Both the position numbers and the translations under genes were made by a program. The notes below the pieces were generated by a model. It was given only the letters and a program-made list of their open reading frames with translations, did no database searches and was not told the origin of the DNA. DNA of 64,000 bases, taken from a virus. Taxonomy: Duplodnaviria > Caudoviricetes. The stretch is from the IMG/VR virus record IMGVR_UViG_2806310948_000001, positions 8,187 through 72,186 of that record; one strand, written 5' to 3'. Positions 1 to 64,000 of the stretch are shown piece by piece. How positions within the stretch are numbered: the first letter of the stretch is position 1; every line of letters starts with the position of its first letter.

Positions 1-32
1 TATTAATTATATAATGTGGAGGAAAAAAATAA

Positions 33-512
33 ATGCCTAAGTTTGCTACAAAAGCGGCCGACAATATGTTTTGTCAGGCACGATACGAGGCGGCAAAGTT
101 CAACGAACGGTTAAGTAGCCGCGAAGGAGCTGCTGAGGAACTTGGTGTTGACCGGACAAGGCTTGCACGAATAGAACTTGGCAGTGTTACCCCTTATCCA
201 GAGGAAGTGCTTCTGATGGCGGATATCTATAGAGCCCCTGAATTGAAAGGTAATTATTGCCGGGAAATGTGCCCGCTGGGAAAAGGAATGCCAAAGATCG
301 AGAGTCATCAGGACATTGATAGGATTGCACTCAGGGCGCTGTGCTCATTCCGGAAGATTAACGAAGCCAAAGAACTCCTGTTAGATATTACAGCAGATGG
401 AGTTATTACAGAGGATGAAAAGTCAGATTTGGAGAAGATCATAAACACCTTGGATGAGGTTAATGAGGTAACTCAGAACCTGAAAAACTGGATTGAAAAA
501 ACATTGAAATGA
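33..512 (+). CDS. XRE-family HTH phage regulator (CII/YmfL-like C-terminus)
   Basis: HTH segment SREGAAEELGVDRTRLARIELG; C-terminal ITADGVITEDE motif; first gene of early operon. Confidence 0.7.
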   Translation: MPKFATKAADNMFCQARYEAAKFNERLSSREGAAEELGVDRTRLARIELGSVTPYPEEVLLMADIYRAPELKGNYCREMCPLGKGMPKIESHQDIDRIALRALCSFRKINEAKELLLDITADGVITEDEKSDLEKIINTLDEVNEVTQNLKNWIEKTLK

Positions 513-709
513 ATGGAGGTGCAGGCATGGGAATCGTCAAAGATTACAAAATTGGAAATACCAGCATAAAGATAGCTGATGATTATTGCTTATCAAAAAC
601 AGATGAAGAAGTAGAAGAGATCTTGCATCGTATCGCAGTATCTGCATATAGACATTTCAATGCCAAAGCCGAAAACTATGCAGATGAAACAATGATCAAC
701 GCAGGTTGA
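509..709 (+). CDS. Hypothetical phage protein
   Basis: ORF overlapping upstream stop; GGAGG before the internal ATG at about 527. Confidence 0.6.
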   Translation: MNGGAGMGIVKDYKIGNTSIKIADDYCLSKTDEEVEEILHRIAVSAYRHFNAKAENYADETMINAG

Positions 710-725
710 TAGAAAGAGGTGTACA

Positions 726-890
726 TTGCTTACAACGGAAGATGTGAAGAAATATCACGCAACAGTTGAACGGATTTTAAATGCGTTAGATAACAGCCCG
801 GTGCCAATCAGTTGGCGTAAAATGGACAGATGCGCATTACAGAGCGTTATCGCCAAAGAATTGATCTTAATTGATAAGGAGGCAAGATAA
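726..890 (+). CDS. Hypothetical 54-aa protein (not in ORF track)
   Basis: AGAGG RBS then TTG start, open to TAA at 888-890 which overlaps the next ATG. Confidence 0.5.
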   Translation: MLTTEDVKKYHATVERILNALDNSPVPISWRKMDRCALQSVIAKELILIDKEAR

Positions 891-1246
891 TGGATGTACG
901 CAAAGTACAAGATATGCGAAAGAATGTGGAACATCAGTACATTACAGAAGATTCCAAAACACGGATATATCTGTCCGTGGTGCGAGAATTTAATGAGAAG
1001 GAGTATGAAAAATATTCCCAAAAAAAGAAAAGAGCGAAAATGAAAAAGAGAATTCGCTTTTTGAAAAGGTTGATGGTTTACATCATTCCTACAGCAATCA
1101 GCCTTATCTTTTTCGGATATCTGAGTGATATGCTTTGCGCAATAAGGGGAAGCGCAGAGCTCGGATCTGAATGGATAGCAATCCCGATCATGTGGGTGTG
1201 GATACATGCGCTGGTCAGATTTGCTGTAGGAGATGATGCATATTAA
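890..1246 (+). CDS. Hypothetical membrane protein
   Basis: Basic N-terminus then two hydrophobic segments; GGAGG RBS. Confidence 0.65.
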   Translation: MDVRKVQDMRKNVEHQYITEDSKTRIYLSVVREFNEKEYEKYSQKKKRAKMKKRIRFLKRLMVYIIPTAISLIFFGYLSDMLCAIRGSAELGSEWIAIPIMWVWIHALVRFAVGDDAY

Positions 1247-1399
1247 AAGCCCCAGATGCTTAAAGGAGATATGAAGTGTAGACGGCACTCATAAGTCCGC
1301 ATCGGAGGCTTAGGTCAGAACTTTAAAACTTTGGTTTTGGAGCCCTTGTTTTTAAAGAACACCGTCATTTTATCACAAATTTAGGAGGTAATCAAGTAC

Positions 1400-2539
1400 A
1401 TGCAGGAAATTTCAGGAAGCTTATCAGAGGTTATAAGAGCATACAGTGATCATAATTTGCTTGTCCCTGCGGCAACAGATGTGCAACTGAATCCTTTCTA
1501 TAAATATCATGTAGAGGAAGTTGCAGTTGATCTGAGCGAAAATAGTGGCGACATTTTTAAAGTTGGTTCTGTTAAAACTGGAAAAACAGATAGCAAAGGA
1601 AATGATATCTGGCAGGATACATATTCATTATCCAAACCACTTCTTAACAAATTGGCTATGGCAGCTGGTATTCAGTTTAATCCACATCAGACATACGGTA
1701 GACGAATTGATAATATCACATATCGAGCTCAGGCACAGGGAGCAATGAGAAAAGCGGATGGGACTTACAGATCGGAAGTCGACCAGAAAGAAATCTGTCT
1801 TGAGGATGAAGAAGATAAGTATCGTACAGAATTTTCTGATAAGGCGGTTAAGGGGATTACAGACAAGAAAGCGGCAAATGCAGCGGCAGAAATATTTAAA
1901 GGAAGCTGGGTTGATACGAAAGATAAATGGGGAAAGAAAGTTAAAGCTTATGTTATCGACGAAGCAGATAGAGAACGATATGTTGAACGTTCGGTAAAAG
2001 TAAATATGGCTTTATTAAAGAAGACATGGGCCGAAAAAGCAATGACAGGAGCAAAACTCAGAGTCATCAGAGCATTGCTTGGGACAAAAGGCTCTTACAC
2101 AAAGGATGAATTAAAAAAGAATTTCGCGATTCCAACAGTAATATTCTCTCCGGATTATTCAGATCCACAGGTCCGGCAGGCAATGCTGATGCAGGGTATG
2201 AATTCTGTAAACAATATGTTCGGAATGCCTCAGATTGAGGTTAAGAATGTAGATTTTGCCACAGATAGCAATATTATCGATGAAGGTGACTTGGACAATC
2301 CGGCGTTTACTTCGGAACTTCCGGATGAAGATATGGGCGAAATTCAACAGGAAGCATTTGCCCAGCCCGAACAGGAAGAGCCGAATGAACCGGATCCGCA
2401 ACCAGAGGAAGACAGAACTGCAGATTTTCAGTGCTCCAGATGCGGTACGATCATAAATGAAAAGGTTTATGAGTATTCAATCAATAAATTTGGTGAACCA
2501 TTGTGTATCAAATGCCAGAGAGGAGGCGGACGCAGATGA
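1400..2539 (+). CDS. Hypothetical protein with acidic linker and C-terminal Zn ribbon; possible recombination (single-strand annealing) protein
   Basis: C-terminal CSRC...CIKC; E/P-rich linker; upstream of the SbcCD-like gene. Confidence 0.6.
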   Translation: MQEISGSLSEVIRAYSDHNLLVPAATDVQLNPFYKYHVEEVAVDLSENSGDIFKVGSVKTGKTDSKGNDIWQDTYSLSKPLLNKLAMAAGIQFNPHQTYGRRIDNITYRAQAQGAMRKADGTYRSEVDQKEICLEDEEDKYRTEFSDKAVKGITDKKAANAAAEIFKGSWVDTKDKWGKKVKAYVIDEADRERYVERSVKVNMALLKKTWAEKAMTGAKLRVIRALLGTKGSYTKDELKKNFAIPTVIFSPDYSDPQVRQAMLMQGMNSVNNMFGMPQIEVKNVDFATDSNIIDEGDLDNPAFTSELPDEDMGEIQQEAFAQPEQEEPNEPDPQPEEDRTADFQCSRCGTIINEKVYEYSINKFGEPLCIKCQRGGGRR

Positions 2540-2973
2540 AAATTATTAAAATTTCCACAGAACTTGAAATGACAATACACGATTTTCCGGAAGGAACCAT
2601 GAGAGAACAAAGCAAAGCTCTCTACGAACTGATTGGTAATGGATGCGATATTGTTGAACATGTAATGCCGAAGAGACTTTATACAATGTTAAAAATGTCG
2701 CCTACACCAACAAGGACGCCTGGTGAATGTGTATGCATGTTGATCGACGAAGAGGGAAGGCTGAAGCCGAATAGAGCAAACCTGATTGGAAGCTATCTTT
2801 ACGAATATGACAAGCATGGATGCCCTATTCTTGGAAACATCCTGTTTATCGGAGAAAAGATGGGGAATAGTGGCATTGATTTCTGTGGGATTAGTGAAGA
2901 GAACTTCGATTGTTTGAAAAAGGGGCTCGTAAATATGTTTCCTGTAATAAAAGTGACGGAGGTAAAAGAATGA
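2536..2973 (+). CDS. Hypothetical phage protein (DUF3846-like)
   Basis: GGAGG RBS and ATG at 2536; LIDEEGRLK..N..GSYLY..ILGN pattern. Confidence 0.55.
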   Translation: MKIIKISTELEMTIHDFPEGTMREQSKALYELIGNGCDIVEHVMPKRLYTMLKMSPTPTRTPGECVCMLIDEEGRLKPNRANLIGSYLYEYDKHGCPILGNILFIGEKMGNSGIDFCGISEENFDCLKKGLVNMFPVIKVTEVKE

Positions 2974-5900
2974 AGATTTTACATACAGCTGACTGGCATA
3001 TTGGCCAGTTTAAAGGTCCTGTAGTGGACGGGGTAAATCTCCGTTCACAGGATACAGTAAATTGTCTTAATTATATGATTAAGGTTGCAGAAGAAGAGAA
3101 ACCAGACATTGTTTGCGTTTCTGGTGATGTTTTCCATCAGGAGCAGATAGGTCCGGTAAGATATTCGGACGAAATGATTGTTGCAACAGACACGATCACA
3201 AAATTGGCAGGTGTTGCGAAAGCAGTAATCGTAATGAGAGGAACGCCGAATCATGATGGAGGTGGACAATTCAGAGTTTTGAGCAAGATGTTTGCAAATA
3301 CCGGAAATGTACATATAGTAACATCGCCAACTGTACTCCGTACGCCATATGCTGATATAGCCTGCATTCCGGGATTTGATAAGCAGGAGTTCAGATCAAG
3401 ATTCCCTGGTCTGTCTGCAGATGAAGAAAATGAAGCATGGACAAGCTATATATCCAGTATGGTAATGGGACTTCGAGCTGAATGCCATAATACACCTATA
3501 CTGATGGCGCATTATACCGTACCTGGTTGCAACATGGAATCCGGCCAGACTTCATTCTTTACAAATTTTGAACCGGTTATTCCGAGAGAAGCATTGGAAG
3601 CTGCTGGGTATGAAGCAGTGCTCCTGGGACACATTCACCGCCCGCAGATACTTAATGGTCTGCATAATGTATTTTACTCCGGGGCTATTAATGCTATGAA
3701 TTTCAATGATGAAGGACAGGAGAGAGGTTTCTGGATTCACGAGTTCAGTGATACAGGAAAGCTGACAAAAGGACATAATTGCATCACACCATACAGACGG
3801 TTCTATACGATCACATGGGATACAGAAGAAGTGGAAGCTTATATCCGAGAGGGAGTGATGTATCTTCATAGATTGGGATTTCCGGAAGATGTGACAGATA
3901 AGATTGTTCGAGTGCGGTATTCCTGTACATCCGAACAGAAGAAACAGTTAAATATTCCTGCACTGCAGAAAGACCTGTATGAACTGGGGGCCTTTTATGT
4001 GTCGGATATTGAGGCAGAAAATGCTATTGATGTTACGAACAGAGGATTACTCTCAGAGGAAAGCGACCCGACTTTAAATCTCAAGAAGTATCTGGAAGAA
4101 AAATGCTTCAAGAATCCAGATAAGATCGTAGAACTGGCAGAACCGATTATTGCGGAAGCGATGAAACAGAGTACAACTGCAGAGATACACGGAGTATTCC
4201 GACCGATTTCAATAGCTGTCCGCAATTACAGAAATTATAAAGAAGAAAGATTTGATTTTGCTGATATATCTTTCTGTACGATCAACGGTATAAATGGAGC
4301 AGGAAAGAGCAGCTTATTCATGGATGCGATTGTTGACTGCCTGTTTGAAGAAACTCGAGAGGGAGACAGCAAGGCGTGGATCCGCGGTACAGAAGATGCA
4401 AGAAGCGGTTCTATAGAATTTGTATTTGACATTGGAGATAAGAGATTCAGGGTCGTACGTACCAGAACTAAGTCAGGAAAACCGACGTTGAACCTATCTC
4501 AGTATGAAGAAAATGAATGGCGAAACATTTCAAAGGAGCGAATTGCTGATACTCAGGCAGAGATAGAGAAGCTTCTCGGTATGGACAGCATGACATTCCG
4601 AAGTTGCGCTTTAATCATGCAGGATCAGTACGGATTATTCTTGCAGGCTAAAAAGGACGAACGTATGACAATACTTGCGAAACTGCTTGGTCTTGGAATC
4701 TATGGAGTTATGGAACTGGATTCAAAAAAGAAACTCTCCGAACAGAGAAAAGAGCTGGCCTCGAAAAAAGAAGCTGTCCGAATCAAAACGGATTTTATCA
4801 AATCCAAAGGAGATCCGGAATCTGAATTGCAGAAAGCAGAGGAAGATATTCATCAGCTTAATAAAGAGATTGAGGATTTAAGCGATACTCAAGGACAGTT
4901 ACTGAATAAACATGCTCAGATTGCAAAAGCAGAGCAGGAGTGCCGCAAAGCTTCGGAAGAATTGGATGATTGTCATAAGAGACGCAGCTCCATTTCAGAT
5001 GAAATCTCAAGTAAGACGCAGATTTTAGAAAACTGTAATGTCGCATTGGAATCAGCGAATGAGGTCAGAAAAAAAGCCGCCGAATATAAACAGTTGTCCG
5101 AACAGATTATAGAGCTGGAGAAAGACGTTCTTAATCATGACAACGCAAAAAGAAATCTTGCCGGGTATAATGCTGACATCCAGAATTGCCAGAATATCAT
5201 AAACGATGCAAAGCGTCGAAATAACGACATTGCGAATCTTATTGAACAGCTTAAAGCAGAACTTCCGGATAATTTGGAAGAAAAACTGACGGAGTTGGCT
5301 CAGGTGAGGACACAATGCGAGGAATTACAGGAAAAAAGATATCTGGCTTCTATTGCGGAGCAGGAACTGCAACAGATAAGAGCAACGTATTCTCAGCGTA
5401 TATCAGAAGCAGAGAACAGGCGGAAATATCGTTTGGACAGAATTTCCGAGATAAGACAGCAGGAGGAATTTATGAAGAATTCCGGTTGCCCTGATATAGA
5501 TGGAGCAAGCTGCAGGTTTCTTGCAAAAGCAATCGATGATGTAAAAAGTTTACCAGAAGAAGCAGACCATCTGGAAAAATGTGAGGAAGAAATAGCAGCA
5601 TTGAGGATCAAACGGGACGAAGAAATATCCAAAAAACAGGATGAAATTTGTGTTATCGGATATGATGCTGAAAGATTAGATCTTTTGACAACAAAAGCAA
5701 GTGCGCTTGTGAAATATGAAAACTTGAAAAAGGATGCCGAGAAAAAGAAACTTGAAATCGCCCGTTTAGAGACAGAAAAGAACACCAACAGTAAAACGAT
5801 AGGGCAGTATGAAGAAATCCTCTTAGAGCTCAATATAAAGGCCCAGAAAGCAACTGATATTGTTGATATGTTATCTGATTCCGTTATTAAGTACGATAAT

Positions 5901-6797
5901 GCTGTATGTAAAAGAAATTCGGTGGCACATTTTGCAGACCAGGAAAAGGAACTTCCGGTGTATGAAGAGAGAAAGCAGCATATTGATAAGAGACTTACTG
6001 AATTATATCAGGAGCGGAGCAAGGAAGATGCCAACGAACTTGTTTTATACAACAATCTTCGTGAAGCGGAAATAAAACTGGAAGAATTAAGAAAAGATAT
6101 TGAAGGCAGTGAAGCTCTTGAAGAAGTTGAGAGAAGATTAAAATTTGCAAAAGAAACTCTGGAAAAAGCGCAGATTCAAAAAGGCGTACTGACACAGAGA
6201 GTTGAAGATGTTGAGGCGATGCGTTCTGAAATAGCTCTTTTGAATAAAGGTATTGCTGTTGCAGCTGAGAAAGCTGATTGCTACGAGGCTTTGAAACAGG
6301 CATTTTCACAGGATGGCGTTCCGCATCAGATCATCCGAAATATTATTCCTCACATTACTGATACTGCAAACAATATCCTTGGATCTATGACAGGCGGAAC
6401 TATGGGAGTGGAATTTGTGATGGAACGTACCGTCAAAGGTAAAGACGGTGACAGAGCTACACTGGACGTACTGATCAATGAGTACGGAAAGACAACTCTC
6501 CCATATGCTTCGAAATCCGGAGGGGAAAAGGTAAAGGCTTCACTTGCTATTATCCTTGCATTGTCTGAGATTAAAGCAACGTCCGCAGGTATTCAGCTCG
6601 GAATGCTGTTTATAGACGAACCTCCATTTCTCGACGATGATGGAACTCAGGCCTATGTAGATGCTCTGGAAACAATCAGACAGAGGTATCCAGATGTGAA
6701 AATTATGGCAATAACCCATGATGATGCTATGAAAGCTCGATTCAATCAGTCTGTAACCGTAATTAAAACAGAAGACGGCTCTAAGGTCATTTACTAA
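2970..6797 (+). CDS. Fused SbcD (Mre11-type metallophosphoesterase) and SbcC (Rad50-type SMC ATPase)
   Basis: ADWHIG, GDVFH, GTPNHD, GHIH nuclease motifs; Walker A GINGAGKS, coiled coils, signature SGGE, Walker B LFIDE and H-loop ITHD in one ORF. Confidence 0.9.
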   Translation: MKILHTADWHIGQFKGPVVDGVNLRSQDTVNCLNYMIKVAEEEKPDIVCVSGDVFHQEQIGPVRYSDEMIVATDTITKLAGVAKAVIVMRGTPNHDGGGQFRVLSKMFANTGNVHIVTSPTVLRTPYADIACIPGFDKQEFRSRFPGLSADEENEAWTSYISSMVMGLRAECHNTPILMAHYTVPGCNMESGQTSFFTNFEPVIPREALEAAGYEAVLLGHIHRPQILNGLHNVFYSGAINAMNFNDEGQERGFWIHEFSDTGKLTKGHNCITPYRRFYTITWDTEEVEAYIREGVMYLHRLGFPEDVTDKIVRVRYSCTSEQKKQLNIPALQKDLYELGAFYVSDIEAENAIDVTNRGLLSEESDPTLNLKKYLEEKCFKNPDKIVELAEPIIAEAMKQSTTAEIHGVFRPISIAVRNYRNYKEERFDFADISFCTINGINGAGKSSLFMDAIVDCLFEETREGDSKAWIRGTEDARSGSIEFVFDIGDKRFRVVRTRTKSGKPTLNLSQYEENEWRNISKERIADTQAEIEKLLGMDSMTFRSCALIMQDQYGLFLQAKKDERMTILAKLLGLGIYGVMELDSKKKLSEQRKELASKKEAVRIKTDFIKSKGDPESELQKAEEDIHQLNKEIEDLSDTQGQLLNKHAQIAKAEQECRKASEELDDCHKRRSSISDEISSKTQILENCNVALESANEVRKKAAEYKQLSEQIIELEKDVLNHDNAKRNLAGYNADIQNCQNIINDAKRRNNDIANLIEQLKAELPDNLEEKLTELAQVRTQCEELQEKRYLASIAEQELQQIRATYSQRISEAENRRKYRLDRISEIRQQEEFMKNSGCPDIDGASCRFLAKAIDDVKSLPEEADHLEKCEEEIAALRIKRDEEISKKQDEICVIGYDAERLDLLTTKASALVKYENLKKDAEKKKLEIARLETEKNTNSKTIGQYEEILLELNIKAQKATDIVDMLSDSVIKYDNAVCKRNSVAHFADQEKELPVYEERKQHIDKRLTELYQERSKEDANELVLYNNLREAEIKLEELRKDIEGSEALEEVERRLKFAKETLEKAQIQKGVLTQRVEDVEAMRSEIALLNKGIAVAAEKADCYEALKQAFSQDGVPHQIIRNIIPHITDTANNILGSMTGGTMGVEFVMERTVKGKDGDRATLDVLINEYGKTTLPYASKSGGEKVKASLAIILALSEIKATSAGIQLGMLFIDEPPFLDDDGTQAYVDALETIRQRYPDVKIMAITHDDAMKARFNQSVTVIKTEDGSKVIY

Positions 6798-6807
6798 GGA
6801 GGCGTCT

Positions 6808-7734
6808 ATGGGAAAAAGATACTATTGGCTTAAGCTGCCGGATGATTTCTTCCGGCAGAAGCCGATCAAAAAACTCCGCAGAATTGCCGGAGGCGATACA
6901 TACACAATTATCTATCTCAAGATGTTGCTGGTATCTCTGAAAAATGAGGGAAAACTCTTCTTTGATGGAGTAGAAGAGAATTTTACAGAAGAGATTGCAC
7001 TTGAACTTGACGAAGAAGAGGAAAACGTAAAAGTCACAGTCCAGTTTCTTATGGCTCAGGGACTCCTGCAACTGATAGACGAAAGCGAATATGAGCTTAC
7101 AGAGTGTTCCAGAATGGTGGGATCTGAAAGCGCAAGTGCTGAAAGAATGAGACGTCTTAGAGATAAAAAAACGTCACAATGTGACATTGGTGTGACGCAA
7201 CAGTTACACCTCAGTGACGTAGAGAAAGAGATAGAGATAGAGAAAGATAAAGAGATAGAGAATAAATACATTTGCCCGGAGGTGAACTCCGGACAGCCGC
7301 AACCGAAGGTGGAGATAGAGCCAGTTACGGAGAGCAGGACGAAGGTGGAGATAGAGCCATCCTGTTCAAAGGCTGAGTTGAAGGTAGAGACAGAGCCGGC
7401 TCAGGCGGATGTATTTATTAAATTGCCGTTGATCAATGGGGATGATTACCTGGTGACAAAAGAATATGTCAAAGAGCTTAAAGAATTATATCCGGCAGTT
7501 GATGTTGAACAGGCATTGCGTAATATGCGTGGATGGCTTGATTCTAACCCCAGAAACAAAAAGACTCCGAGGGGAATCAAACGATTTATTACAGGTTGGA
7601 TATCCAGAGAGCAGGACAAAGCACCTCGCGTGCCGGATAAGCCAAAGCCTGTTTCTCAAAACCGCTTTAATAATTTTCACCAGAGAGATTATGACTTTGC
7701 AGAGTATGAAAGGCAGTTGTTGAAACGTGAATGA
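6808..7734 (+). CDS. Phage replisome organizer / replication initiator
   Basis: N-terminal YYWLKLPDDFF...YLKMLL pattern; C-terminal NRFNNFHQRDYDF-type helicase-loader-interacting tail. Confidence 0.85.
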   Translation: MGKRYYWLKLPDDFFRQKPIKKLRRIAGGDTYTIIYLKMLLVSLKNEGKLFFDGVEENFTEEIALELDEEEENVKVTVQFLMAQGLLQLIDESEYELTECSRMVGSESASAERMRRLRDKKTSQCDIGVTQQLHLSDVEKEIEIEKDKEIENKYICPEVNSGQPQPKVEIEPVTESRTKVEIEPSCSKAELKVETEPAQADVFIKLPLINGDDYLVTKEYVKELKELYPAVDVEQALRNMRGWLDSNPRNKKTPRGIKRFITGWISREQDKAPRVPDKPKPVSQNRFNNFHQRDYDFAEYERQLLKRE

Positions 7735-8557
7735 AGAAAAGATTACAGGGACCGAAAAAGAGTTTTTGGATGTGTTCAGGCAGCTCTGCATCAGCAGGAG
7801 TTCGTGGCAGGTGTGGGCGGATCTTATGGCGGCAATGGCATGTACACTTGCAAATGCAGTAGATAAGTCATTGCCGAGACATACGGCAAGGGAAAAAGAG
7901 TATGCAGAGTGCATCAAACGCCTTGGAGGAGTGGAGAAGCCAGCCAAGTGCTTTGCGATTGTAGTTGAAGCACTGGAACGCAATCCAGATCAGGACTTTC
8001 TTGGAAAGCTGTACATGAGCCTTGAGTTAGGAAATCACTGGAAAGGGCAGTTTTTTACACCATACAATGTCTGCGAATGTATGGCTGGCATAACAATCAA
8101 TGACAATATACAGACATTGGAAAAACAGGAATGGATATCTGTCAATGATCCGGCATGTGGAGCAGGAGCGACTCTTGTAGCAACGGCAAACATATTCCGC
8201 AGAAAAAAGATAAATTACCAGACACGGGTTTTGTTCACCGCCAATGACATAGACAGAGTAGTTGCTCAGATGTGTTACATACAGCTTTCACTTCTTGGGT
8301 GTGCAGGCTGGGTGGCTGTTGCAAATACGATATCCAATCCGGTATGCGGAGATCCGCTGATGCCTGACGAAAAACCTGGACAGGAATTTTGGTACACACC
8401 GTTTTACTTTCGGGAAGAATGGTGTAGGAGACGACAGCTCAAGATATTTAGAGAACAGTTTGGCGCATTGGTCGTGCCATTGAGAAAAATAGAAGCTGAA
8501 AGGACAACATTTTATTTTGATTTCGAGAAAGGAGAATACAAATGTCAGAACAGTTAA
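7727..8557 (+). CDS. N-6 DNA methylase-like SAM-binding protein
   Basis: GQFFTP, DPACGAG (SAM-binding motif I) and DID motifs. Confidence 0.75.
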   Translation: MNEEKITGTEKEFLDVFRQLCISRSSWQVWADLMAAMACTLANAVDKSLPRHTAREKEYAECIKRLGGVEKPAKCFAIVVEALERNPDQDFLGKLYMSLELGNHWKGQFFTPYNVCECMAGITINDNIQTLEKQEWISVNDPACGAGATLVATANIFRRKKINYQTRVLFTANDIDRVVAQMCYIQLSLLGCAGWVAVANTISNPVCGDPLMPDEKPGQEFWYTPFYFREEWCRRRQLKIFREQFGALVVPLRKIEAERTTFYFDFEKGEYKCQNS

Positions 8558-9303
8558 AACAGGAAGTGGACACTGCTGAAATCGACCGTTTAGAGACGGA
8601 AACGGACGTGGACAGTAAAACGATAGGGCAGGACGAAACAGAACTGCTAGAGAGCAAATTAGAGGACGAGAGCGGCAATGAAGTGAAAGCAGAGGATACT
8701 GTGTATTTGGGGAAAGCTTCACTTGCTGAGATTCTTACAGGAATGGCGGATCCAACAGAAGAGGAAATTAGAGCTGCAGAAATTGAGAATGCAAAGCCGG
8801 TAAAGCAGAAGGCTAAAGAAAAACTGGAAGCTGAAAAGAAAAAAGCAACCCAGAAGAATTTTGCTGAGCCGATCATTGCTTATCTGTTGAAAAGATGCGA
8901 AGAGGATCAGGGACTTGCTGAGGACGTAATGCAGGAGGGCAAGACCTGGAACAAGTGCTTTAACTATATTGTCGAACAGGCCAGAAAGCAGTCGAATGGC
9001 AGATCCACTGCAGTTGAAGACCAGGTTGTATATGAATGGGCAGAGGATTATTACCACAAATATGAAAAACCGGAAACCGCCAAAAAGGAAAAAGACAAAA
9101 AGCCTGCGACAACAAAAAAGACAGAAGCACCAGCTAAAAAAGTTACAGAAATCAAGAAAGACATTCAGGAAACAAAGAATGATTCCAAGGTTTCTGAAAA
9201 GCCAGAGAAAAAAGATGCTGCTTCCAAGCAGCGGAAAACTGAAAAAACAAGTACAAAAAGCAGCGGCCTGAACGGTCAGATATCACTGTTCGATCTTCTG
9301 TAG
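8542..9303 (+). CDS. PcfK-like / AcrIIA9-family domain protein
   Basis: Central IIAYLLKRCEED...KTWNKCFNYIVEQARK...DQVVYEWAEDYY block directly upstream of a PcfJ-like gene; ends in QISLFDLL. Confidence 0.7.
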   Translation: MSEQLKQEVDTAEIDRLETETDVDSKTIGQDETELLESKLEDESGNEVKAEDTVYLGKASLAEILTGMADPTEEEIRAAEIENAKPVKQKAKEKLEAEKKKATQKNFAEPIIAYLLKRCEEDQGLAEDVMQEGKTWNKCFNYIVEQARKQSNGRSTAVEDQVVYEWAEDYYHKYEKPETAKKEKDKKPATTKKTEAPAKKVTEIKKDIQETKNDSKVSEKPEKKDAASKQRKTEKTSTKSSGLNGQISLFDLL

Positions 9304-9314
9304 GAGGATGTCAC

Positions 9315-11477
9315 ATGGAAAAGAGAAAATTAGCACAGATTCCAAGAGAAGAAGCCACAGACGAAATGGTCAGGTTTGCTGAAAGAGCTGCGGGCACGCA
9401 TATTGTTACAACCAGAGATATAGAAAAAGACCTTTTAATGGTGACATTCTATCCCATTGGCAAATTGAAGAAAGGAGAAAAGGGAGCTCAGTTAAGAACA
9501 TTTTTCTCCAAGAATGATTACATATCACAGGATCTGACTGCCGAAAGAGTGAAATGGCTGACTGCAGCTTTTGATCGGATGGAATGTATTCACCTGTATG
9601 AATATCACTGGGATAGAGATAAGGGGAACAGATATACCCCGAACATGTTTTTCTGGACGGATGCAGACATTGATCGTATGCGTGGATTTTTCAAAGAATG
9701 GAGTACAGAAAAAGATGTTAAAGACTGGACAGCTGTGACACGTTTTCAGGACGTGGTCAAACAGCGGCGACTGGATGAAAAACATGCCAAGGAGACAAAT
9801 CCTATTGACACAGTCATGGGAACAGTCAAGGAAATTCCGGAAGACTTCAAGAAATGGGTATCGGAAAAAGCGATGTCATTCAGCAGATATCTGGTTTACT
9901 CAACAAGATCAAAGAATGAGGCTCTGGTGCATTGCACTCATTGTAATGGGGAGACACTGGTAGACAGAACGAAAATTCGGTTAAGAAATAACGAGAAGGG
10001 GATATGCCCCCTTTGTGGAAGCCAGGTCACTATCAAGGCCAGGGGACGGATGCCGGCACATATATGGGACAAAAGGATAGTTTCATTCATTGAACCAAGA
10101 GAAGAGGGGTTTCTGTGGCGATATTTCTCGGTCCATAGAGAGGTGAAACAGGATGGAAAAACGAATGACAGTCTGCTTGAAATCGTAAGGACGTTTTACA
10201 AATTTGCACCGAACGGAACGCCATGCACCAGCAGTTATGAATACAGAGAGTATAAACAGACTGGTATTGTGCGGTGGTGTACAGATGAAGGGTACAGAGA
10301 AAGGTCATACTGTGCCTTATATCCGGGAAACCTGCCGGAAGCATGGAAAGATACTCCAATGAAATATTCAGCACTGGAGATTTTGTCAGAGAATAGACCG
10401 AGCGAACAGATACATTATGCCAATGCTATTTACAGATATCAGGAGTTTCCACAGCTTGAATGGTTTATAAAAATGGGTCTGTATAAACTGGCCGCGCATC
10501 TGATCAATAAGATTCATGACGGGGCATTTGAATATAATAGCCGGAATGGAATCAGGGGACTCAGAAAAAACGGAAAAACAATATTTGAAATACTCGGGCT
10601 CACGAAGGAGAACACACGAATTCTGCAGTCTATTGATGGGAACATTGATGAATTGAGGCTATTGCAGGAAGCGCAAAGCTCCGGATACAACCTGAAAGCG
10701 GAAGAATTGGAACGGTTCTATAAACTTTTTGGATGCAATACAACGCTGATACGGAAAGAAAACAGACATTCAACGATTCATAAGATCTGCAGATATATCG
10801 AGCGCGAAGGTTCCGATTATCGAGTAGGAGAGCGTGGAGGGTGTTGGAGATATTCTTATATGCAGTACAAAGAAAGACCGGATATCAGGGAAGAACGTTT
10901 GCAGAATTGTGCCAAGGACTGGTTGGATTATCTGGCTTGGTGTAAAGAACTGAAATATGACCTCACCAATATGTTCTTCTATTTCCCGAAGAATTTCAAA
11001 AAAGTTCATGACAGGATAGCTGCGGAATATCAGGCAGTACAAGATAAAAAGGCCGCAGAAAAGAAACGTCGGGAAGAAGAACGGATAAAGCGAGAGGCTG
11101 AGGTCATGAAAAAACTTCTGGAGGAAATGCTCAAAGAGAATGCCGGCATAGATAACGCTTTCCTGATAAAAGGAAAAGGATTGATATTGAGAGTGCCAAG
11201 AGATGCACAGGAAATCAAGAATGAAGGAGCTGCCCTTCACCATTGTGTTGGAACTTACGTTGATCGAGTGGCCAAAGGGCAGACACACATCTTCTTTGTG
11301 CGCAGAGTGGAAGAACCTGATACACCATATTTCACAATGGAATATAACAAAGGTCGAGTGATCCAGTGCAGGGGCAGTCACAACTGCGAGATGCCGTCAT
11401 CAGTAAAAACTTTTGTAGCTGCATTCGAGAAACTGATGAAAGAACGAGAAGAAAAGATAGAAAGGAAGTGCGGGTAA
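9315..11477 (+). CDS. PcfJ-domain protein
   Basis: Zn-ribbon pairs CTHC/CPLC; C-terminal DYL..C..L.YD...FP..F...HD and EG..LHHCVG.Y motifs. Confidence 0.85.
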   Translation: MEKRKLAQIPREEATDEMVRFAERAAGTHIVTTRDIEKDLLMVTFYPIGKLKKGEKGAQLRTFFSKNDYISQDLTAERVKWLTAAFDRMECIHLYEYHWDRDKGNRYTPNMFFWTDADIDRMRGFFKEWSTEKDVKDWTAVTRFQDVVKQRRLDEKHAKETNPIDTVMGTVKEIPEDFKKWVSEKAMSFSRYLVYSTRSKNEALVHCTHCNGETLVDRTKIRLRNNEKGICPLCGSQVTIKARGRMPAHIWDKRIVSFIEPREEGFLWRYFSVHREVKQDGKTNDSLLEIVRTFYKFAPNGTPCTSSYEYREYKQTGIVRWCTDEGYRERSYCALYPGNLPEAWKDTPMKYSALEILSENRPSEQIHYANAIYRYQEFPQLEWFIKMGLYKLAAHLINKIHDGAFEYNSRNGIRGLRKNGKTIFEILGLTKENTRILQSIDGNIDELRLLQEAQSSGYNLKAEELERFYKLFGCNTTLIRKENRHSTIHKICRYIEREGSDYRVGERGGCWRYSYMQYKERPDIREERLQNCAKDWLDYLAWCKELKYDLTNMFFYFPKNFKKVHDRIAAEYQAVQDKKAAEKKRREEERIKREAEVMKKLLEEMLKENAGIDNAFLIKGKGLILRVPRDAQEIKNEGAALHHCVGTYVDRVAKGQTHIFFVRRVEEPDTPYFTMEYNKGRVIQCRGSHNCEMPSSVKTFVAAFEKLMKEREEKIERKCG

Positions 11478-11671
11478 TGGCTAAGCAGATCATAAGGAGC
11501 ATTCGTAAAGGCTCGGTACAGTGGAATGAAGAAGACAGACTGCAGATGGTTTCAATGCTGGCGAAAGCAGGATATGCGGTTCAGATCGTAAGAAAAGAGA
11601 TTCCAAGCAGTGAAACTAGAAAGACAACGCAGTATGAATATGTGATCGAATATGGAGAGAGGGTGGAGTAA
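11477..11671 (+). CDS. Hypothetical phage protein
   Basis: ATG overlaps PcfJ stop; 64 aa. Confidence 0.6.
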   Translation: MAKQIIRSIRKGSVQWNEEDRLQMVSMLAKAGYAVQIVRKEIPSSETRKTTQYEYVIEYGERVE

Positions 11672-11895
11672 TGATCGCTATGAAACCTGTATCAAAAACA
11701 GGAATTGTTATTCGATACAATTTCGTGAAGTTGGAACATGAATACCATTATTGCCCGGTTTGCGGTGGTGCGTTGAATGCTGGACCAGATTACTACCCTG
11801 ATTTTTGTGAGAAGTGCGGACAGGCACTTGATTTTTCCGGAACAGAATGGAAAGAAGATAGACAGATCGGGTTCGTAGAGCCAGAAGCCGTGTAA
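11671..11895 (+). CDS. Small Zn-ribbon protein
   Basis: CPVC...FCEKCGQALD. Confidence 0.65.
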   Translation: MIAMKPVSKTGIVIRYNFVKLEHEYHYCPVCGGALNAGPDYYPDFCEKCGQALDFSGTEWKEDRQIGFVEPEAV

Positions 11896-11908
11896 GAAAG
11901 GAGATAGA

Positions 11909-12181
11909 ATGACTAAGAAAAGTTGTAGAAGAACAATGGATGAAAATAAAATCCACGAGAAAGCAGTAAAAATGAGAAAAAAGACAGATGAACAGCTGGT
12001 TCATTATGTGGAAGACAGAGTGGAGAAAGCCAGAAGTGAAGGATTCAACGAAGGCAAGGCTTTAGCTAAAAATACAGCAAAGGAGTTTATTGTATTGCTT
12101 CAGCAGAATAAGATTCCGGGAATCGGAGCAGTAACGATCAATAAACTGGTGAAAGTGGCAGGTGAGCATGGATACTTATAA
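11909..12181 (+). CDS. Hypothetical phage protein
   Basis: AAGGAG RBS; coupled to next gene. Confidence 0.6.
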   Translation: MTKKSCRRTMDENKIHEKAVKMRKKTDEQLVHYVEDRVEKARSEGFNEGKALAKNTAKEFIVLLQQNKIPGIGAVTINKLVKVAGEHGYL

Positions 12182-12719
12182 TCGTTCAATCAGAGGGCTT
12201 AAAAGCAGATCAAACGGCGAATATTTTGAAAGAATGATTATTGCAGCTTCCCGGTTCTATGAGGACCGGGGGATAGCTGTTATAGATAAAACCCCTGAAG
12301 CTTTTAAAGTGATCAAGCCGTATAACAGAGACAGAGGCCAGTTCATATGTTGTTTTACACAACAGGCTCAACCGGATTTTAAAGGTGCCCTGATGGACTC
12401 TACAATGGTTCTGTTTGATGCGAAACATACAGATAAAGGCCAGATCAGTCGGAATGTTGTGACAGAAGAGCAGGAGGAATGCTTTGAACGTTACATGAAG
12501 ATGGGGGCCATGTGCTTCTTGGTAATATCCCTCGAATTCGAGGAGTTTTACAGAGTTCCATGGATCGTATTCAGAGACATGAAAAAAATCTACGGACATA
12601 AGTATATGAATCGTGAGGAACTGGCGCCTTATAGAGTTAAATATAACAACGGAGTTGTGAAATATCTGGACGGGATAACACTCCGGGAAAGGAACGAAGA
12701 TGAAAGTACAGAAGTATGA
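12162..12719 (+). CDS. recU: RecU-type Holliday junction resolvase
   Basis: NGEYFE...IDKTPE...QPDFKG...FDAKHT pattern. Confidence 0.85.
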   Translation: MSMDTYNRSIRGLKSRSNGEYFERMIIAASRFYEDRGIAVIDKTPEAFKVIKPYNRDRGQFICCFTQQAQPDFKGALMDSTMVLFDAKHTDKGQISRNVVTEEQEECFERYMKMGAMCFLVISLEFEEFYRVPWIVFRDMKKIYGHKYMNREELAPYRVKYNNGVVKYLDGITLRERNEDESTEV

Positions 12720-13764
12720 GATTTCCAGAACTATTGATAAATTGAAAAGCATTGTGCAGAAGAACGACCAGTTTCCAGCATTAGGAGGCGTTCTGGTAAA
12801 AGACGGGTATTTAACCGCATCAAATACAGAAATGACCATGCAGCTCAAATTAGAGGCCTCTAAAGGCAGTTATTTCATCATTCCTATGAAAGCCTTTGAT
12901 GTAATTAAAAATCTTCCGGACGGAGAAGTAGATATTGATACAGAGGGCGAAAACATTGTCGTGATCAAGACAAAGGCAATAAAAAATAAATATCAGAGTT
13001 ATCCCCCGGAAGATTTCAGCTTTGATATTACGGAAAATCCGGATGCTTCGGGAGTTGTAATCAATGGCAAAAGTTTGATGGAGGCAATCGGCCATGTTAT
13101 TTATGCAGCTGCAGACAGTAGCTCCTCAACACAAATGATGGGAGTGTATTTTGAAGGCGGAGAGAACAAGATTAAGCTGGTAGCACTTGACGGACATGTC
13201 GTAGCAGTTGATTCGATACCGACTGACGGTACCGCAGATATGAAGCTGATAGTGCCTAAAACAGTGGCAAAGAAGCTTGTGTCAATGGGAATTATTGATG
13301 ATGTTGCTGTTACATATACAAAAAATAGAGCGGTATTCAAATCAAAAGAATATACCATTTACACGAGGTTAATAGAGGGTAAGTATTTTGATTACAATAG
13401 ATTTTTCATGGCGGGAAAGATGAAAACTTATGTTTCCAGACTGGAATTAGTTGCGGCAATGACCAGAGCAAAGATGTGTACGGAAGAAAAGAAACCTGCA
13501 GTCTTCGAAATGAACGAAGATCAGTTAAATATTCGCATTGCCGACAGACTTACGGATTATCAGGAAGAGATGAAGCTTCAGGATCCGCTTCCTGAACCAT
13601 TGAAAATTGGCTTCGATTCGAAGCTGGTTCTTGAAACACTGAAAGCATTCACTTGTGAAAATATAGCTATGAATTTTTCAGGGCCTAAGATGCCGGCAGT
13701 TGTTGAAGCGGAAGACAGTGACATGAAAGCTATCGTGCTTCCAGTAATGATAAGAGAGGAATAA
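12700..13764 (+). CDS. dnaN: Phage-encoded DNA polymerase III beta (sliding clamp) homologue
   Basis: 354 aa; LTASNTEM, VALDGH, RLIEGKYFDY, IGFDSK and C-terminal IVLPV match the clamp pattern. Confidence 0.85.
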   Translation: MKVQKYEISRTIDKLKSIVQKNDQFPALGGVLVKDGYLTASNTEMTMQLKLEASKGSYFIIPMKAFDVIKNLPDGEVDIDTEGENIVVIKTKAIKNKYQSYPPEDFSFDITENPDASGVVINGKSLMEAIGHVIYAAADSSSSTQMMGVYFEGGENKIKLVALDGHVVAVDSIPTDGTADMKLIVPKTVAKKLVSMGIIDDVAVTYTKNRAVFKSKEYTIYTRLIEGKYFDYNRFFMAGKMKTYVSRLELVAAMTRAKMCTEEKKPAVFEMNEDQLNIRIADRLTDYQEEMKLQDPLPEPLKIGFDSKLVLETLKAFTCENIAMNFSGPKMPAVVEAEDSDMKAIVLPVMIREE

Positions 13765-13769
13765 AAACT

Positions 13770-13973
13770 ATGATTGAGATCTTGGATATGAAAGATGTAA
13801 AAGATGCAACACCAGAAGAACTGGAAGAGCTTCGTCGGAAAGGATTCCTTCCGAAAGCCAGATCCAAAAGAATTTCTGGGAAACCACTTACTCCATATGA
13901 AAGAACCAGAGCACAGGTGGCTGCTACCGGGAATAGATGGGCAATGGAGAACTTCTACGCCACACACAGCTGA
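13770..13973 (+). CDS. Hypothetical phage protein
   Basis: ORF in operon; ERTRAQVAATGNRWAMENF pattern. Confidence 0.6.
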   Translation: MIEILDMKDVKDATPEELEELRRKGFLPKARSKRISGKPLTPYERTRAQVAATGNRWAMENFYATHS

Positions 13974-13986
13974 AAGGTGATGCATT

Positions 13987-14238
13987 ATGGCGAATTTATA
14001 TAATTTGTGCAGAAAGGACGGGACAGTGATGGAATACTCCATCACTGCATCCGACATAGCAAAGCGAATTGGATGCGATCGACAGGATATCTATTCTTCG
14101 GCAAGCTATGGGCTCCTGATCAAGAAAGAGTATTATGTAGAAATTACAGACCGTCCGTTGAGCTGGAAGAAAGATATTGATCTGCTGACAGAATATGATA
14201 ATGTTCGGAAAAAGTTTCTTAGGAGGTGCGGAAAGTGA
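13987..14238 (+). CDS. Hypothetical protein, possible HTH
   Basis: TASDIAKRIGCDRQDIY HTH-like segment. Confidence 0.55.
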   Translation: MANLYNLCRKDGTVMEYSITASDIAKRIGCDRQDIYSSASYGLLIKKEYYVEITDRPLSWKKDIDLLTEYDNVRKKFLRRCGK

Positions 14239-14459
14239 AAATATATAAAGCAGTGCATGAGAGAGAAAACAAGTGCAAGGAACTTCACAAGGAGATGAAT
14301 CTGAATGTGGGGCCGACTCGTTTGGTTCAACCGGATTTCTATTTACTGGTTGATGTTGATGATATCCAGAGACAGATGAATGCTTTGGAAAATGAGGTTC
14401 ACCGTATAAAAAGAGCAGAAGTGAGAAGGAGATGGCGTTATGGAAGAAAAAAATATTAA
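14226..14459 (+). CDS. Hypothetical phage protein
   Basis: Overlapping ORF in the early operon. Confidence 0.5.
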   Translation: MRKVKIYKAVHERENKCKELHKEMNLNVGPTRLVQPDFYLLVDVDDIQRQMNALENEVHRIKRAEVRRRWRYGRKKY

Positions 14460-14886
14460 GATAACAATTAATGTTGAATGCTCGGAAAAATCTAGTGTAA
14501 AAAAAGAACAGATTGCTGGATATCTGCTGAGAGCTATTGCGGGAGTAACTGCAAACAATAAATGCCTTATTACAAATTATGTATGTGAAATAAATGAGAA
14601 AAATGATGATAAGTTACAGGAGAAATATATTACAGGAAAACCTAAACTTACAAAAGACGAAAAGAGTTTCCTTGACGGACTGGATCCTTCGTGGAGTTAC
14701 ATGCTGAGAAATGGAAAAGGGCAACTATATCTTGCCAGAAAAGTTGAGTCTATGTACGGAAGTAACTTCAAATATTTGTATTTAGAGGGCATAACAAATG
14801 CAAAGTTTGATTTTGTTGAAGCAGAAGGCGAAAGTTGGTTTATTGACGATTTGAGAAAATTGGAGGTAAAAGATGAGGCTGATTGA
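14440..14886 (+). CDS. Hypothetical phage protein
   Basis: Overlapping ORF with RBS. Confidence 0.55.
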   Translation: MEEKNIKITINVECSEKSSVKKEQIAGYLLRAIAGVTANNKCLITNYVCEINEKNDDKLQEKYITGKPKLTKDEKSFLDGLDPSWSYMLRNGKGQLYLARKVESMYGSNFKYLYLEGITNAKFDFVEAEGESWFIDDLRKLEVKDEAD

Positions 14887-15178
14887 TGCAGATAAATTGA
14901 TATTACATTTAAACGATTATGCCCTGCAAGAATCTCCAAGCGATGTAGAGTCTGCTGGGGACAGAAAAGTTTCAAGGGCAGTATATAAAGCAATAACGGA
15001 TTGTATTAGAGCTGTGGACGAGCAGCCGACAGCTTTTGATTTGGACAAGGTTGTGGAGCAGTTGAAAACAAAAAAGACAAGAACTGCTGCATTACAGAAA
15101 GCATCGGAGTATTTCGAGGGTGAAACTGATGCGTTTGAAGTTGCAATCAAAATCGTGAAAGGCGGTGGAGTTGAATGA
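14873..15178 (+). CDS. Hypothetical phage protein (MRLIDAD-type)
   Basis: MRLIDADKL start and EQPTAFDLDKVVEQL, common in Firmicute phage early regions. Confidence 0.65.
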   Translation: MRLIDADKLILHLNDYALQESPSDVESAGDRKVSRAVYKAITDCIRAVDEQPTAFDLDKVVEQLKTKKTRTAALQKASEYFEGETDAFEVAIKIVKGGGVE

Positions 15179-15459
15179 AATATCCGGAAGAAATGTATAT
15201 TGATAGTCAGATATTTGCAGGTGATATGGATGGTTCGGAATCAAATCTGACAGAAAAAGTCGTAAAAATAAGGAATTCTCGTTTATGCTGCGTATGTGAA
15301 AAACAGGTACCTAAAGGCGAAAGAATGTTGAATCAAAAAGCAATAGTAGAAGGACAAGGTTGGCGCAGTTGCTATATCTGCTTACCATGTGTTGAAAATT
15401 GGTTAGAAGAATCAGGACAAGTAGAGGATGGTGGAGTTAATGAGAGAAATTCTTTTTAA
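15175..15459 (+). CDS. Zn-finger hypothetical protein
   Basis: CCVC...CLPC. Confidence 0.6.
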   Translation: MKYPEEMYIDSQIFAGDMDGSESNLTEKVVKIRNSRLCCVCEKQVPKGERMLNQKAIVEGQGWRSCYICLPCVENWLEESGQVEDGGVNERNSF

Positions 15460-15922
15460 GGGAAAGAAAAAAGATAACGGTGAATGGATAGAGGGATACC
15501 TGATGGATGGTGGAATGCCGGGAGAAAAGCGAATATTCATAGGGAAATTGGTAATAGGCAAATGGACCGTTATGGCGGATGAATTTGACGAAGTTGATCC
15601 GGATACAATATGCGAGTACACAGGATTAACAGATAAGAACGGCAAGAAAATCTGGGAGAATGATATTTTGATGTGTCATGGAAATTCAGAAGACCTTGTA
15701 AAAACGGTATTTGGAGAATTTGGTGTAAGAAATATTGAAACCGGGTCCATAGTAGATAAAGTTGTCGGATGGCATTATGAGATTATTCCGACAGACACAA
15801 TCAGCAGATGTGAACCATTCTGCTATTCAATGCCACTGACCAAAGATTATATCGACAGGTGCGAAATGGAAGTAGTTGGAAGCATTTTTGACAATCCAGA
15901 ATTAGTGCAAGGAAGCTTATGA
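15440..15922 (+). CDS. YopX-family protein
   Basis: MREILFKGK, EYTGLTDKNGKKIWENDI, EVVGSIFDNPEL. Confidence 0.85.
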   Translation: MREILFKGKKKDNGEWIEGYLMDGGMPGEKRIFIGKLVIGKWTVMADEFDEVDPDTICEYTGLTDKNGKKIWENDILMCHGNSEDLVKTVFGEFGVRNIETGSIVDKVVGWHYEIIPTDTISRCEPFCYSMPLTKDYIDRCEMEVVGSIFDNPELVQGSL

Positions 15923-16164
15923 GCCGAGATGATTATGCTTTTCACTGCGCAGGATGCCGTTGTAATCATTGTGCAAACAATGTGGAAACAGGAGATAACT
16001 GTGCAGGGGAAGCGATAAAAGCCTGCTTCGTCTGTGACGAATGTAATTGGTATGATGGGAACTTTAAAAATAGAGATATGACATGTAGGCAGTGCGAAGA
16101 TTATATTGTAACAAATCAACATGCTGAGCATTTAAGAAAAAGGATAAAGGTGATAAAAAGATGA
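15919..16164 (+). CDS. Small Cys-rich hypothetical protein
   Basis: Several CxxC pairs. Confidence 0.6.
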   Translation: MSRDDYAFHCAGCRCNHCANNVETGDNCAGEAIKACFVCDECNWYDGNFKNRDMTCRQCEDYIVTNQHAEHLRKRIKVIKR

Positions 16165-16496
16165 AAAAACAGTGGAATTATGTTGAAAAAGACGGAAACC
16201 CGAAAAAGGCAGGGCTGTACTGGGTGACGCTTATTTATCCAGAGAGAAAAGATGGTAAAAAGACAGGAAAATTTATGGCTGAGGTTGATACCAGATATTT
16301 CGCAGATTTGGACAAAGAGCCAGATTTAAGAGGCTTGACCATGGACGGAGAACCAGATAGCGGTTTCGCATGGACAGAAGAATGCGGAAGTATTTCAGGA
16401 GAAAGAGTGCATGCTTGGATGCCTATGGAAGATATTAGAATTGCTGAGTTGCCGGAGGGAGTTGAAAACCGAAATTTTGAATCTATGGAGGTATAA
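16161..16496 (+). CDS. Hypothetical phage protein (DUF551-like)
   Basis: W...P...G.Y.VT and C-terminal VHAWMP. Confidence 0.55.
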   Translation: MKKQWNYVEKDGNPKKAGLYWVTLIYPERKDGKKTGKFMAEVDTRYFADLDKEPDLRGLTMDGEPDSGFAWTEECGSISGERVHAWMPMEDIRIAELPEGVENRNFESMEV

Positions 16497-16498
16497 GC

Positions 16499-17050
16499 GT
16501 GACAAGAGCAGAAACAACCAAGTTCCTTGGACAGTTGCTTATAAGTACCCGGTTTAACGGCGCTGGGAAGCACTGGGCCAGCGAGGTAAGTATTGATCCG
16601 TGGGGAAGAGACGCGAAAAGAGTTGATTACATGCAGTTTTCACCAGCTGACCAGTGCTCTATATCCGGGATAGAAAAAGGCATATTTACATGTTATGAGG
16701 TAAAAAGCTGCAAAGAGGATGTTTATAGTGGGAACGGTCTCAACTTCCTGGGTGAGAAAAACTATATTGTAACCACTATGGAGTGTTACAAGGATATTTT
16801 ACCGGACTTTCGGAGTGGGAAACTTGCTAAGCATATGCGTGATCAGTTTCCGGAATCCTCCAATTATTTTGGAGTGATGGTTGCAATACCATACTGGGCA
16901 GAAATTACAGATGAATTCGAGAATCCTACACCGATAGATGGAAACACAGAGAGGAGTTGGAAGCTGGCGGCTATTTTATCATGCAGGCAGGGACCAAGAA
17001 AGAGATCTATGTCGGAATTATTATTTTGTATGTTGCGGAGCGGTCATTAA
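16499..17050 (+). CDS. PD-(D/E)xK nuclease-like hypothetical protein
   Basis: SEV...RVDY...CYEVKS motif spacing. Confidence 0.55.
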   Translation: MTRAETTKFLGQLLISTRFNGAGKHWASEVSIDPWGRDAKRVDYMQFSPADQCSISGIEKGIFTCYEVKSCKEDVYSGNGLNFLGEKNYIVTTMECYKDILPDFRSGKLAKHMRDQFPESSNYFGVMVAIPYWAEITDEFENPTPIDGNTERSWKLAAILSCRQGPRKRSMSELLFCMLRSGH

Positions 17051-17062
17051 GGAGGATGAAAA

Positions 17063-17377
17063 ATGAAAAAATTTAAAGAAAAACGCATGGCAAGTTATGT
17101 GTTCAGAAGCAATGAACTGATTCAGGAAGGCAAAACAAAAGAAGCTGCAGAGCTAATTGGAAAAGGCTTAGGTTATTATAGTTCAAACATTATTCATGCC
17201 ATTACGCCTTATGCAACCGCGGATGCAGGACTTATATCTACTGTTTTATGTCATTTAGCATCAGAAATCGAAGAAAAGAATTCTGGGGCAAAAGAAATGC
17301 GAGAATGGGCAGAAACTCATGTCGAAAAGCCGGAACTCAAAGAGATAAAGAGAATTAAGAAACCTAATTGTAAATAA
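17063..17377 (+). CDS. Hypothetical phage protein
   Basis: AAGGAGG RBS. Confidence 0.6.
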   Translation: MKKFKEKRMASYVFRSNELIQEGKTKEAAELIGKGLGYYSSNIIHAITPYATADAGLISTVLCHLASEIEEKNSGAKEMREWAETHVEKPELKEIKRIKKPNCK

Positions 17378-17452
17378 GAAAAATATTCGATTGGAGTGAA
17401 AAGATGTTTGATATCGAAAAGGCAAGAGAAAAAAAGGAGAGGAGTAAAATAA

Positions 17453-17806
17453 ATGAAGGAAGTTATATTTTACTTATGTGGAATCTTTAGCTGTATGATC
17501 GTATGGTTTTTATGGGCTGTTATAGCTTCTAAAAAGGCCAAGGAAGCTCCTTTGAAGGAGTATGCAAGGATTCATACTGATATCGAAAAAGCTATCAGAG
17601 AGAATGAAGAACAGATTGTGATAGCTAAAAAATATCAGGTGGTTGAAGATCAGGTGATTGACCAGATGATTCTTCAATGGAAGATAGAGTACCTGCAGAG
17701 CCAGAGAGCATGGCTGTTTACATTACTTGGCGGAAAGATGGAGGATTCGTATGTACAGCAAATGTCAGAAATGCGGAAGGAAACTGACGGATCCGGAAAG
17801 CATTGA
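17453..17806 (+). CDS. Hypothetical membrane-anchored coiled-coil protein
   Basis: One N-terminal hydrophobic helix. Confidence 0.55.
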   Translation: MKEVIFYLCGIFSCMIVWFLWAVIASKKAKEAPLKEYARIHTDIEKAIRENEEQIVIAKKYQVVEDQVIDQMILQWKIEYLQSQRAWLFTLLGGKMEDSYVQQMSEMRKETDGSGKH

Positions 17807-17951
17807 GAGAGGATATGGACCAGAATGCTGGGGAAGTATCTTGCCTCATTATTCTATTGAACAGGAGGAACCGGAAGAATCTATTCCAGGCCAAATGACT
17901 ATAGAAGATTTCTTGGGAGGTTTAAAAAATGGAGAAAAGGATATGTCCTGA
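17751..17951 (+). CDS. DUF6011-like Zn-finger protein
   Basis: CQKCGRKLTDPESIERGYGPEC. Confidence 0.75.
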   Translation: MYSKCQKCGRKLTDPESIERGYGPECWGSILPHYSIEQEEPEESIPGQMTIEDFLGGLKNGEKDMS

Positions 17952-18138
17952 ATGTGGGAAAGAGTATAGTTCTCACCCGGCATTATCAAGAAAAGATAAC
18001 AAAACAATGATATGTCCTAAATGCGGGATGATGGAAGCACTTGATGCAGTGCGAGATTTCTACGCTCCGGGAATGACAGATCAGCAATGGAAGCAATATA
18101 AAGAGGGGTACATGCTTAAATACATAAAGGAGAATTGA
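17929..18138 (+). CDS. Small Zn-ribbon protein
   Basis: CPECGKEY...ALSRKDNKTMICPKC. Confidence 0.65.
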   Translation: MEKRICPECGKEYSSHPALSRKDNKTMICPKCGMMEALDAVRDFYAPGMTDQQWKQYKEGYMLKYIKEN

Positions 18139-18139
18139 T

Positions 18140-18370
18140 ATGGATAAAAGTTTATATAATGCAAGCGGATGTAAGGATAGAACAGCACATGATGCGATCT
18201 GTGCAGCGGATAGAACCCGAACATTAGTGTACAGGGCAAGCAGGACAAAAAAGGATGAGGAAGCAGAACTGTTTGTGAAGATGGTAAAAAGACTTGCAAA
18301 AGGATTTGGGTTCAAACTCTGTGACAGAATCAAATTCGAGGATCCTGAGACTGGAAAGAAATATGTGTGA
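18140..18370 (+). CDS. Hypothetical phage protein
   Basis: NASGCKDRTAHDAI pattern; RBS. Confidence 0.6.
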   Translation: MDKSLYNASGCKDRTAHDAICAADRTRTLVYRASRTKKDEEAELFVKMVKRLAKGFGFKLCDRIKFEDPETGKKYV

Positions 18371-18378
18371 GGTATGGC

Positions 18379-18951
18379 ATGGATACAGAGAAAAAAGTAC
18401 AATTCGTAGCACTGACAAAAGAGGAAATTGATGCAATGATTCAGCAGGCTGCTCTTGCCGGAGCACAGGTTGCGTCTGATGCAATGATGGTAGGGCAGAG
18501 AAAAAGCGAGAAGGAGAAGATTGATCGTCGTTTGCATAACACTGATTTGCTCCTTAGAAATTACAGAACTTTAAAGGCGAGCTACGAAAATGCCGTCTAC
18601 AAGTCCAAGGAAGGGGAGGTTACAGAGGTACTGGAAGACATCATGACCATGAAAGATGATAAGGTCATAGTAGAGAGCATCAAAACTTCGGCCAAAAGAA
18701 CCGCTATCATGGTACAGCATATTGACAAAATGCTTGATGTATACCGTATCTATTGTAGCAAATTATCGGAAAAAGATAAGAGACGCTATAAGATTATTAA
18801 AGCCCTTTACATATCAAAGACGCCAATGACAATTGCAGAAATTTCAAAAAAATTTTCGGTCAGCAAGGTCACTGTATATGAAGATATCAAAATTGCGAAA
18901 GAGCGTTTATCTTCGCTGTTTTTCGGGATTGACGGACTGAGATTTTTTTGA
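18379..18951 (+). CDS. Putative late transcriptional activator (ArpU/RinA/sigma region 4-like)
   Basis: Last gene of early operon; C-terminal HTH TIAEISKKFSVSKVTVYEDIKIA. Confidence 0.75.
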   Translation: MDTEKKVQFVALTKEEIDAMIQQAALAGAQVASDAMMVGQRKSEKEKIDRRLHNTDLLLRNYRTLKASYENAVYKSKEGEVTEVLEDIMTMKDDKVIVESIKTSAKRTAIMVQHIDKMLDVYRIYCSKLSEKDKRRYKIIKALYISKTPMTIAEISKKFSVSKVTVYEDIKIAKERLSSLFFGIDGLRFF

Positions 18952-18985
18952 AAAATAGAAAATATCGAAAAGCGTTAACTTAACA

Positions 18986-19014
18986 TTGACTTAATAACGA
19001 AAATGGTGTATGAT
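18986..19014 (+). promoter_or_regulatory. Sigma70-type promoter TTGACT-N17-TATGAT
   Basis: Hexamers at 18986-18991 and 19009-19014. Confidence 0.55.
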
Positions 19015-19043
19015 AATCGGGTAAAATTTTATCATGAGCCATG

Positions 19044-19074
19044 AGCCATCAGAGTGAAATCTGGTGGCTTTTTT
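19044..19074 (+). terminator. Intrinsic terminator-like hairpin
   Basis: AGCCATCAGA-gtgaaa-TCTGGTGGCT followed by a T run. Confidence 0.7.
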
Positions 19075-19149
19075 AATGTAAACCTTTGGACGGGAGGGAT
19101 ATAAATGTAAAGGTAAAATGCTCCTTTAGAAAAATAAAGGAGATTATAC

Positions 19150-20529
19150 ATGAATGGAATAATCATACTGTTTGTTTATGCAGTAATCATGATACTGGCG
19201 ACAGTGACCATGACTAAAAAAGAAAAAAATGTAGTAAATTTTTGTGTTGGAAGCCGGTCTGAGAACTGGATCCTGTCCGCACTGAGTATTGCGGCGACGT
19301 GGATCTGGGCGCCGGCTTTGTTTGTTTCAACAGAAAAAGCATATTCGGCCGGATGGATTGGGCTTTTCTGGTTCTTAGTGCCAAATGCTTTATGCTTGGT
19401 GATATTTATTCCGTTTGCAAAGAGAATCCGGAAAGAAATGCCAGAGGGAATGACGCTTTCAGGTTACATGAAAGAGAAATACAGTTCTGATGGGGTAAAA
19501 AGAGTTTATCTTTTTCAGCTGATCGGACTGTCCATGCTGTCAACAGGTGTTCAGCTTCTTGCAGGAAGCCAGATCCTGAGTGCAGTTACAGGAATTTCAT
19601 TTAGAACCATGACGATCCTACTTGCCATTATTGCAATTTCGTACTCTTTGTTTTCTGGAATCAAAGCATCCATGCTGACCGATGCAATTCAAATGGTATT
19701 CATGCTTATAGCTTGTAGCCTATTTGTTATATTTGGATTGCGAAACACGGGCGCAGAGAGCATTTTACAGGGCATTAACGGCATATCTGGAGACTATGCA
19801 AAGCTATTCAGTGGAAAAGGAATGGAGATATTTCTTTCGTTTGGACTTCCGACAACTATCGGACTTATATCGGGACCATTTGGTGATCAGAGTTTCTGGC
19901 AGAGAGCCTTTGCCGTGAAGAAAGAGAAGCTGGGAAGAGCGTTTCTTCTTGGAGCGGTTCTTTTTGCGGTGGTTCCGCTGTCAATGGGAATCCTCGGACT
20001 AATGGGAGCAGGTACAGGATATCAAGCACAGGACCTTGGAACCATTAATTTCGAGCTAATCCGGCATTTCTTTCCATCATGGGCGGTACTTCCATTTCTT
20101 TTTATGATTATTTCCGGATTGCTTTCTACGGTGGATAGTAATCTATGCGCTGTTTCTTCACTGACGACAGATCTGTCAGGCGGAAAGGATATCAGAAAAA
20201 CCAGAACAGCAATGGTAGTTTTACTGGCAGCAGGAATCCTGATTGCAAATATACCGGGAATAACAGTTACGCACCTGTTTCTGTTCTATGGGACATTGAG
20301 AGCATCCACACTGTTACCAACAGTACTGACACTGAAAGGAGTTCGCCTGACATCTGGAGGAATAATCGCAGGAGTGATTACTTCATTGGCAGTAGGGCTT
20401 CCTGTATTCGCCTACGGCAGCATCCTGAACAGTGGACCATATAAAACAATGGGAAGCCTCTTAACTGTCTTGTTAAGCGGTTTAGTGACCCTGATAGCAA
20501 CCAGAACGGAGGCAGGACATGCTCGGTAG
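19150..20529 (+). CDS. Sodium:solute symporter (SSS) family transporter
   Basis: 459 aa, highly hydrophobic multi-pass; SIAATWIWA, SGIKASMLTDAIQ, DQSFWQRAFA, SGLLSTVDS. Confidence 0.85.
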   Translation: MNGIIILFVYAVIMILATVTMTKKEKNVVNFCVGSRSENWILSALSIAATWIWAPALFVSTEKAYSAGWIGLFWFLVPNALCLVIFIPFAKRIRKEMPEGMTLSGYMKEKYSSDGVKRVYLFQLIGLSMLSTGVQLLAGSQILSAVTGISFRTMTILLAIIAISYSLFSGIKASMLTDAIQMVFMLIACSLFVIFGLRNTGAESILQGINGISGDYAKLFSGKGMEIFLSFGLPTTIGLISGPFGDQSFWQRAFAVKKEKLGRAFLLGAVLFAVVPLSMGILGLMGAGTGYQAQDLGTINFELIRHFFPSWAVLPFLFMIISGLLSTVDSNLCAVSSLTTDLSGGKDIRKTRTAMVVLLAAGILIANIPGITVTHLFLFYGTLRASTLLPTVLTLKGVRLTSGGIIAGVITSLAVGLPVFAYGSILNSGPYKTMGSLLTVLLSGLVTLIATRTEAGHAR

Positions 20530-21295
20530 AAAACAGTCGATTCGAAATGAACAGCAATGGCAGGAAGCTATTGATCATATCGAAGAGACTGTATCGAAAA
20601 AAGAATTGGACCAGCTGATAAAAGTGACGGTCAAAACTATCAAAGAAAAATGTAAGGGTAAGAAAGTTGCTTACGCATGGAGCGCGGGCAAAGATTCGCT
20701 TGTGCTTGGAGAGATATGTGAAAGAGCGGGCATTGATCAGAGCGTTCTGGTGAGATGCAATCTGGAATATCCGGCATTTATCGAATGGATTGATCAGAAC
20801 AAACCTTCAGGATTGGAAATTATCAATACTGGTCAGGACTTGGAATGGCTCAGAAAGCATCCAGACATGCTGTTCCCGGATAAAAGCAACAAAGCGGCAC
20901 AGTGGTTCCATATCGTACAGCACAGGGGACAAGCACGATATTATAAAGAGCATCAGTTAGAAATACTCCTGCTCGGACGCAGAAAGGCAGACGGCAATTA
21001 TGTTGGAAAAGATAATATCTACACTAATTCAGCCGGAATCACCAGATACAGCCCTCTTGCAGAGTGGAGGCACGAAGATATCCTTGCATACATTCACTAT
21101 TATGACGTAAAGCTCCCGCCCATATATGACTGGGAGAAAGGATATTTATGCGGTACACATCCATGGCCTGCCAGACAGTACATGGAGACAGAACAGCAGG
21201 GATGGAAAGAAGTTTACGACATTGATAAGACCATAGTTGAAAATGCGGCACAGCATTTCGATGGAGCCAGAGAATTTTTAAAAGCTATCAAATAG
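20519..21295 (+). CDS. PAPS-reductase-family (PP-loop) protein
   Basis: AYAWSAGKDS PP-loop; LGRRKADG; SPLAEWRHEDILAYI. Confidence 0.8.
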   Translation: MLGRKQSIRNEQQWQEAIDHIEETVSKKELDQLIKVTVKTIKEKCKGKKVAYAWSAGKDSLVLGEICERAGIDQSVLVRCNLEYPAFIEWIDQNKPSGLEIINTGQDLEWLRKHPDMLFPDKSNKAAQWFHIVQHRGQARYYKEHQLEILLLGRRKADGNYVGKDNIYTNSAGITRYSPLAEWRHEDILAYIHYYDVKLPPIYDWEKGYLCGTHPWPARQYMETEQQGWKEVYDIDKTIVENAAQHFDGAREFLKAIK

Positions 21296-21344
21296 CCGGT
21301 TGCAGCCGGAAGCCATTGCCCTTCAGAAATGGAGGACAAGCAAG

Positions 21345-21998
21345 ATGAAAGTAACAATCAAAAAATTGAGTGTTCTGAAGCATCCTGAGAAAAATGTCAG
21401 GATTCATTCAGAACAGCAGATCAGGGAACTGAAGAGATCACTTGAAAAGTTTGGTCAGACACGAGCACTGGTCATTGATGAAAACAATATCATTCTGATT
21501 GGTAACGGTTTGTATGAAGCTATGGTGAGTCTTGGCTATCAGGAAGCAACTGTATATGTAAAAGCAGGGCTTTCTGAGAACGATAAAAAGAAACTCATGA
21601 TAGCTGATAATAAGACCTATGCTCTTGGAATCGACAATCTGGAAACCCTGAATGAGTTCCTTGAGGAACTGCAGGGGGATCTGGATATCCCTGGATATGA
21701 TGAAGAAATTTTACAGCAGATGGTCGCTGATGCGGATGAAGTTACCGAAAAACTCTCTGAGTATGGAACTTTAGATGATTCCGAAATCCAGAAGATTAAA
21801 GAAGCAAATGAAAAGAGAGAACAGAAAGCCGCAGTGGATACACAATCAGCTGATAATGGAGAGAGTAGCCCGGAAAAGCCGAACCCGCAGAACGAACAGC
21901 CAGCAGAAGAGCAGAATGCCACTGAAACCGAACCAGAGATCACAGAGACCAGAAGGTTTGTTGTCTGCCCTAAATGCGGTGAGAGAATATGGCTGTAA
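21345..21998 (+). CDS. ParB/sulfiredoxin-like protein with acidic linker and C-terminal Zn knuckle
   Basis: HPEKNVRIH...SLEKFGQ...IGNGLYEA...IADNK; terminal CPKCG. Confidence 0.8.
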   Translation: MKVTIKKLSVLKHPEKNVRIHSEQQIRELKRSLEKFGQTRALVIDENNIILIGNGLYEAMVSLGYQEATVYVKAGLSENDKKKLMIADNKTYALGIDNLETLNEFLEELQGDLDIPGYDEEILQQMVADADEVTEKLSEYGTLDDSEIQKIKEANEKREQKAAVDTQSADNGESSPEKPNPQNEQPAEEQNATETEPEITETRRFVVCPKCGERIWL

Positions 21999-23128
21999 AA
22001 CGCTGCGAATCAAACATTGATGTTGTGAAGGCTGCGGAAATCCGAATAAAAAATGTATTTGGAAATGGTCTGCCAGTGTTCTTTTCTTTCAGTGGGGGAA
22101 AGGACAGCTTGTGCTTGGCACAGTTAATGGTAAACCTAGCCAACCGTGGCGAGATTAACATGAAACAGCTTACCGTGCAATTCATAGATGAAGAAGCAAT
22201 ATTTCCTTGCATGGAAGAAATGACAAAGAAATGGCGCAGAATCTTTATGATGATGGGAGCTAAATTTGAATGGTATTGTGTAGAAGTAAAACATTACAAT
22301 TGCTTTAACGAGCTGTCGAATGACGAGACATTTATTTGCTGGGATTCAACAAAGCAGGATGTGTGGGTACGACAGCCTCCTTCTTTTGCAATAAGGAGTC
22401 ATAAACTGTTAAGACCGAGGATTGATGCTTATCAGGATTTCCTGCCGCGAACTACTGTATCAGGTATTACGATGGTCGGAATCCGTACAGCGGAATCCGT
22501 GCAGCGTCTTCAGAATATTGCGTCTATGACAAAAGCCGGAAACAGAATGACATCCAAGAAGCAGGTATTTCCAATCTACGACTGGACTGATAATGATGTA
22601 TGGCTTTTCTTACTGAGGAACTATGTAGATATCCCGGAGATATATCTGTTTCTCTGGCAGTCAGGATCCAGTAAACGTCAGATGCGGGTATCGCAGTTTT
22701 TTTCTGTTGATACAGCCAGAAGCCTTGTGAAGATGAATGAGTATTATCCAGATCTTATGGAGAGGGTCATTCGGAGAGAGCCGAACGCATATCTGGCCGC
22801 CCTGTACTGGGATAGCGAGATGTTTGGCAGAAGTTCCAGAAAGCGGAAAGAATCTGAACAGGGACAGGAGCAGAAAGATTACAAACAGGAATTGATAAAT
22901 CTGTTTGATCATATGGAAATTTTTGATACTCCGCATAAACGGCATGTAGCAGAGAGATACCGTAATTTCTTTATTGCAGTATCTGCTATTGCAACACCGG
23001 AGGACTGCAAACATATTTACGAGGGTCTGATATCTGGTGATCCTAAGATGCGGACGTTCAGGGCACTGTATCAGAGAATATATGGACGGTATATCAATAA
23101 CGCAAAGAAGGAGAGAAAACATGGATAG
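21989..23128 (+). CDS. IbrA-like PAPS-reductase-family protein
   Basis: FSFSGGKDS PP-loop; FIDEEA; GIRTAESVQR; PIYDWTDNDVW; MRVSQ. Confidence 0.8.
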   Translation: MAVKRCESNIDVVKAAEIRIKNVFGNGLPVFFSFSGGKDSLCLAQLMVNLANRGEINMKQLTVQFIDEEAIFPCMEEMTKKWRRIFMMMGAKFEWYCVEVKHYNCFNELSNDETFICWDSTKQDVWVRQPPSFAIRSHKLLRPRIDAYQDFLPRTTVSGITMVGIRTAESVQRLQNIASMTKAGNRMTSKKQVFPIYDWTDNDVWLFLLRNYVDIPEIYLFLWQSGSSKRQMRVSQFFSVDTARSLVKMNEYYPDLMERVIRREPNAYLAALYWDSEMFGRSSRKRKESEQGQEQKDYKQELINLFDHMEIFDTPHKRHVAERYRNFFIAVSAIATPEDCKHIYEGLISGDPKMRTFRALYQRIYGRYINNAKKERKHG

Positions 23129-23642
23129 TAAGTTAACAGCGCCGCTGTCCACGTTGCGTTGGGTGGACAGAAATTTATTAAAGCCGAATGACTATAACCC
23201 GAACAAAGTTTCGAAAGAGAACTTGAAACTGCTTATTCAGTCTATTCTTACGAACGGATGGACACTTCCGATAGTAGTCCGACCGGATATGACGATCATT
23301 GATGGCTTTCATAGATGGACAGTTGCAGGAATGGAGCCTTTGCTTTCAAAACTGGATGGCAAGGTTCCTATAGTTATTGTGGAGCATAAAGAGCATTCAG
23401 AAGATATTTACGGTACCGTTACTCATAACAGGGCAAGAGGTACGCATTTGTTGGAACCTATGAAGAAAATCGTAAAAGAACTCATGGATGAAGGCAAAAC
23501 TGTAGAAGAAATCGGTAAACAGCTTGGAATGAGACCGGAAGAAATCTTCCGATTGTCTGATTTTTCAAAAGAAGACTTCTTGAAGATGATGACAAAAGGG
23601 GTGACGGGCTATTCAAAAGCTGAATTTATCACAAAAATTTAA
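23121..23642 (+). CDS. IbrB-like ParB-family protein
   Basis: PNDYNPN, GWTLPIVV, IIDGFHRW, TVTHNRARG. Confidence 0.85.
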   Translation: MDSKLTAPLSTLRWVDRNLLKPNDYNPNKVSKENLKLLIQSILTNGWTLPIVVRPDMTIIDGFHRWTVAGMEPLLSKLDGKVPIVIVEHKEHSEDIYGTVTHNRARGTHLLEPMKKIVKELMDEGKTVEEIGKQLGMRPEEIFRLSDFSKEDFLKMMTKGVTGYSKAEFITKI

Positions 23643-23741
23643 CGATGTTCTATTGCACATAGAACAAAAAGCGGGGAGAGGGAGTACAACCTCTCCCTTT
23701 TGCATATGCCGAAATAAGATGATGGAAGGGAGGGGTGTCCA

Positions 23742-24542
23742 TTGGCAAGGGCAAGAAGTCCCAACAGCATTGAAGCTGAGGAAATGTATAAGAGAGGGAT
23801 GAAACTTGTTGACATTGCCAAGAAGTTGGATGTTCCTGCCAGTACAGTTCGACGCTGGAAATCAACCCAGAATTGGGATGGAGATACAAAAAAGAAAAAA
23901 AGCGAACGCTCGCCAAAGAAAAAAGCGAACGCTCGGCATAAAGGCGGACAGCTTGGAAACAAAAATGCTGTAGGAAACAAAGGCGGTCCCCTAAAGCCGG
24001 GAGATAAGATCGCAGAGAAACACGGGGCGTATTCTTCTGTCTATTGGGACGTCCTTGATGAGTCTGAAAAAGATATGATCGAAGATATCCCGATGGATGA
24101 AGAAATGCTCCTGATCGAACAGATTCAGCTCTTTGCCGTGAGGGAAAGACGAATCATGGCGGCAATCAATAAATACCGGAATATGAATGGAGAAGTATCT
24201 TTGTTCGGCTTCACCAGAACTGAAGACAAGCGAGCTTTCAAATCGGATGAAGATAAACAGCTCTATGAAGAACGCATTGAAGAAAAGGTTGCTTCTGGAG
24301 ATCGTCTTCCGGGTAACACATATAACATGATGACAAATATGGAAAACAAGGATAATATGATCGCCAGACTTGAAAAAGAGCTGTCAACTGTGCAGTCGAA
24401 GAAGACCAAAGCCATTGAGGCACTTGCGAAGCTGAGACTGGAGAAGCAGAAGATTGCCGGAGAAAGCAAGGGCAATGAGGTTGTTCGTGCATGGGCTGAA
24501 GCTGTAGTGAAAGCAAGGAGGGAAGAGAAACATGATGGATGA
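23742..24542 (+). CDS. Terminase small subunit
   Basis: N-terminal HTH, GGQLGNKNAVGN, KHGAYS; directly upstream of TerL. Confidence 0.85.
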   Translation: MARARSPNSIEAEEMYKRGMKLVDIAKKLDVPASTVRRWKSTQNWDGDTKKKKSERSPKKKANARHKGGQLGNKNAVGNKGGPLKPGDKIAEKHGAYSSVYWDVLDESEKDMIEDIPMDEEMLLIEQIQLFAVRERRIMAAINKYRNMNGEVSLFGFTRTEDKRAFKSDEDKQLYEERIEEKVASGDRLPGNTYNMMTNMENKDNMIARLEKELSTVQSKKTKAIEALAKLRLEKQKIAGESKGNEVVRAWAEAVVKARREEKHDG

Positions 24543-26001
24543 TACGGCGTTCTCTGAGTTCCTTGACGAAAGCATTCCCTTGTGGCGTGATGATCCAGTC
24601 ATGTTTTTTCGGGAAGTTCTGAATTTCGAACCAGATGAATGGCAGGCACAAGCAGCTAGAGACTTGGCTGCAAACCCAAAGGTAAGCATTAAATCCGGAC
24701 AGGGTGTTGGAAAGACTGGTCTTGAGGCAGCGGTGTTCCTGTGGTTCGTTACCTGTTTTCCGCACCCAAGAATCGTTGCGACAGCACCAACCAAACAGCA
24801 GTTGCACGATGTCCTCTGGTCTGAGATTTCCAAGTGGATGAGCAAGTCCGAACTGCTCTCTATACTTCTAAAATGGACAAAGACATATGTTTATATGGTT
24901 GGAGAGGAAAAGCGTTGGTTTGGTGTTGCCAGGACTGCTACAAAGCCAGAGAATATGCAAGGTTTCCATGAAGATAACATGCTTTTTATCGTTGATGAAG
25001 CTTCCGGTGTTGCGGATCCAATCATGGAGGCTATCCTTGGTACCTTATCTGGAGCAAACAATAAACTTCTTCTGTGCGGAAACCCAACGAAGACATCTGG
25101 AACCTTTTATGATTCCCATACAAGAGACAGGGCATTGTACAAATGCCATACGGTTTCTTCTATGGACAGCACCAGAACAAATAAAGAGAACATAGATTCT
25201 CTTGTTCGAAAATACGGATGGGATTCTAACGTGGTCCGTGTTCGTGTCAGGGGCGAGTTCCCGAACCAGGAGGACGACGTATTTATTCCGCTGAGCATTA
25301 TTGAACAATGTAGCAGCAGGCTTTTAGAACTGGATGATACAGATGGAATGCAGTTTGTATCATTGGGGGTGGATGTGGCCCGTTTCGGAGATGATGAAAC
25401 GATCATATATCGTAATTATCATGGTCATTGCAAAATAGTCCGGAACAGGCGAGGACAGAACCTGATGGCCACTGTAGGGGATATCGTACAGGAATTCAAG
25501 AAGATATACAGAGAACATCTAGCGTATGAAGGCAAGGTATATGTGCAGATTGATGATACAGGACTTGGAGGAGGCGTCACTGACCGACTAAAGGAAGTCC
25601 GGAAAGAACAAAAGCTGTACAAGATGCAAGTTATCCCGATAAATGCCGCTGAAAAGATTGAGACTGATACGGCAGCAGGTAAAGACGCAGCTGAAAGGTA
25701 CAATAACCTGACTACCGCTATGTGGGCCAGTATGCGAGATCTCCTTGATAACAAACAGATTGTTATTGAAGACGATGAGCAGACAATTGGTCAGCTTTCT
25801 TCCAGAAAATACACCATGGCCAGTAATGGAAAGCTTGAGATTGAACCAAAAAAGGAAATGAAGAAAAGAGGACTTGATTCTCCTGACCGGGCAGATGCTC
25901 TTGCGTTGGCATTATATCTCGGAAAGATTAAGAAGCATACCGGTAGTGCACCAAGTGTTGGCACGATGAAGAAATTGTCAAAAGATAATTATTGGGGCTG
26001 A
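24532..26001 (+). CDS. Terminase large subunit
   Basis: SGQGVGKT Walker A, IVDEASG Walker B, GVDVARFGDD and SPDRADAL nuclease motifs. Confidence 0.95.
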   Translation: MMDDTAFSEFLDESIPLWRDDPVMFFREVLNFEPDEWQAQAARDLAANPKVSIKSGQGVGKTGLEAAVFLWFVTCFPHPRIVATAPTKQQLHDVLWSEISKWMSKSELLSILLKWTKTYVYMVGEEKRWFGVARTATKPENMQGFHEDNMLFIVDEASGVADPIMEAILGTLSGANNKLLLCGNPTKTSGTFYDSHTRDRALYKCHTVSSMDSTRTNKENIDSLVRKYGWDSNVVRVRVRGEFPNQEDDVFIPLSIIEQCSSRLLELDDTDGMQFVSLGVDVARFGDDETIIYRNYHGHCKIVRNRRGQNLMATVGDIVQEFKKIYREHLAYEGKVYVQIDDTGLGGGVTDRLKEVRKEQKLYKMQVIPINAAEKIETDTAAGKDAAERYNNLTTAMWASMRDLLDNKQIVIEDDEQTIGQLSSRKYTMASNGKLEIEPKKEMKKRGLDSPDRADALALALYLGKIKKHTGSAPSVGTMKKLSKDNYWG

Positions 26002-26018
26002 TATAGCCAGAAAGAGAG

Positions 26019-27395
26019 GTGATGAAGATGAAAGAGTATGGACGGATTGGACAGAAACGCTGGGAAGGCGTGTTTAATGAAGAGTTTCTTCCTGAGCTGT
26101 CTGGAATAAGAGGCATAAAGACATATCGTGAAATGTTGGATAATGACGATACGATTGGAGCGATAATGTTTGCTATTAAGATGCTGATTCGCCAGGTTAA
26201 ATGGCATGTTGAGCCGGGTGGCGATAGTGCAAAGGATCGAGAGGCAGCAGAATTTGTAGAATCGTGTATGGACGATATGCAGAATACATGGACTGACACC
26301 ATCTCAGAGATTTTATCATTCCTCGCATATGGTTGGAGCTTCCATGAAATTGTCTACAAGCGCAGGATGGGAAAAACAAAAAATCGAAAAACATCAAGTA
26401 AATATTCGGATGGACTGATTGGATGGCAGAAGATTCCGCCCAGAGCGCAGGATACGTTGTACAGATGGGAATATGACGATAAAGACAACTTGATCGGAAT
26501 GACTCAGCAACCTCCGCCGGATTATGGATTGCTTACCATCCCGATCAGCAAAGCAATGTTGTTCAGAACAGAGAGCATAAAAGACAATCCTGAGGGACGA
26601 AGCATTCTGAGAAACGCCTATCGGTCATGGTACTTCAAGCGCCGCATACAGGAAATCGAGGCAATTGGAATCGAAAGAGACCTTGCCGGACTTCCGGTGT
26701 TGCACGCACCAGATGGTGTAGACATATGGGACGATAAAGACCCTGAGTTGGTATCTATTAATGCAGCACTTACATCCATGGTCAAGAACATCCGCAGAAA
26801 CGAATATGAAGGGCTTGTTCTTCCAGCTGGATATGAAGCTGAACTCCTGAGCACTGGTGGAACCAGACAGTTTGACACGAATGCCATTATCAACAGATAT
26901 GATGCAAAGATCGCGCAGACTGTTATGGCGGATTTCATCATGCTGGGGCATGAGCAGACAGGAAGCTTTGCGCTGAGTGAAGATAAAACAGAACTGTTCG
27001 CAGTTGCTCTTGGGGCGTTCTTGGATGTCATATGTGAAACATTCAATAATCAGGGCATTCCATCCCTGATCGATATGAATGGCGCTCATTTTGATGCAAT
27101 AACAGATTATCCACAGCTTGCACATGGCGATGTGGACAAGAGAGATATCACGAAGCTGTCTACATTCCTGAAAGACATGGTTGGAGTTGGAATCCTTATC
27201 CCAGATGAAGACCTTGAGGATTATGTAAGAGAAGTTGCCAACCTGCCGGAGAGAACGCTGTCAGATGATCCTAGAAATAAGGATGAACAGCGGGAAGCAC
27301 AGAGAAGGTCGCCGGAAAAAGAAGGCAAAACATCAGAAGTTGAGCCTGAGGAAAATCAGGAAATCGAAGAAGCGAAGAAACGGTTAGGCAGGTGA
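26019..27395 (+). CDS. Portal protein (DUF935/Mu gp29-like)
   Basis: Follows TerL; NPEGRSILRNAY..WYFK; GSFALSE. Confidence 0.85.
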   Translation: MMKMKEYGRIGQKRWEGVFNEEFLPELSGIRGIKTYREMLDNDDTIGAIMFAIKMLIRQVKWHVEPGGDSAKDREAAEFVESCMDDMQNTWTDTISEILSFLAYGWSFHEIVYKRRMGKTKNRKTSSKYSDGLIGWQKIPPRAQDTLYRWEYDDKDNLIGMTQQPPPDYGLLTIPISKAMLFRTESIKDNPEGRSILRNAYRSWYFKRRIQEIEAIGIERDLAGLPVLHAPDGVDIWDDKDPELVSINAALTSMVKNIRRNEYEGLVLPAGYEAELLSTGGTRQFDTNAIINRYDAKIAQTVMADFIMLGHEQTGSFALSEDKTELFAVALGAFLDVICETFNNQGIPSLIDMNGAHFDAITDYPQLAHGDVDKRDITKLSTFLKDMVGVGILIPDEDLEDYVREVANLPERTLSDDPRNKDEQREAQRRSPEKEGKTSEVEPEENQEIEEAKKRLGR

Positions 27396-27399
27396 ACAT

Positions 27400-28338
27400 A
27401 TGCTGAAGATGCGGGCAAGGTCTCGAATGATTAAAAAAAGCGTAGAATCACAGAAGGTTCTTGAAGCCCTTGATAATTATCTTGAGAGTAACCTGGAAGA
27501 GCCGATGAAATGGCTTGTAAGGTTCTGGAAAGATCAGGCAGCGGTAATGTTATACAAAGACCTTAGAGAAATCGTGATAGGAGAAGCGGATCCACAGAGC
27601 CTGTTCGACCAATGGTTCTCTGATTATTCCGTTTTTCTTTCCTCGAAAATGACAGCATCATGGGAAAGTGCTTATTTTGCAGCATGGAATTCAACAGCTG
27701 AATTTGTTGCTCTGGAAGAAAAGGTTAGTTCAGAAATCTATGTGAGAGATTGGATTATAAATCGAACGGGTAATTTGATTACGAATGTCTGTAGTGATCA
27801 GGTGAATGCAGTCCGCTATTTGATTGCAGAAGCTCAATCATTAGGTATGAGCAGTGATGAAACTGCTCGATATATCCGGCCAACGGTTGGCTTGACGGAG
27901 AGGCAGGCAGCAGCGAATCTGAGGCATTATAACAGTGTGAAGACTCAGTTGAGAGCAGATCATCCACGCATGAAAGAAGAATCTATTGAGAGAAAGGCCA
28001 GAACAGCGGCTGCGAAGTATGCTGAACGACAACAGCGATATAGAGCTGAAACGATTGCCAGGACAGAAATTGCACAGGCATACAATGCGGGAGCAGATGC
28101 TTTCATCAGAGAAGCCATGCGGCATGATTTGATGCCGGAAATGAAGAAAGAATGGTCAACTGCTCTGGATGGGAGAGTGTGCAAAGAGTGCCAAGCTCTT
28201 GAGGGCGTACAGATTAGTATGGATGATAGTTTTGAGACACAGTCAGGAAGAAGGAATGTAACAGTATTATTGCCGCCATTGCATCCTCGGTGCAAATGTG
28301 CGGTCAAATATGTGGAGGCAACATATGAAATCGTTTAA
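27400..28338 (+). CDS. Minor head / head morphogenesis protein (Mu F-like)
   Basis: RAETIARTE, W.T..D.RVC..C, PPLHPRCKC. Confidence 0.85.
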   Translation: MLKMRARSRMIKKSVESQKVLEALDNYLESNLEEPMKWLVRFWKDQAAVMLYKDLREIVIGEADPQSLFDQWFSDYSVFLSSKMTASWESAYFAAWNSTAEFVALEEKVSSEIYVRDWIINRTGNLITNVCSDQVNAVRYLIAEAQSLGMSSDETARYIRPTVGLTERQAAANLRHYNSVKTQLRADHPRMKEESIERKARTAAAKYAERQQRYRAETIARTEIAQAYNAGADAFIREAMRHDLMPEMKKEWSTALDGRVCKECQALEGVQISMDDSFETQSGRRNVTVLLPPLHPRCKCAVKYVEATYEIV

Positions 28339-28801
28339 TGAAATCATGAAGATAAGAGATGAACCGGAATCGAAAGACATACCGGTTGAAAAAAGAAAAT
28401 TTCAGATCAAGAAATCCGATGATGAAAAAATGCAGGCGTTCGGATGGGCCAATATTTCGATTACCGCAGATGGAGAAGTGCTGGAAGACCTGCAGCATGA
28501 CATCATCGAACCAGAGGAACTGGAGCAGGCGGCGTACAAATTTGTTGATCTTTACCGGGAAGGTGGAGAGATGCATATAAGAGGCGGCGTTGCCAGACTG
28601 ATTGAAAGTGCAGTATTTACAAAAGAAAAGATGGAAGCTATGGGTATTCCAGAGGGAACACTTCCAACGGGATGGTGGATCGGTTTTCAGGTAACAGATG
28701 CCGATGTATGGGAAAAGGTTAAAGATGGAACATACTCCATGTTTTCTATAGAGGGAGAAGCAAAGAGAGTAGAAGTGGAAGATGAAGAATCTGATCAATA
28801 G
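28325..28801 (+). CDS. XkdF-like putative head maturation protease
   Basis: GWWIGF...WEKVKDGTYSMFSIEG. Confidence 0.8.
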   Translation: MKSFNEIMKIRDEPESKDIPVEKRKFQIKKSDDEKMQAFGWANISITADGEVLEDLQHDIIEPEELEQAAYKFVDLYREGGEMHIRGGVARLIESAVFTKEKMEAMGIPEGTLPTGWWIGFQVTDADVWEKVKDGTYSMFSIEGEAKRVEVEDEESDQ

Positions 28802-28823
28802 GCACCGGAAACGGTGCTTTTTT
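28802..28823 (+). terminator. Small hairpin with GAAA loop and T run inside late operon
   Basis: GCACCG-GAAA-CGGTGC-TTTTTT. Confidence 0.55.
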
Positions 28824-28851
28824 GATAAATAAAGCGAAAGGAGGGAATAAC

Positions 28852-30066
28852 TTGGCGACAAAACTTGAAGATCTGCATATAAAGAAAGTTGATTTTGTGG
28901 ACCAGGGAGCTAACCAGATGGCAAATATTAAGATAAAGAAAAGCAAGGACGGGGAAGAAATTCCGAATCCGGAGATAGGTCTTTTCAAACGATTTGTGAA
29001 CTGGATTACGGGTGAATTGAGTAAGCCAGGCTCAGAAATTACGAAATCAGCAACAACATTCAATGAACAGATCAATGCTGTCAGCATGGATGCGATCAGA
29101 GATGAAATCTGGTCCACTTGCTATGCACTGCAGAACTCATTGAATTCTATCTTGTGTGATGCAGAGATGGACAGCTCTGCGAAACAGGCTGCAATGGAAA
29201 CAAGCACAGAACAGTTTGCAGAAGCTATGAAAGGGTATATCCCGAACTGGGCTTCTGGCACAGCGACGAATATCAGAAAGAATCTGACTACACCAGATGA
29301 AACAGATCTTCAGATGGTTATGAAAGCACATAAGAATCTGACAGATATTATTGAAAAATCAAACGAAGATAATGAGAAAGGGGAATTGGAAGACATGCTT
29401 AAAATCAACAAGTCTAAAATGACCGCAGAAGAAAGGGCTGCTTATGAAGAGCTGATCAAGAAATATGCAGTAGAAACAGAAGAACAGACAGAAGAACCGG
29501 TTGGAAAGAGCGCACCTAAAGTGGAGGATCCGGATATTGTAGATGATTCCGAAGTTACGAAAACTCAGAAGTCAGTAACACCGCCGCCAGCAGCACCTAC
29601 AACAGAGACAAGTGCAGACACCGGAGATGATATCTACAAAGGATTACATCCTGCTGTAAGAGCAAGATTAGAGGCTCTGGAAAAGAGAGCGGCAGAAGCA
29701 GAAGAAAGAGAGCTTCTTGATGTCGCAAAGAAATATGAGATTGTCGGAGAAAAGCCGGAAGAATTAGTGAAAACTCTGAAGTCTTTAAAGGATGCAGGCG
29801 GAACCGCATACAATGATATGATTAGCGTTCTGGACAGAAGCGTTGCTATGGTTGAGCAGTCTGGCGTATTTAGCGAAATTGGGAAGTCCTTCTCAGGCAA
29901 TCCTGTAGCATCTATTAAGAAGTCTGCAGCAGAAAGTAAGATCGATACTATTGCAAAGGGATATATGGAAAAAGACTCTGCTCTGACATATAATGCAGCT
30001 CTTGCAAAAGCGTGGGAGGATCATCCAGAACTCTTGGATGAATATGAAGCAGAAGCGGGTTATTGA
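28852..30066 (+). CDS. Putative capsid scaffolding protein
   Basis: TTG start after GGAGG; N-terminal VDFVDQGAN; acidic coiled-coil; upstream of capsid genes. Confidence 0.65.
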   Translation: MATKLEDLHIKKVDFVDQGANQMANIKIKKSKDGEEIPNPEIGLFKRFVNWITGELSKPGSEITKSATTFNEQINAVSMDAIRDEIWSTCYALQNSLNSILCDAEMDSSAKQAAMETSTEQFAEAMKGYIPNWASGTATNIRKNLTTPDETDLQMVMKAHKNLTDIIEKSNEDNEKGELEDMLKINKSKMTAEERAAYEELIKKYAVETEEQTEEPVGKSAPKVEDPDIVDDSEVTKTQKSVTPPPAAPTTETSADTGDDIYKGLHPAVRARLEALEKRAAEAEERELLDVAKKYEIVGEKPEELVKTLKSLKDAGGTAYNDMISVLDRSVAMVEQSGVFSEIGKSFSGNPVASIKKSAAESKIDTIAKGYMEKDSALTYNAALAKAWEDHPELLDEYEAEAGY

Positions 30067-30083
30067 GAAAGGAGTGAAGAAAG

Positions 30084-30512
30084 ATGGGTACAAACTTTAA
30101 CGGAACAATGATCAACCAGTCTGTGACTATCGCAGAAAAGGCAGGAGCTGATATTGCAGATGTCCGCAATCTTATTCTGAAATATGATGAAGATGGAAAT
30201 GTAGTGATCGCCGCAAACGGAACAGCACCCCTGCTCGGCTTATCTATTATCGAAGGTGGCTACAACGATATTTCTGGTGCTGAATCAGGAAAAGTAAAGA
30301 AAGGTGATGATCTTGAAATCCAGATCAAGGACATTGGCTATGCAATTGCGTCTGCGGAAATCAAAAAAGGACAGGAAGTCACAGCCGCCACAGGTGGAAA
30401 GGCAGCAGTAGCTAAAGCGGGAGAGTACGTGATTGGTGTTGCCCTCAATTCTGTGTCTGCCGGAGGATACAGCAGAATCCAGATTGCAAAATATCAGAAA
30501 GCAAAAGCGTAA
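30084..30512 (+). CDS. Head decoration / capsid cement (DUF2190-like)
   Basis: Small Gly/Ala-rich beta protein before the major capsid; IGVALN. Confidence 0.7.
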   Translation: MGTNFNGTMINQSVTIAEKAGADIADVRNLILKYDEDGNVVIAANGTAPLLGLSIIEGGYNDISGAESGKVKKGDDLEIQIKDIGYAIASAEIKKGQEVTAATGGKAAVAKAGEYVIGVALNSVSAGGYSRIQIAKYQKAKA

Positions 30513-30527
30513 AGGAGGAATGTAAAC

Positions 30528-31553
30528 ATGAGAAATACAACAGCGGGAATTAAGGCTGAAATCGCAAAAGGCGTGTTCAGACCTCACACAGCACTTACTA
30601 ACATGGCACTGGCTTATTACCAGAATGCCAGCAATTATTTCGCAAAAGCTCTTTTTCCAACCTGCCCGGTAGGTCTTTCTTCTGACAATTACTACATTTT
30701 CAGCAGAGAAGATCTCCTGAGAGATAACTGGCAGAGAAAACCGGCATATGGCAAAGTTGACCCGACAACAATTGGCGAAAGCACTGACAACTATGTCTGC
30801 AAAGTAGATCAGATGATTATGGGTATCGACCAGATTCGCCAGACCGACCTTTCCAGACGTCAGGGCCCATCTATCATTCAGCCTAAGCAGCAGCGCACTA
30901 GAACAATTGCAGAACAGGCAAACATCCATCAGGACCGTTTATTTGCCGCAAGCTATTTCAAAGAAGGAGCATGGAAGAACGAACTTGAGGGTGTTGATAA
31001 CACCACTCCAAGCACGAACCAGTTCATTAAGTTCAGCAATGCAAATTCCGACCCTATTGCATTTATCGATAAAGAGAAGACTGACATGAACCAGCAGACA
31101 GGCCGTATGCCAAATCGCCTTGGCCTCGGTATCAATGTATTTAATGCCTTGAAGGTGCACCCAGGCATTCTCGAAAGGGTTAAGTACGGTGGAAGCACTG
31201 CAAATCCGGCATCTGTAACAGAGAATGTGCTTGCACAGCTGTTTGGCGTTGAAAAGATTGTGGTGCTTAAATCTATTATGAACAGTGCAAGCATGGGCGC
31301 AGATGAAGATATGCAGTATATCGGAGATCCGAACGCATTTCTACTGGCTTATGCAACTAACACACCGAGTATCGATGAACCGTCTGCAGGTTATATCTTC
31401 ACATGGGATATGCTCGGCAATGGACAGATGCTTCCGATCCTGAACTATCTTGGAGAGAATGGCACACATACTGAGTACATTGAAGGCCTTATGGCGACAG
31501 ATATGAAGAAGACATCTGACGATCTTGCAAGATTTTATAAAGCTGCAGTTTAA
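30528..31553 (+). CDS. Major capsid protein
   Basis: 341 aa, position; LTNMALAYYQ; GRMPNRLGLG. Confidence 0.8.
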   Translation: MRNTTAGIKAEIAKGVFRPHTALTNMALAYYQNASNYFAKALFPTCPVGLSSDNYYIFSREDLLRDNWQRKPAYGKVDPTTIGESTDNYVCKVDQMIMGIDQIRQTDLSRRQGPSIIQPKQQRTRTIAEQANIHQDRLFAASYFKEGAWKNELEGVDNTTPSTNQFIKFSNANSDPIAFIDKEKTDMNQQTGRMPNRLGLGINVFNALKVHPGILERVKYGGSTANPASVTENVLAQLFGVEKIVVLKSIMNSASMGADEDMQYIGDPNAFLLAYATNTPSIDEPSAGYIFTWDMLGNGQMLPILNYLGENGTHTEYIEGLMATDMKKTSDDLARFYKAAV

Positions 31554-31563
31554 GGAGGAACCT

Positions 31564-31998
31564 ATGAAACTTGTTGCAAACAAGCCATGCAATCTGAATG
31601 GAAAGAAGTATTTCATCGGTGAAGAAGTCCCGGTTGAAGAAGTGGTTGATTACGCCAGTTTGGTAAAGATGGGACTGTTATCAGTGATTCATGACGCTGT
31701 TCCGGCGGATAATCTTGAAGAATGTGTTGCTATGGTGGGAGAGGTAAGCTTTACCGTTCCAATTGTCAAAGGTCACGAGACGATTGATTTGGACGTTACA
31801 GAGCCTCAGATGCAGGATGCAGTAAAAACTATGCAGATGAATGCAGATGCTGCTATAGCTCATATTAGAGGGGATGTAGAGGATAATATAACCCTTATTG
31901 TAATTAACGCACTTGATTCAAGAAAAACTGTAAAAGAAGCAGCTGAATCAAAGGCAAAAGCTCTTATTGAGCAGGAAGAAAGTACAGGTGATGCCTGA
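31564..31998 (+). CDS. Hypothetical head-associated protein
   Basis: RBS; position after capsid gene. Confidence 0.55.
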   Translation: MKLVANKPCNLNGKKYFIGEEVPVEEVVDYASLVKMGLLSVIHDAVPADNLEECVAMVGEVSFTVPIVKGHETIDLDVTEPQMQDAVKTMQMNADAAIAHIRGDVEDNITLIVINALDSRKTVKEAAESKAKALIEQEESTGDA

Positions 31999-32432
31999 TG
32001 GCAGGAACTTATACATATGAACCTGCCATGATCACATCGTATGGAAAAGACCGAATGAGGTTTGAACTTGGAGATGTGATGGTAGATGGAAGAGAGAGAA
32101 CTTGTGCATTGTCAGACGAGGAATACATTGTTTTATGCGATGATGTTCAGTCTGCGAAAGATTGGAAACGGGCAAAATTAAAGTGCCTTGAAAGCATATT
32201 TCGCAGATTTTCTTTTGAACCTGATACAACGGTTGGCCCTACATCATTCAAATTTGGTGATAGGGCTAAATTGTGGCAGGAAGAGTATGAGGCGTTAAGG
32301 AAAGAGCTTCGTCTTGCTTCAGTATCTCCTTCGGCGATTCTGATGAATGCGGGAGATATGAGCAAACAGCCACCACCGTATTTTTATAACGGAATGATGA
32401 GCCATGAAGAGAGCGAGGGTGATGATATATGA
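31998..32432 (+). CDS. Head-tail adaptor-like protein
   Basis: DRMRFELGD...LSDEE pattern and position. Confidence 0.65.
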   Translation: MAGTYTYEPAMITSYGKDRMRFELGDVMVDGRERTCALSDEEYIVLCDDVQSAKDWKRAKLKCLESIFRRFSFEPDTTVGPTSFKFGDRAKLWQEEYEALRKELRLASVSPSAILMNAGDMSKQPPPYFYNGMMSHEESEGDDI

Positions 32433-32791
32433 TAAGCCCATTTGGCCTGATGTATCTAAGGCCAGGAAGCTTATGGACGGATTTTGTGGTAAGACGAAAG
32501 AGCATTCGCAACATACTCGGACATCCTGTGTCAGATTTTGAAGCGAAAGGCGAGATATCAGGAATACTTGCTGAAGCATCTACACATGAATCTGAAAGGA
32601 TGAAACACAGGTGGGATCAGGAACAACATTCTTTAACCCACACTCTTGTTATCCGGGATTCTGCAGATGTAAAGCAGGGAGACTATTTGACTACTGCGGG
32701 CAGAACCTTTCTCGTTCTTTTATCTGAGGATCCCGGAAACCTTGGAGCAACTGGCTTAATATATCTCGAAGAAAGGAATGATCTGAAATGA
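32429..32791 (+). CDS. Head closure-like protein
   Basis: Size and position. Confidence 0.55.
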   Translation: MISPFGLMYLRPGSLWTDFVVRRKSIRNILGHPVSDFEAKGEISGILAEASTHESERMKHRWDQEQHSLTHTLVIRDSADVKQGDYLTTAGRTFLVLLSEDPGNLGATGLIYLEERNDLK

Positions 32792-33147
32792 CGCCTGCCG
32801 AAGCAGCAGAAGCAGTAAAAGTTCAAGTTCAAACAGACAAGGAACGGATAGAGCAGCAGGTGATCGCAAGATATCCAAGGGCTTCAAATGCCCTTAGAAA
32901 TGCTGCATTATCTGTACTGGCAAATCCAAGCCCGTCAGCTCCGGGCAGTCCACCGGGTGTTCGGAGCGGCAATTTAAGACGAAACTGGAATATGAGTGGC
33001 GGTGCGGTATGCATTACGTCAGGCATGGGATACGCTGGTTATCTGGAACATGGTACCAGCAAGATGGCAGCTCGTCCTTTTGTAGACAAGATACAGCAGA
33101 CTGCATTGCCGAATATCATGGCTATATTTGCAGAGATAGGAGGCTGA
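32788..33147 (+). CDS. HK97 gp10-like tail completion protein
   Basis: SAPGSPPGVRSGNLRR; YAGYLEHGTSKMAARPF. Confidence 0.8.
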   Translation: MTPAEAAEAVKVQVQTDKERIEQQVIARYPRASNALRNAALSVLANPSPSAPGSPPGVRSGNLRRNWNMSGGAVCITSGMGYAGYLEHGTSKMAARPFVDKIQQTALPNIMAIFAEIGG

Positions 33148-33148
33148 C

Positions 33149-33433
33149 ATGCTGATTAATCATATTGAACGAATAGAATTCGATATGGACGAAGTACGCA
33201 GAGGAACACTCATATATGCAAAGCACAGAACATGGAAAGAAGGAATGCCTGGCATTGTTTATCATGTTTCTGAGGAACGGATAACAGTCATGTTCCCGAA
33301 TGAGAAGACAAACACCCAAAATCATTTCTTCATACCTGTTTCAGAAGTTTATAAAAATGAGTGGGAAATAAGATATTCAAGCGATGGCCTTCGTACAGTT
33401 CAGGAATACAGGGAGGCTGCGAATGAATCTTAG
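33149..33433 (+). CDS. Hypothetical protein
   Basis: GGAGG RBS; coupled. Confidence 0.55.
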   Translation: MLINHIERIEFDMDEVRRGTLIYAKHRTWKEGMPGIVYHVSEERITVMFPNEKTNTQNHFFIPVSEVYKNEWEIRYSSDGLRTVQEYREAANES

Positions 33434-34292
33434 TGAACTGATTTTTAAACGTCTTTCTGCAGACGAAAATTTGCAGACAATGCTTGCTACATATGCCGGA
33501 GCACCTGCAATTTTTGATTCTGAGTTTCCGGCAGACCAGCAGGAAGGATGGGAAGGAGCCACGCAGTATCCGAGGATATGCTACCGTATTGATATGCAGG
33601 TCAATCAGGAACGATCATCGGCGGGAACCTTGTATGTTGCAATGTATACGGATAAAACCAGCACAATAATCGAAGATATTGAAACAGCTGTGAAGCACTG
33701 CCTTCAGGACGTACTGATGAAGCCGGCAGGAGAAGCACCGTTTTGCGTGGCATGGGCGCGTACAGAATCATATGCGATTGAGGGAAAAGAGGTGTGGTGC
33801 AAAGAAATGGCATTTGACATCCTCGAATACTCAGAGCAATTCAGCACGGATCCTGATCCGGTTCTTGCGGTAGCTGCGTATATCAAAAAGATATTTCCAG
33901 AAACAATTGTGCTTGGCATAGACAATGTTGGAGATTTTGTCGAAACCTCTAAAACGCCAGTGTTCTATTGTAGGTTGGCACATTTAGCGCATACAACAGG
34001 GCATTGCATGAATACGATTTCATGGTTTATAGGGAAAATCGCAGTACATCTGATTTATCCGGGAGCTGGCACAAGGTTAAAGACACTTGCATCTATCAAT
34101 CAGAAGGTAGCCATAGATGAGGAGATAATCATGCTGGATGACTCCCCTATGACTATTCAGGGATTAGAACTGAATAATAAGTCAGATTACCTCAGAGAGG
34201 GACAGCTGACTATAACTGGTAAATATGGATGTCTCAGATGCAGTGTGAAAAAACATAATATTGCAAGAATAGGCATGGAATTCACAAATTGA
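33423..34292 (+). CDS. Putative tail terminator protein
   Basis: Position before sheath; 289 aa. Confidence 0.55.
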   Translation: MNLSELIFKRLSADENLQTMLATYAGAPAIFDSEFPADQQEGWEGATQYPRICYRIDMQVNQERSSAGTLYVAMYTDKTSTIIEDIETAVKHCLQDVLMKPAGEAPFCVAWARTESYAIEGKEVWCKEMAFDILEYSEQFSTDPDPVLAVAAYIKKIFPETIVLGIDNVGDFVETSKTPVFYCRLAHLAHTTGHCMNTISWFIGKIAVHLIYPGAGTRLKTLASINQKVAIDEEIIMLDDSPMTIQGLELNNKSDYLREGQLTITGKYGCLRCSVKKHNIARIGMEFTN

Positions 34293-34303
34293 AAGGAGAA
34301 GCA

Positions 34304-34528
34304 ATGGCAGAAACAAAGAAAACAAATGCTCCGGAAGAAACAAAAGAAGTTCTTCCGGCAGAGAAAGAAACGGAATATGGGGTAGATGAGCTGATTGCCG
34401 CACGCGATCAGCTTTTTTCTTGCCCTGATTGCGCGATGGTGGCACTGAAACTGTCAAAAAAGAAAAGCATGACTGTTTCAGAAGCCGAGAAGCTTGTCGA
34501 AGAATTTATGAAGAAGGAGGTCAAATAA
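34304..34528 (+). CDS. Small tail-associated protein
   Basis: RBS; immediately upstream of sheath. Confidence 0.55.
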   Translation: MAETKKTNAPEETKEVLPAEKETEYGVDELIAARDQLFSCPDCAMVALKLSKKKSMTVSEAEKLVEEFMKKEVK

Positions 34529-35937
34529 TGGCGGAATATTTCCAGATTCCTGAAGTAGGTACAAAAGTTCGACCAGGAAGTTATTTCAACGTAGATAAGA
34601 ATGGTGACGATGATTCTTTCGGGGCAATTGACGGAGTTGTTGTAGCTGTGTTTAAAGCAACGTTTGGACCAGTAGATAAAGTAACAGTCTTAGAGAGAGG
34701 AGACGATTACACAACAATCTACGGAGATGGATTAACGACTGACCTGATTCGTGAAGTTCTGTATGGTGGTGCAAAGAAAGTTATTTGCTGTCGCCTTAAT
34801 GGAACGGGCGGAGCTGTGGCGAGCGTAAGTCTTACAGCTGCAACTGGAAAAGTTAAGATCACAGCAAAACATCCAGGAGAGATGCCATTTTCTGTAACTA
34901 TTAGAAACCGCTTAACTGACAAAGACAGGAAAGAATGCATTATCTATACAGGAACTACTGAATTTGAAAAAGTATATTTTTCAGCAGGCGATAATGAAGC
35001 TGCAAGTCTTGTAAGTGCTTTTGCAAATTCAAAGAATTTCACGGCTAATCTTGAAGAATCTGCAAAAGGAATCATGACTAATGTGAATCAGACAGCGTTT
35101 ACGGGAGGAAAGAATCCTACAGTAGCAACTGCCAATTATTCAGCTGCTTTTTCACAGGCAGAAAAATATTTCTTCAATACAATTTGTGTTGATACAGAAG
35201 ATACAGCAGTACATGCGCTGTTACAGGCATTTCTGGACAGAATTTATGAAACCAGTCAGTTTGGGATTGGAGTTGTTGCAGAGAAAGATAACAAAGATTT
35301 AGACGAAAGAATGAATGCGGCAGCAGGATTTGATGGTGAGAATATAGTTTATGTTCTCAATCCAAAAGTCTTTATCAATGAGGGAACTCTGGATGGATAT
35401 CAGACTGCCGGCTTGATTGCTGGACTTATTGCAGCAACTCCTGCAAATCAGGCAGTGACTCATATGGTGATTACTCGATATGTAGATCTTGCAGAACCGC
35501 TTACAAATACTCAGATTATAAAAGCGGAACTGAAGGGATGCTTGGTCCTTAGTAAGTCTACAGAAGATGAGGTATGGATTGATGCTGGAATCAATACACT
35601 GATCAATCTTCCAGATAACAAAGATAAAGGTTGGAAGAAAATCCGCCGTGTAAGAACAAGATATGAGTTATTGTACAGAGCAAATGCCCAGTCCGACGCT
35701 TTAGTTGGAAAAGTCGATCCTGATAAAAATGGAAAAGCCACTATTATTGGAAAAATTCAGGGAATTATCAATGCCATGATCAAAGAAAAAAAATTAACAG
35801 CAGGAACAGTAACTGAGAGCACGACTTATATTGCAGACGCAGATAACTGTTATTTTGACCTTGATATCATTGATAAGGATTCTGCGGAACATATTTACTC
35901 ATTCTATAAGTTTAGATTCAGTACCAATGCAGAGTAA
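34528..35937 (+). CDS. Tail sheath protein
   Basis: KVRPGSYFN start; GINTL...WKKIRRVRT. Confidence 0.9.
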   Translation: MAEYFQIPEVGTKVRPGSYFNVDKNGDDDSFGAIDGVVVAVFKATFGPVDKVTVLERGDDYTTIYGDGLTTDLIREVLYGGAKKVICCRLNGTGGAVASVSLTAATGKVKITAKHPGEMPFSVTIRNRLTDKDRKECIIYTGTTEFEKVYFSAGDNEAASLVSAFANSKNFTANLEESAKGIMTNVNQTAFTGGKNPTVATANYSAAFSQAEKYFFNTICVDTEDTAVHALLQAFLDRIYETSQFGIGVVAEKDNKDLDERMNAAAGFDGENIVYVLNPKVFINEGTLDGYQTAGLIAGLIAATPANQAVTHMVITRYVDLAEPLTNTQIIKAELKGCLVLSKSTEDEVWIDAGINTLINLPDNKDKGWKKIRRVRTRYELLYRANAQSDALVGKVDPDKNGKATIIGKIQGIINAMIKEKKLTAGTVTESTTYIADADNCYFDLDIIDKDSAEHIYSFYKFRFSTNAE

Positions 35938-35951
35938 AGGAGGAAAGGTGA

Positions 35952-36407
35952 ATGTTAAATACAAGTGCTGCAACAGACGCGAGACATAGTCGTTCAGGTA
36001 AAGATGCCATGCTTTACAATGCAGATGGGGTTCCGTTTGCGCAGGTAAGCAGTTTTCAGTCGAAAACATCTTTTAATAATACCAAATATCAGCCATTAGG
36101 ACAGAACAGAGAACTGGAAACAAACAATACTATTGGAGTCACGATTACAATTTCGGAGATCGTTGTTCTGGATGGCGAATTATTCAACAATGTTGTTAGT
36201 GCGGTAAATAAAGGAGAAAGCCCGGTTATGACTTTAGATGGAGTTATTGAAGGGCGTAATGGCTCCCAGGAACGCATTACATATCGTGAATGTATCTTTA
36301 GCGGCGACCAGGATCTGCAGAATGTAAGTACAGGAGATACATTATCAAGATCTTATAATCTGCACTGCAACGGGGAAGTAGAACCCCGTTCATCACTGAC
36401 AATTTGA
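35952..36407 (+). CDS. Tail tube protein (XkdM-like)
   Basis: 151 aa directly after sheath. Confidence 0.8.
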   Translation: MLNTSAATDARHSRSGKDAMLYNADGVPFAQVSSFQSKTSFNNTKYQPLGQNRELETNNTIGVTITISEIVVLDGELFNNVVSAVNKGESPVMTLDGVIEGRNGSQERITYRECIFSGDQDLQNVSTGDTLSRSYNLHCNGEVEPRSSLTI

Positions 36408-36422
36408 TATCTGGTCAACACA

Positions 36423-36453
36423 AGGGTGGCTAAAACTGGCCACCCTTATTTTT
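36423..36453 (+). terminator. Intrinsic terminator-like hairpin between tube and chaperone genes
   Basis: AGGGTGGC...GCCACCCT followed by TATTTTT. Confidence 0.6.
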
Positions 36454-36474
36454 ATAAACGGAGGAAAATAATAC

Positions 36475-37029
36475 ATGGCAAGAACTGCAAATATCGAAAA
36501 TGAAGAACCAAGAACAACTGAAATTGATATGACAGAAGCTGAGGCAGATGAAGTATTAAAAGCTGATATGGCGGCAAATGAGGCGGGTTATCTGGCGGGT
36601 CTTTTGGATGCGGCAGAAAATGCGGAAGAAGAGACAAAGAAAATTGAGATTGTCCGTAATGGGAAGCTTTATTTTGTCTTCTCTATTCACGCATTAGCAG
36701 ATGAAACCCTGTATGAAATTCGTAAGAAATATACTAAGTATGCGAAAAATAAGAGAACTGGCACAAAGGTAGCTGAAGGAGTAGACAACGCGAAACTCCG
36801 TAGTTCTATGATTTACAATGCGACAATCGCAGAAGATCAGGAAAAACTGTGGAACAACAAACAGGTTCAGGAAGCATTAAGACGGAGAGGAAAACACATT
36901 ATTAATGCCCTGGATGTTATTGATGCAGTACTGCTTCCGGGAGAAAAAGAGAACGTATTAGCTGTTCTGGACGAGCTTTCAGGCTACGATACAGAAGAAA
37001 CAAAGGTTGAAACAGCAAAAAACTTATAA
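36475..37029 (+). CDS. Tail assembly chaperone (XkdN-like), with -1 frameshift extension to 37187
   Basis: LLPGE motif; slippery A AAA AAC at 37017-37023; -1 frame open to TGA 37185-37187. Confidence 0.85.
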   Translation: MARTANIENEEPRTTEIDMTEAEADEVLKADMAANEAGYLAGLLDAAENAEEETKKIEIVRNGKLYFVFSIHALADETLYEIRKKYTKYAKNKRTGTKVAEGVDNAKLRSSMIYNATIAEDQEKLWNNKQVQEALRRRGKHIINALDVIDAVLLPGEKENVLAVLDELSGYDTEETKVETAKNL

Positions 37030-37183
37030 GGTCCGGCTACAAATCAGCCCTGTTGCACTGGATTTTCCAGAGACAGGGCATAAGGCCGGATGAGGTAATG
37101 GCCTTGCCCGTAGGGGTCAGAGCCTTTCTTTTTGCCTCTACAGAGGTATGGATTGAAGAAAATATCAAGAAAAATGAAAAGAG

Positions 37184-40100
37184 GTGAGATGCTTGGCAGA
37201 AACGATAAGGATAGAGATTCCTGTTAATGTAGTCGATAATACCGGTTCCGGAACGTCGAGTGTGACCAGGAATCTCACTGCAATGGAAAGAGCGTTCGAG
37301 AGAGCGGATAGGGCGGCACAACGATTCCAGCGTAGATCAGGCGTAGCGGCTGAGATAGAAATAGGAGCAGACGATAGCGCCACCCCGGTTCTTTCAGCTG
37401 TTGAAAATGCTACGGAGCAGATAGACGGAGAGACGGCACAAGTTGAAGTTGCGGCAGATGATTCTGCTACGCAGACGGTCAATGCTGCTTCGGATGCTGT
37501 AGAAAATTTTGACGGTACTTCCGGAGATGCAGAAATAGGAGCAGACGATAGCGCCACCCCGGTAGTATCCGCCGCTTCTGATGCGGTGGAGAATTTTGAT
37601 GGAATGAGCGGGGATGCCGAGATTGGAGCTTCTGATGAAGCTACACCAGTTATCCGGGCCGCACAGGATGCAGCAGAATCATGGGGAGGAAGCGTGTTTA
37701 ATGCTACCATTGGTGTCATAGATGCGGCAACCGCTCCTATTTCTGCGCTTGCAAGTGCAGCAAAAAATCCGGTTGTGCAAGGGGCATCGTTGATCGGTGC
37801 CAGTTTCGGTGTGGCAGAATCGGTTAATTCCTTCCAGGACTTCGAAGCTATGATGTCCCAGGTGAAAGCTATTTCTGGTGCAACAGGACAGGCATTCGAT
37901 AATCTGACCGCAAAAGCACAGGAGATGGGCGCAACGACCAAGTTTACGGCTACAGAATCAGCTGAGGCGTTTAATTACATGGCTATGGCAGGATGGAAGC
38001 CGCAACAGATGATAGATGGTATATCCGGTATTATGAGCCTTGCAGCAGCATCTGGAGAAGACCTTGGTACGACTTCCGATATTGTGACAGATGCGCTGAC
38101 AGCTTTCGGATTACAGGCGGGTGATGCAGGGCATTTTGCTGATGTTCTTGCTCAGGCGAGCGCCAATGCAAACACAAATGTGTCAATGCTTGGAGAATCG
38201 TTTAAATATGTCGCTCCTGTTGCTGGCGCTATGAATTACAGCGTTGAAGATACATCTCTTGCGCTTGGTTTAATGGCAAATGCAAGTATTAAAGGTAGCA
38301 TGGCCGGTACCGCACTTAAAACATCTTTGGCAAATATGGCGGCACCTACAGACAGCATGGCAGCAGCTATGGATAAATACGGAATCAGTCTTACGGATTC
38401 TGAGGGAAATATGAAATCCCTTCGAGGAGTAATAGATAATCTTCGAGGAAGCTTGGGTGGACTTTCTGAGACTGAGCAGACAGCAGCAGCTTCAACCATT
38501 TTCGGAAAAGAGGCCATGGCCGGCATGTTAGCAATCATCAACGCCAGTGAAGAGGATTACAACAAGCTGAGCACAGCAATTGGCAATTCAAAAGATGCGG
38601 CAGAGGGAATGGCTGATACGATGCTGGACAACCTTAAGGGTTCCTTTACATTAATGCAGAGCGCCATCGAAGGTACGGAGAATGCCTTTGGAAAACGGTT
38701 GTCTCCGTATTTAAGAGGAATTGCAGGTGGAATTACCGATATGATGCCTGAGATAACGAATGGAATCAATGCGGTTATGGATGTGGCAGATGATAAGATT
38801 GCAGGCGTAAAACGCAAGATCACTGACATGACCAGTTCTGATGAGTGGAAGAATGCGGATCTGTTTGGAAAGATAGACATAGCATGGGATTCAATAATCG
38901 CAAAGCCGTTCGGAAATTGGGTTTCTGGAGATGGCGCGCAATTAATCTCCAGTGGGCTTGGCACATTATTTTCAAGCGCAGCGGCTATTCTTCCGGGAGG
39001 TGAAAAAGCAGGACTAACATCGTGGTTAAGTGCAGGAGTTCTAGCGAAAGGAGCGGTGGCGATCGCACAAAAAGGGAAAAGTGTAGTGGAAACCCTATCC
39101 CCTATCGGAGATGCTATCAGTAATATTACAGAAGCTGCCGGAAGCGCAAACGATGTGATGGATTTCGCAAGTAATCTGGGTTCAATGATTCCTGTGGGAG
39201 CAAAAGTTGGACTTGCGGCAGCGGGAATTACAGCTGCGATTATAGGAATCAAACTTGCAATCGACAAGTATAACCAGACTCAGCTTGAGAATAGTTTGGA
39301 GGAACATTTTGGGAAGATTAAATTATCTGCAGACGAAGTCAAAGATGTGGCGGCAGGAATACTGAATCAGAAGTACCTTACCAATGTCGAACTGGCACTA
39401 AATGAAGTACAGAATGCCGACAATCTGAGAGCTGAAGCACAGAAAGCTTTAGAGTCAAATGATGTCCTTGAGTTCAAGAGCAGAGTTGGAATCACTTTGA
39501 CAGCTGATGAACAGCAGGAATATACGGATAATATTAATACTTTTGTTGAAAGTAAGATATCTGAACTGGAGAGCCGTACATTTGCGGCTCATATTCACGT
39601 TCAGACATATCTTGGAGGGACAGAAGATGGACAGACATTAGCCCAGAACATAAAGGAATGGGCTAGAGCGGACAATTTGGAATTATCCGATTTATCCAAC
39701 CAGCTGTCACAAAAAGTCTCAGAAGCCCTGAAAGACGGCATCATTGATGTGAATGAAGAAGAAGCTATTAGTGCATTGCAGGAGAAGATGAATAACATTA
39801 CTGCCCGCTGGAAAGAAGCCGAAGCACAAGCGCAGTGGGACTGGATTAACCAGAAATACGGACATATGAGTGCTGCTGACCTGGAAAGCGGTTCGTTCAC
39901 AGATTTGATGGATGAAATGCGAAGTCAGCGTGAGACCGCAATGGAAAGTGTTCAGGCGGATGTTACTCAGTGGTATTCAGAATTGAATGCCATGGAAGCT
40001 GCCGGAAGAATTACTCACGCACAGAATCAGAGTTATCAGGAGCAGACAGGGTGGTATGTAAGAGGACAGCAAGGCTCCGAATTAGCCAAGAGCCTTGAAC

Positions 40101-41941
40101 TTGGAAGTAATACCCTGAATGATACATATGGTGAGAAGATTACTGGAAACATCCAGACGCTTACAGAAACTGCGCAGAATGCCTTGAAGAGTGCGGAAAC
40201 CAGCTTACAGAGCGGAGCTTATGGTACGATTGCAAGCACCTTTGATAATATGTTTACGTCTATGGATAATGGAAAAGGCTTCCTGGGAATTGGTGCAAAT
40301 GCCGATCAGAGAGCGCTAAATGAATTGTATCAGTCGATGGCTCCGGATGTTAGTCAGATGGGAAGCCTGATTGACCAGTACAGAGAAGCAGGGCAGGCAG
40401 TGCCACAAAGCCTTATGGATGGGTACAAGGAAGCAATCGAAGTTGGTGCAGCGGCAGGTGACGTTGATGCGGCTTGGCAGAATTACGCAAACCAGATTCT
40501 CGAATCTGGAAGCGAAGAAATGAAGAGCGTTTTGACGGATCCGAATAATCCGATGTACGAAAGTGTACGAGAACAGCTGCCTGATGAGCTTAGAACTGCA
40601 ATTGACAGGGCTACAGCAGAAACGACGACAGATGAAATAACGCTTGAAGGGCTGAGAGCTGCTGTCGATGGAGATGTGGATATTGATAAAGATTCCTGGG
40701 TATCGGCTATGAACGAAAAACTTGGAGATCTTGCAACTACTGAAGAAGTTACGGCAGAAGGCGCAAAAATCAAGATTGAAGCTGGCGACTGTCTCTGGGA
40801 TATCGGAAATGCTCTTGGCGTTGACTGGCATAAGATCGCAGAAGAAAACGGCATTGAAGAACCGTACATTATTCATCCTGGAGATGAGATTACGATTTCA
40901 ATGGATACCTTGAAGGCAGAAGTGAATGGTGATGCCGCACAAGCTGCAATAAGTGACGCTATGTCTGCGTTAACAACTGAGGGAGCAGAGTTTTCTGTTA
41001 CTGCCGAAGGAGTTAAGGTGGACTTATCAAACGTTGAGGTTGATTCAGAATCAGCTACAGCGCAAATTGAGGCAGCCCTTGGCATGGAATCCGGTACGCT
41101 TGCGGCGAATGACATAACTGTAACGTCTGGGGCAACGGTAACGATTCCACAGGAATTAGTAAATGTTGATACTTCCGGTATTCAGAGTGCGACAGAATCG
41201 CAGACTGAAACAGAACCGGTTGAGACAGATACAACTGCAAACGTTAATATCACTGATGCGACCACAGATGCGTCCGGAGCAAAAGAGCAAGCACAGTCAG
41301 AGGTTGAAAGTACATTCTCTGAATCTATGCCAGCAGACGGACATACAGATGTAACTCTCGATCAGACCAATAATGCAGCAGAAGTATATTCTGAAGTTGC
41401 AGGAGAAGTACAGTCTACCTTCTCTAATCCGATTCCTGCATCATGCACCGTTAATGTAACTCTTAACTGGCATATAACAAATCCATCTGCCGGAATTACA
41501 ACATCTGGAAGCGGTTCATCCGTTACAGCTACTATTGCAGGTAATGCAGAGGGAAGCATCGTTACCGGACCGTTATTATCCTGGGTAGGTGAAGATGGTC
41601 CAGAAGCTATTATTCCTCTTGGCTCAAAACGTCGTGACAGGGGTATGGATCTGTGGTTACAGGCAGGACGAGCGTTGGGCGTAAAAGAATATGCAGAAGG
41701 TGGAATGGTTGGAGATGTTCCACTGTCAGGAGACTCCTCGGATTCTCCTTCCGGAAACTCTGGCAGTAATGGCGATAAAGGTCAGATTGTTGTCAATATG
41801 AACCCTGTCTTCAACATTAATGGAGAAGGTGGCAATGACACGGTCAATTCCATCAAAGAGAAGCTTAAAGAATTAATCAATGAGATGTCTGGAGAACTGG
41901 CATCAAGATTACTCGAATCATACGCAAATATGCCGACGTAG
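37184..41941 (+). CDS. Tape measure protein with internal LysM domain
   Basis: TP901-type core (TTKFTATESAEA, ANANTNVSMLGESFKY); LysM IEAGDCLWDIG...IHPGDEITI; C-terminal VGEDGPEAIIPL; true start may be TTG 37193. Confidence 0.92.
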   Translation: MRCLAETIRIEIPVNVVDNTGSGTSSVTRNLTAMERAFERADRAAQRFQRRSGVAAEIEIGADDSATPVLSAVENATEQIDGETAQVEVAADDSATQTVNAASDAVENFDGTSGDAEIGADDSATPVVSAASDAVENFDGMSGDAEIGASDEATPVIRAAQDAAESWGGSVFNATIGVIDAATAPISALASAAKNPVVQGASLIGASFGVAESVNSFQDFEAMMSQVKAISGATGQAFDNLTAKAQEMGATTKFTATESAEAFNYMAMAGWKPQQMIDGISGIMSLAAASGEDLGTTSDIVTDALTAFGLQAGDAGHFADVLAQASANANTNVSMLGESFKYVAPVAGAMNYSVEDTSLALGLMANASIKGSMAGTALKTSLANMAAPTDSMAAAMDKYGISLTDSEGNMKSLRGVIDNLRGSLGGLSETEQTAAASTIFGKEAMAGMLAIINASEEDYNKLSTAIGNSKDAAEGMADTMLDNLKGSFTLMQSAIEGTENAFGKRLSPYLRGIAGGITDMMPEITNGINAVMDVADDKIAGVKRKITDMTSSDEWKNADLFGKIDIAWDSIIAKPFGNWVSGDGAQLISSGLGTLFSSAAAILPGGEKAGLTSWLSAGVLAKGAVAIAQKGKSVVETLSPIGDAISNITEAAGSANDVMDFASNLGSMIPVGAKVGLAAAGITAAIIGIKLAIDKYNQTQLENSLEEHFGKIKLSADEVKDVAAGILNQKYLTNVELALNEVQNADNLRAEAQKALESNDVLEFKSRVGITLTADEQQEYTDNINTFVESKISELESRTFAAHIHVQTYLGGTEDGQTLAQNIKEWARADNLELSDLSNQLSQKVSEALKDGIIDVNEEEAISALQEKMNNITARWKEAEAQAQWDWINQKYGHMSAADLESGSFTDLMDEMRSQRETAMESVQADVTQWYSELNAMEAAGRITHAQNQSYQEQTGWYVRGQQGSELAKSLELGSNTLNDTYGEKITGNIQTLTETAQNALKSAETSLQSGAYGTIASTFDNMFTSMDNGKGFLGIGANADQRALNELYQSMAPDVSQMGSLIDQYREAGQAVPQSLMDGYKEAIEVGAAAGDVDAAWQNYANQILESGSEEMKSVLTDPNNPMYESVREQLPDELRTAIDRATAETTTDEITLEGLRAAVDGDVDIDKDSWVSAMNEKLGDLATTEEVTAEGAKIKIEAGDCLWDIGNALGVDWHKIAEENGIEEPYIIHPGDEITISMDTLKAEVNGDAAQAAISDAMSALTTEGAEFSVTAEGVKVDLSNVEVDSESATAQIEAALGMESGTLAANDITVTSGATVTIPQELVNVDTSGIQSATESQTETEPVETDTTANVNITDATTDASGAKEQAQSEVESTFSESMPADGHTDVTLDQTNNAAEVYSEVAGEVQSTFSNPIPASCTVNVTLNWHITNPSAGITTSGSGSSVTATIAGNAEGSIVTGPLLSWVGEDGPEAIIPLGSKRRDRGMDLWLQAGRALGVKEYAEGGMVGDVPLSGDSSDSPSGNSGSNGDKGQIVVNMNPVFNINGEGGNDTVNSIKEKLKELINEMSGELASRLLESYANMPT
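37357..37563 (+). repeat. 33-bp direct repeat (37357-37389, 37531-37563) within four 29-aa repeats at the TMP N-terminus
   Basis: AGAAATAGGAGCAGACGATAGCGCCACCCCGGT twice, 174 bp apart. Confidence 0.85.
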
Positions 41942-41955
41942 AAAGGAGAGAGGGC

Positions 41956-42657
41956 ATGGAAATATATTTAAAAGAGGCGGCAAATAAGCAATCCTGTCTT
42001 CGCTTTCCTTCTCTCCCAGACAAGGAGATTACTGTTAAGGGAAATTCAAAATACCAGAAGTACGATCTGATAAAAAAAGGAACCTTTGCATTTCCGGCTG
42101 GTCCAGATATCAGATCATATGAATGGGATGGATACCTCTGGGGAAGAGCCAGAAAAAAGATGTCCACCATACATACGAAGTGGCTGGATCCGAAATCTGT
42201 TATAAAGAAGCTGGAAAACTGGCGAGATAAGGGAACGGTTCTGAACCTTATCATTTCTGCCGGCGGCGGCATCAATGTTGATGTGACGATTAATAGCTTT
42301 GAATATAAGAAATTTGGCGGGAAAGGAGATTACTTTTATAGCATTTCCTTTTATCGTTATCGTCCGCTTAAAATCCAGACCACAAAGGACCTTGGCATTG
42401 ATAAGAAGAAAAAGAAGACGACAGCCCGAACGAACCTGAAAAAGAGTTCAACAGATAAGAAAAAACAGACATACACCATTAAAACTGGTGACTGCCTGTG
42501 GAATATCGCAAAGAAATTTTACGGATCAGGAGCAGATTGGAAAAAGATTTATGATGCAAATAAGACAGCGATAGAAAAGGCTGCGAAAAAATACGGGCAT
42601 AAGGATAGCAACCAAGGGGACTGGATATTCCCTGGCACTATCCTTACGATACCGTAA
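41956..42657 (+). CDS. LysM-domain tail/baseplate protein (XkdP-like)
   Basis: YTIKTGDCLWNIAKKFYGSG...WIFPGTILTIP. Confidence 0.9.
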   Translation: MEIYLKEAANKQSCLRFPSLPDKEITVKGNSKYQKYDLIKKGTFAFPAGPDIRSYEWDGYLWGRARKKMSTIHTKWLDPKSVIKKLENWRDKGTVLNLIISAGGGINVDVTINSFEYKKFGGKGDYFYSISFYRYRPLKIQTTKDLGIDKKKKKTTARTNLKKSSTDKKKQTYTIKTGDCLWNIAKKFYGSGADWKKIYDANKTAIEKAAKKYGHKDSNQGDWIFPGTILTIP

Positions 42658-42667
42658 AGGAGGAATC

Positions 42668-43910
42668 ATGGTTGATCCGCTGAAATATTCTTATTATTTA
42701 GTCCTCGTGACTGAAAAAAAGAAGAAATATGACATAACAAATTTTGTCGAAGATTTGGGATGGGAAGAACTGGAAAATGAACTTGCGGCCAGATTGTCGT
42801 GCACTGTAAAGAATGATAAGACCACAAAAGGCAGGATTTCCAGTTTGTCTAAACCAGGATGTTATTTGTACTTGTATTATCGGTACAAGACTGGAACTGC
42901 ACAGGAAGCTATGCGTGGCCGGATTGTAGAATGGAATCCATCTGCAAAGTCAACCATTAAAGCTGAAGGCCTATGATAACCTGTATGATTTGCAGGAGTC
43001 GGAAGACTGTGTATATTATTCTTCCGGAGCAAGAACCAAGCAGGTTATACAGGATTATTTCAAGAAATGGGGTATACCAATTGGCAAATATGCCGGGCCT
43101 GATGTGACTCATGGAGTTATCAAAGAAGATAAAAAGAAGCTTGGAACGATGGTTAAGGATATTCTGGACGAAGCAAAGAAAAAGGGTGGAGGCTATTCGG
43201 TAATCCGCTCTGTAAAGGGCAAGGCCCAGATTCTGGCGATTGGCAGCAACAAGAACATCTATCATTTTGCTGAGACAGAAAATCTAATAAGTGTTTCTCA
43301 TAAGATCAGCACTTCGGGAATGGTTACACGAGTAAAGATTCTCGGAGAAGCAGACGATGATAAGCGTAGGCCAGTAGAAGCTACGGTTGATGGTCAAACA
43401 AAGTACGGCATCCGCCAGAAGATCCTTACCAGAGGCAAGGATGACAGCTTAGATGAGGCGAAGAAAGAGGCAAAAGAAGTTCTTGAGGATGATGGAAAAC
43501 CCAAGCAGGAAATCAAAGTGGTTGCTGTTGATCTTCCTATTATCCGAAAGGGAGATATTATTCATTTGAAAATGTCTACCGGATCTGGATATTATTGGGT
43601 AACGGCTATTACACATGATTGCGACAAAATGGAAATGACTATGACCTTGAAGAAAACTAAACTGAAATCTTCGCCCTCGAAAAAGGATAACAAGAAAAAG
43701 GATGGAGATTACAGCATCGGAGATACAGTCAACTTCCATGGCGGTTATCATTATGTTTCTTCGGATGCAACATCAGGATACAAGGTAAGCGCCGGAAAGG
43801 CGACTATAACACACAGTAATCCGGGCAGTGCTCATCCATGGTGCTTGGAAAATGTTAACTGGGCTGAGACCCATGTATGCGGCTGGGTAGACGAAGGCTC
43901 GTTTGATTAG
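42668..43910 (+). pseudogene. XkdQ-like baseplate hub protein split by a frameshift near 42930-42973
   Basis: ORF 42668-42976 switches to a frame reading QPLKLKAYDNLYDLQESED that continues into 42990-43910; no RBS before 42990. Confidence 0.75.
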
Positions 43911-43918
43911 GAGGACAT

Positions 43919-44263
43919 ATGGCATATGACAGTAATGACGGTGTCGCACGATTAGCTGCGGTATTAGATGCAAGAATGAAGGATCACGCAGATAAGCCGC
44001 TCTGCCTTGATTTTGCAGAGATTCAGGCAGACGGCAGCCTGCTCTCGAATACATTTCCGATTCCGCATAATGATTACAGAGTTTGCAGGCAGCTGACAAT
44101 TGGAAAAACAGGAGATGCATTTTGCGATGTCCGGGCAGATGAACATTCTGGAAAAGCATATCTTCCGGAATCTATGCGGCAGTTGCAGGCCGGAGACAGA
44201 GTGTTGATTGCGTGGGTGCAAGACACTGCTGTTGTGATCGACATTATAACCAGACCGGTATAG
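43919..44263 (+). CDS. XkdR/DUF2577-like baseplate protein
   Basis: LQAGDRVLIAW; position. Confidence 0.7.
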   Translation: MAYDSNDGVARLAAVLDARMKDHADKPLCLDFAEIQADGSLLSNTFPIPHNDYRVCRQLTIGKTGDAFCDVRADEHSGKAYLPESMRQLQAGDRVLIAWVQDTAVVIDIITRPV

Positions 44264-44286
44264 GAGGACATATTAGGAGGACATAT
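44261..44286 (+). repeat. Tandem 13-bp duplication of TAGGAGGACATAT (RBS unit)
   Basis: 44261-44273 and 44274-44286; same unit at 43908-43920. Confidence 0.9.
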
Positions 44287-44737
44287 GGCAGACAATAACT
44301 TATATCCGGTGGTGGATATACCGGAATATGAGGAAGAAAATGAAGAATATGATACAGAGTACAAGCCATCTGTGGCGTGGGACTTAGAGAAAGGAGATTT
44401 CGTTTGTGAATCTCCTTTTTGTATGCTTAAAAGCGAAGGGCTCGAAGCGTACAAGATATGGTGCGTGAAGGCCGTATCAACAGAAAGATATAGTTGCCTC
44501 GGGTACGACGATGACATCGGTGCAGAGATGGAAGATGCCATGAAGGAAGAAGATGACACAGCTGTGGAACTGGCAATTGAACGTACCATAGAAGAGGCTC
44601 TGATGGTAAATCCAAGGACTGAATCCGTAGAGGACTTTGAGTTCTCATGGGAACCATCTGTGGTTTATGTGAAATTTACAGTGTACGCAATACACTGGGA
44701 GAAATTCGATTTAGAAGTAACATTGAAAAGGAGATGA
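44285..44737 (+). CDS. XkdS/DUF2634-like baseplate protein
   Basis: TERYSCLGYDDDIG...IEEALMVNPR. Confidence 0.8.
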   Translation: MADNNLYPVVDIPEYEEENEEYDTEYKPSVAWDLEKGDFVCESPFCMLKSEGLEAYKIWCVKAVSTERYSCLGYDDDIGAEMEDAMKEEDDTAVELAIERTIEEALMVNPRTESVEDFEFSWEPSVVYVKFTVYAIHWEKFDLEVTLKRR

Positions 44738-44741
44738 GAAT

Positions 44742-45872
44742 TTGACAGAAGAATTTGTAACTCCAGAATTTATAGATAACAGCGATCCTGATACAATCCA
44801 GTCCCGGATGATGAATAATCTGCCAGTTGATATATCTGATATGCCGGCAGACTTTCCATATGATTTTACCATGCCGACTGCAATCGAGATCTCCAGACTG
44901 ATACAGTACAACCTTACCCGAACATTGATGCTTATGTTTCCACTTTGGGCCTGGGGTGAATGGCTTGATCTGCATGGAGTATCTGCAAAGGTAACACGAA
45001 AGCAGGCAAGCAGAGCTTCCGGCCATGTGACCGTCACAGGCATCGCTGGAACGATTATCGAGGAAGGGACGGTATTTTGCACAGAAGGTACGACAGATGT
45101 CGAATCTGTTGAATTTGCGACGACTGAGGAAGCAACTATACCAGAGCAGGGAACGGTTGACATACCTGTTGCGTCTGTTTTAACGGGAGCTACCTATAAT
45201 GTTACAAGAAATACTGTGACATTGCAGAAGCAGCCCAACGAGAATATCACTTCCGTAACAAATGAGAACCCTATCAGAGGTGGTACAGATGAAGAAGACG
45301 ACGATACATACCGGGAGAGAATCCTTGAGAAACTGCGGTCAGCGGAGGTGAGCTTTGTTGGCTGTGATGCAGACTATGTCAGATGGGCGAAGGAAGTGTC
45401 CGGTGTGGGTTCAGCTGTCGTAGAACCGGAATGGAAAGGACCTGGAACTGTAAAAGTTGTAGTTGCGGATCCGGATGGCAGCGCGGTTGGCGAAGAAACT
45501 CTGAAAGCTGTCGAGAATTATATCGTATCTCCGAAGGACAGATTGAAGAGGCTGGCTCCGATCGGAGCTTCCGTAACTATATCCACTGTACAGGATATGA
45601 CGATGAAGTACAGAGCAGTGATTGAACTTGAGAGCAATTACAGCGTTGACAATGTGAAGGAAGCATTCTTGTCGGCGTTGAAAACCTATTACAGAACTGC
45701 GAAGGACAATGAAGAAATCAGATATACAGTTGTATCGGCATTGTTGTCAAATACGGCTGGCGTAATTGATTTTTCTGGCTTAAAGATTAATTCAGGCACA
45801 GATAACATAGCTGTTGCGGCAGATTATTATCCGGTAACAACACTGAGTGACCTTGATTTTACGGAGGGATAA
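44742..45872 (+). CDS. Baseplate J-like protein (XkdT)
   Basis: GGTDEEDDDTYRERI; DYVRWAKEVSGVG; PEWKGPGTVKV. Confidence 0.9.
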   Translation: MTEEFVTPEFIDNSDPDTIQSRMMNNLPVDISDMPADFPYDFTMPTAIEISRLIQYNLTRTLMLMFPLWAWGEWLDLHGVSAKVTRKQASRASGHVTVTGIAGTIIEEGTVFCTEGTTDVESVEFATTEEATIPEQGTVDIPVASVLTGATYNVTRNTVTLQKQPNENITSVTNENPIRGGTDEEDDDTYRERILEKLRSAEVSFVGCDADYVRWAKEVSGVGSAVVEPEWKGPGTVKVVVADPDGSAVGEETLKAVENYIVSPKDRLKRLAPIGASVTISTVQDMTMKYRAVIELESNYSVDNVKEAFLSALKTYYRTAKDNEEIRYTVVSALLSNTAGVIDFSGLKINSGTDNIAVAADYYPVTTLSDLDFTEG

Positions 45873-45874
45873 AG

Positions 45875-46633
45875 ATGCATATAGATAATATTGATCTGGA
45901 ACATTTTCCTACGAATGAGGTTGCTCAGAGGCTCCTGACGTATGTGACAAGAGGCTGGTACGATAAATCGTATGTTGGAAAATGGATATACGAGGTTATC
46001 GGACTGGAGTTGGAGACTGCAAGCAGGAGGATTGACGAAGCACAGAAGCAGGCGTTTCCGGAAACAGCTGCATGGGGAATGTATCTTCACGAGTTTATGT
46101 ATGGAATACCTATCGACAGAACAAAAGACATTGATGATCGCCGAAAAGCAGTCGTGAATCGACGCGATAGGACGACCAGATCGTCCATTACGCCTTATAG
46201 GCTCGAGAACATTATACAGACCGTATTTGGGCTTTCTGCGAGCGTCTCGGAGCAGGTAGAGAAGTATGTGTTTGGTATCGACCTGTTGATCGGAGCAGAT
46301 TATCCGATATATTCCGTCGATGTTTTGCTGGAATATATCCGAAAAATAAAACCATCCCATCTGTCAATGCAGGCTCGATATGTTATTGAAGCCGCAATAT
46401 GCAGTGAGAGGGAAAGAGTTCTATTCCCAGCGTTAGACATAGGAATGCAGCATGTCTGGACAGAAAGATTTTCTGTACCATCGGTTGAAGTTAAATGTGA
46501 AATAACAGAAAAACTTCCGGTTGGAATGACCGGGAATGTTATGATCTACAAGAATCTCAATCAGTGGAATGGAGAGTACAAATGGGATGGAACGATAAAA
46601 TTTGATACAGAAGTAACAACGGAGGAATTGTGA
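45875..46633 (+). CDS. XkdU/DUF2313-like baseplate protein
   Basis: QAFPETAAWG...E..YGIP; KIKPSHL. Confidence 0.8.
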   Translation: MHIDNIDLEHFPTNEVAQRLLTYVTRGWYDKSYVGKWIYEVIGLELETASRRIDEAQKQAFPETAAWGMYLHEFMYGIPIDRTKDIDDRRKAVVNRRDRTTRSSITPYRLENIIQTVFGLSASVSEQVEKYVFGIDLLIGADYPIYSVDVLLEYIRKIKPSHLSMQARYVIEAAICSERERVLFPALDIGMQHVWTERFSVPSVEVKCEITEKLPVGMTGNVMIYKNLNQWNGEYKWDGTIKFDTEVTTEEL

Positions 46634-47004
46634 TGGAAGGAAAGGTAACAGTAGTAGGAAGGACGAAAATCCTGAGAGCCAGAGCCGGAGAGATCACTCT
46701 GCCTAAGATTGTAGGATTTGCGTTTGGAAGTGGCGGCTCGAATGGTTCAACAGTTCTTAGTCCGGGAGAAACATTGAAAAATGAATTTCTTCGAAAAGCG
46801 GTAGATGGACATACGCTTAAAACCAATGAAAACAAGTGCGAATATTATTGCACATTAAATGGATCTGAAGCCAACGGAAAGAGCATAAGTGAAATCGGAT
46901 TGTATGACTCTGAAGGAGACATCATCATGATTGCTAATTTTCTTCCAAAAGGTAAAGATTCGAATGTATCAATGAGATTTGAAATTGATGATGTTTTACA
47001 GTAA
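46630..47004 (+). CDS. Tail-collar/fibre-base protein
   Basis: ISEIGLYDSEGD..IANFLPKGK. Confidence 0.7.
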   Translation: MMEGKVTVVGRTKILRARAGEITLPKIVGFAFGSGGSNGSTVLSPGETLKNEFLRKAVDGHTLKTNENKCEYYCTLNGSEANGKSISEIGLYDSEGDIIMIANFLPKGKDSNVSMRFEIDDVLQ

Positions 47005-47018
47005 GGAGATGATTATAT

Positions 47019-47621
47019 ATGGCGAACGTGGTTATCCCGGAGAATCCGGAGTTCAATGAAGCTTTGAGAATCATCGAGACAGAGGATCTGGTTCATGCGA
47101 ATGTAGTAAATCCTATGTTTAGGACATTACTGCTTAATACTATATATCTCGAACGACGGGTAGCAAAGATGATCGAACGGATTGACACACTTGCGATTGA
47201 CAATACCTATGGAGGACCAGAGCTGTCGGCGGATGCAAATATCGTAGATGCAAGCGCGCAGTTCAGCGTTATCAGGAAAACGTCGTCGACAGCATCAGTA
47301 CAGACACTGTTTCAAAAAGCAATCGATAGTCTCAGAAAAGGACTCTATAGCTTGTTGATTAGAGTGAAAGTGAACTCAAATTCAAATAACGGCGGGCTAA
47401 TCGAATTAAATGTAACGTCTGGCGGAGCGATATTGGAAACCAGAACTATTACTGCAAATATGTTTGAAAGAGCAGGAGTTTATCAGACGTTTGGACTTAA
47501 TGTTGAATTGAATGATACGGTTACTATTACTGCGAGATTGCTGAAAAATAGCGCAAATATAACGGTGTCCGTTGATTATGTCATGCTTCAGCCGGCTCAG
47601 ACAGCAATCACGAGTTTGTAG
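47019..47621 (+). CDS. Putative short tail-fibre / baseplate-associated protein
   Basis: N-terminal IIETEDLVHANVVNPMF..LL.NT..L anchor-type segment; beta-rich C-terminus. Confidence 0.55.
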   Translation: MANVVIPENPEFNEALRIIETEDLVHANVVNPMFRTLLLNTIYLERRVAKMIERIDTLAIDNTYGGPELSADANIVDASAQFSVIRKTSSTASVQTLFQKAIDSLRKGLYSLLIRVKVNSNSNNGGLIELNVTSGGAILETRTITANMFERAGVYQTFGLNVELNDTVTITARLLKNSANITVSVDYVMLQPAQTAITSL

Positions 47622-47632
47622 GCGGTGGCTAT

Positions 47633-48163
47633 ATGATATCAGCAGAGAGACTTGTAGAATTGCGGGCAAAAGTAAAAAAAGAAATGGCAAGGAGAAGCTG
47701 TGTGGAGCATGGTTCAAGCGCTTCAATGAATAAATTTGCTGCAAATTATGATTATAATGTTGTTCCGGTCACTGGGGGAGACATTACAGATGAACATATA
47801 CAAAAGGTTATTGATCCGCTGCTTAATGTAGCGGATTTTTTGCAGAATAACAGCCTGCAACAGAGTCATAGTGGAGCAGATGTGATCGTCGATCAGGCGG
47901 AGAAATTTGTTGATACCCTTGCAAAAATAGATAAGCAGGCAAGTGATAGTGGGTGCAGAGGACTCTGTACGGGGTTATGTGTAGGTTCTTGCACATCTGG
48001 CTGTCAGGGATGCACTGGGTGTACTGGTGGTTGCGATACCACTTGCGCAAAGAGTTGTTCAGATGGCTGTTCTACATCCTGCGGTGGTTGTTCAGATGGC
48101 TGTTTTTCTGGATGCACACATACCTGTGGTTCCGGATGTACAACCGGCGCGATGACTACATAA
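47633..48163 (+). CDS. Cys-X3-repeat protein A (about 105-aa Cys-poor N-terminus, 17-Cys C-terminal repeat)
   Basis: GCRGLCTGLCVGSCTSGC...CTHTCGSGC. Confidence 0.85.
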   Translation: MISAERLVELRAKVKKEMARRSCVEHGSSASMNKFAANYDYNVVPVTGGDITDEHIQKVIDPLLNVADFLQNNSLQQSHSGADVIVDQAEKFVDTLAKIDKQASDSGCRGLCTGLCVGSCTSGCQGCTGCTGGCDTTCAKSCSDGCSTSCGGCSDGCFSGCTHTCGSGCTTGAMTT

Positions 48164-48181
48164 TGAGAGGAGGTGATATCT

Positions 48182-48970
48182 ATGGCGTGTTCAAAAGGAT
48201 GTGGAACGAGTTGTGCAACGAGCTGTAAGTCCACAGCGTCTGGCAACTGCGGCGGATGCGGGACTTCTTGTTCACGAAATTGCAGTACGATATGCTCAGG
48301 TACCTGCTCTGGTACTTGTAACAAAACATGCACAAAGCAGTGCAATCATAATTGTTCGGATGAATGCACTGGATGTCAACGGACATGCGCAGATGATTGC
48401 GAGGCAGGATGCAAAACGGATTGCCTTCAGACCTGCACAGCGAATTGTTCAGACACTTGCGCAGACTGCACAGGTGGATGTGGAAACAGTTGCTTTGCGA
48501 CATGCGCTGATGACTGCACAGGTGGATGCAAAGGCGGTTGCAACACGACATGCACAGCGAATTGTATGAACGACTGCAATACCTGGTGCGAAGGAGGATG
48601 TTATTCTTCATGCACATGGACTTGCGAAGGATGCAGTAATACTTGCACTGGTACCTGCTCCGGTACCTGTTCTGGTACCTGTTCTGGTACCTGTTCTGGT
48701 ACTTGTCAGGGTTGTGATAATAAGTGCACAGCTTCCTGTGCTCAGTCTTGTACTGGTTGTAGCGGCTGTTCGGGTTGTGGAAATTCCTGTGGTTCCGGAT
48801 GCACAGATAGCTGCATGGGAACCTGCAAAAGCAATTGTTCTGGAGGCTGCGGAACCAGCTGCGGAGGATGCTCTACATCCTGTGCATCAAGCTGTCAGAG
48901 TGATTGTGGCGGGACCTGCAGGAATCAGTGCTACGGACAGGCGACTACACCGATATATTCATTTAATTAG
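48182..48970 (+). CDS. Cys-X3-repeat protein B (262 aa, 64 Cys), putative radical SAM substrate
   Basis: GAGGAGG RBS, ATG 48182; Cys at nearly every 4th (sometimes 3rd) residue, flanked by S/G/T/A. Confidence 0.88.
   Translation: MACSKGCGTSCATSCKSTASGNCGGCGTSCSRNCSTICSGTCSGTCNKTCTKQCNHNCSDECTGCQRTCADDCEAGCKTDCLQTCTANCSDTCADCTGGCGNSCFATCADDCTGGCKGGCNTTCTANCMNDCNTWCEGGCYSSCTWTCEGCSNTCTGTCSGTCSGTCSGTCSGTCQGCDNKCTASCAQSCTGCSGCSGCGNSCGSGCTDSCMGTCKSNCSGGCGTSCGGCSTSCASSCQSDCGGTCRNQCYGQATTPIYSFN
48650..48709 (+). repeat. In-frame 12-bp tandem repeat (5 units, GGTACCTGTTCT consensus; SGTC repeats)
   Basis: ggtacctgctcc, ggtacctgttct x3, ggtacttgtcag. Confidence 0.9.
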
Positions 48971-48979
48971 GAGGAAAAA

Positions 48980-49309
48980 ATGAGAACAGTAATTATTAAA
49001 GTAGACAGCAAAGAGGCAGAGTACATCGAAAGACTGGACTACGAAAGGGGATTTACTAAAGATGTCCTGCAGAGAATCATCGAATCACATATGGAAGACC
49101 CAGATGTAATCAATAGCCCGGCATTTAAGGCTTATCAGAAACAGGGAGCGGAATTGGATGCACAGTTCAGCATGGCAGTAGCAGAGCTTGAGAAAAAATA
49201 TATTCCGGAGATTCTTAAACATCACAAGACCAAATGGAATCTTGAGTACAAGACAGGAGAACTGAAAGTAGACATTCTGTGCAATTGTGAAATTGAGGGA
49301 ATCAAATGA
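48980..49309 (+). CDS. Small partner protein of CXXX-repeat modification system
   Basis: 109 aa between the Cys-rich genes and the radical SAM gene; ATGA overlap. Confidence 0.7.
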   Translation: MRTVIIKVDSKEAEYIERLDYERGFTKDVLQRIIESHMEDPDVINSPAFKAYQKQGAELDAQFSMAVAELEKKYIPEILKHHKTKWNLEYKTGELKVDILCNCEIEGIK

Positions 49310-50619
49310 AAAGAACAGAACAATATTCCGAAAGGCTGAGCAGATTATATCCTGAGCTGCACGAACCGGTAGGGACAGAAAAGATTCTGACTCAGACCGT
49401 TACATTTCAGGTCACTGATGACTGCAATCTGGCATGCAAGTATTGTTACCAGACACATAAGGGCAAAAAGAAGATGTCGTTTGAAACAGCGAAGAAAATG
49501 GTTGATCTTTTACTGTCTGGAAATAAGGGTGTGGGCGATTACATAAATCCTCAAAAAAGCCCTGGGCTTATCATTGATTTTATTGGTGGGGAACCCCTGC
49601 TGGAGATTGAATTAATTGACCAGATCTGCAGCTACACGATTAACAGGATGATCGAATTAAACCATCCGTGGCTGACGAGAACGATGTTTTCCATATGTTC
49701 GAATGGAGTGTGCTACTTCGAACCGGAAGTACAGAGAGTTTTACAGAAATGGAATCAGCGCCTGTCTTTTTCTGTGACTGTTGACGGAAATAAAGAACTT
49801 CACGATTCCTGCCGGGTATTTCCGGATGGGCAGCCATCTTATGATCTGGCAATTTCAGCGGCGAAAGATTGGGTAAACAAAGGTGGATATATGGGTAGCA
49901 AGGTTACGATAGCTCCTGCAAATGTGATGCATGTGTACGATGCAATTACGCACATGATCAATCTTGGATATAACGAGATCAATGCAAACTGCGTCTACGA
50001 AGAAGGATGGCAGATGATCCATGCAACGGTTTTTTATGACCAGCTGAAGAAGCTTGCAGACTATATCTTGGAACACAATCTTGATATGGAGAATGATTAT
50101 TACATTTCACTGTTCGAGGAAAACTTCTTTCACCCGAAGCAGCCTGACGACCTTGAAAACTGGTGCGGTGGAAATGGCGTAATGCTTGCTGTTGATCCAG
50201 ATGGAATTATCTATCCATGTCTGAGATATATGGAAAGCTCTCTGGCGGGGCAGCAGGAACCATATAGTATAGGAGATGTGGATACAGGAATCTGCCAGAC
50301 GGAATGCGACAGATGCCGCGTAGAATGCTTGAAGAAAATTGACAGGAGAACACAGAGCACAGACGAGTGCTTTAACTGTCCTGTCGCAGAAGGCTGTAGT
50401 TGGTGTACTGCATACAACTATCAGGTGTTCGGTACACCGGATGCAAGAGCAACTTATATTTGCGATATGCACAAAGCACGTGCGCTGGGAAATATTTATT
50501 TCTGGAATCACTATTATGAGAAAAATAATATCGACAAGCATATGGAGAATCATGTACCGGAAGAATGGGCACTTAACATTATCAGCAAACCTGAATGGGA
50601 TATGCTGTGCAGTTTATAA
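49306..50619 (+). CDS. Radical SAM/SPASM peptide maturase (CXXX-repeat target type)
   Basis: CNLACKYC; FIGGEPLL; SPASM-like C-x12-G-x4-C and C-x2-C-x5-C-x2-C-x18-C. Confidence 0.92.
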   Translation: MKRTEQYSERLSRLYPELHEPVGTEKILTQTVTFQVTDDCNLACKYCYQTHKGKKKMSFETAKKMVDLLLSGNKGVGDYINPQKSPGLIIDFIGGEPLLEIELIDQICSYTINRMIELNHPWLTRTMFSICSNGVCYFEPEVQRVLQKWNQRLSFSVTVDGNKELHDSCRVFPDGQPSYDLAISAAKDWVNKGGYMGSKVTIAPANVMHVYDAITHMINLGYNEINANCVYEEGWQMIHATVFYDQLKKLADYILEHNLDMENDYYISLFEENFFHPKQPDDLENWCGGNGVMLAVDPDGIIYPCLRYMESSLAGQQEPYSIGDVDTGICQTECDRCRVECLKKIDRRTQSTDECFNCPVAEGCSWCTAYNYQVFGTPDARATYICDMHKARALGNIYFWNHYYEKNNIDKHMENHVPEEWALNIISKPEWDMLCSL

Positions 50620-50689
50620 CGATTTTCGATATTAAATAACAAAAAGCGATAATATCGGAAAAATGTGGTAAAAAAGAGAGGTGTTTTAA

Positions 50690-51412
50690 ATGATAAAACA
50701 AGAAGTTATCTTTAATGTCAAAAACCTCAAGATTTCAAAAACGGAGAATATTTTCGCAACAGAAGGCATCAAAAATGTGTTTACGGCAGTATTTCAGTTT
50801 CATTCTACGGATTGGGATGGGCTGGCAAAAACAGCTGTGTTTGAAAACGCAGAAGGAACGAAAGAGCCAAAGCTGTTAGAAGAAGACAGATGTGATATCC
50901 CGGATAGCTTTTTTAAGACTTCCGGGGTTTGCTATGTTTCTGTAATGGCAGGAAACTTCATGGTAACAAATAAAGTTGCCATTATCGTAGTCAATGCCGG
51001 CTATACTTCTGGCGATACCGTAGCGGAAGCTAAGAACTACTTTGAACAGATTCTCAGATATTTTGACGCAACAAATATGAATGTCCAGAAATACGGAAAG
51101 CTGGCTGAGAGATTCGCTGTCGGATTGGCAGAAGATCCGGAGAGCCTTATGGATAACGCAAAATATTATGCACATCAGGCAGAACAGGCGGTAATGGGAA
51201 TCCCTGGACAGGTGGAAGATGCGAAGAATGATATCGATGCTTATGTAAAAGAAAAGGAAGCTGATCTGAAAGGCGAGGATGGAAATGTGTGCTTTGTCGA
51301 GTTTCGCATTGAGCCACCTTGCTTGTATATGCGGAATAATCCGGATGAAACAGACATAGAGTTCCGACTAAACGGTTCAAAATTGGAATACAAATGGAGG
51401 GAAAGAGGTTAA
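50690..51412 (+). CDS. BppU-like / tail-fibre-associated protein
   Basis: F.F.STDWDGLAKTAVF...CDIP N-terminal pattern. Confidence 0.6.
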   Translation: MIKQEVIFNVKNLKISKTENIFATEGIKNVFTAVFQFHSTDWDGLAKTAVFENAEGTKEPKLLEEDRCDIPDSFFKTSGVCYVSVMAGNFMVTNKVAIIVVNAGYTSGDTVAEAKNYFEQILRYFDATNMNVQKYGKLAERFAVGLAEDPESLMDNAKYYAHQAEQAVMGIPGQVEDAKNDIDAYVKEKEADLKGEDGNVCFVEFRIEPPCLYMRNNPDETDIEFRLNGSKLEYKWRERG

Positions 51413-53695
51413 ATGGCAAATAGATCAACGGGCAGTGGCCAGTGGACTGACATGGGGAACGTTACACCAAATCCTCGTGGAAGTTATTCTGACGCTGAAA
51501 CATATAAGTATTTAGATATGGTGTCATATGGTGGCGGTTCATATCTCTGCTTGCAGGATGATACAATTGGTGTGCGCCCATCTCCTGGTGAAAGTACAGA
51601 CAGATGGTTCTGTTCTTCGGTGCCAGGAGAAGCAACCCCAGATTTCAAAAACTTAGTGACAGAAACTAAAGAAGCGGCCAGGACAGCAAAAGAAAAAGCA
51701 TCTGAGGCGGAGACAAGTGCAAAGGCTTCAGAAATAAGTGCACAGGCGGCTTCGAACTCAGCCGGAGCAGCAGCAGCTTCGGCCAGAGATGCGGAGAATG
51801 CAAAAGATGTTGTTGCCGGATACAAAAATGCGGCTGAAAAGGCTGCATCATCCGCTGCTACATCTGAGAAAAATGTAAATGATAAAATTGCTGGACTGGA
51901 CAATACGTTTTCTGAAAAGACAACGAGTGCAATAGAAACCATAAACAAATCCGTAGATACAAAAGCGGAGGAGATAAAAAATGAAATAACTGCAACAAAA
52001 AATTCTATGGTGGATGCGTCTCAGAAAGCTATAAACGACACAATCGATGCGAGAAAAACTGAGATCAATAATACAGGTGCATCTGAAATTAAAAATGTAC
52101 AGGCTGAATCAGCAACACAGACACAGGGGATTAAAAGCGTAGCAGCTGAGCAGCTGGCAGCTATTAATGCAGCTGGTGGCACTTTAGAGAGTGCAATTGA
52201 GCGCTACTATGCTATGCGCCGTACGAGAGAAATCTATACGGTAGAAGACCTTGATCCGGATGTTACACAGGCCTGCACGGTAAATCGTTTAGATGCTCTG
52301 TCTGGTCTTACCTGCACACCGTCCACAAATACGACAGCTGGAGAAGACCAAATTGGAACTCTCGAAGCATTCCGCCCGATTGAAGTGAACTGGATCCTCG
52401 ATGATGATGGAAACCAGAAAATTACTGCAATTGAAGGAATGCCGGGATATAAGACGACAGGAAAAGTCAATCGTGGAATCATGAACATGGGACTTTATTA
52501 CAAAAAAGAGCGAAATGCAGAAGATAATGGTTGGCTACATCATTGGTCCATGCTTCCTCGAAAAGAAGAAGGATATGTTCCGATGAAAGAATGTGTTCGT
52601 CCAGACAATACGGTGCAGGGATGGATGCTCCATCCTAAAGGAGCGGCAGTGGATATTGATGGTGTTCCATATGTAACCAACGGAAAACCAGTCAGAAACA
52701 AACCTTCGTATGCAAATTTTGCATATGCACGAAAACAGGGGCCGGCATACTGCTTTGAAACAGATGTGGATGCTGCATGGGTTCTGGCGTTGACAATGAT
52801 TAAGTACGGAACAAAGGACCTGCAGGCCTATATGAGAGGATGCACATCTTACAGTTATCAGTATAATGTTGCGGTTGCTGAAGAGAATACAAAGAGAGTA
52901 ATTCTCACAAAAGATCAGGCGAATGATTTTGTTGTTGGTTCATTTGTTAGTGTTGGAAATCCAGGTTCAAATACGAACTATGATCGATATTATGCTTACA
53001 TGCATAATATCGTTGATAGCGTAAAAATCACGGCGATTGAAGCTGTGGATGAAACACATAGTGCATTGGTACTGGATGTTGCAGTACCTTTTACGACGGA
53101 AACAAGTTACAAGGTAAGTACAATGCATTGGGAGACAGGATCCACTGATTCCGTACAGGGTTACGATGGAAGCCCAGTATCCAATACAGATGGAAAGAAT
53201 ATCTGCAAGATTAATGGCATCGAGATTCTTCCGGGTGGATATTCTGTGTCCGGAAACTCTATGCATATTGTTTCAACAGATGCAGATGGCAATACAGTCG
53301 ATAAGTATTATCGAACCAATAATGCTAAGTTACTGACGACCAATTTAGATACGATCATAAGTACCTATGAAGAAGTGGGTATCTTACCGGAGGCATACGA
53401 TGCATGGAAGTATGTAAAAGGACAGCTTGTGGACTTTGGTAAAGGGACAATGATTCCGACTGAATGGGGAGGAGGCGATAAGGCTTGGTGGGCTGATGCT
53501 TGGTATTGCGGTGGAAAACCTGCGGCTGGAACAAGAACAGGCCGGGAGCTCCTCCGGCGCGGCGGTCTGAACGCTGGCGGCGTGAACGGCCCGTCGTGCG
53601 TGGGTGGCCTCAATGGCCTGGCGGATGCCTGGTGGGGCATCCTCGCGACCCTTTCTCCTAACGCCGTACGGGGTGAATGGCAGGCGGCAGCCTGA
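51413..53695 (+). CDS. Tail fibre / receptor-binding protein, DGR target (C-terminal CLec-type variable region)
   Basis: N-terminal PRGSYSDAETYKYLDMVSYGGGSY, Ala-rich coiled stalk, VR at the 3' end. Confidence 0.88.
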   Translation: MANRSTGSGQWTDMGNVTPNPRGSYSDAETYKYLDMVSYGGGSYLCLQDDTIGVRPSPGESTDRWFCSSVPGEATPDFKNLVTETKEAARTAKEKASEAETSAKASEISAQAASNSAGAAAASARDAENAKDVVAGYKNAAEKAASSAATSEKNVNDKIAGLDNTFSEKTTSAIETINKSVDTKAEEIKNEITATKNSMVDASQKAINDTIDARKTEINNTGASEIKNVQAESATQTQGIKSVAAEQLAAINAAGGTLESAIERYYAMRRTREIYTVEDLDPDVTQACTVNRLDALSGLTCTPSTNTTAGEDQIGTLEAFRPIEVNWILDDDGNQKITAIEGMPGYKTTGKVNRGIMNMGLYYKKERNAEDNGWLHHWSMLPRKEEGYVPMKECVRPDNTVQGWMLHPKGAAVDIDGVPYVTNGKPVRNKPSYANFAYARKQGPAYCFETDVDAAWVLALTMIKYGTKDLQAYMRGCTSYSYQYNVAVAEENTKRVILTKDQANDFVVGSFVSVGNPGSNTNYDRYYAYMHNIVDSVKITAIEAVDETHSALVLDVAVPFTTETSYKVSTMHWETGSTDSVQGYDGSPVSNTDGKNICKINGIEILPGGYSVSGNSMHIVSTDADGNTVDKYYRTNNAKLLTTNLDTIISTYEEVGILPEAYDAWKYVKGQLVDFGKGTMIPTEWGGGDKAWWADAWYCGGKPAAGTRTGRELLRRGGLNAGGVNGPSCVGGLNGLADAWWGILATLSPNAVRGEWQAAA
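53542..53656 (+). repeat. DGR variable repeat (VR)
   Basis: 115 bp, 15 mismatches to TR, all opposite TR adenines. Confidence 0.97.
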
Positions 53696-53713
53696 CAGAG
53701 GGGCTGTCCCCTC
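53678..53713 (+). promoter_or_regulatory. Hairpins downstream of VR (likely DGR retrohoming signal)
   Basis: CAGGC-GGCA-GCCTG (53681-53694) and GAGGGG-CTGT-CCCCTC (53698-53713). Confidence 0.6.
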
Positions 53714-53775
53714 CAATGGCTATAAATGATTTTAAAGTAACTATGAAATAGAATATTTTTAAGGACTTATGAGGT

Positions 53776-53890
53776 CCGGGAGCTCCTCCGGCGCGGCAAT
53801 CTGAACAATGGCGGCATGAACGGCCCGTCGTGCGTGAATGGCAACAATGGCCTGACGAATGCCTGGTGGAACATCCTCGCGACAATTTCT
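53776..53890 (+). ncRNA. DGR template repeat (TR), within a structured RNA of about 53760-54099
   Basis: AAC/AAT-rich copy of VR; flanked by 11-bp inverted repeat CTTATGAGGTC / GACCTCATAAG. Confidence 0.95.
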
Positions 53891-54099
53891 GTGTATAAAA
53901 AATTTGATACTCGACCTCATAAGCCGGCTGAAGAAGCCTATACTTGGGAATACCCGAAATACGTGATAAAAGGCCATTCCTTTCTCATGAAGTAGATTGA
54001 TATCTGCAGAGTGGGAAGGGGAGACTGGCAGGTGCGCTGTCAGCCGGGACTAGTAGACAACCGAAAGTCCCTGAATCACACAGAAAGGAAAATGCCTTT

Positions 54100-55377
54100 A
54101 TGAAGAAATGCTGCAAGAATGTAAATATTTTAGCAGATGATTTTATTGAAGATTCAATTTATGAAGCACTTGACGAAAAATGGAAACGGTCAGATGTGGC
54201 AAAGTATCTGCATGGTCGCACAAGCTCAATGAGTTTGCAGGCTATGAAACGATTGCTTCGGAACACAGACGAAAGAGATCTCATGGTATCTGGTCTGGTC
54301 CATACAGTTGCAGAAAGCCTGCGCTATGAAATCCAGAACCGGTGTTTGAAAGTAGAACCTATTCAATACAGTTGGAGACAAGATGGGGTCAATGGAAAAA
54401 TCCGAGAAATCGGTGTAGAAAGCGTAAAACAGCTGATTTTGGATGAAATAGCCAGTGAAGGTTTGGATGAACTCTGGAGGCGAAAGCTGGGATACCATCA
54501 GTACGCAAGCATTAAGGGAAAAGGACAGCTCGGCGGAAAGAAAGCAATAGAGCACCAGATCCGGAAGAAATACAGCATGTCTCGGTACGCTTGGAAAGGT
54601 GACGTAAAAAAGTGCTATCCATCTGTAGATACCCGCAAGCTAAAAAGAATGCTGGAACATGATGTAAAAAATGAAGTCCTGCTATATCTTGTATATTTCT
54701 TAATAGGAACCTACAAGCAGGGACTTAATATAGGATCAGGATTATCCCAGTTTCTCTGTAATTACTATCTTGCGAAAGCTTATGTGTATGTTCTTGGCTT
54801 ACATAAAGTCAGGAAACACCGTGATGGAGCTACCGAAAGCAAAAGACTTGTATATTTTTGTATCATGTATATGGATGATATTTTGCTCATAGGAGCCCGG
54901 GAAGCTGATGTAAAGAGGGCGGCTCGGGCGTTGGAAAAGTATCTGTTGAAAGAGTACGGACTCACAATAAAACCGGATGCAGACCTATTCCCAATTGATT
55001 ATCGCATCAAAACCGGAAATAAATATGAGAATTACAGAGAAAAGGATAAGGCAGAAAGGCGCGGTAAGCCGATTGATATGATGGGTTATGTAATTTATAG
55101 GGAACATACAGAAATCCGTAATAAGATCTTTCTACGGGCAAGGAAAGCATATTCCGTTGCATGGTACTGTATGAAAAATAAAAAGGAAATCCCGTTACAT
55201 ACCGCCTATAAATGTACAAGTTATTACGGTTGGTTTAAGCATACCGATTCCAAATATGTCAAAGACAAATATAATATTGATGCTGTTTGCGCAGCTGCAA
55301 AAAGGAGGATCAGCAAACATGCAAAAAGCGAAATATATGGAACGTCAGCCAGAAGTGCGCTGGCAGCCTGTCAATAA
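54100..55377 (+). CDS. DGR reverse transcriptase
   Basis: KGDVKKCYPS, GLNIGSGLSQ (DGR-type SQ), YMDD, IDMMGY; directly after TR. Confidence 0.95.
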   Translation: MKKCCKNVNILADDFIEDSIYEALDEKWKRSDVAKYLHGRTSSMSLQAMKRLLRNTDERDLMVSGLVHTVAESLRYEIQNRCLKVEPIQYSWRQDGVNGKIREIGVESVKQLILDEIASEGLDELWRRKLGYHQYASIKGKGQLGGKKAIEHQIRKKYSMSRYAWKGDVKKCYPSVDTRKLKRMLEHDVKNEVLLYLVYFLIGTYKQGLNIGSGLSQFLCNYYLAKAYVYVLGLHKVRKHRDGATESKRLVYFCIMYMDDILLIGAREADVKRAARALEKYLLKEYGLTIKPDADLFPIDYRIKTGNKYENYREKDKAERRGKPIDMMGYVIYREHTEIRNKIFLRARKAYSVAWYCMKNKKEIPLHTAYKCTSYYGWFKHTDSKYVKDKYNIDAVCAAAKRRISKHAKSEIYGTSARSALAACQ

Positions 55378-55663
55378 TGGCATGGTAGATGTCACGCTGT
55401 GCCTGAATGAGCAGAAAGTGACAATTGAACAGGGACAGATGGAAGACTCTGCAAAGCAGATGATGTATGAATATGATTATCACCAGTTCAGGGAGTCTGC
55501 AGATAAGATCAATGAAGAAACGGTAAGAGCGTCCCCTGCGAAGTATATGTCATATGTGCCGGAAGTCGAAAAGAGCTTGGAAGAGCAATTTGAAGAATTG
55601 AAAGCATCAAACGAAATGCTTACAGGATGCGTTCTTGAGATGTCAGAACTGGTATATCAGTAA
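55319..55663 (+). CDS. XkdW-like tail-fibre-associated protein
   Basis: AGGAGG RBS inside RT 3' end; C-terminal LKASNEMLTGCVLEMSELVY. Confidence 0.6.
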   Translation: MQKAKYMERQPEVRWQPVNNGMVDVTLCLNEQKVTIEQGQMEDSAKQMMYEYDYHQFRESADKINEETVRASPAKYMSYVPEVEKSLEEQFEELKASNEMLTGCVLEMSELVYQ

Positions 55664-55719
55664 TGATGAGACTGTTGAGTAACTTTATTATATTATTACA
55701 GAATGATGGAGGAAAAGAA

Positions 55720-55854
55720 ATGATGGCAATGTTATGGGCACAGCAGATTATGCTTGGAAAGAAAACTTATGCAGAGGTACCGAGACTTCTGAAAGCAAAG
55801 GTAAAAGAAATCCTGGAAGATTCCGGAATGGGAGAATTGGCAAAGGAAGAATGA
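55720..55854 (+). CDS. CD1375/XkdX-like small protein
   Basis: QIMLGKKTYAEVPRLLKAKVKEIL. Confidence 0.75.
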   Translation: MMAMLWAQQIMLGKKTYAEVPRLLKAKVKEILEDSGMGELAKEE

Positions 55855-56021
55855 CGAAACTGCAGATAATAAGTAAACAATGGTCATTGATTTATGATCT
55901 TCTGCTACTTAATAAGGGGGCGAGTGAAAGAACCCTTGATGAGATTGAACAGGATATGGATACATTGGAATTTCATTGTAGAAAGTATGTCGAAGCAGAT
56001 GATGAAGAATTGATGTCATAA
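55851..56021 (+). CDS. Hypothetical 56-aa protein
   Basis: ATGA overlap with upstream gene. Confidence 0.5.
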   Translation: MTKLQIISKQWSLIYDLLLLNKGASERTLDEIEQDMDTLEFHCRKYVEADDEELMS

Positions 56022-56048
56022 AAAGGGCCTGAGCAGGCTCTTTTTTTA
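56022..56048 (+). terminator. Intrinsic terminator-like hairpin
   Basis: AGGGCCT-GAGC-AGGCTCT then T run. Confidence 0.55.
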
Positions 56049-56132
56049 ATGGAGGTAAAACTATGTGTAGCCAAAGAAGCCCGCCGTAAGAGCAATATAG
56101 AAGTTTTAGAAATTAAATACGGAGGTATTGAA

Positions 56133-56513
56133 ATGACGTTAAAAGAGATTTTGGAAGCTGGTGGGGGAATCCTTTTTGTTGTTCTTACATTAGTACAGGT
56201 AGCACCAATTAAGGTAAATCCTTGGACAGTATTGGGACGATCAATTGGTCGCGTACTGAACAAAGAAGTCATGGACAAAATCGAGGAGGGAAACGCTAAG
56301 AATGCACGTTACAGAATTATTCGATTTAATGATGAGGTTAAGCATGATGTAAAACATACAGAGGAACATTTTGACCAGATTATTGAAGATATTGATACTT
56401 ATGAAAATTATTGTAGCGATCATCCTCACTTTCCAAATGGAAAAGCAGTTCATTCGATTTCGAATATCAGGAAGATTTATGATAAATGTAGTGACGAACA
56501 TTCTTTTCTGTAA
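56133..56513 (+). CDS. Membrane-anchored lysis-module protein (holin-like)
   Basis: N-terminal TM; PIKVNPW, RYRIIRFNDE, HPHFPNGKA. Confidence 0.65.
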   Translation: MTLKEILEAGGGILFVVLTLVQVAPIKVNPWTVLGRSIGRVLNKEVMDKIEEGNAKNARYRIIRFNDEVKHDVKHTEEHFDQIIEDIDTYENYCSDHPHFPNGKAVHSISNIRKIYDKCSDEHSFL

Positions 56514-56534
56514 ACACTGGAGGCGGCAGGTAAA

Positions 56535-56858
56535 ATGAAAAAAAGATTAAAAAAGATAGTTACGACTGTAAAAAAAGTCGGAACATTGAACCTGGTGCTG
56601 ATGTTTGTCGGCGCTTTTTTTATATGGTTCAACTGGCAGATGATCTTGCTGTACAGGCAGTGCGATAGCATGCCGGAAACATATGCCTGCGCAGTTGTGG
56701 CGGCAACGATTGGAGAGTGCGGCATATGCGGTTGGATCCGAACAAACAAAGACAAACAGCAGGATCGGAAATGGCAGAAACAGGATGAAAAAGAAGGACG
56801 AGAACAAAATGATTCCGACATGAATGTCGGGAACATAGATGAGGAGGATAATTTATGA
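56535..56858 (+). CDS. Two-TM lysis-module protein
   Basis: Two hydrophobic helices, charged tail. Confidence 0.6.
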   Translation: MKKRLKKIVTTVKKVGTLNLVLMFVGAFFIWFNWQMILLYRQCDSMPETYACAVVAATIGECGICGWIRTNKDKQQDRKWQKQDEKEGREQNDSDMNVGNIDEEDNL

Positions 56859-57169
56859 CATTAGAATGCTTTTTATTGTTACTTATGATCGTATCGATTC
56901 TTACAGGGTTATTCACTGAAGGAATCAAGAAGTTGCTTGAAGAGTCGAAAAAAACCTACAAGGCAAATTTCCTTGCAGGAGGAGTGGCTGTAGTTTTATC
57001 AGTGCTCGTAGGAAGCGGATATATTATTTTGATGGATGCGCAGATAAACAGCAAGATGGCAGTATACCTTATTGCGCTGATCCTGCTTTCATGGCTGTCT
57101 GCAATGGTTGGATATGATAAAGTCATTCAGTCACTTGGACAGATCAAACTCCCGAATAAGAATGAGTAG
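56855..57169 (+). CDS. Holin
   Basis: 104 aa with three TM helices, directly before endolysin. Confidence 0.75.
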   Translation: MTLECFLLLLMIVSILTGLFTEGIKKLLEESKKTYKANFLAGGVAVVLSVLVGSGYIILMDAQINSKMAVYLIALILLSWLSAMVGYDKVIQSLGQIKLPNKNE

Positions 57170-57210
57170 TTAGGAGCCTGTTTTAAGGCTCCTTTTTGCG
57201 AGGTGGACTT

Positions 57211-58581
57211 ATGGATAAGCAAAATATAACTGTATTGAGAAAAATACTGTACGCAGTGGAATCTGGGAATCAGATTTACGGAGAACAGGATTACGCAGCC
57301 TTTGCCGAAGTTGGAGCAAATTGTAGTAATGAGAAAGCAATCACCATTGGGGCCGGGCAGTGGTACGCAGACGAAGCGAAAGAATTGTTGTACAGAATCC
57401 AGAGAGGCAATCCGAAGTTGTTCAAGGACATGGACACAGAGAATCTTGAAGCTGATCTTCTCAAAAAGAGCTGGGCTACATATGCGGTAAGTAAGGATTC
57501 TGCAAAAGGCAGATTGATTATCAGCATCATTAGTATGGAACTTGGCAAGAAATGCCAGGATCAGTATATGGAAGACCAGATTGCGGCATACGCAAAAAGT
57601 ATCGAAAAAACATACGGATCCATGCCGGATACCGCAATGATGGAATGTATCAATATCCTACATCAGGGTGGCTTTGATGCATTGAAAAGAATCTTGTCTA
57701 AAACTCCGGAACCATATACTGCAGACAAGATTTATGCAACACTGTGTCGGGATCCGGCAGACCCGACGCCGAATCAGGTAGGGGATTACACAGACAGGCA
57801 GAAAACTGTCATAAACATGATTCATACATATGCTGATAACACAGAGAAAGAAGGTATTGCAATGACTAAGACAGAAAAAGCAATAAGACAGATGGAGACA
57901 TGGGCGAAAGATGATTCTCATGGCTACGATCAGGACTACCGCTGGGGAGAAAAGGGAGATTACGACTGTTCCTCGGCTGTGATCCAGGCATGGCAGAACG
58001 CCGGAGTTCCGGTTAAGTCTGGTGGCGCTACATACACAGGAGATATGAAGAACGTATTCTTGAAAAATGGATTTGTAGATGTAACGAGCAAAGTTAACGT
58101 AGCAACCGGATCTGGTTTGCTCAGAGGAGATGTGCTGCTGAATGAAGCACATCATGTAGCCATGTATTGTGGAAATGGCAAAGAGGTAGAAGCCTCAATT
58201 AACGAGAAAGGTACCGCTCATGGAGGTAAACCGGGAGATCAGACTGGCAAGGAGTTTTTGATCCGGAGCTATCGGAATTATCCTTGGAATTGTGTGCTCA
58301 GGTATAGAGGGAATATTTTCTCTGCTTCTGACACAGAGAAGAAACAGAACACAGTGGCCTATGTAGCCAGATTCACAAAGGATTGCAAGTGCTATAGTGC
58401 AGCTGGCAAAACTCAAGCTAAAATGTTCCCAGTGATTAAAAAGAATGCGGTTGTAGATGTGATGAAATACACCGAAACCGTAAAGGGAAAAAGATGGTAC
58501 TTCATCCGGATTCCGTATCCAAATGACGAAGGATTCGTAAGGGAGTTCGTCCCAGCTGGATACTTCAAGAAGTTGATTTAA
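57211..58581 (+). CDS. Endolysin: N-terminal putative glycosidase-like domain, NlpC/P60-type amidohydrolase, SH3-like C-terminus
   Basis: HGYDQ...DYDCSSAV (catalytic Cys), HHVAMY; C-terminal RWYFIRI. Confidence 0.85.
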   Translation: MDKQNITVLRKILYAVESGNQIYGEQDYAAFAEVGANCSNEKAITIGAGQWYADEAKELLYRIQRGNPKLFKDMDTENLEADLLKKSWATYAVSKDSAKGRLIISIISMELGKKCQDQYMEDQIAAYAKSIEKTYGSMPDTAMMECINILHQGGFDALKRILSKTPEPYTADKIYATLCRDPADPTPNQVGDYTDRQKTVINMIHTYADNTEKEGIAMTKTEKAIRQMETWAKDDSHGYDQDYRWGEKGDYDCSSAVIQAWQNAGVPVKSGGATYTGDMKNVFLKNGFVDVTSKVNVATGSGLLRGDVLLNEAHHVAMYCGNGKEVEASINEKGTAHGGKPGDQTGKEFLIRSYRNYPWNCVLRYRGNIFSASDTEKKQNTVAYVARFTKDCKCYSAAGKTQAKMFPVIKKNAVVDVMKYTETVKGKRWYFIRIPYPNDEGFVREFVPAGYFKKLI

Positions 58582-58622
58582 CAGACGGTGCCTTCTAAAA
58601 TCACATTAAAATATATCACATC

Positions 58623-58654
58623 AAAAGGAACTCTATAAAGACGGAGTTCCTTTT
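58623..58654. terminator. Bidirectional terminator between endolysin and convergent moron operon
   Basis: AAAAGGAACTC-N10-GAGTTCCTTTT. Confidence 0.8.
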
Positions 58655-58683
58655 GAATAAACCGCTAATTATATTTTATAATA

Positions 58684-59124
58684 TTATTCCTCCCCTATCT
58701 TTTCTTCGTATTTTTTTATGAGCCATTCCGGGACCGGTTCGTCTCCGTCGTCACCCCTGTATTTGATCGGGTCAATATTGTTTGTGAAACACCACTCCCA
58801 GCTGTTATAATCGTCGCCGTCTTTTGATACGATGTAGAATATATCATATTCGCCATCCACAAATGCTATCGTATCTGTTGCATTCATTGTGTACAGCATG
58901 ATATACATGTTTCTCCTGTATGCGTACGCCATTTCTAGCGGCGAATCTTCACCGCCCAGAAATTCCATGAACATTTCAACGTCGGAAGATTCTTTCGACA
59001 ATTTGTTATAATAATCGTAGACTTTTTCATCCCATCCGTCCGGGAAAAGTTTACGTTCTTTTATTTTCTCGTTATCTTCTTTAGCCATTTTGTAAATGGT
59101 TTCAAGTTTTACTCTCTTAATCAT
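58684..59124 (-). CDS. Acidic hypothetical protein (anti-defence candidate)
   Basis: 146 aa, D/E-rich; AGGAGG RBS; last gene of HTH-containing operon. Confidence 0.65.
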   Translation of the reverse strand: MIKRVKLETIYKMAKEDNEKIKERKLFPDGWDEKVYDYYNKLSKESSDVEMFMEFLGGEDSPLEMAYAYRRNMYIMLYTMNATDTIAFVDGEYDIFYIVSKDGDDYNSWEWCFTNNIDPIKYRGDDGDEPVPEWLIKKYEEKIGEE

Positions 59125-59136
59125 TTTACACGCCTC

Positions 59137-59310
59137 CTATTTCACTTCGCAATCTTCCAAGACAGCTCGCTCTAACAGCTGTCTCACATAATCCGGGCAT
59201 TTACTTTTCCCGGATTCCCAGTTTTCGAGCGTTCTAATCGGTATGTTGTACCTCCTTGAGAATTCTGCTCGGGATACTTTTAGTCGTTCACGCATTTCTG
59301 ATATAGTCAT
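59137..59310 (-). CDS. 57-aa XRE HTH protein (Aca-like); not in ORF track
   Basis: MTISEMRERLKVSRAEFSRRYNIPIRTLENWESGKSKCPDYVRQLLERAVLEDCEVK; AGGAG RBS. Confidence 0.85.
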   Translation of the reverse strand: MTISEMRERLKVSRAEFSRRYNIPIRTLENWESGKSKCPDYVRQLLERAVLEDCEVK

Positions 59311-59318
59311 AAATTCTC

Positions 59319-59585
59319 CTAATATTCGAAATATTCGCCGCTGAATTTATCACGACGATATCTTCGTGCCATAGATTTTACACTGTAATTATAATCCATT
59401 AATTCACCATGTTTATCATAAACTGGTTCTTTGTTGACGGTTTCTCCGTAAAATTCAATGTATTCTCCATCTCCAGAGATAGAGATGTTATCATAAATTC
59501 CGAAATTTCTTTCTGGAGTAAATGTATATTTGGCAAGCATCTCTAAAATTTCTTTTGTTATAGGCTCTAAATGCATATTTTCCAT
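59319..59585 (-). CDS. 88-aa hypothetical protein (anti-defence candidate)
   Basis: AGGAG RBS, ATG at 59585. Confidence 0.65.
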   Translation of the reverse strand: MENMHLEPITKEILEMLAKYTFTPERNFGIYDNISISGDGEYIEFYGETVNKEPVYDKHGELMDYNYSVKSMARRYRRDKFSGEYFEY

Positions 59586-59595
59586 AATCAATCTC

Positions 59596-60018
59596 CTATC
59601 TGTTCTGAAATTTTTCAATGACATCTGTTACTTTTTTGTATCGGTCTGTAATAACATATACGCCATTAATGTTGTCATAGTAGCCAAGAGCATGCTCAGC
59701 TCTCAGTTTAGAATTCCTATATTCTCTCAAAGAGATATAAGTTCTATCCTTACCGCCTTTTACCCAGTCATTACAGTTCCATTTCTGATACCATCCGTTA
59801 CCCTGATCGCCATCGGGGTAAACTGTATCAAGCATTTTCTCGAGCTCTTTCCAAGGGATTTTGTACCCTTTCTGATTATCAAAAACTTCTAATGCATAAT
59901 TCACCATTGTTTTTGCTTCCTCCCATGCTTTCTTAAGACCGGAGGAAATTGTCATTGCAGATTTCTTAACCAGTTCCCATGCCCTTTTCATGATTTTTGA
60001 TAAGTTGTATTTCTTCAT
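59596..60018 (-). CDS. 140-aa hypothetical protein (anti-defence candidate)
   Basis: MKKYNLSKIMKRAWELVK...GLKKAWEEAK; GGAGG RBS; first gene after operator-bearing promoter. Confidence 0.7.
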   Translation of the reverse strand: MKKYNLSKIMKRAWELVKKSAMTISSGLKKAWEEAKTMVNYALEVFDNQKGYKIPWKELEKMLDTVYPDGDQGNGWYQKWNCNDWVKGGKDRTYISLREYRNSKLRAEHALGYYDNINGVYVITDRYKKVTDVIEKFQNR

Positions 60019-60048
60019 TTCTGTTTCCTCCGTTCCTTTGATGATTAT

Positions 60049-60077
60049 ATAATACCACCAATTTGGTGGTATGTCAA
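60049..60077 (-). promoter_or_regulatory. Promoter TTGACA-N17-TATTAT with palindromic operator ATACCACCAA-T-TTGGTGGTAT (60052-60072)
   Basis: Perfect 10-bp inverted repeat across the spacer; TG extended -10. Confidence 0.85.
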
Positions 60078-60162
60078 GAAGAAACGCAATTAAATTAATA
60101 CTAGTGCACGAGTGCTCGACTTTAAATTACTCTTATCTGGGATATAGCCAGTACCGCTTCCT

Positions 60163-60576
60163 CTACTCATTCGCCGCTCCTTTTCCCAATGTTGCCATTA
60201 AGAGATTTGTAGCAAAGCCTTCTATTGCATCGATGTAATCTATATCTTCGTCTTCCCATTCACAATTAGGATACCTTTCTCGGAATCTATCAACTATGTT
60301 TAGTACAGTTTTATACGCTGCTTGATCGGATCCATATTGATCGTCATCTTTGGACCATGGATGGATCTTACCTTCTTGCAGAAGCGTGTCATACATGAAT
60401 GTTACTTCTACAATGTCTGTTCTTCTAACAGATTCTTCCAATAATTGCAGAACATATTCCGGTGGAGTTCGAACTTCGGATTCCCACGATTCAAGCGTTC
60501 TAATCGGTATGTTGTACCTCCTTGAGAACTCCGCTCTGGAGACTCCTATGTAATTTCTCATTTCTGTAATGTTCAT
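60163..60576 (-). CDS. 137-aa protein: N-terminal Aca-like HTH fused to an acidic domain
   Basis: MNITEMRNYIGVSRAEFSRRYNIPIRTLESWES; GGAGG RBS. Confidence 0.8.
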   Translation of the reverse strand: MNITEMRNYIGVSRAEFSRRYNIPIRTLESWESEVRTPPEYVLQLLEESVRRTDIVEVTFMYDTLLQEGKIHPWSKDDDQYGSDQAAYKTVLNIVDRFRERYPNCEWEDEDIDYIDAIEGFATNLLMATLGKGAANE

Positions 60577-60600
60577 AATTGTTACCTCCTTCATAATGAA

Positions 60601-60630
60601 ATAATACCACACAATGCGTGGTATAGTCAA
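60601..60630 (-). promoter_or_regulatory. Promoter TTGACT-N18-TATTAT with operator ATACCAC-N7-GTGGTAT (60604-60624)
   Basis: Same operator half-sites and spacing as at 60052-60072. Confidence 0.8.
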
Positions 60631-60810
60631 TGATAATTCCTTCCATATATTACCGCTATTTTTTCTACATCTGGTGTGATAGGATAAACGAGCTTCACAC
60701 AGTTAAATTTCTGGCGTAAATTCGATAGGATATAGCAGAAAACGATATAATCTAACAAATTCCGTCATGTATTACCATAAAGTGGTAATTTATAACGGAG
60801 GAGCAATGGC

Positions 60811-61071
60811 ATGATTAAAATTTTACTGTCGAAAAAGCTGGGAGAGTTAAGACTTACTCAAGCAGATCTGGCGAGGGCAACTGGAATCAGACCCAATACC
60901 ATCAATGAGTTGTACCACGAGCTCACAGAAAGGGTCAGCCTTGAACACCTTGATTTAATTTGTGAAGCATTAAATTGTGAGCTGGACGAATTGATTATAA
61001 GGGTACCAAACAAGGAAACATCTATAACCCATACACGCCAGGGAACCCAGAAATCTAGCGACACAAAGTAG
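60811..61071 (+). CDS. Cro/C1-type HTH regulator
   Basis: LTQADLARATGIRPNTINELY...LDLICEALNC. Confidence 0.85.
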   Translation: MIKILLSKKLGELRLTQADLARATGIRPNTINELYHELTERVSLEHLDLICEALNCELDELIIRVPNKETSITHTRQGTQKSSDTK

Positions 61072-61132
61072 ATTGCTGCAACAATCTACAACTAAAGAGA
61101 GGGCGAAAACCCTCTCTTTATACTGCAATGTA

Positions 61133-62059
61133 TTAAGCTGCATGGGAAGCTTCTGCATTTTTTCTGAGCTGTTTCATCATGTGTAACCTGCAGGTCTTGA
61201 ATTCATCTCCGTAAAGACCAAGGCGATTTGTTAAAATATTATACATCAGTGTGACTTTTTTCTCTGCAGTGTATCCATTCATTGATCGGAATACTATTTT
61301 GTCTGAGGATTCGATAGACCATGCTGAAAGAGCAAGGACAAACTGGATGTATGCTTTAATTTTTCCAGCATGAAGAGTGCTGTTAAAAAGTCTGAATTCG
61401 ACTGTGCCTTTCTGGAAGAAGCTGTGAAGATTCAGGGCGTGGTATCTTGTTGAATTATAATGACTATGATCAATACCACCATGATACTGATCGTTCGCAC
61501 TGCTGTACCAGATTTCTTCAACTTTTCTTGTATCAAGATCCTTTTCTTTTTTCATTGTATCCAGTAAATCCTTACATACCGGCCTGCACCATCTGTCTTT
61601 TCTGTTTCCCACTGCAAGAGCATCATAGATAATTTCTTGTCTGCTGAAAAAGAAATTTACCAATCTTCTGAGAGAAGTGGCTGTATGGTTTGCACCATCA
61701 ACATGAATATGTATTCCGCAACTGCTATGAGGAACCCCGCCGAGTTCTTTAAATTTACGGATTATTGTCTGAAGTGTTTCAATATCTTCATAATTAAGAG
61801 GTGGTGTTACAAATTCAACTCTATATTCATCCATCAATTCACGTCCCGCTTTTCTAACTGGACAAATACTTGAATCTCTCATTACTTTCCAAATTCTTCT
61901 TTTGCTATCTCGAATCGTATAAGTACGATAGCAAGTGCGATCAGGTCCGGCAGCATGACTTCCGAGGATTTCTGCAACAGCCTCAGCGGCCATGGTTCTT
62001 GTTATTCCTGTAAATTCTACCTCAACTCCAAATTTTTGCTTTTTCAAAAGTTCTGACAT
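61133..62059 (-). CDS. Putative amidoligase (Amidoligase_2 / COOH-NH2 ligase)
   Basis: FGVEVE, WKVMRDSSI, EFVTPPL, SCGIHIHV, RYHALN, GTVEFRLFNSTL. Confidence 0.88.
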   Translation of the reverse strand: MSELLKKQKFGVEVEFTGITRTMAAEAVAEILGSHAAGPDRTCYRTYTIRDSKRRIWKVMRDSSICPVRKAGRELMDEYRVEFVTPPLNYEDIETLQTIIRKFKELGGVPHSSCGIHIHVDGANHTATSLRRLVNFFFSRQEIIYDALAVGNRKDRWCRPVCKDLLDTMKKEKDLDTRKVEEIWYSSANDQYHGGIDHSHYNSTRYHALNLHSFFQKGTVEFRLFNSTLHAGKIKAYIQFVLALSAWSIESSDKIVFRSMNGYTAEKKVTLMYNILTNRLGLYGDEFKTCRLHMMKQLRKNAEASHAA

Positions 62060-62221
62060 AAATTTTTCCTCCTTTTAAGAACTAAACTTCGCACCGTCTA
62101 TACGAAAATTTGTTCTGCTTTCTATGGTTGTATATTACCATATGTACAGTACATGTCAATAGTTTATTGGAGAAAATTTCTAAAATTATAGAGAAAAAAT
62201 TCAATATAATGAAACAAAAGC

Positions 62222-62250
62222 TTGACATACATTAAACAAGACTATATAAT
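62222..62250 (+). promoter_or_regulatory. Perfect consensus promoter TTGACA-N17-TATAAT
   Basis: TTGACA 62222-62227; TATAAT 62245-62250. Confidence 0.85.
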
Positions 62251-62291
62251 AAAGACAGATAAAAAACAGACAAATCAGAGGAGGAAACACT

Positions 62292-62588
62292 ATGAATAAA
62301 ACAGAATCTGTAGCTGGTAAAGCTACAAGAAGAATGCAACTTAAAAACATGCCTTTCGATCGCTTCGAGGACGGAGTTGGATTCATCCATGCAACCGGAT
62401 GCGATTGTTTCGTGGATGGCGAGTGGGTAACTGAATATGAAGACGGAATCTATGAGGATGCCCCAGGTTGCATCTATGAGGACGAGGAAGATGATGAGCC
62501 TGAGTGGACGGAAGAAGACGAAACTCAGTACGCAGAGACGTTCGAACCGTATCCGGGCTTTGAAAATTTTAAACTGGGAGGAAAATAG
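62292..62588 (+). CDS. Very acidic 98-aa hypothetical protein
   Basis: GAGGAGG RBS; YEDEEDDEPEWTEEDE tract. Confidence 0.7.
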   Translation: MNKTESVAGKATRRMQLKNMPFDRFEDGVGFIHATGCDCFVDGEWVTEYEDGIYEDAPGCIYEDEEDDEPEWTEEDETQYAETFEPYPGFENFKLGGK

Positions 62589-62792
62589 ATGATTTCATAT
62601 ACTCCCCTCTGGCATACCCTTATCAATAAGGGCATGAATAAGGGGGATTTAAAAAATATGACTGGTTTAAGCTTCGGAACCATTGCCAGTATGGGGAAAA
62701 ACGAGCCAGTCAACTTAAAACAGATCGACAGGATCTGCAAAGCTCTTCATTGCAAGATAGAGGATGTTATAGAATATAAAGATGAGAATTAA
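62589..62792 (+). CDS. Small Cro/C1-type HTH protein
   Basis: MISYTPLWHTL...ICKALHCKIEDVIEY. Confidence 0.85.
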   Translation: MISYTPLWHTLINKGMNKGDLKNMTGLSFGTIASMGKNEPVNLKQIDRICKALHCKIEDVIEYKDEN

Positions 62793-62870
62793 GATCGCAT
62801 GAGCGCAATCTTGTGATAAAGTGAACTACATGGCGTTTGTATGGTGGATATTCGTCGCACACGTATCTAA

Positions 62871-63503
62871 CCCTATACTATGAACTGCTGTGCTGCCAAA
62901 GAAAACCTCAGGGATTTTGCCAGGGAAATCATGGCAGATGATCTGAGACGTCTGGAAATGACACCGGGAAATTATTACAATTTTCATCCGGGCAGTCATG
63001 TAGGACAGGGTGCAGAAGTAGGAATCAGTAAAATTGCAGAAATTCTCAATGAAGTGCTGACAAAAGATCAGAGTACGATTGTACTTCTGGAAACTATGTC
63101 AGGAAAGGGCACAGAAGTAGGAAGAAATTTCGAAGAACTTCGTCAGATCATTGACAGGGTGGAGTTAAAAGATAAATTAGGTGTTTGCCTGGATACCTGT
63201 CATGTCTGGGATGGTGGATATGATATTGTAAACGATCTTGACAGCGTATTTGAAGAATTTGACCGGATAATAGGTCTGGACAGACTAAAAGCCATCCATT
63301 TAAATGACAGCATGAATCCCCTTGGCAGCCATAAGGACCGCCATGCCAGAATCGGAGAAGGTGAAATAGGACTGGAGGCACTTGTCCGCGTGATCAATCA
63401 TCCTGCCACAGAGGGAATTCCGTTTATTCTGGAGACACCAAATGATGATGAGGGATGGACTCATGAAATTGCGTTGCTCAGAAATGAGTATAAACAGAAA
63501 TGA
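62871..63503 (+). pseudogene. nfo: 3' portion of host endonuclease IV, 5'-truncated at the probable attR
   Basis: PYTMN then HPGSH, LLETM, CLDTCH, HLNDS, KDRH, ILETP; in-frame TAA at 62868-62870; no RBS before ATG 62880. Confidence 0.85.
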
Positions 63504-63601
63504 GTATAAATATATCTGCTCGAATCAGGAAGATAAATTGGGGCGTGCTGACAAGTTGTAAGTGCAAATCGAAAGAGCAGGAGTGAAATCAAAAGGAAGG
63601 A

Positions 63602-64000
63602 ATGCAGGAAAGATCAGAGATGCAGCAAAGACAAGGATATCAGGCAGTAGAGAAGCTGAGAGAAACACTGGACGAGAAGTATCTGTGGGAGGTTATTTTA
63701 CTCTATGCAGGTGAGAGTTTCAAAACCTATACAGGGCTTCCGTTCACTTATGAAGTAAGAAAGGGTCGGAATGGAGACTACACAAGGGAATTGTGGATCG
63801 ACCGTAGGGAGAACAGTAAGAGTCTGGCGTTAAGTTCAGTGCTGCTGGCATTGAGAAACATAAAGAAGGTGGGAGCCGTGGTTGACAGACCCAAAGCTCT
63901 GGGCGACATCCGCGGAGTGAGTTATATATATGGAATATTCTACCGCTTTGGGCTGATCGATGTGCCGGATACAGCCAGGCAGAAGATGAAGTTCACATGA
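63602..64000 (+). CDS. Host hypothetical protein
   Basis: AAGGAAGG RBS; ends with TGA at 64000. Confidence 0.6.
   Translation: MQERSEMQQRQGYQAVEKLRETLDEKYLWEVILLYAGESFKTYTGLPFTYEVRKGRNGDYTRELWIDRRENSKSLALSSVLLALRNIKKVGAVVDRPKALGDIRGVSYIYGIFYRFGLIDVPDTARQKMKFT

Follow-up and report, generated by a model that had tools for sequence, protein, structure and literature searches.

A putative radical SAM maturation cassette with Cys-ladder substrates among the tail genes of a Blautia prophage

Organization of the cassette and the surrounding tail module

The window (the whole stretch of 64,000 nucleotides that was analysed) is from a prophage of Blautia wexlerae in which a cassette of four genes, encoding proteins A, B, and C and a radical SAM enzyme, lies between the baseplate and tail-fibre genes. 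The contractile-tail module runs in the order sheath, tube, tape measure, sheath initiator, Baseplate_J, Gp48, collar, cassette, fibre, and endolysin. The features of the cassette and its immediate surroundings are as follows.

44742..45872, + strand: Baseplate J-like protein, upstream context (Pfam PF04865, 201 bits)
45875..46633, + strand: Mu Gp48/XkdU-like baseplate protein, context (Pfam PF10076, 70.7 bits)
46630..47004, + strand: 124-aa protein corresponding to the tail-collar fibre N-terminal domain, context (Pfam PF12571; phrog_1780 tail collar fiber, E 6.8e-24)
47019..47621, + strand: 200-aa Cys-free protein directly 5' of gene A (no Pfam or PHROG match)
47633..48163, + strand: protein A, 176 aa (helical N-domain of ~104 aa and a 17-Cys ladder)
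48182..48970 (ORF also listed from 48173), + strand: protein B, 262 aa from the ATG, a leaderless Cys ladder with 64 Cys (TIGR04114, 32.4 bits; phrog_6085, E 9e-17)
48980..49309, + strand: protein C, 109-aa partner (hhalign 96% against true TIGR04116 members)
49306..50619, + strand: radical SAM/SPASM maturase, 437 aa (TIGR04115, 652 bits; phrog_1802, E 2.6e-89)
50690..51412, + strand: p240, 240 aa, downstream context (phrog_16164, E 2.1e-47)
51413..53695, + strand: p760, 760-aa putative tail fibre, context (phrog_17147, unknown function, 783 bits)

A sequence-only reading of this region had delimited the same four ORFs and placed them between baseplate/collar and fibre genes; the ORF listing gave identical coordinates, and the profile matches agree with the siting, with Baseplate_J, the Mu Gp48-like protein, and the collar protein upstream and p240 and p760 downstream. 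The spacing given in that reading was also correct: gaps of 11, 18, and 9 nt precede genes A, B, and C, respectively, and genes C and rSAM overlap by 4 nt (ATGA), through which C is translationally coupled to the enzyme gene. The G+C content of the cassette resembles that of the neighbouring genes. Homologues of the 200-aa Cys-free protein occur at the equivalent position in L083 and L090 only. Downstream, p240 matches the N-terminal 229 positions of the 920-position phage family phrog_16164, which carries no function assignment in PHROG, and the N-terminus of p760 weakly matches phrog_5073 tail fiber (E 2.7e-4). In addition, p760 is an apparent target of a diversity-generating retroelement; its C-terminal peptide is repeated in a downstream ORF, and a reverse transcriptase encoded at 54100-55377 matches Pfam RVT_1.

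A scan of the 41–58 kb region returned 39 promoter-like sites (36.7 in shuffled sequence) and 15 terminators (11.6 in shuffled sequence), which is chance level, and the scan is a weak test. Within it, no strong promoter-like site was present 5' of gene A and no terminator flanked the cassette, consistent with the earlier statement that neither signal is visible before gene A; weak sigma-70-like matches on the + strand, at chance frequency, were located at 47633, 48137, and 50626. No exporter or peptidase gene was present among the flanking genes scanned on both sides, which encode baseplate, tail-collar, fibre-like, or unassigned products. The cassette itself contains neither an exporter nor a protease, as had been noted from the sequence, although the bacterial subfamily described below carries both.

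The maturase, its partner, and the Cys-ladder proteins

The radical SAM enzyme is a clear member of TIGR04115 (rSAM_Cxxx_rpt), matching profile positions 1–359 with 652.2 bits (E 2.6e-196; cut-off 350). The CX3CX2C motif (C40/C44/C47) and seven C-terminal Cys residues (C287, C305, C355, C358, C364, C367, and C386) are invariant across 16 relatives, in line with the CxxxCxxC and SPASM-like clusters recognized earlier; a Pfam SPASM match was reported only for a bacterial relative. The second-best family was that of PapB (NF047865; 175.4 bits over residues 31–378, below the cut-off of 340), and the SCIFF (TIGR03974) and QhpD (TIGR03906) models each gave 105 bits. The Cys-X3 repeat targets A and B lie directly 5' in the window, and ladder proteins adjoin the enzyme in nearly all related loci. 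The enzyme lacks ~85–95 N-terminal positions of the SCIFF, QhpD, and HxsB models, in which profile starts at 81–96 align to residue ~29. In such maturases, this N-terminal region holds the leader-recognition (RRE) domain, and its absence would leave room for a recognition partner acting in trans.

Protein C, the gene for which adjoins that of the enzyme, gave no match to TIGR04116 (CXXX_rpt_assoc; cut-off 50 bits) with HMMER, even at E 10. This model matched only 2 of the 47 phage-type partners, both weakly, and its true members in 13 bacterial-type genomes scored 55–100 bits. When protein C was compared with these true members using hhalign, a probability of 96% (E 4e-9) was obtained over 91 columns, indicating that it is only a distant homologue of TIGR04116, at the profile level. 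The earlier assignment of the genes to a CXXX-repeat target/maturase/partner family thus stands for the enzyme (TIGR04115) and protein B (TIGR04114) but not, by HMMER, for protein C, for which only profile-level kinship was found. In the AF2 model of protein C (pLDDT 96), a single strand at the N-terminus is accompanied by a pair of long helices and a beta-hairpin. A Foldseek search of the PDB returned nothing at E <=0.001, and a wider fold search yielded only generic helical matches (Z <=7.4). Identification of protein C as a PqqD-like RRE, i.e. a winged helix of a three-stranded sheet and three helices, found no support in these fold searches, which gave only generic helical-hairpin matches.

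Protein A contains 18 Cys residues, 17 of which are within its last 72 residues, and falls narrowly below the TIGR04114 cut-off of 20 bits (19.6 bits); protein B passes it. The 64 Cys residues of protein B account for 24% of the sequence, and the spacings counted (53 CX3C and 9 CX2C) bear out its earlier description as mostly C-X3-C. In NCBIfam, TIGR04114 is described only as 'Cys-rich repeat-containing protein', and the Pfam family that matches it, PF27846, is labelled as a 'modification target' repeat in ESM Atlas. Neither protein has a structural PHROG or Pfam match.

Residues 1–105 of protein A were modelled by AF2 with a pLDDT of ~85–94, whereas the ladder remained below 40, i.e. without a predicted fold. 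The view that the cassette has no leader peptide therefore holds for protein B but not for protein A, which carries a conserved, leader- or recognition-like N-domain of ~104 aa. Across 50 members, this domain corresponds to no Pfam family. Its identification as a known tail or leader domain found no support: the best fold matches (IglD and designed bundles, best Z 6.5; TssK, Z 4.6–4.8) do not exceed Z 6.5 and are within the noise range for helical proteins; in these searches, neither the N-domain nor protein C had a structural relative among known tail proteins. A profile search with the N-domain collected 600 clusters, in which the domain is nearly always N-terminal, and in nearly all of the best 150 N-domain proteins, domain and ladder form a free-standing protein unfused to a fibre. 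Four hits lacking Cys residues (P0013, P0030, P0117, and P0126) were frameshifted ladders or chimeric calls and were excluded as variants.

In many relatives, the N-domain and a ladder of 200–650 aa are encoded by a single ORF, and in 28 contigs the equivalent of gene B follows the stop codon of gene A in frame. These arrangements indicate, at the sequence level, that A and B are two halves of one ancestral substrate, in which the helical N-domain of ~104 aa led into a long Cys ladder. Stop-codon read-through from A to B was ruled out in this window because two stop codons in tandem (TAA TGA) close gene A and gene B has its own GGAGGTG Shine-Dalgarno sequence and ATG; read-through is possible in the L024 group. 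The N-domain is conserved in phages with myovirus-type and siphovirus-type tails, and its conservation goes with the enzyme and not with the type of tail. Since its conservation is strong among phages with unrelated tails, recognition by the enzyme fits better than docking, and the domain resembles a handle by which the maturase recognizes its substrate more than a tail or baseplate dock.

Phage-type and bacterial-type relatives

The order ladder protein(s), C, and rSAM is repeated in ~80 IMG/VR contigs and ~65 genome loci. TIGR04115 is divided into two types. The bacterial type, which forms a single clade (SH-aLRT 100 in a tree without an outgroup), combines an enzyme of ~725 aa with a true TIGR04116 partner, peptides of 50–90 aa, an ABC exporter, and an S8 peptidase, whereas the phage type combines an enzyme of ~440 aa with substrates of 170–650 aa that bear the folded ~104-aa N-domain and possesses none of the export and cleavage genes of the bacterial type. 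Baseplate_J was found near the bacterial type in 0 of 12 cases and, on the same strand and <=16 kb upstream, in 24 of the 38 phage-type genomes, a count made independently of virus catalogues. Among the other phage-type genomes checked, at least 9 of 13 had tail-fibre, minor-tail, baseplate-wedge, or virion-structural PHROG matches directly upstream. The refuting observation named beforehand, a majority of homologues located away from the structural modules of phages, thus does not hold for the subfamily of this enzyme. The synteny with the tail module is kept across phages whose baseplate proteins share only 23–46% identity. Among Lachnospiraceae, the cassette occurs sporadically, in 4 of 251 genomes. 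In siphoviruses, the cassettes are located at the tail-to-lysis junction, a usual site of cargo genes.

Rare natural fusions join the N-domain and ladder to an adsorption-type module or place them in the receptor-binding slot of a siphovirus. In P0098, the N-domain is followed by a module with matches to host-range, tail, and PblB-type receptor-binding families of phages (E 2.5e-14) and then by the ladder. P0049 consists of the N-domain, the ladder, and a C-terminal domain of 190 aa, and its gene follows those for TMP, Dit, and Gp37 in a siphovirus genome; the next genes encode 109-aa and 445-aa products that correspond to C and rSAM in position and size.

The literature search found no characterized member of the CXXX-repeat system (TIGR04115 maturase, TIGR04114/TIGR04117 targets, and TIGR04116 partner), which is computationally defined. 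The phage cassette resembles it in that the enzyme is a full member, the targets have Cys-X3 repeats, and a gene for a partner of ~100 aa (a profile-level homologue) adjoins that of the enzyme, and differs from its bacterial members in a partner below the TIGR04116 cut-off, a smaller enzyme, larger substrates, and the siting in a tail module. In the PapB/PapA (freyrasin) ranthipeptide system, a SPASM rSAM enzyme likewise acts on repeated Cys-X3 motifs, and PapB forms thioethers from Cys S to the C-beta of Asp. The motif here, however, is C-X3-C, in which the next Cys is preceded by Thr, Ser, Asn, or Asp, instead of C-X3-D, the substrates are proteins rather than a peptide of ~50 aa, the context is a phage tail, and the PapB-family score is far under 340. 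Also related are the SCIFF maturases (CteB/Tte1186 type) and QhpD, SPASM enzymes by which Cys becomes linked to carbon atoms in other residues, and the target of QhpD is a protein subunit that is retained, not exported; these systems differ in their targets and context and in having the N-terminal region in place of which the phage system has the separate partner C. Classical exported RiPP clusters, with a short precursor, a cleavable leader, a protease, and an exporter, also differ, the substrates here being 176 and 262 aa long and protein B leaderless.

Proposed function and alternative interpretations

Because the same set of genes is present beside tail genes in hundreds of other phages, these phages probably modify a tail-associated protein enzymatically. 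Our preferred interpretation, to which we assign a probability of about 0.5, is a phage-adapted CXXX-repeat radical SAM maturation system yielding an uncleaved, stapled protein in, or bound to, the adsorption apparatus. In this scheme, the cassette would be transcribed together with the late tail genes, and the conserved N-domain of protein A would be recognized by protein C, alone or with the enzyme. Radical chemistry through 5'-deoxyadenosyl would then introduce numerous links derived from Cys along the C-(S/T/G/N/D)3-C ladder. Thioethers between Cys S and carbon are the likeliest, the predicted acceptors being the Thr, Ser, Asn, or Asp residues that precede the next Cys. The product would remain uncleaved and would belong to the adsorption apparatus or be an accessory attached to it. 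We infer virion incorporation and thioether chemistry, and the protease resistance proposed in the sequence-only reading is likewise a prediction. For the thioethers, the analogy is with the nearest characterized relatives, the PapB and SCIFF maturases, and the enzyme scores below the cut-offs of both types; thioether macrocyclization by PapB has been described in a paper. The wider proposal, that tailed phages of anaerobic Firmicutes employ a dedicated radical SAM enzyme to staple a Cys-ladder protein of the adsorption apparatus at dozens of places, by thioethers or by other links derived from Cys, is put forward tentatively, at somewhat less than even odds.

Several observations count against the adsorption-apparatus interpretation. 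Protein B lacks the N-domain, so the recognition model leaves its modification unexplained. The N-domain and protein C are without structural relatives among tail proteins, and the occurrence of the N-domain with both myovirus- and siphovirus-type tails argues against docking on any one tail. Also against this interpretation are the nearly always free-standing substrate, the ladder without a predicted fold, and the position of the siphovirus cassettes at a usual cargo site.

Part of this evidence favours a product released at lysis, which we regard as unlikely, although it is the strongest of the alternatives. According to this explanation, a large RiPP-like cross-linked protein is made late and acts outside the particle, for example by killing competitors as an antimicrobial, by binding matrix or serving as an adhesin, or by functioning as a decoy; host lysis would take the place of an exporter, and a dying host would require no immunity gene. 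The bacterial branch is a classical exported-peptide system with its ABC exporter and S8 peptidase, the N-domain is leader-like and follows the enzyme rather than the tail type, the substrate is rarely fused, the siphovirus cassettes immediately precede the lysis genes, and no homology of proteins A and B to known structural proteins was found, all of which agree with release. However, in the window and in the 24 of 38 genomes, the cassette lies, tightly packed and on the same strand, within the block that extends from baseplate to fibre genes rather than at an operon's end, substrates of 170–650 aa with a folded domain differ from known secreted RiPPs, and fusions to tail- or adsorption-type modules exist.

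It is improbable that the ladders instead resemble metallothioneins and bind Zn, Fe, or Fe-S at or close to the tail, with the rSAM enzyme serving a different purpose or introducing only a few modifications. A Cys content of 24% in regular CX3C/CX2C spacing with Gly, Ser, and Thr in between does resemble metal-thiolate proteins, and the ladder has no predicted fold in a model without ligands, but metal binding alone needs no rSAM enzyme, at hundreds of loci the ladders strictly accompany a SPASM maturase dedicated to them and its partner, and protein B matches TIGR04114, the corresponding Pfam family of which (PF27846) is labelled a modification target. The least probable explanation, an ordinary ranthipeptide-type cluster hitch-hiking in the prophage as a lysogenic-conversion moron with its own promoter and a benefit to the host, could draw on the weak sigma-70-like matches and the sporadic distribution in Lachnospiraceae, but counting against it are promoter-like sites at chance frequency, no flanking terminator, gaps of 9–18 nt and the C/rSAM overlap, a G+C content like that of the neighbours, a synteny that outlasts divergence of the baseplate proteins, and a cassette without exporter, protease, or immunity genes.

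In concept, stapling of a tail protein would resemble the isopeptide chainmail of the HK97 capsid, a covalent virion cross-linking that is autocatalytic, and the tail-fibre assembly chaperones, maturation factors encoded beside fibre genes; as in these systems, a virion part would be covalently strengthened and a maturation factor would be encoded beside fibre genes, whereas, unlike in HK97, the proposed modification depends on an enzyme and concerns the tail instead of the capsid. Our literature search found no paper on this Cys-ladder cassette in phage tail modules and no radical-SAM-dependent modification of a virion protein; among the papers searched, TIGR04115 was named only in an unrelated pig-microbiome paper. 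The division of the substrate into A and B, the distant kinship of protein C, the phage and bacterial types of TIGR04115, and the rare fusions are new here.

Should the products prove to belong to the virion, the stapling of a tail protein by a radical SAM enzyme would be a new chemistry for phage assembly and the first case in which an enzyme introduces radical cross-links into a virion protein; it would operate in the cytoplasm, whose reducing conditions prevent disulfides. Such stapling could explain the robustness of fibres in the gut, would provide the CXXX-repeat family, which is defined computationally, with a biological setting for the first time, and would show RiPP machinery acting on whole proteins of up to ~650 residues with folded domains, which would be useful for protein stapling. 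If the products are instead released at lysis, they would represent a new class of phage-made extracellular protein.

Ranthipeptide clusters have been reported to be widespread in Clostridia, without a link to prophages, and the papers found on 'ranthipeptide' and phage drew no link between the two. Were our interpretation correct, many of the 'ranthipeptide' clusters called in gut Clostridia would be prophage tail modules, and counts obtained by genome mining may include prophage tail genes. In INPHARED, the only two relatives at ~38% identity are unannotated faecal contigs, and rSAM genes with ~24% identity are present in Erwinia and Salmonella jumbo phages.

Organization of the cassette and its tail module

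The four genes that the sequence-only reading had assigned to this cassette were all found, and the intergenic gaps of 11, 18 and 9 nt and the 4-nt overlap between the last two genes were correct on re-reading.

47633-48163: A, a Cys-ladder protein (candidate substrate) of 176 aa, with 1 Cys in residues 1-104 and 17 in the last 72
ATG at 48182: B, the second Cys-ladder protein, 262 aa, preceded by a GGAGGTG Shine-Dalgarno sequence
48980-49309: C, the partner, 109 aa
49306-50619: radical SAM/SPASM enzyme, 437 aa, overlapping C by 4 nt

B contains 64 Cys (24%), spaced as 53 CX3C and 9 CX2C; its other residues are chiefly Gly, Thr, Ser, Asn, Ala, and Asp, and the position just before the next Cys is Thr, Ser, Asn, or Asp in 39 of 53 cases. 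The window is an IMG/VR provirus, and a Blautia wexlerae genome holds a 99%-identical copy.

The tail module is ordered as sheath, tube, tape measure, LysM protein, YqbQ-like protein, sheath initiator, Baseplate_J, Gp48-like protein, tail-collar N-domain protein, p200 (200 aa), A, B, C, enzyme, p240 (240 aa), p760 (760 aa), reverse transcriptase, and endolysin, and the same order is kept in phages with baseplate proteins only 23-46% identical. The G+C content of the cassette is unremarkable, and a promoter and terminator scan of 41-58 kb gave matches at chance level. Split genes at 46630-47621 and 50690-53695 appear to give the phage two sets of fibres. In the first, a 124-aa protein consisting of the tail-collar N-domain alone precedes p200; in the second, p760 comes after p240, whose match to a 920-position phage family covers no more than positions 1-229. 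Downstream of p760, a non-coding copy repeats its C-terminal peptide, with Asn at the variable positions, and the region 53560-55377 resembles a diversity-generating retroelement directed at the p760 fibre tip.

Near the end of p760: VR
About 53816-53995: repeat
54100-55377: reverse transcriptase (Pfam RVT_1)

An endolysin with NlpC/P60, Amidase_5, and endolysin-like domains (57196-58581) closes the late region.

Enzyme, partner, and substrate families

The radical SAM assignment was borne out by a TIGRFAM search, in which the enzyme scored 652 bits on the CXXX-repeat maturase family TIGR04115 (cut-off 350); the runner-up families, PapB (175 bits), SCIFF maturase, and QhpD (~105 bits each), all stayed under their own cut-offs. 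In 16 relatives, neither its CX3CX2C motif nor any of seven C-terminal Cys varies. The SCIFF, QhpD, and HxsB profiles begin to align at their positions 81-96, against enzyme residue ~29. The enzyme therefore lacks their N-terminal ~85-95 positions, the region in which such maturases carry the leader-recognition (RRE) domain. The proposed match to the Cys-rich repeat target TIGR04114 held for B (32 bits; cut-off 20) but not for A, which fell just under it (19.6 bits). In PHROGs, the enzyme matches phrog_1802 and the ladder, i.e. the long Cys-X3-repeat stretch, matches phrog_6085 (function unknown). The three-gene CXXX system is already named as a computational family, and its occurrence in phages is implicit in PHROGs; our literature search returned no paper on the system in phages and none giving it a function, and only a demonstration of virion stapling would make it a new category of system.

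An HMM search of C against the partner family TIGR04116 gave no match; among 47 phage-type partners, only two matched, and weakly. Nevertheless, hhalign related the C-like alignment to that of true TIGR04116 proteins (96% probability, E 4e-9, 91 columns; reference set of 14 proteins from 13 genomes, i.e. 12 bacterial-type plus G024, in which a true TIGR04116 protein accompanies phage-type copies), the two sharing a W-x-(L/I)-D-F-x-T motif. On this evidence C is a divergent TIGR04116 homologue outside family membership. Its AF2 model (pLDDT 96) comprises one strand, two long helices, and a beta-hairpin; a PDB fold search with this model gave no specific relative.

A and B are a single substrate split in two. 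At distant viral and genomic loci, one ORF encodes a ~100-aa N-domain, the counterpart of the N-terminal part of A, and then a ladder of 140-650 aa with 25-145 Cys. AF2 modelled residues 1-105 of A as a confident helical domain and left the ladder unpredicted; neither a Pfam family nor a meaningful fold match was found for the N-domain. Its profile retrieved 600 clusters (50% identity) from 1.84 billion representatives, 383 at E <= 1e-10. Among the best 150 of these 600, the domain is N-terminal in nearly all and a ladder is present in 105, those without one being mainly fragments plus a few frameshifted or chimeric calls. In the ESM Atlas, the N-domain adjoins unnamed clusters that are 89-100% viral.

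In the window, B is initiated separately, as its proper start and the TAA TGA double stop at the end of A show. In L024 (8590-9700) and 27 sister viral contigs (L025-L052, L069), whose enzymes are about 80% identical, a single stop (TAA or TAG; TAG in L042) ends the A equivalent and the B equivalent follows in the same frame. The B ORF keeps a conserved AAGGAGG yet lacks any ATG, GTG, or TTG ahead of its first Cys; stop read-through or non-canonical initiation could operate there. The 334-aa cluster representative P0002 carries N-domain, ladder, and C-like partner in one open frame, and may be either a natural substrate-partner fusion or the product of a lost stop codon. On a ~141-kb contig (L070:4201-9244), four adjacent ladder genes, including one for a 968-aa protein with 104 Cys, lie upstream of the enzyme.

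Bacterial and phage types of TIGR04115

Fifty genomes reached through the enzyme were compared, 12 bacterial-type and 38 phage-type.

Comparison of the two types of TIGR04115 system
Enzyme: bacterial type, ~725-aa fused form in 10 of 12; phage type, ~440 aa
Partner: bacterial type, true TIGR04116 (55-100 bits); phage type, C-like, under cut-off
Substrate: bacterial type, Cys peptides of 50-90 aa; phage type, N-domain plus ladder
Export/cleavage genes: bacterial type, both an ABC exporter and an S8 peptidase at the scanned loci; phage type, none found

Bacterial-type clusters at L156:7454-12650, L150:7435-12750, and L146 are complete classical RiPP sets, each with an ABC exporter, an S8 peptidase, a ~725-aa radical SAM enzyme with a ~290-aa C-terminal extension of unknown family, a TIGR04116 partner, and a 52-92-aa precursor.

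The association with baseplate genes noted from the sequence recurred among homologues: a Baseplate_J gene (Pfam match, same contig and strand, <=16 kb upstream) accompanies the enzyme in 24 of 38 phage-type genomes (within 8 kb in 23), and none of the 12 bacterial-type genomes has one so placed. With 1-5 such genes per ~3-Mb genome, the chance expectation is well under 1%. Thirteen phage-type loci without Baseplate_J were examined, and at least 9 have phage structural PHROG matches (tail-fibre, minor-tail, baseplate-wedge, tail-collar, or virion-structural) directly upstream. In an unrooted tree, the bacterial type forms a single clade (SH-aLRT 100) amid diverse phage-type branches. The enzyme occurs in 4 of 251 genomes evenly sampled from the host's family, and its distribution is patchy and mobile-element-like.

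Possible function and virion association

The enzyme family, cofactor motifs, substrates, partner, their co-conservation, and the tail context are established. We propose that the cassette would be transcribed late, together with the tail genes; that C or the enzyme would recognize the N-domain; that multiple Cys-derived cross-links would be installed, probably as thioethers to whichever of Thr, Ser, Asn, or Asp stands before the next Cys; and that the stapled product would stay uncleaved. Recognition through the N-domain leaves the recruitment of the leaderless B without an account.

Weighing the points on both sides, we give association of the product with the virion roughly even odds, and consider its release at lysis, outside the virion, distinctly less probable. 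The former is suggested by the cassette's conserved place within the adsorption block, by the large, presumably uncleaved, folded-domain substrates with exporter and protease absent, and by three informative natural variants. In P0098, an adsorption-type module stands between N-domain and ladder; its matches are to phage families of the host-range/adsorption, tail, Tal, and PblB-type receptor-binding kinds (E down to 2.5e-14), plus a weak one to Pfam CBM_4_9. In P0132, the first ~75 N-domain residues are joined to a domain matching phrog_38190 (function unknown) strongly and a tail-fibre PHROG weakly. P0049 consists of N-domain, ladder, and a 190-aa C-terminal domain; its siphovirus locus has TMP, Dit, Gp37, and a 650-aa protein upstream, and a 109-aa gene, a 445-aa gene, and, further on, a holin downstream. 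However, these variants are single clusters, the N-domain otherwise being free-standing, and its retention across unrelated tail types fits a recognition handle for C and the enzyme better than a baseplate dock. Cargo genes, too, classically occupy the position seen in the siphovirus.

What the first reader, a model, noticed from the sequence alone, without database searches (positions are those of the whole stretch)
58684..60630. Candidate anti-CRISPR / anti-defence locus with Aca-like HTH genes and a shared operator
Seen: downstream of the endolysin, on the opposite strand, a strong promoter drives 140-aa, 88-aa, 57-aa HTH and acidic 146-aa genes. A second promoter drives a 137-aa HTH fusion. 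Both promoters carry ATACCAC-N7-GTGGTAT between -35 and -10 (60052-60072, 60604-60624). The 57-aa HTH is missing from the ORF track. Known: acr operons typically consist of small, often acidic, orphan genes with a strong promoter autorepressed by an HTH Aca protein binding an inverted repeat in the promoter. Inference: the three non-HTH proteins are candidate new inhibitors of CRISPR-Cas or other defences.
Basis: partly seen in the sequence, partly recalled or inferred. Interest (0 to 1): 0.75.

Follow-up and report, generated by a model that had tools for sequence, protein, structure and literature searches.

The report
Autoregulated candidate anti-CRISPR cassette, Blautia prophage
At the end of a Blautia (human gut) prophage lies a small mobile gene cassette whose strong promoters carry the binding site of a repressor encoded in the cassette, and sister phages use the same promoter and repressor to drive a stray copy of a CRISPR gene (cas5), so it is a good but untested candidate for new phage inhibitors of bacterial immunity.

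Summary
Five minus-strand genes have good ribosome-binding sites: 140, 88, 57 (HTH) and 146 aa, plus a separate 137-aa HTH fusion. Two near-consensus promoters each carry ATACCAC-N7-GTGGTAT in the spacer. These are the only two copies in the 72-kb provirus.

About 290 related IMG/VR loci show a mobile, mosaic cassette of Blautia/Lachnospiraceae phages. The promoter/operator, a 37-aa N-terminal leader, the HTH and the 146-aa gene are conserved. The cargo between them is swapped.

The cargo proteins are ORFans with no significant hit in Pfam, PHROGs, NCBIfam, PADLOC or PDB. The 146-aa protein has no relative outside its own cluster among 1.84 billion representatives.

The HTH is an XRE-type domain of the MqsA/HigA2 kind and belongs to no Aca family I could test.

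New evidence: in 8 sister loci the same promoter, leader and HTH drive an operon ending in a solo viral Cas5b homologue. In 14 loci the 146-aa gene sits directly upstream of that gene. A viral Cas5 homologue (AcrIB3) is a proven type I-B inhibitor in Listeria.

Verdict: a probable acr-aca-type anti-defence locus (about 0.55). Its regulation is well supported by sequence and its function is untested. The scan noted a sister cassette before on other DNA (e1-3661247).

The parts
60049..60077 (-). Promoter P1 (TTGACA, 17 nt, TG-n-TATTAT) of the four-gene operon
   Evidence: 11/12 match, extended -10. It is 94.6% identical over 166 nt to the promoter plus leader of L312, which drives a vCas5 operon.
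60052..60072 (.). Operator O1, ATACCACCAATTTGGTGGTAT (10-1-10 palindrome) filling the P1 spacer
   Evidence: It is found with a downstream C57-type HTH in related loci.
59596..60018 (-). A140: a 37-aa basic helical leader (59908-60018) plus a 100-aa alpha/beta C-domain of unknown fold
   Evidence: pLDDT above 90 for the C-domain. No fold match. Leader pN/pS is 0.13 and the leader is fused to at least 5 C-domain types. At least 522 leader-bearing protein clusters exist.
59319..59585 (-). B88: acidic 88-aa ORFan cargo gene
   Evidence: no family or PDB match. It occurs in 16 IMG/VR loci, next to an A140-type gene and a C57-type HTH in every locus I mapped.
59137..59310 (-). C57: 57-aa XRE-type HTH, the presumed autorepressor (Aca-like)
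   Evidence: Pfam HTH_19/HTH_3 and phrog_25567 at 9.6e-11. TIGR03830 MqsA at 1.7e-5. PDB 2PPX at 9e-7 and HigA2 at 4e-4. Operator covariation.
58684..59124 (-). D146: acidic 146-aa ORFan, the conserved last gene of the arrays
   Evidence: At least 101 IMG/VR loci at 90% identity or more. Only its own cluster among 1.84e9 representatives. It sits directly upstream of c50-vCas5 in 14 loci. The AF2 model is of low confidence.
58621..58656 (.). Bidirectional terminator hairpin between the endolysin and D146
   Evidence: 13-bp perfect stem with a 10-nt loop.
60601..60630 (-). Promoter P2 (TTGACT, 18 nt, TG-n-TATTAT) of the 137-aa gene
60604..60624 (.). Operator O2, ATACCACACAATGCGTGGTAT, in the P2 spacer
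   Evidence: The core TACCAC-N7-GTGGTA is also upstream of E137 homologues in other B. wexlerae prophages.
60163..60576 (-). E137: N-terminal HTH (68% identical to C57) fused to an acidic 79-aa C-domain of unknown function
   Evidence: The unit is absent from L006 through recombination between P2 and P1. In L035 it is the last gene of an upstream leader array. In other prophages it heads an operon with a 241-aa gene.

Best explanation
This is a mobile, self-repressed accessory cassette of Blautia phages and most likely an anti-defence (acr-aca-type) locus.

Proposed mechanism:
1. When the phage genome enters a cell without repressor, the two near-consensus promoters fire. They make A140, B88, C57 and D146, and separately E137.
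2. Dimers of the C57 and E137 HTH domains, which share a recognition helix, then bind the palindrome ATACCAC-N7-GTGGTAT. It occupies the -35/-10 spacer of both promoters, so bound repressor blocks RNA polymerase and throttles both units. In the lysogen only low expression remains.
3. The cargo proteins act on host immunity. These are the A140 C-domain behind a conserved 37-aa leader, acidic B88, acidic D146 and perhaps the acidic C-domain of E137. The most likely target is a type I CRISPR-Cas system of Blautia.

Shown by sequence: the genes, promoters, operators, cassette boundaries, cargo swapping, and linkage to a viral Cas5b homologue in sister arrays.

Inferred: HTH-operator binding, repression, and any inhibitory activity.
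For: Anatomy and non-random operators.

Operator-HTH pairing:
- 129 promoters with TACCAC..GTGGTA precede FSRRYNIP[IVL]RTLE-type HTHs.
- 14 promoters with TATCAC..GTG[GA]TA precede FS[DE]KYKIPKRTIE-type HTHs.
- The core operator also precedes E137 homologues in unrelated B. wexlerae prophages.

Mobile, mosaic cassette:
- Against a phage with the same backbone, only window 59299-59903 is replaced, from the end of the leader to the start of the HTH.
- Against another backbone, homology is confined to P1 plus leader and to HTH plus D146.
- One relative lacks the E137 unit through recombination between the two promoters.
- D146 arrays use three regulator types (this HTH, an RHH, an HTH_26), each with its own repeated operator in a strong promoter.

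Link to CRISPR:
- A solo 229-aa viral protein matches Cas5b (TIGR01895, E 6.4e-19).
- It is 33% identical over 208 aa (E 2e-29) to a Cas5 inside a genuine Blautia Cas7-Cas5-Cas3 operon.
- It occurs once per viral genome, with no cas3.
- In 8 of 64 loci it ends an operon that starts with the window's own promoter/operator, leader and HTH. In 14 of 64 loci D146 lies directly upstream.
- A viral Cas5 homologue, AcrIB3, inhibits type I-B CRISPR in Listeria, and Listeria acr operons lie downstream of phage lysin genes, as here (preprint 10.1101/2023.06.24.545427).

Precedent and setting:
- Aca proteins that repress several neighbouring anti-defence operons, an RHH Aca, and a Cas5f homologue in an acr operon are described in PMC13551039.
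- Blautia genomes carry CRISPR-Cas: Cas5d in 28, Cas9 in 6 and Cas5b in 2-3 of 101 species genomes searched.
- A Blautia CRISPR array carries a 33/33 spacer against a sister cassette's promoter.
- B. producta has 162 self-targeting spacers and no known Acr (PMC7708048).
Against: - No cargo protein has significant similarity to any known Acr or anti-defence protein. The only such hit is 16.7 bits to the N-terminus of the AcrIIA3 model, whose cut-off is 70.
- The A140 C-domain has no fold match above chance (best Z 5.1). D146 could not be modelled (pLDDT 57.8).
- The HTH's nearest named relatives are antitoxins (MqsA, HigA2), not Acas.
- The window's own prophage has no viral Cas5, so the CRISPR link is by association only.
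- The viral Cas5 was not compared with AcrIB3 itself and is probably an independent capture.
- Many related loci are near-identical, so the counts overstate the number of independent events. The operator covariation rests on two lineages.
- Self-repressed small-gene arrays at prophage ends can have other roles.
Confidence: 0.55

Rival explanations
1. A generic autoregulated prophage moron cassette. The regulation is as described, but the cargo serves the lysogen or the phage in some other way, such as superinfection exclusion, host takeover or lysogenic conversion, rather than inhibiting host defences.
For: - It lies at the prophage end, antisense to the late genes, beside other accessory genes: an amidoligase and two further HTH units.
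- All cargo proteins are ORFans with no functional signal.
- Mosaic swapping is typical of any accessory hotspot.
Against: - The same promoter/leader/HTH drives a solo Cas5b homologue in sister phages, and D146 is its operon neighbour in others. That points to counter-defence rather than exclusion.
- Tight autorepression of a near-consensus promoter fits a burst-then-shut-off early function.
Confidence: 0.27
2. A secondary immunity or antirepressor module, like immI of phage P22 (arc, mnt, ant). In this reading small repressors hold back a strong promoter whose products interfere with prophage repressors or the lysis-lysogeny decision.
For: - Small HTH or RHH repressors sit on strong promoters with repeated operators, placed near late or lysis genes.
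- The comparison with P22 immI is from my own knowledge.
Against: - No Ant, KilAC or Bro domain was found in any cargo.
- The cargo is highly variable, whereas the phage repressors of one backbone are not.
- The arrays are associated with a Cas5b homologue.
Confidence: 0.08
3. A type II toxin-antitoxin or abortive-infection module. The MqsA/HigA2-like HTH would be the antitoxin and autorepressor, and a neighbouring gene (B88 upstream or D146 downstream) the toxin.
For: - The HTH's best named matches are antitoxins: TIGR03830 at E 1.7e-5 and HigA2 (5JAA) at E 4e-4.
- Autoregulation through a promoter palindrome is typical of TA operons.
- HTH-D146 adjacency is conserved.
Against: - C57 is a bare 57-aa HTH with no neutralising extension.
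- B88 and D146 are acidic (pI 4.85 and 4.46) and match no toxin family.
- D146 also occurs behind its own promoter next to an RHH, and in arrays with no adjacent HTH.
- E137 stands alone behind the same operator.
Confidence: 0.07

Closest known systems
acr-aca operons with HTH Aca autorepressors (Aca1, Aca2 paradigm; PMC6765145, PMC9410906)
   Same: - Small ORFan genes sit behind a strong promoter.
- A small HTH is encoded in the operon.
- An inverted repeat lies inside the promoter.
- The locus is on a phage.
   Different: - The HTH is not a detectable member of a known Aca family; only non-significant similarity to Aca2 was found.
- The HTH is the third of four genes rather than the last.
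- No known acr gene is in the operon.
- Nothing has been tested at the bench.
Aca proteins that control several operons, and the RHH protein Aca14 (PMC13551039)
   Same: - One operator type sits on two adjacent promoters.
- In sister arrays the HTH is replaced by an RHH with its own repeated operator.
- A solo Cas5 homologue is present in such operons.
   Different: - The hosts differ (Pasteurella and Pseudomonadota there, Blautia here).
- The proteins are unrelated.
- The Cas5 homologue is of type I-B here, not I-F.
Bifunctional HTH-Acr fusions: AcrIIA1 and AcrIIA13-15 (bioRxiv 10.1101/787200; PMC7104187; PMC10901769)
   Same: - E137 has an N-terminal HTH that should bind the promoter palindrome, plus an extra acidic C-domain.
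- The locus lies downstream of the phage lysin, as in Listeria.
   Different: - No sequence similarity to AcrIIA1 turned up in the PDB search, even at E up to 10.
- The function of the C-domain is unknown.
AcrIB3, a viral Cas5 homologue that inhibits type I-B CRISPR (bioRxiv 10.1101/2023.06.24.545427)
   Same: - The sister arrays carry a full-length solo Cas5b homologue.
- It is 33% identical to a host Cas5; AcrIB3 is 38% identical to its host Cas5.
   Different: - It is not present in this window.
- It was not compared with the AcrIB3 sequence.
- Its inhibition of CRISPR is inferred by analogy.
MqsA and HigA2 antitoxin HTH domains (TIGR03830; PDB 5JAA)
   Same: - The HTH is of the same XRE subtype, with the W-E-x-G...P motif.
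- Autoregulation goes through a palindrome.
   Different: - Scores are below the family cut-off (24.6 against 61.8 bits).
- There is no zinc ribbon or neutralising extension.
- No toxin partner is recognisable.

Membership tests
acr-aca operon (kind of system) | A small DNA-binding regulator (HTH or RHH) is encoded within the operon | tested here: met
   C57 and the N-domain of E137 match HTH_3/HTH_19 and phrog_25567.
acr-aca operon (kind of system) | An inverted repeat overlaps the operon's own strong promoter | tested here: met
   The palindrome fills the -35/-10 spacer of both promoters and occurs only twice in 72 kb.
acr-aca operon (kind of system) | The regulator binds the repeat and represses the promoter | not testable with these tools
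   Only indirect support exists: co-occurrence in about 140 loci, and one co-varying operator base.
acr-aca operon (kind of system) | At least one gene of the operon inhibits CRISPR-Cas | not testable with these tools
   Association only. Sister operons with the same promoter/leader/HTH end in a solo Cas5b homologue.
acr-aca operon (kind of system) | A cargo protein is homologous to a known Acr | tested here: not met
   The only hit across NCBIfam, PADLOC, Pfam and PDB is AcrIIA3_fam at 16.7 bits, against a cut-off of 70.
Aca2 (assigned to Pfam DUF1870/PF08965 from my own knowledge) | Sequence match to the family or to solved Aca2 structures | tested here: not met
   No PF08965 hit at E up to 0.1. 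Aca2 chains score E 0.19-0.4 over 26-41 residues.
Other Aca families (Aca1, Aca3-Aca13) | Sequence match to family profiles | not testable with these tools
   No Aca profile library was on hand. The PDB search at E up to 10 listed only Aca2 among Aca entries.
Type II toxin-antitoxin (MqsRA or HigBA2 type) | The antitoxin reaches the family threshold and has a toxin-neutralising part | tested here: not met
   TIGR03830 scores 24.6 bits against a cut-off of 61.8, and only the HTH part matches. C57 is 57 aa.
Type II toxin-antitoxin (MqsRA or HigBA2 type) | The adjacent gene belongs to a toxin family | tested here: not met
   B88 and D146 hit no toxin family in Pfam, NCBIfam or PADLOC, and both are acidic.
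AcrIIA1-type bifunctional Acr/autorepressor | N-terminal HTH plus a C-terminal effector domain, encoded behind a promoter palindrome | tested here: met
   E137 has an HTH at residues 1-50, an acidic C-domain of 79 aa, and operator O2 in its promoter.
AcrIIA1-type bifunctional Acr/autorepressor | Sequence homology to AcrIIA1 | tested here: not met
   No AcrIIA1 chain appears among the PDB matches at E up to 10.
Viral Cas5 inhibitor (AcrIB3-like); this applies to the sister loci only | Full-length Cas5b homologue encoded outside a cas operon on a phage | tested here: met
   TIGR01895 at E 6.4e-19. 33% identity to a genuine Blautia Cas5b. One copy per viral genome and no cas3.
Viral Cas5 inhibitor (AcrIB3-like); this applies to the sister loci only | Inhibits type I-B interference | not testable with these tools
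   By analogy with AcrIB3 only.

The most novel reading that the evidence does not exclude
The conserved 37-aa leader (MKKYNLSKIMKRAWELVKKSA.TISSGLKKAWEEAK) may be a functional delivery or docking module. It is under purifying selection and is fused to many unrelated C-terminal domains across Lachnospiraceae phages. It might target variable inhibitor domains to a common place, such as the virion for co-injection with the DNA, as the capsid-targeting sequence of T4 internal proteins does (from my own knowledge), or a shared host complex. On that reading the cassette is a plug-and-play anti-defence platform: one promoter, one repressor and one leader, with exchangeable warheads that include new type I CRISPR inhibitors.
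Probability: 0.15. Interest if true: 0.85.

Novelty: new member of a known kind. Interest (0 to 1): 0.6.

Why it matters
- Blautia is among the most abundant genera of the human gut. Its phages and their counter-defences are almost unstudied, and no inhibitor of its common type I-C system is known from this group.
- This cassette gives a defined, widely distributed set of candidates to test: the A140 C-domain, B88, D146 and the E137 C-domain, plus c56, c50 and the viral Cas5 in sister arrays.
- It offers a candidate new Aca-like regulator with a clear operator, which could serve as a search handle for further anti-defence loci in Lachnospiraceae phages.
- The leader-plus-variable-domain family (at least 522 protein clusters) is an uncharacterised protein architecture that would deserve study whatever its role.

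Tried and rejected
Family and sequence searches
- All five proteins and ten sister-array proteins were scanned against Pfam, PHROGs, NCBIfam and PADLOC. Only the HTH gave hits. The exceptions were the weak AcrIIA3 N-terminal hit and the Cas5b hit for the sister-array protein.
- PDB sequence searches found nothing for A140, B88, D146 or the E137 C-domain.
- An exhaustive HMMER search with D146 found its own cluster and fragments only.
- Two ESM Atlas look-ups gave nothing usable.
- The GenBank phage collection held only a few unannotated human faecal contigs.

Structure
- The D146 model was too poor to use (pLDDT 57.8). Its fold search gave no Z of 5 or more.
- The A140 model was good, but Foldseek against PDB and BFVD found nothing at E up to 0.001. 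The top rows were weak RAD52/ERF matches with TM about 0.2. VIA-align gave a best Z of 5.1, to a domain of RnlA, which is below the chance level.

Host genome and self-targeting spacers
- The 'genome' held for this window is only the 72-kb provirus.
- A D146 scan of species genomes found nothing.
- The B. wexlerae assemblies that carry E137 homologues are not held as genomes. The self-targeting spacer test could therefore not be run.

Operator scan of Blautia genomes
- One pattern scan was wasted on a mistyped spacing.
- The corrected scan showed no host regulon: 6 single sites in 136 genomes. Two were related to the cassette; one I inspected lies in the infC promoter region and I take it as chance; three were not looked at further.

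Other points
- The Listeria 'phage' hits to the viral Cas5 turned out to be a genuine type I-B cas operon on an unverified contig, not AcrIB3.
- The terminator-like call on operator O2 was rejected, because the site lies between the -35 and -10 of a promoter and is matched by O1.
- Complex prediction was not used, because the report claims no specific protein-protein contact.
Full report
**What is there**

The window is the right part of a 72,186-bp IMG/VR provirus. The flanking truncated nfo gene is 94% identical to that of Blautia difficilis. Homologues of the 137-aa protein are named only from Blautia wexlerae. The element is therefore a Blautia prophage from the human gut.

Downstream of the endolysin (57196-58581, plus strand) and a bidirectional terminator (58621-58656) lies a tight minus-strand operon:
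- A140, 59596-60018
- B88, 59319-59585
- C57, 59137-59310
- D146, 58684-59124

The gaps between these genes are 10, 8 and 12 nt, and each has a GGAGG-type ribosome-binding site. Upstream is a separate gene, E137 (60163-60576).

Promoter P1 (60077..60049) is TTGACA, 17 nt, TG-n-TATTAT. Promoter P2 (60630..60601) is TTGACT, 18 nt, TG-n-TATTAT. Each spacer is filled by ATACCAC-N7-GTGGTAT. With up to two mismatches allowed these are the only two matches in the window, against 0.08 expected. They are also the only two in the whole provirus.

**The proteins**

C57 and the first 50 residues of E137 are 68% identical, with the same recognition helix. They are XRE-type HTH domains:
- phrog_25567, E 9.6e-11
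- TIGR03830 MqsA, E 1.7e-5 (24.6 bits, cut-off 61.8)
- PDB 2PPX, E 9e-7
- HigA2, E 4e-4
- Aca2, only E 0.19-0.4

A140 is basic. B88, D146 and the C-domain of E137 are acidic, with pI 4.85, 4.46 and 4.24. None matches any family in Pfam, PHROGs, NCBIfam, PADLOC or the PDB. The one exception is a 16.7-bit hit of the A140 N-terminus to the AcrIIA3 model, whose cut-off is 70.

D146 has no relative outside its own cluster of about 89% identity among 1.84 billion representative proteins, and it could not be modelled. The A140 C-domain models well, with pLDDT above 90, as an alpha/beta domain. It has no fold match above chance.

**Comparative anatomy**

D146 occurs in at least 101 IMG/VR loci and the A140 N-terminus in at least 219. 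Mapping these loci gave the following picture:
- There is one recurrent array: promoter/operator, then a protein starting with a 37-aa leader, then variable small genes, then the HTH, then D146.
- The HTH is free-standing, or forms the C-terminus of a 232-aa protein, or takes the E137 form.
- The array sits in several different phage backbones.

Alignments define the module sharply:
- Against a phage of the same backbone (L004), only window 59299-59903 is replaced, from the last leader codon to the fourth HTH codon.
- Against another backbone (L020), homology is confined to P1 plus leader (59904-60077) and to HTH plus D146 (58684-59298).
- L006 lacks the E137 unit through recombination between the two homologous promoters.

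The leader is under purifying selection (pN/pS 0.13) and precedes at least five unrelated C-domains in these loci. At least 522 protein clusters of 77-245 aa in Lachnospiraceae carry it, all unnamed.

**Regulation**

Across the loci, 129 promoters with TACCAC..GTGGTA precede HTHs of the FSRRYNIP[IVL]RTLE type. Another 14 promoters with TATCAC..GTG[GA]TA precede the FS[DE]KYKIPKRTIE type. The core operator also lies upstream of E137 homologues in otherwise different B. wexlerae prophages, where E137 heads an operon with a 241-aa gene, again beside the endolysin.

Where D146 arrays lack this HTH they carry an RHH or an HTH_26 protein. Their strong promoters then carry a different repeated motif, for example ATAACGCACATAGAT on two promoters of L028.

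This is the layout of Aca-controlled operons. It includes control of a neighbouring operon by the same operator and replacement of the HTH by an RHH, both described recently (PMC13551039). Binding and repression themselves are inferred.

**The link to CRISPR**

In some D146 arrays the next genes are a 64-aa acidic ORF and, overlapping it by ATGA, a 229-aa protein. That protein:
- matches type I-B Cas5 (TIGR01895, E 6.4e-19);
- is 33% identical over 208 residues (E 2e-29) to the Cas5 of a genuine Blautia Cas7-Cas5-Cas3 operon;
- occurs once per viral genome, with no cas3.

Of 64 viral loci that hold it, 14 have D146 directly upstream. Eight begin with the window's own promoter/operator, leader and a C57-type HTH. 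In L312 the promoter and leader are 94.6% identical to window 59912-60077. The other small genes of these arrays (c38, c42, c56, c68, c84) are the same families that shuffle through the window-type arrays.

A viral Cas5 homologue, AcrIB3, has been shown to inhibit type I-B CRISPR in Listeria. That paper also notes that Listeria acr operons lie downstream of phage lysin genes (bioRxiv 10.1101/2023.06.24.545427).

The window's cassette is therefore an allele of an array family that elsewhere carries a very probable anti-CRISPR gene. The window itself has no viral Cas5, so this remains guilt by association.

**Host setting**

Among 101 Blautia species genomes searched:
- Cas5d (type I-C) was found in 28;
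- Cas9 in 6;
- Cas5b in 2-3.

A Blautia CRISPR array carries a 33/33 spacer match to the promoter/operator of a sister cassette in another Blautia genome. The array has 22 copies of a 33-nt repeat. B. producta is reported to have a type I-C system, 162 self-targeting spacers and no known Acr (PMC7708048). Selection for CRISPR inhibitors in these phages is thus plausible. The operator has no wider host regulon.

**Rivals**

- A toxin-antitoxin reading is suggested by the HTH's relatives. It fits poorly because C57 is a bare HTH, the neighbouring genes are acidic with no toxin signature, D146 also occurs behind its own promoter or without an adjacent HTH, and E137 stands alone.
- An immI-like antirepressor module has no domain support.
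- A generic moron cassette of some other function cannot be excluded and takes most of the remaining probability.

**Verdict**

It is best filed as a new, untested member of the acr-aca kind, with a new candidate Aca-type HTH. Its unusual modular leader is the most novel aspect.

A first-stage note on another genome (e1-3661247) describes a sister cassette of 134, 96, 57, 147 and 91 aa. That gene order matches the arrays seen here in L031 and L066.

Noticed in passing
window 62222-62792: A second acr-like unit. A perfect 12/12 promoter (TTGACA, 17 nt, TATAAT at 62222-62250) drives a very acidic 98-aa ORFan (62292-62588, pI 4.05), followed directly by a 67-aa HTH_26 protein (62589-62792). HTH_26 regulators also head the viral-Cas5 arrays of sister phages (cluster c148).
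   Followed up: partly
window 61133-62159: An Amidoligase_2 gene (308 aa, minus strand, Pfam E 8e-60). Its promoter (62159..62132) carries the palindrome ATGTACAGTACAT in the spacer. Its regulator is unknown.
   Followed up: no
window 60761-61071: An 86-aa HTH_26 gene on the plus strand (60811-61071). It is preceded by a 17-nt inverted repeat (60761-60777 and 60783-60799) with the core ATTACCA/TGGTAAT, which resembles the cassette half-site.
   Followed up: no
L261:895-960 and L262:1489-1530 (Blautia species genomes): A Blautia CRISPR array with 22 copies of the repeat GTCACGTCCCGCAAGGGGCGTGTGAGTAGAAAT. One of its spacers matches, 33 of 33, the promoter/operator of a sister cassette in another Blautia genome.
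   Followed up: partly
L265-L328 (IMG/VR), e.g. L312:3501-4190: A family of solo viral Cas5b homologues (229 aa) in 64 phage contigs of about 45 and 75 kb. The gene is almost always preceded by a 64-aa acidic ORF that overlaps its start. It is a candidate type I-B inhibitor by analogy with AcrIB3.
   Followed up: partly
L329 (OR846720.1 35555-43100): A GenBank record labelled 'UNVERIFIED_ORG: Listeria phage LM 4-11-1'. By ORF order and sizes (273, 562, 289, 260 and 727 aa) it appears to hold a complete type I-B cas operon. I did not scan these ORFs against any family library; the cas5 position is supported by the tblastn match with the viral Cas5. The stretch is probably host DNA.
   Followed up: partly
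L332:5574-7132 and similar (B. wexlerae prophages): E137 homologues (91% identical) head an operon with an overlapping 241-aa ORFan. They are preceded by an 85-aa coiled-coil-like ORF, again between host DNA and the endolysin of a different prophage.
   Followed up: no
provirus record 1-8186, left of the window: The left end holds a 418-aa ORF that, from its N-terminal sequence alone, looks like a group II intron reverse transcriptase. It also holds a 529-aa ORF that looks like a large serine recombinase, and two CI-like HTH genes. None of these was run against a family library. The prophage would then run from the recombinase to the split nfo gene.
   Followed up: no
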